From Fibrobacterales bacterium (GTDB taxonomy: Bacteria; Fibrobacterota; Fibrobacteria; Fibrobacterales; JAOPTW01), in assembly GCA_051532055.1 (NCBI GenBank), contig JAOPTX010000108.1, positions 1 to 10,767 on the forward strand: a DNA stretch of 10,767 nucleotides, given 5' to 3'. The position numbers and the translations under genes are program-made. The notes under the pieces were generated by a model. The model was given only the letters and a program-made list of their open reading frames with translations. It was not told the DNA's origin and ran no database searches. Positions 1 to 10,767 of this stretch are shown in pieces. Every line of letters starts with the position of its first letter. Position 1 is the first letter of the stretch.

Positions 1-108
1 AGCAAAAAAAAATCTTTTTTGTGCTTTTCTTCAAAATCTTCTCCCACAACAAACCAAAATAACCATAAAAGATCATCCCATAGCCACTTTTTTGCTAGTT
101 CAAGGAAT

Positions 109-984
109 TTAACTTTGTTTTGTATTGTGCTTTTTTAGGTAACTCGATGACATTTCTGAATATTTTTCTCTCAGTAAACGTGTAATTAGTCCATTTGTAC
201 CGAAATTATACTTATCAATTGAGCTAATAGGCACCACCCCCCGAATAGAACTAGTAAGAAATGATTCTTCAGCCTGCTCAAGGAACGCTGGATGGATGTG
301 TTTTTCTGATATAGGAATATTAAGTTCCTTTGCGGCCTTTAAGATTTTCTGCCTTGTGATACCAGGCAATATATCTGCATCAAGAGGTGGTGTAAAGAGA
401 ACTCCATCTGAGACACAAAAAAATGATGACGTCGTCATTTCAGCAATCTCACCCTTCTCACTCAGAAAAATCCCTTCATAAGCGCCCTTTTTATCAGCCT
501 CATGCTTCGCCATAATATTCGCTAAATAATTTGTTGTTTTAATATGTCCATCAATACCGGACGCAGATGAGCGCTTTACAGACGTTATTGCCACAGCAAC
601 CCCATCAGTATAGAGTGATTCATTGAGCCATGTAATGGGTGACGCCGTCACTATTACTGTTGGGCAAATTGCCGGATCGATACTAAGCCCCGGTGATACC
701 CCTCGAGTGATCGTAATGCGAACCGCCGCCTCTGATAATTGACTTTTTTCACAGAGTTGCTCTATTATATATTTAAAAAAAGATTCATCATAAGGAAGAT
801 CAATCAATAGTTTTTTGGCCGATGACGCTAGGCGATTCCAGTGGTCAGAAAAAAATTCAGGCACTCCATCTATCGCTTTTACCGTTTCAAATAAACCATC
901 GCCAAGAATTAAACCACGATCAAAAATTGAAACGGTCGCTTTACTTGACTCTACTATTTCACCATTTACAAATGCATAATTCAT
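109..984 (-). CDS. pabC: Aminotransferase class IV (fold-type IV PLP) protein, probable 4-amino-4-deoxychorismate lyase
   Basis: Motifs DRGLILGDGLFET, HWNRL, VRITITRG, HIKTTNY (PLP lysine), EMTTSSFF, ILPGITR and EESFLTSS. Lies downstream of a PabB-like gene on the same strand. Start placed at ATG 984 (MNYAFVNG) rather than ORF-track 1002. A branched-chain or D-amino-acid transaminase function cannot be excluded. Confidence 0.75.
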   Translation of the reverse strand: MNYAFVNGEIVESSKATVSIFDRGLILGDGLFETVKAIDGVPEFFSDHWNRLASSAKKLLIDLPYDESFFKYIIEQLCEKSQLSEAAVRITITRGVSPGLSIDPAICPTVIVTASPITWLNESLYTDGVAVAITSVKRSSASGIDGHIKTTNYLANIMAKHEADKKGAYEGIFLSEKGEIAEMTTSSFFCVSDGVLFTPPLDADILPGITRQKILKAAKELNIPISEKHIHPAFLEQAEESFLTSSIRGVVPISSIDKYNFGTNGLITRLLREKYSEMSSSYLKKHNTKQS

Positions 985-1262
985 AATAATAAATGGTAAC
1001 AAACAAAAAGTCTATCTGCAAACAATTTGCACACTCTCCCCAATATTTATCCCAAGAATTTTTGTACCAAAACACATGCTATATCGATTATTTAATTGAG
1101 TATCTTCCTATCAATCTCTCAAAAGCCCGAACACTCTTTCTAAACAATATTCAAAAGATGAACCAATTACACTGCACCCACAAAGAAAAGTCGAGCCGAG
1201 AAGAACCTACAAATTAAGGTTCGCTAACCCACCTCATGCATATTTTCGTGGGGCAACGTAGT

Positions 1263-2570
1263 CTACCTCTGCCGAGTGAGCATTTTCATCCAAGAAGCCG
1301 CTTTGTGCATCGTCTCTTCGTACTCTTTTTCGGGAATACTGTCAGAAACTATCCCTGCCCCGAAATGCATCTCACCCCTATCATTTTCAACAAGAAGTGT
1401 TCGAATCAAAATATTCGTTTCAGCCCCGCCATTATTATCAAAAAAACCAAGGGAGCCGGTGTAAAATTTTCGATCAGCATTTTCAAGTGCATCAATTATT
1501 TCAATTGAACGAATTTTGGGGGCACCAGTTATAGTGCCTCCTGGAAAGAGATGTTGTAACATTTCTGCCGCTGAGACTTCTGGCTTTGCAATACCAGTAA
1601 CCGTCGAAACTATGTGCATCACATCTTTATAGAGTTCGCAATCCATAAACTTTTCAACAATTACAGAACCTATTTCGCAAAACCGGCCAAGATCATTGCG
1701 CTCGAGATCAACGAGCATTAGGTGCTCTGCTTTCTCTTTTTCGGATATGAAAAGTTCCTTTTTAAGAGCCTCCTCATCCTCAGCATTTTCACCCCTTCTC
1801 CGAGTACCCGCGATTGGTTTTGTAGTAACCTTTCGCCCTGACACACCGTACAATAATTCAGGTGAATTACTCACCACCGTAAACTCAGGAGTAAAATAAT
1901 AAGAGCTATAAGGTGAAGGGTTTTGCGACCTTATTTTGCTAAAAAGATCAAGGGGGGACCCTGTAAAATCAAACTGGATTGGGTGCGCGAGATTTGCCTG
2001 AAAAACATCACCTGCATGAATATATTCAACAGTCTCTTCTACATATTTTTCATACAATTTCTTACCGGCTGATTGTTTAAAATTATCGGCAGACCACCCA
2101 TGGTCACTCTCATAGGGTACTGTCCACAATTCTTCAAAATCACCATAATTTACAATTGCATCATTAACCGTTGAGCAATAAAAGGTCTCTTCTGTGTGAT
2201 CATAAATAAAGATGCAGTCATACAGGCCAATATGATAATCTGGCGTTGAAGTAAGGTACTCCTTTTTCCTTGGATATGACTCAAATTCAGCGCAAAGGTT
2301 ATAGCCTATAAGGCCTACAACACCCGATTCAAACGCGTACTTTTGGTTATAACTCATATTTTTTTGTGTAAGAAGGCCATCTATTTTTTCATAAATTTTT
2401 CGATCACTATCATTGGCTTTACCTTCAATAATTTTCGAAGGGTTAAAGCCAAAGTAAGTTACCCCAGCCCCACCCCAATTATCAAAATAGAACCCATTCT
2501 TTTCACTCTGACTCATTCGCTGAAAGAGTTTCCATGGGTCATTTATTGGTGGGCATATTGTATGAAGCAT
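1263..2570 (-). CDS. pabB: Aminodeoxychorismate synthase component I (anthranilate synthase component I / MST family)
   Basis: Motifs GDVFQANL, NPSPY, SPEL, PIAGTRRRG, AEHLMLVDLERNDLGR, VMHIVS, FPGGTITGAPK, YTGSLG, NILIRT and GAGIV. FPGGTITG and the neighbouring class IV PLP gene favour PabB over TrpE. Confidence 0.8.
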   Translation of the reverse strand: MLHTICPPINDPWKLFQRMSQSEKNGFYFDNWGGAGVTYFGFNPSKIIEGKANDSDRKIYEKIDGLLTQKNMSYNQKYAFESGVVGLIGYNLCAEFESYPRKKEYLTSTPDYHIGLYDCIFIYDHTEETFYCSTVNDAIVNYGDFEELWTVPYESDHGWSADNFKQSAGKKLYEKYVEETVEYIHAGDVFQANLAHPIQFDFTGSPLDLFSKIRSQNPSPYSSYYFTPEFTVVSNSPELLYGVSGRKVTTKPIAGTRRRGENAEDEEALKKELFISEKEKAEHLMLVDLERNDLGRFCEIGSVIVEKFMDCELYKDVMHIVSTVTGIAKPEVSAAEMLQHLFPGGTITGAPKIRSIEIIDALENADRKFYTGSLGFFDNNGGAETNILIRTLLVENDRGEMHFGAGIVSDSIPEKEYEETMHKAASWMKMLTRQR

Positions 2571-2609
2571 ACCTAAAAGGTAGAAAAATTTTAATGAATT
2601 TTGCTGAGC

Positions 2610-5600
2610 CTATTTACGCGAATTCCTAAGAGGATGCACATTAGAATTGTCTACTGAGGGGTCTTTAGGTATATCTATATGAAACCCAAATTCGAGGCGG
2701 GTCGGCTGAAAAGATGACGCAAGGCCAATATCGATAGTCGAAAGGACTGAACCATCAGGTAAAAGAGGGTCGAGCGCTTTAGAATAGCGAGCATAAAGCT
2801 GAAAGGGGTAGTGATAGAAAAGCTTTTGTGTAAAGCGAAAGGCAAAGCCCCATGAACGATAAAAGTCCCTGTATTCGCCCTCTGTGAGATAATTATAATA
2901 TTTACCATCCCACGCCTGTCCTGTTTGAAAAAAAGCATCCACATACAGGTCTTTTAAATGGACCACCCAAAAGCTTTTGTGAATATTTTTAATGAGCGCC
3001 CATTGGTGCTCTATAGAAAAGAAGAGTGTATTTTCTCCGAGAATCGTAAGGTCCTCTTCGGTAGTATAGGGGTAGCCACTTATTGAGACCCCTTGTTTGT
3101 AAAAGTTGTCGAGACCAATAGTGGTGTCGCTATCAGGTTTTTTAAATTGCCAGTCCAACAATGCACTCGTTGATACCGTAGCCACAAACCGAGAATCACC
3201 TAAAAAGGGATTTGGGAGCGAGATAAATCCATTAACTCCTGTTTCCATCAATTGATAATTACTCATTTTTTGCTGCTTTACGTTGCTCTCAGAAACAGTA
3301 AATGAGTTACTAAAATCACCACCTGGCCTAAAGAGTTCTGAGTCGGTATAACTAACCCCACCACTCAAACCAATTCCTGAAGCCGCGAGACCTTCAGCAT
3401 CAGAACTCGGTGCCGAAGCCATGTAACCTGCTTGCAAAGAGTAGACCCATTGATTATTAAACTCCCAAATACCACCTGCGTCATTATAAAAATTGAACGT
3501 CGACCACGAATAGCCACTTCCCAGCTGAACAAAATCACCTTCTTTAAAGAGAGAGTATCGCGCTGAGCTCGTGAAAGCATTTTGCTTTACCGCATAAGGA
3601 GAACGATTAAATTGAGTGAAACCACCGCCAGCATCTACGGTTACTGTGTCGATATACTCCCGATTACTTTGCATTGCTGCGAGATCGAGGGTTATAGGAA
3701 ATGAACGATTTGTCCACTGAATCATCATGTCTGCATTCACTTCTGGGTTAATCCCATAATCTAAGCTTATAGGGTTTGCAAATTTATCCACCTGCATAAA
3801 GAGTAGGGCCATAAACTCGTTTTTCCCTAAGGGATCATTTATTAAGGCACTCAACCCTAATTTATGGACACGCTCAGTTTTACTCGCATCAATATTCTTC
3901 GGTGACTCCTCATAAAAATAGAGTGGGGAAATAATAGTTCTACGAGGTAGAGACGAGTACTCAAACTGCTTGGACTTAAAGCTTTTAGGGATCACATCCT
4001 TCTTAATTTCATTATTCGACACCTCAAGTTCCGATAACAAAGACTCACTTACATCAAACATACGATCCGACAAAGGCATAGCATGAAGAGAGAAACCATT
4101 TATGTCATACTGGGTATAAAATAGGTCTTGAGTTTTATGATTTATTGTTGGCGTAAACGCACCCCCAAGCACATTCGTCAGTTTTATATACTTTTTACTG
4201 TGGATATCATAGGTATACAAATTAAAAATGGTAGGACTTTCTTTACGGCCCACTAAAGTATTTGCACTGACAACCAGAGTAGAATCATTAAGCCACAGAG
4301 GGTCGCGCACATCTAACGCAGGAATGTTTACATTTGCAATCTGAACGCCTTCCTTGTCTATTACTATCACAGAACGCCTTTCACCATTATATATCCCTAA
4401 AACAATTTTTGTTCCATCGGGTGAATATTGAGGAGTGTAGAGATTATGGCCACCACGTATTTGCCCCTCTAAACGAGAACTATCTTGAAATGAGAAAATG
4501 ACCCTGGGCTCATCTATAGGCCTAAACTGGTCATCAAGCTTAAGAGACTTTAAGGAAAAAGAGGTTGATGCAAGATCTCTCGCAACATAAAGCAAGCTCG
4601 AACCATCGGTAGCAAACATTGGATTAATGGCATTTTGAAGCCAAGTAACTTCAGTATCACCCTTATCTTCACACTTCTGAGAACCCTGACATGTTATACG
4701 GATATCAAAATAACGTACACCATCACGATCACGATTCTTTGCACTCACATAGGCAATATAATCAATCGTATCTTTACTATATACGGAGAAACCTTTACTC
4801 CAAACAGGGTCTTCAACTGGCATCAATAGCTCTTTGTCTTTGAGTACCGATTCAAAATCACGTTCTACCACACCCTCTTTTAATGAATCCTGAGGTACAT
4901 AGAGTAGTGTACCTCTAAATGAAGTTTCACTCTCGCCCGCAACAACATAGAGGTCACCATTAAGGGTTACCTGTGGATGATCATAATATATTCTATCTGT
5001 GGTATATGCCTCTCCTTCAACCTCTTCTCCAATAAGATCGGACTGTAGTTGTGCCCGCCTTAATTCAAAGTCGAGCCAATCGCTATAGAGTTTCTCTTGA
5101 TTGACCCCGAGAACCTTTTGCAGTGTCGCGGAAAAAGTCGCCCGGTACCAAGTACCATTTTCTTCCCACAACTTTGGGATAGATGCATCGCCATAGCGAT
5201 GGGCTATATATCTTACTAGTGAAAACCCTTGGGTATAGGGCCCTTGCTCCACCTCCAAGCCATGAGTGGTAAAACTATTCATTTTTTCTATGGGAAGTAC
5301 TTTTTTATTCAGAGAGGCAACACGCATGATCATATCTCGATGAGAATCCCACGAATCAAAACCCATCCGTTCAGACTCATATTGCGCAGTTCCTTCTGCA
5401 AACCAATGCGGTTGGAGAAAATTAGGGAGTACCATGCTAAAGTTTTTCTGAACTCTATTATCATAATAGTCCGTAGAAAGTAGATGCGCAGTATACATAA
5501 AGGGTACCGTTTTAACACCTGATTGTATAGAAATAATATGCGCAAACTCGTGCGTTACAACGTCAGCGAGCCAATTATGTGTTGATCTTAATTTAATCCC

Positions 5601-5909
5601 CCAGTCCGTTAACCATATATTAATGTGTGATTGTAAAAAATTTGCACTTCCATTTGAGTACAATGCGTTATTAAGAGTAAAGTCCATGTGACTAGGGTCA
5701 TAAGAAGGATATCGTATAGATATTGAGTCATACATTTCTTCCGCTATACCTGCAGCCTGTTCCGCATAATCTACTAGATACGCTTCATAATGAAAGTCAA
5801 AATGATCCGTTCTCGATGAACGCCACTTTTTATGAGACTCATTTCCAAAAAATGGTAATGCATAACTCATCGAGATAAGAACAGAGAGAAGTGTAATATA
5901 TTTAATCAT
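2610..5909 (-). CDS. Large exported/outer-membrane protein: signal peptide + gluzincin (peptidase MA-like) domain + TolB/WD40-like beta-propeller + probable Omp85-like C-terminal beta-barrel
   Basis: Hydrophobic signal peptide from ATG 5909 (MIKYITLLSVLISMSYA). HEFAH (5538-5552) is followed by WFAEGTAQY. PD40-like repeats include NPMFATDGSSLLY and TPQYSPDGTKIV. The C-terminal region has alternating aromatic beta-strands (YVDAFFQTGQAW, YRSWGFAFRF, RLEFGFHI). Confidence 0.7.
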   Translation of the reverse strand: MIKYITLLSVLISMSYALPFFGNESHKKWRSSRTDHFDFHYEAYLVDYAEQAAGIAEEMYDSISIRYPSYDPSHMDFTLNNALYSNGSANFLQSHINIWLTDWGIKLRSTHNWLADVVTHEFAHIISIQSGVKTVPFMYTAHLLSTDYYDNRVQKNFSMVLPNFLQPHWFAEGTAQYESERMGFDSWDSHRDMIMRVASLNKKVLPIEKMNSFTTHGLEVEQGPYTQGFSLVRYIAHRYGDASIPKLWEENGTWYRATFSATLQKVLGVNQEKLYSDWLDFELRRAQLQSDLIGEEVEGEAYTTDRIYYDHPQVTLNGDLYVVAGESETSFRGTLLYVPQDSLKEGVVERDFESVLKDKELLMPVEDPVWSKGFSVYSKDTIDYIAYVSAKNRDRDGVRYFDIRITCQGSQKCEDKGDTEVTWLQNAINPMFATDGSSLLYVARDLASTSFSLKSLKLDDQFRPIDEPRVIFSFQDSSRLEGQIRGGHNLYTPQYSPDGTKIVLGIYNGERRSVIVIDKEGVQIANVNIPALDVRDPLWLNDSTLVVSANTLVGRKESPTIFNLYTYDIHSKKYIKLTNVLGGAFTPTINHKTQDLFYTQYDINGFSLHAMPLSDRMFDVSESLLSELEVSNNEIKKDVIPKSFKSKQFEYSSLPRRTIISPLYFYEESPKNIDASKTERVHKLGLSALINDPLGKNEFMALLFMQVDKFANPISLDYGINPEVNADMMIQWTNRSFPITLDLAAMQSNREYIDTVTVDAGGGFTQFNRSPYAVKQNAFTSSARYSLFKEGDFVQLGSGYSWSTFNFYNDAGGIWEFNNQWVYSLQAGYMASAPSSDAEGLAASGIGLSGGVSYTDSELFRPGGDFSNSFTVSESNVKQQKMSNYQLMETGVNGFISLPNPFLGDSRFVATVSTSALLDWQFKKPDSDTTIGLDNFYKQGVSISGYPYTTEEDLTILGENTLFFSIEHQWALIKNIHKSFWVVHLKDLYVDAFFQTGQAWDGKYYNYLTEGEYRDFYRSWGFAFRFTQKLFYHYPFQLYARYSKALDPLLPDGSVLSTIDIGLASSFQPTRLEFGFHIDIPKDPSVDNSNVHPLRNSRK

Positions 5910-6102
5910 ATTGAGTAAAATAGAAAAATCAGGCTTTAAGAGGAGGAATAAACAACGCACCAATCCCTCCCTACACTGCCCTTTGCCCATGAGAGATACA
6001 TCCATTATTTAGAAAGGTACATCTGAAGAGCCTTCTAATGAAAGCAACTAAGTAACAGCAAAATAAATGACTATATTATTACCATACATTTTATGAGGTA
6101 CC

Positions 6103-7137
6103 ATGTTTAAGCTTTTTATCGCCCCCAATAACCCGTCTCTCTTTTATTCTGGTCGGTTTGATTTGTCCGACCCCAACAAAGCTATACATTCATGGCCAGG
6201 AAGTTCAGTATTTGTACGATTTTATGGAGAGAATGTATCCGCACTACTAAAAAGTTATTGCACTAAGGGCGATAGGCCGACAGGTAACTATTATGACGTA
6301 ATCGTTGATGGCCAAGTTGTAAATACTATACAATCATCGGTTCACAAAAAAAAGATTTCCCTCGCAGAAGGGCTCACTACCTCCGAACACACCTTGGAAC
6401 TCTATCGACGCACAGAATCTTTTTCTGGCTCTACTGATTTTTTAGGATTTTTCCTCTCTTCAAACGAACGTCAACCAGAAACTTTACCACATCCTAAACC
6501 ACAACGAGGCATTGAATTCTATGGTGATTCAATAACTTGCGGCTATGGCAATGAAGGCTCTGGCACATCCTACTCAGCAAAACACTCTAATAATAATATG
6601 GCCTATCCTGCAATTACCTGCCGATTACTCAATGCTGACTATCGGGCAATTGCATTTTCTGGAGAAGGAGTTTTTAGGCGTCACGACGGTTCTACTCAAT
6701 CATCATTACCAAAAATGTATCACAAAACTTATTATCACTCTGATACACACTGGGACTTTAACCACTGGAAACCAAACTGCGTCTGCATTAATCTCGGTAC
6801 TAACGATTTCATTGCAGGAGTTTCAAACAATAAGGAATTTATTGATCACTATATTGAATTTGTAGAAAAAATAATCGGTCATTACCCTTCCACTCCTATT
6901 ATACTAGTCTTTGGTCCTGATTACACCAAATATGACAATAGCGGACAACGAGAATCGGTACAAGAAGTAGTATCGCATTTTCAACAACAACAGCTTCCAC
7001 TCTACTTTTTTGAATTCACAACCTTAATTGATGGACTTACCGGTATTTTTGACCACCCCAATAATAAACAACATGCGAAAGCAGCTGAAGAACTCAGCAC
7101 TTACATTGCAGAAACACTTAATTGGACTCAATCTTAA
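6103..7137 (+). CDS. SGNH/GDSL hydrolase, carbohydrate esterase family 2-like (acetylxylan esterase-like)
   Basis: N-terminal CE2 jelly-roll-type segment (YSGRF...SWPGS...YDVIVDG...HTLELYRRTE), block I IEFYGDSITCGYG, AFSGEG, block III INLGTND and C-terminal HP. GAGG lies just upstream of the ATG. Confidence 0.85.
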   Translation: MFKLFIAPNNPSLFYSGRFDLSDPNKAIHSWPGSSVFVRFYGENVSALLKSYCTKGDRPTGNYYDVIVDGQVVNTIQSSVHKKKISLAEGLTTSEHTLELYRRTESFSGSTDFLGFFLSSNERQPETLPHPKPQRGIEFYGDSITCGYGNEGSGTSYSAKHSNNNMAYPAITCRLLNADYRAIAFSGEGVFRRHDGSTQSSLPKMYHKTYYHSDTHWDFNHWKPNCVCINLGTNDFIAGVSNNKEFIDHYIEFVEKIIGHYPSTPIILVFGPDYTKYDNSGQRESVQEVVSHFQQQQLPLYFFEFTTLIDGLTGIFDHPNNKQHAKAAEELSTYIAETLNWTQS

Positions 7138-7171
7138 ACCCTCTGACCCATTCTTCTAGCAGTAAAAGCAT

Positions 7172-7903
7172 ATGAAAAATACTCTTTTAATCATTTATAG
7201 CCACATTGAAACGACACTTCAATTAAACTCTGACCCCGAAGACAAAGAACAATTTGAACGGTATCTTAAAAATGTTGTTACCTGCCTGGGAGTACGATCT
7301 CCTGCCATAGAGATCCTATTTAAACAGGAATACCTTGCTAAAGTTAAACCCCTTGCGTTCAATGATCAACTATCTTTAGGGTGCGCCCTAGTAAAAAGTG
7401 ATTACTTTGAGATGAAGAAGTTTGGCATTCTTTTATTACACAAAAATATCAAACATATATCAATTTCAGATCTGAGCCTCTTCTCTAAACTTTTTGCAAA
7501 GCACATTTATGATTGGGCTACTTGTGACACATTCTCTAGTAAAGTATTAACACGACTTATAAAAAAAGACAACACCTTTGCCCTCCCTATTGCTCAATGG
7601 AAAAATTCTTCACATTTATGGCAACAACGTGCAGCATGTATATCATTTGTCGGTCTGGGACGCCATGGAAACCACAATGAGATGATACTTTCGATTTGCA
7701 CCCAAGTGATTAAAAATAGTGAACGTTTTGCCCAATTGGGTGTTGGCTGGGTGATAAGGGAGCTATCAGTTGCCAACATAGAACTCGCACTTACCTTTAT
7801 TCAAAGTCATTACTCCCAATTTTCAAGAGAAGGTTTACGGTACGCAATTGAAAAACTAGAGCCTACTCTACGAAAAAACATTCTTAAGGGAATATTTAAA
7901 TAA
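7172..7903 (+). CDS. DNA alkylation repair protein (AlkD-like HEAT-repeat family)
   Basis: Motifs YLK...LGVRSP, DWATCD, W...HLWQQRAA, ERFAQLGVGWVIRE and SREGLRYAIEKL are typical of the DNA_alkylation/AlkD-like family. Confidence 0.85.
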   Translation: MKNTLLIIYSHIETTLQLNSDPEDKEQFERYLKNVVTCLGVRSPAIEILFKQEYLAKVKPLAFNDQLSLGCALVKSDYFEMKKFGILLLHKNIKHISISDLSLFSKLFAKHIYDWATCDTFSSKVLTRLIKKDNTFALPIAQWKNSSHLWQQRAACISFVGLGRHGNHNEMILSICTQVIKNSERFAQLGVGWVIRELSVANIELALTFIQSHYSQFSREGLRYAIEKLEPTLRKNILKGIFK

Positions 7904-7905
7904 CA

Positions 7906-9237
7906 TCACAATGTAATTTTCGCAACATCAAGTGGTGACTTAATTCCGCCTTGAGAAGAGTAAAGTACATGGGTATAAATCTGGGTTGTTCTAATATCTT
8001 TGTGACCAAGTAATTCTTGTATCGTGCGAATATCATATCCCGCTTCTAACATATGAGTCGCAAAACTATGTCGAAAAGTGTGAATAGAAACTTTTTTATC
8101 AATGTCTATTTTCTTAACTGTAGCTGCAAGCTTTTTTTGAATAGTCGTTTCATGTATATACGCACGATAGGGAAAATCAATTTGATTATGAATCTTTATT
8201 TCATCAGATGGGAACATCCACTGCCACTTAAATTCATACGAGGCACCTTTAAATTTTCTAGCAAGGGCTTGAGGGAGCACGGTCCGCCCATAACCACGCG
8301 ACACATCGCCATCATGCACATCTCGCAGCTTATTAATATGCTTTTTTAATGGCTCTCGTATTGCATCAGCAAGAACTGTATGACGATCTTTGTCACCTTT
8401 ACCTGAACGCACTATGATAAAATTGTTTTTAAAATCGATATCTTTGATCCTCAGTTTTTGGCACTCGTTCAATCGTAAACCAGCACTATACAGCAACATC
8501 AAAAACAACTTTTTCTCTCCACTAAATTCCTCAATAATCAAAAAAACCTCATCACGGCTGAGAACCGTGGGAATTTTTCTATTCACTTTAGCCCGTACGA
8601 CTGACTCTAATCCATGCATTTCCATACCCAACACATTCCTAAAAAGGAAAAGAAGGGATGCGTACGCCTGGTTTTGTGTCGATGCCGCCACACTTTTTTC
8701 AGAAGCAAGATAACTTAAATAATTCCGCACATCCATCATTTCAACATCGAACGGAGATGCTAATTTACACCAATACATAAATCGCCGAATCCATGAGACA
8801 TATACTTTTTCAGTTTTATATGACATATGCCGAAGATGAATCGTTCGGACAACTTCATGAATGGCCTCTTCCCAATTCATCTCTTTTAAACGTGCACCAT
8901 CAAAATCACCACCCATGATAAGGCTTGCATTCGTTACCAAGGATGTTCGCTCGATCATTTTGTCATCATTCAATTGCTCACTATGATTTTGTATTATAAA
9001 ACGTAAAATATTATATACAGCCTTTAAAACATCACTAGGTAACCTTTTTTTCTCCTTCAAGAAAATGATGTAATCTTTAACAGAGTCCTCATCATGTCCA
9101 TCAATCCCTCTTTTTATTCCATAGTCCAAATAGTATCGAATCCATTTTGAATCATTAGAATCATAATTCACTAACACTCCATGACGAACCAAAGATTGTT
9201 TGAAAATGGTTAAAAATGCCTTATTTATATTAATCAT
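7906..9237 (-). CDS. intI: Integron integrase (tyrosine recombinase), long form with N-terminal extension
   Basis: SAM-like domain ([15 protein letters not shown]...VAASTQNQA), [10 protein letters not shown] and catalytic motifs [39 protein letters not shown] and TTQIYTH. Carries the IntI-specific insertion LPQALARKF...WQWMFPS. A strong SD (minus strand AGAAGGGAGG) supports ATG 9237, giving 443 aa. Adjacent to an attC array. Confidence 0.96.
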
Positions 9238-9446
9238 GTTAATATCCTCCCTTCTATATAACAAGCGCAAATAATATCTCCATCATGCAACCGAGGTATT
9301 CTAGTTGGTTTATTAGCCTGTTTTCCACACTTCTATCTGTATAGGGTTTTTGTATTACTGTTTTTTGATACAAGTTAGACGACAATGACAGGGGAAATGT
9401 TACATAGGGTTGGCAATTTTTATATTTTCTGCATATTAAAGGATTC

Positions 9447-9465
9447 TTTATAATAAGAGTTATGT
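9447..9465 (+). other. attI: Putative attI simple site; recombination point G9459/T9460
   Basis: GTTATGTGT (9459-9467) is the exact reverse complement of ACACATAAC (9823-9831) at the end of cassette 1, as expected for an integrated cassette. No attC hairpin precedes it. A degenerate L box TTTATAA (9447-9453) and a 5-bp spacer lie upstream. Confidence 0.75.
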
Positions 9466-9478
9466 GTCTAGATTATCT

Positions 9479-9805
9479 ATGAATGAAAAAGTATCGATAT
9501 TGCAGGATGGTATAGAATATCCCGAACACCAAGAGTTTATTATTGGTAATCGTACTGGGATTCAAAGCCTTAAAGATGCTTGTGAAAAAGCGCTTGAGCA
9601 TGACATTTGTGATGATCAAGACTTAGGTGATTATCTTGGGGTTAAAATTCTTGAAGATGACAGCTTCTATAATGATAATTTGAAAAAGCCAGAGGACTCT
9701 TCGTTAATATATTGGTTTTTAAACCTGGGATTCTGGGGTATTATCCTTCTTTTATTAGGCTTTTGTTTTCTTGTTGGATTAGGAACCATTATAAGCTGGA
9801 TGTAG
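9479..9805 (+). CDS. Cassette 1 gene (cassette 9460-9940): hypothetical protein, acidic N-terminal domain + C-terminal membrane anchor
   Basis: The ORF fills the cassette and ends just before attC1. The C-terminus is hydrophobic (FLNLGFWGIILLLLGFCFLVGLGTIISWM). The start is either ATG 9479 or GTG 9464; no clear SD. Confidence 0.8.
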   Translation: MNEKVSILQDGIEYPEHQEFIIGNRTGIQSLKDACEKALEHDICDDQDLGDYLGVKILEDDSFYNDNLKKPEDSSLIYWFLNLGFWGIILLLLGFCFLVGLGTIISWM

Positions 9806-9824
9806 TATTTCGTGCCATATTCAC

Positions 9825-9946
9825 ACATAACAAAACGTTGGAGACGGCAAGCAAGTATTAGACAAAAAACAAATTAACTCGCATTCGCTCAAACAATAAT
9901 TTATTTTTCATCTAACACTCACTTCCGCTCAACTCAACCGTTATGT
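9825..9946 (+). repeat. attC: attC site 1 (122 bp)
   Basis: R'' ACATAAC 9825-9831, then a 5-nt spacer. GTT[G]GAG[A]CGG[C]AAG pairs with CTT-CCG-CTC-AAC (three extrahelical bases). A 25-bp stem (9852-9876/9897-9921) encloses a 20-nt loop. A 6-nt spacer precedes R' GTTATGT 9940-9946. Confidence 0.93.
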
Positions 9947-9973
9947 GGTTTGCTGCTTTTCGGTAAAGGTTAC

Positions 9974-10204
9974 ATGAAAACATTTTTGACATTATCAGGA
10001 ATATCATTTATCGCTACTGTGATCATTGTGACATTAATATCATATGTGTTCTTCTTAGAGATTCACTCACACGAAATACATCTTGAAGGCGGCAATCTTG
10101 ATTGGGAATTTATACTAACTAAAATTGCGGTATGGTTCATAGGTTTCTTTGTTTCTATTAAAATTATACTTTGGACATTAATCAAAATGAAAAAGATGAT
10201 TTAG
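9974..10204 (+). CDS. Cassette 2 gene (cassette 9941-10353): small two-TM membrane protein of unknown function
   Basis: SD-like AAAGGT precedes ATG 9974 (76 aa). Two hydrophobic segments flank EIHSHEIHLEGGNLD, and the C-terminus is basic. The cassette ends are complementary: GTTATGTGGT 9940-9949 / ACCACATAAC 10235-10244. Confidence 0.8.
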   Translation: MKTFLTLSGISFIATVIIVTLISYVFFLEIHSHEIHLEGGNLDWEFILTKIAVWFIGFFVSIKIILWTLIKMKKMI

Positions 10205-10237
10205 CCGTTGGTAAATTTATTGAAGCATTAAACCACC

Positions 10238-10359
10238 ACATAACAAATCGTTGGAGACGGCAAGCAAGCATTAGTCAAAAAACAAATTAGCTCGCTTTCG
10301 CTCAAACAATAATTTATTTTTAGCCTAACACTCACTTCCGCTCAACTCAACCGTTATAT
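10238..10359 (+). repeat. attC: attC site 2 (122 bp)
   Basis: Gapless match to attC1 at 113/122 positions with the same R''/L''/L'/R' architecture. R' is GTTATAT 10353-10359. Confidence 0.93.
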
Positions 10360-10418
10360 TGCTATTCGAAGTAATAAGTATCGCAAAGCTACCGGGCACA
10401 CCATAAGAGGATAGTTAT

Positions 10419-10736
10419 TTGAAAATATATTTGCTCATTGGCTTCACATTTTTTGGAGCAGTTGGAATCAGTGTATATTGGTGGATGGTTAACAGGTATC
10501 AACCCAAACGCTCAATTATTGAGTGGGCCAAGAAAAACAACTATAGGGTTGTTAAGCTATCACCACTAGCGCCTTATTTGTCAAAATTTTATGATGATGT
10601 CATGTCTAACAGACTTGCATATGAAATATACTTCGATAATGGTGACCGAACCCAAAGAAAAGTTGTTTTAGTCGGCGGTAAATTTAGCGGTGGATTAAAT
10701 ACTAGTGTTGAAGTAATAGACTTTAAAGACAAGTGA
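10419..10736 (+). CDS. Cassette 3 gene (cassette starts 10354): hypothetical protein with N-terminal TM helix
   Basis: SD AAGAGGA precedes TTG 10419. An N-terminal hydrophobic helix is followed by a small soluble domain. The cassette ends are complementary: GTTATATTGC 10353-10362 / GCAATATAAC 10742-10751. Confidence 0.82.
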   Translation: MKIYLLIGFTFFGAVGISVYWWMVNRYQPKRSIIEWAKKNNYRVVKLSPLAPYLSKFYDDVMSNRLAYEIYFDNGDRTQRKVVLVGGKFSGGLNTSVEVIDFKDK

Positions 10737-10744
10737 TACACGCA

Positions 10745-10767
10745 ATATAACATCTATATGTCCCCCC
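10745..10767 (+). repeat. attC: Start of attC site 3 (truncated by window end)
   Basis: R'' ATATAAC 10745-10751 lies 8 nt after the stop codon and is complementary over 10 bp to the cassette 3 start. The remainder is not visible. Confidence 0.6.

Follow-up and report, generated by a model that had tools for sequence, protein, structure and literature searches.

The gene at positions 7906 to 9237 on the minus strand of the window, by which we mean the whole 10,767-nucleotide stretch of DNA analyzed here, is an intact integron integrase gene (intI) of an ordinary chromosomal integron, and sequence comparison identifies its 443-residue product as a divergent member of a widespread, little-described long variant of IntI. 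The N-terminal extension of this variant is very probably homologous to the core-binding fold and would descend, with the same high likelihood, from one old duplication common to the long-IntI lineage.

The identity of the integrase is clearly defined. The integron integrase model TIGR02249 matches residues 126-437 with 371.8 bits (cut-off 265), and the VchIntIA structure 2a3v aligns almost without gaps over residues 133-437 (E=2.6e-69), spanning the IntI-specific insertion of the catalytic domain (helix I2), which is present. The catalytic set is complete (R255, K280, H386, R389, H412 and Y421), following the R-K-H-R-H/W-Y residue set as it appears in the part of PMC2095811 consulted, and no other gene in the genome exceeds the IntI cut-off. 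From the N-terminus, all on the minus strand, the protein comprises an extra core-binding-like (SAM4-like) domain (residues 1-85, more closely about 6-85; 8983 to 9237), a linker predicted to be disordered (residues 86-119, with pLDDT <50 over 86-113; 8881 to 8982), the canonical core-binding domain (residues 120-205, beginning at Met120 in MNWEE; 8623 to 8880) and the catalytic domain with its IntI-specific insertion (7909 to 8592; PF00589, 128 bits). The canonical core-binding domain matches PF13495 over residues 128-207 with 91.4 bits. A preliminary description of this DNA had reported a duplicated domain in an extension of ~120 residues; the duplicated part stands, although it covers only ~85 residues, the rest being the predicted disordered linker.

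Our results show that intI heads a real array formed by attI, two complete attC sites and three cassettes, all read here on the plus strand. The attI simple site lies at 9447 to 9465, and its crossover is inferred between G9459 and T9460 because similarity to the closest relative's locus (L001) stops right after the GTT at 9459-9461; the attI core GTTATGT is the complement of the inverse core that opens attC1. A 14-nucleotide block at 9392 to 9405, identical in L001 and with GTTACAT 60 nucleotides upstream of the crossover, is a candidate accessory site or cassette-promoter -35 element. Cassette 1 (9460 to 9940) carries an ORF at 9464-9805 (113 residues, no Pfam family), cassette 2 (9941 to 10353) an ORF at 9950-10204 and cassette 3 (10354 to 10767) an ORF at 10419-10736; the attC of the latter begins at about 10742 and is cut by the contig end, its inverse core (10742-10751) being complementary to the core at 10353-10362. 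The two complete sites, attC1 (9824 to 9946, ~123 nucleotides) and attC2 (10237 to 10359), are 93% identical. The bottom strand of attC1 folds at -20.9 kcal/mol (z=-6.1), and for attC2 the bottom strand gives z=-4.6 and the top strand z=-1.0. Throughout the genome, 14 attC-like sequences were found on 7 contigs, two of them in the window.

The twelve attC-like sequences away from intI, on contigs C30, C31, C32, C74, C130 and C157, represent array fragments or CALINs. Contigs covering cassette 2 (window 9918-10320) show ~1.8x the flanking depth, which hints weakly at a second copy of this cassette. Just past attI, a contig from another study (window 9407-9470) diverges, a weak hint of a different first cassette. 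Several long-IntI loci have the TAAT-N4-GTT spacing in common with the window, and short direct repeats in tandem lie ahead of the probable attI crossover in L088, L089 (three copies), L087 and L091. Rfam gave no match in the window, and a promoter-like site in the linker-coding DNA (8960-8987, plus strand) was discarded as being at chance level, with 7 such sites found for 4.8 expected. Genes for a CE2/GDSL esterase and for DNA alkylation repair flank intI here and in L001, the latter gene being convergent with intI, with the two stops 2 nucleotides apart. The remaining window (109-7903) contains aminotransferase class IV and chorismate-binding (PabC/PabB-like) genes, together with a gene for a 1131-residue protein with weak peptidase-MA and beta-propeller matches.

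The extension is probably translated, as the strong Shine-Dalgarno sequence and a dN/dS of 0.08 favor the long start over Met120. The open reading frame runs from ATG 9237, as the preliminary description had proposed for a 443-residue protein with a supported start (its residue numbers follow a 454-residue ORF from TTG 9270), and GGAGG stands at 9246 to 9250 on the minus strand, 8 nucleotides before that ATG. With a generic anti-Shine-Dalgarno sequence, the duplex energy is -11.3 kcal/mol at ATG 9237 and -3.1 at the internal methionine at 8880, which had been named as the start that would speak against a long protein. In L001, the start is kept as GTG with GAGG at the equivalent place (-5.8 versus -3.0 kcal/mol). 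Compared with L001, dN/dS is 0.08 for the extra domain (bootstrap 0.035-0.18), 0.057 for the catalytic domain and 0.14 for the linker, itself conserved as well; these are rough estimates from one genome pair with dS >1 for the two domain comparisons. In line with this notion, among 31 loci of the phylum (L073 and L108 omitted), a start supported at <= -5 kcal/mol lies ahead of the extra domain in 24 and ahead of the canonical domain in 6. Additionally, a contig from a second study is identical to the window over 9008-9247, with zero differences. That the extension is an untranslated open frame and Met120 the true start is extremely improbable: the database call P0003 for this gene does begin there (324 residues), leaving an IntI of normal length, but the Shine-Dalgarno strength, the start position conserved in L001, the full-length call P0002, the dN/dS value and the family-wide pattern of supported starts all stand against it. 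A same-sample RNA run, of which four pieces could be placed, none on intI, is uninformative on expression.

Several results support assigning the extension to the core-binding (SAM4) fold: the substitution score (p~0.001), profiles built with the query held out, a search with a language model and a predicted structure of four helices. The ten residue pairs at offset 117 listed in the preliminary description do exist, giving 10 identities in 49 positions; at least 10 identities in some 49-residue window are, however, reached by 15.8% of 2000 shuffled extensions (p=0.16), and the raw count was dropped as sole evidence of homology. The ungapped BLOSUM62 score is 43, with its best diagonal precisely at offset 117; 0.1% of shuffles score as high, and 0.35% do so for the gapped score of the extension against the canonical domain. 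With a profile built without the query, the extension scores 11.5 bits and beats all 2000 shuffles (best 9.6); with a profile of short IntI only it scores 10.7 bits versus 8.4 for the best of 2000 shuffles, and with a third held-out profile 14.5 versus 9.9, the margins being small. A five-sequence sub-profile (29.7 bits for the query) was rejected as circular, having been chosen on the query's own motif. An ESM Atlas feature search with residues 1-115 placed a PF13495 cluster first (0.95, 178 of 256 features), a score that is uncalibrated for protein parts, and a search by the extension alone returned one relative among 29 candidates.

In this regard, the expected pair of Phage_int_SAM_4 (PF13495) hits is absent in the query itself, whose extra domain scores 12.6 bits (E=0.18, cut-off 27), but is found in other family members. 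The extra domain of L001 scores 16.2 bits and that of another member 42.2 bits, 15 of 16 aligned extra domains match PF13495 at E<=1 (best 4e-12), and the family profile of extra domains matches that of canonical domains with an HH probability of 98.0 (E=1.6e-13).

AlphaFold predicts four helices in the extra domain (6-18, 28-43, 50-62/64 and 67/68-85/89), with lengths that mirror the four helices of the canonical domain, and the same helices arise from an alignment of just three close relatives (pLDDT 67.5). Structural searches with this model are less discriminating. Foldseek ranked 2a3v first (prob 0.87, E=0.34, TM 0.50, rmsd 5.6), with no match at E<=0.001; in VIA-align, the best hit was an unrelated NAB2 domain (Z 7.1), and unrelated helical bundles ranked above XerA (Z 5.4, rmsd 4.8, 78 aligned), so that recombinases were not singled out. 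When the extra domain (1-90) and the core (118-443) were modeled as a complex, the score was 0.00 and the partner fold uncertain, which weighs neither way.

The extra domain extends well beyond this gene. A similar N-terminal domain is present in 36 of the 119 classified full-length database matches, and the extra-domain profile retrieves 556 clusters (50% identity) at E<=1e-10 and 2560 at 1e-3, sets that may include canonical cross-hits. Among the best 150 of the 2560, 74 combine the extra and canonical domains, 41 these two and the catalytic domain, 3 have three SAM-like segments, 3 join the extra domain to a catalytic fragment and 29 show the extra domain only. These last are short and mostly truncation- or frameshift-like, and no standalone extra domain was found in that best 150. 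Across the family, the linker has a median length of 23 residues (range 9-109). Of the 296 genomes in the phylum, 55 contain an IntI match (E<=1e-70) and 52 are hit by the extra-domain profile, which includes the query and cross-hits. The extra domain occurs in 32 of 37 distinct IntI-like ORFs of the phylum, counting only best-scoring loci (L072, L119 and L135 excluded, L073 included); L001 is mislabelled there as being without the extra domain because its canonical domain is absent. Long IntI forms, which the preliminary description mentioned for some environmental lineages, are a widespread class that was reported in 2008.

The phylogenies are compatible with a single old duplication followed by losses. 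For 130 domains of ~85 residues, the tree separates all 65 extra domains, the query's among them, from all 65 canonical domains with a split support of 0.992, placement within the extra-domain clade being weak (0.5); the best pairwise partner of the query's extra domain is that of L104. In a tree of 157 catalytic domains, a split (0.86) places all 69 long forms on the same side as 10 others, one of which is L001, which keeps the extra domain, and the long and short labels change 6 times, compared with at least 43 in 500 shuffles. Both are unrooted FastTree reconstructions from a biased sample. A tandem duplication of the protein's own domain, as first described, gives way here to an old, inherited one, in view of the 65/65 split and the wide distribution of the long class. 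A recent duplication was also rejected on scores, since the protein's own canonical domain scores 43 against the extension whereas extra domains of other proteins reach up to 72 and their canonical domains 69.

The comparison of both domains across the family points to how the copy has diverged. Among 151 canonical domains, T142, Y146, W149 and S186-T187-Q188-N189-Q190-A191 are conserved at 86-100% (T142 at 99%, S186-T187-Q188-N189 at 86-95%), polar motifs that we take, from tyrosine recombinase structures, to face DNA. In 215 extra domains, the Y and W are retained in 88% and 99%, respectively, but S-T-Q-N is replaced by a second motif (W 88%, Q 94%, V/I, x, Q 97%, A 98%), and the segment equivalent to 136-144 is mostly variable. 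This W-Q-V-x-Q-A is kept in 182 of 216 domains. The query lacks the signature Y-x-x-W ... W-Q-V-x-Q-A: W32 and the core hydrophobics are kept, whereas the Y, the W and both Q are replaced, with a register uncertain by one residue in the last helix. By this comparison it is an eroded, divergent member of the extra-domain family. Mean pairwise identity is 28% for the extra domain and 44% for the canonical one, and over 119 paired domains the mean net charge is +0.7 +/- 3.0 versus +5.2 +/- 2.7, the query itself having +3 in the extra and +2 in its own canonical domain. Ten basic residues are invariant between the query and its close relatives, in a set of three (K13, R18, K31, R34, K42, R43, K54, K61, K64 and K72), along with five acidic ones.

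Natural variants of the long form were also found. In L001 (4001-5089), an in-frame deletion of 84 codons, between short similar sequences, removes the canonical domain; what is left is the extra domain with the linker and a catalytic domain that is otherwise intact and keeps its catalytic residues. G001 shows this gap too and was not taken as an independent case. The deletion is more simply read as decay, because no attC repeat family was found beside the L001 intI. P0183 and P0164 carry three PF13495 stretches before the catalytic domain, and P0226 is an IntI with an enlarged SAM-like segment in that place. P0077 and P0089 (413-421 residues) were rejected as members, their different common N-terminal extension of ~100 residues having no Pfam match; we presume it to be HARP-like. 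The genome under study encodes a second IntI-derived recombinase of 401 residues (G000:C44, L073:1189-2394, plus strand). Its extra domain is typical (55.8 bits) and its canonical domain degenerate; Gln replaces the second catalytic His, and the protein ends just past the catalytic Tyr. It sits between apparent housekeeping genes, with no attC-like match on its contig, and is possibly a domesticated paralogue. A 405-codon frame in G001 also matches the extra-domain profile. In one genus, L110 (G274:C1) and G269:C96 each have two adjacent tandem intI genes, at least one of them long.

What the extra domain does can be approached from the established mechanism of IntI core recombination, as in VchIntIA. 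The canonical core-binding and catalytic domains would clamp attI or attC as in that enzyme, and the extra domain, ~30 residues away on a predicted floppy tether, may touch the DNA backbone outside the core site, either at the attI flank or on the partner DNA. Such a contact could raise avidity or hold the synapse, and the domain would then fill the role that the DR1/DR2 sites or host accessory factors have in short-IntI systems. We tentatively favor this reading, in which the extra domain serves as an auxiliary grip on DNA, tethered and of low specificity, since the query's ten invariant basic residues and its net charge of +3 support it. That the domain is a second clamp for core sites is unlikely, because the relevant canonical motifs are lost. 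The contacts between IntI and DNA are almost wholly non-specific phosphate contacts according to the portion of PMC2727003 consulted, and the consulted text of PMC8946536 states that the attI1 DRs and host factors aid attI x attC recombination and that IntIA appears to need host factors. Against an auxiliary grip stand the near-neutral charge of the family, the replacement of the canonical polar motifs and a k-mer search of 33 long-IntI upstream regions, which gave no common accessory motif beyond AT-rich and kin-shared (attI-like) words. The same replacement and the lack of a common upstream motif other than the attI-like kin word weaken the earlier proposal that the domain binds accessory attI sites, as far as binding in the canonical manner is concerned.

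A different and somewhat doubtful reading holds that the extra domain is a protein-contact module that docks on a neighboring protomer, the enzyme's own core or a host factor; that it thereby tunes, and probably damps, synapse assembly where the intI promoter has no SOS box is doubtful to the same degree. The near-neutral family charge, together with the distinct W-Q-V-x-Q-A at the position of the polar motif, is consistent with protein contact, yet the W-Q motif is lost in the query lineage, where purifying selection is nevertheless seen. As for damping, a candidate SOS box matching the Fibrobacter-type LexA consensus TGCNC-N4-GNGCA lies upstream of this genome's recA (0 mismatches) and lexA (1 mismatch), at L143:1407-1420 and L141:2257-2270, and was not found upstream of intI in the window or in L001. 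This pattern agrees with the protein-contact reading, although single matches to this consensus are at chance level per locus. In further agreement, the part of PMC3108266 consulted reports a correlation between lost LexA control and integrase inactivation and mentions that other dampening adaptations have been proposed; the hints of array shuffling speak against damping.

Less probable still, and in our judgment unlikely, is that the extra domain represents a tolerated, largely dispensable appendage, kept folded to avoid harm and occasionally lost. In this regard, IntI1 activity is unaffected by a large N-terminal MBP tag (PMC2095811, in the part consulted), ten proteins without a detected extra domain lie within the long-form side of the catalytic tree (L001, among them, keeping one), and the family motif is eroded in the query lineage, in a domain whose identity is the lower of the two. 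However, distant lineages still have the domain, with its W, Q and A positions nearly invariant, its dN/dS is near that of the catalytic domain, most ORFs of the phylum keep it, and a one-step switch to the internal methionine, although possible, was not taken.

A more radical proposal would give the long IntI two interchangeable or specialized DNA-gripping heads, the extra one being able to take over as the clamp or to hold folded single-stranded attC, which we regard as quite improbable. If true, the long forms would make up a mechanistic class of their own among IntI, with the accessory factor built in, and the sister-genome protein, which retains the extra head alone, would be a natural domain swap that works. 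One such version is very unlikely: the two domains would divide labor or swap, so that the extra one could act as the clamp, for example on folded single-stranded attC, and the canonical one would serve attI. That L001 retains only the extra domain next to intact catalytic residues, and that proteins with three SAM4-like domains exist, would accord with it, but the L001 deletion is a single case that may reflect recent inactivation or an assembly error, no repeated attC family lies near its intI, and the polar DNA-facing motifs are absent from the extra domain.

In the work examined, integron biochemistry and structures rest on two-domain enzymes (IntI1 and VchIntIA), whereas among the integrases retrieved from this phylum three domains are the norm, and such forms are also frequent in other groups. 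The long form bears on how IntI can act on attI as a double strand as well as on folded attC, and on the need of certain enzymes for host accessory factors. The present copy, the sister deletion variant and the three-domain forms offer a natural comparison set. Gene callers can mask the extra domain through a start at the internal methionine, as in P0003. As the preliminary description had also noted, no functional study of the extra domain was found in the open-access literature.

The protein described here resembles VchIntIA/IntI4 (2a3v) and IntI1 in having a core-binding domain, a catalytic domain that carries the IntI insertion (structural alignment, ~38% identity), the same catalytic residues, a divergent intI-attI-cassette layout and attC hairpins of ~123 nucleotides, but those enzymes are without its N-terminal addition of ~119 residues, that is, the extra domain plus the linker. 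Integrases of the lambda Int type also have an extra N-terminal domain that could reach accessory DNA (PMC8138268, in the part consulted). However, their arm-binding domain consists of three beta strands and a helix, as described in the consulted part of the preprint of Smyshlyaev et al., whereas that of the query is predicted to be all-helical and core-binding-like, with no arm-type sites shown. Long forms were described by Nemergut et al. (2008), whose "clade 15" of deltaproteobacterial IntI is ~120 residues longer, which they ascribe to one "gene fusion", and was suggested to be functional (PMC2426708). The added part is not named in the text consulted; here it is identified in the query as core-binding-like. 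From length and taxonomy, clade 15 would correspond to the present class, with the query as a divergent member from another phylum. Finally, Smyshlyaev et al. (2021) describe, in the part of PMC8138268 consulted, two sequential core-binding domains in RitA, absent in all other tyrosine recombinases. RitA belongs to a different subgroup (RIT elements), and the tandem core-binding domains predicted throughout the long IntI class contradict their restriction to it.
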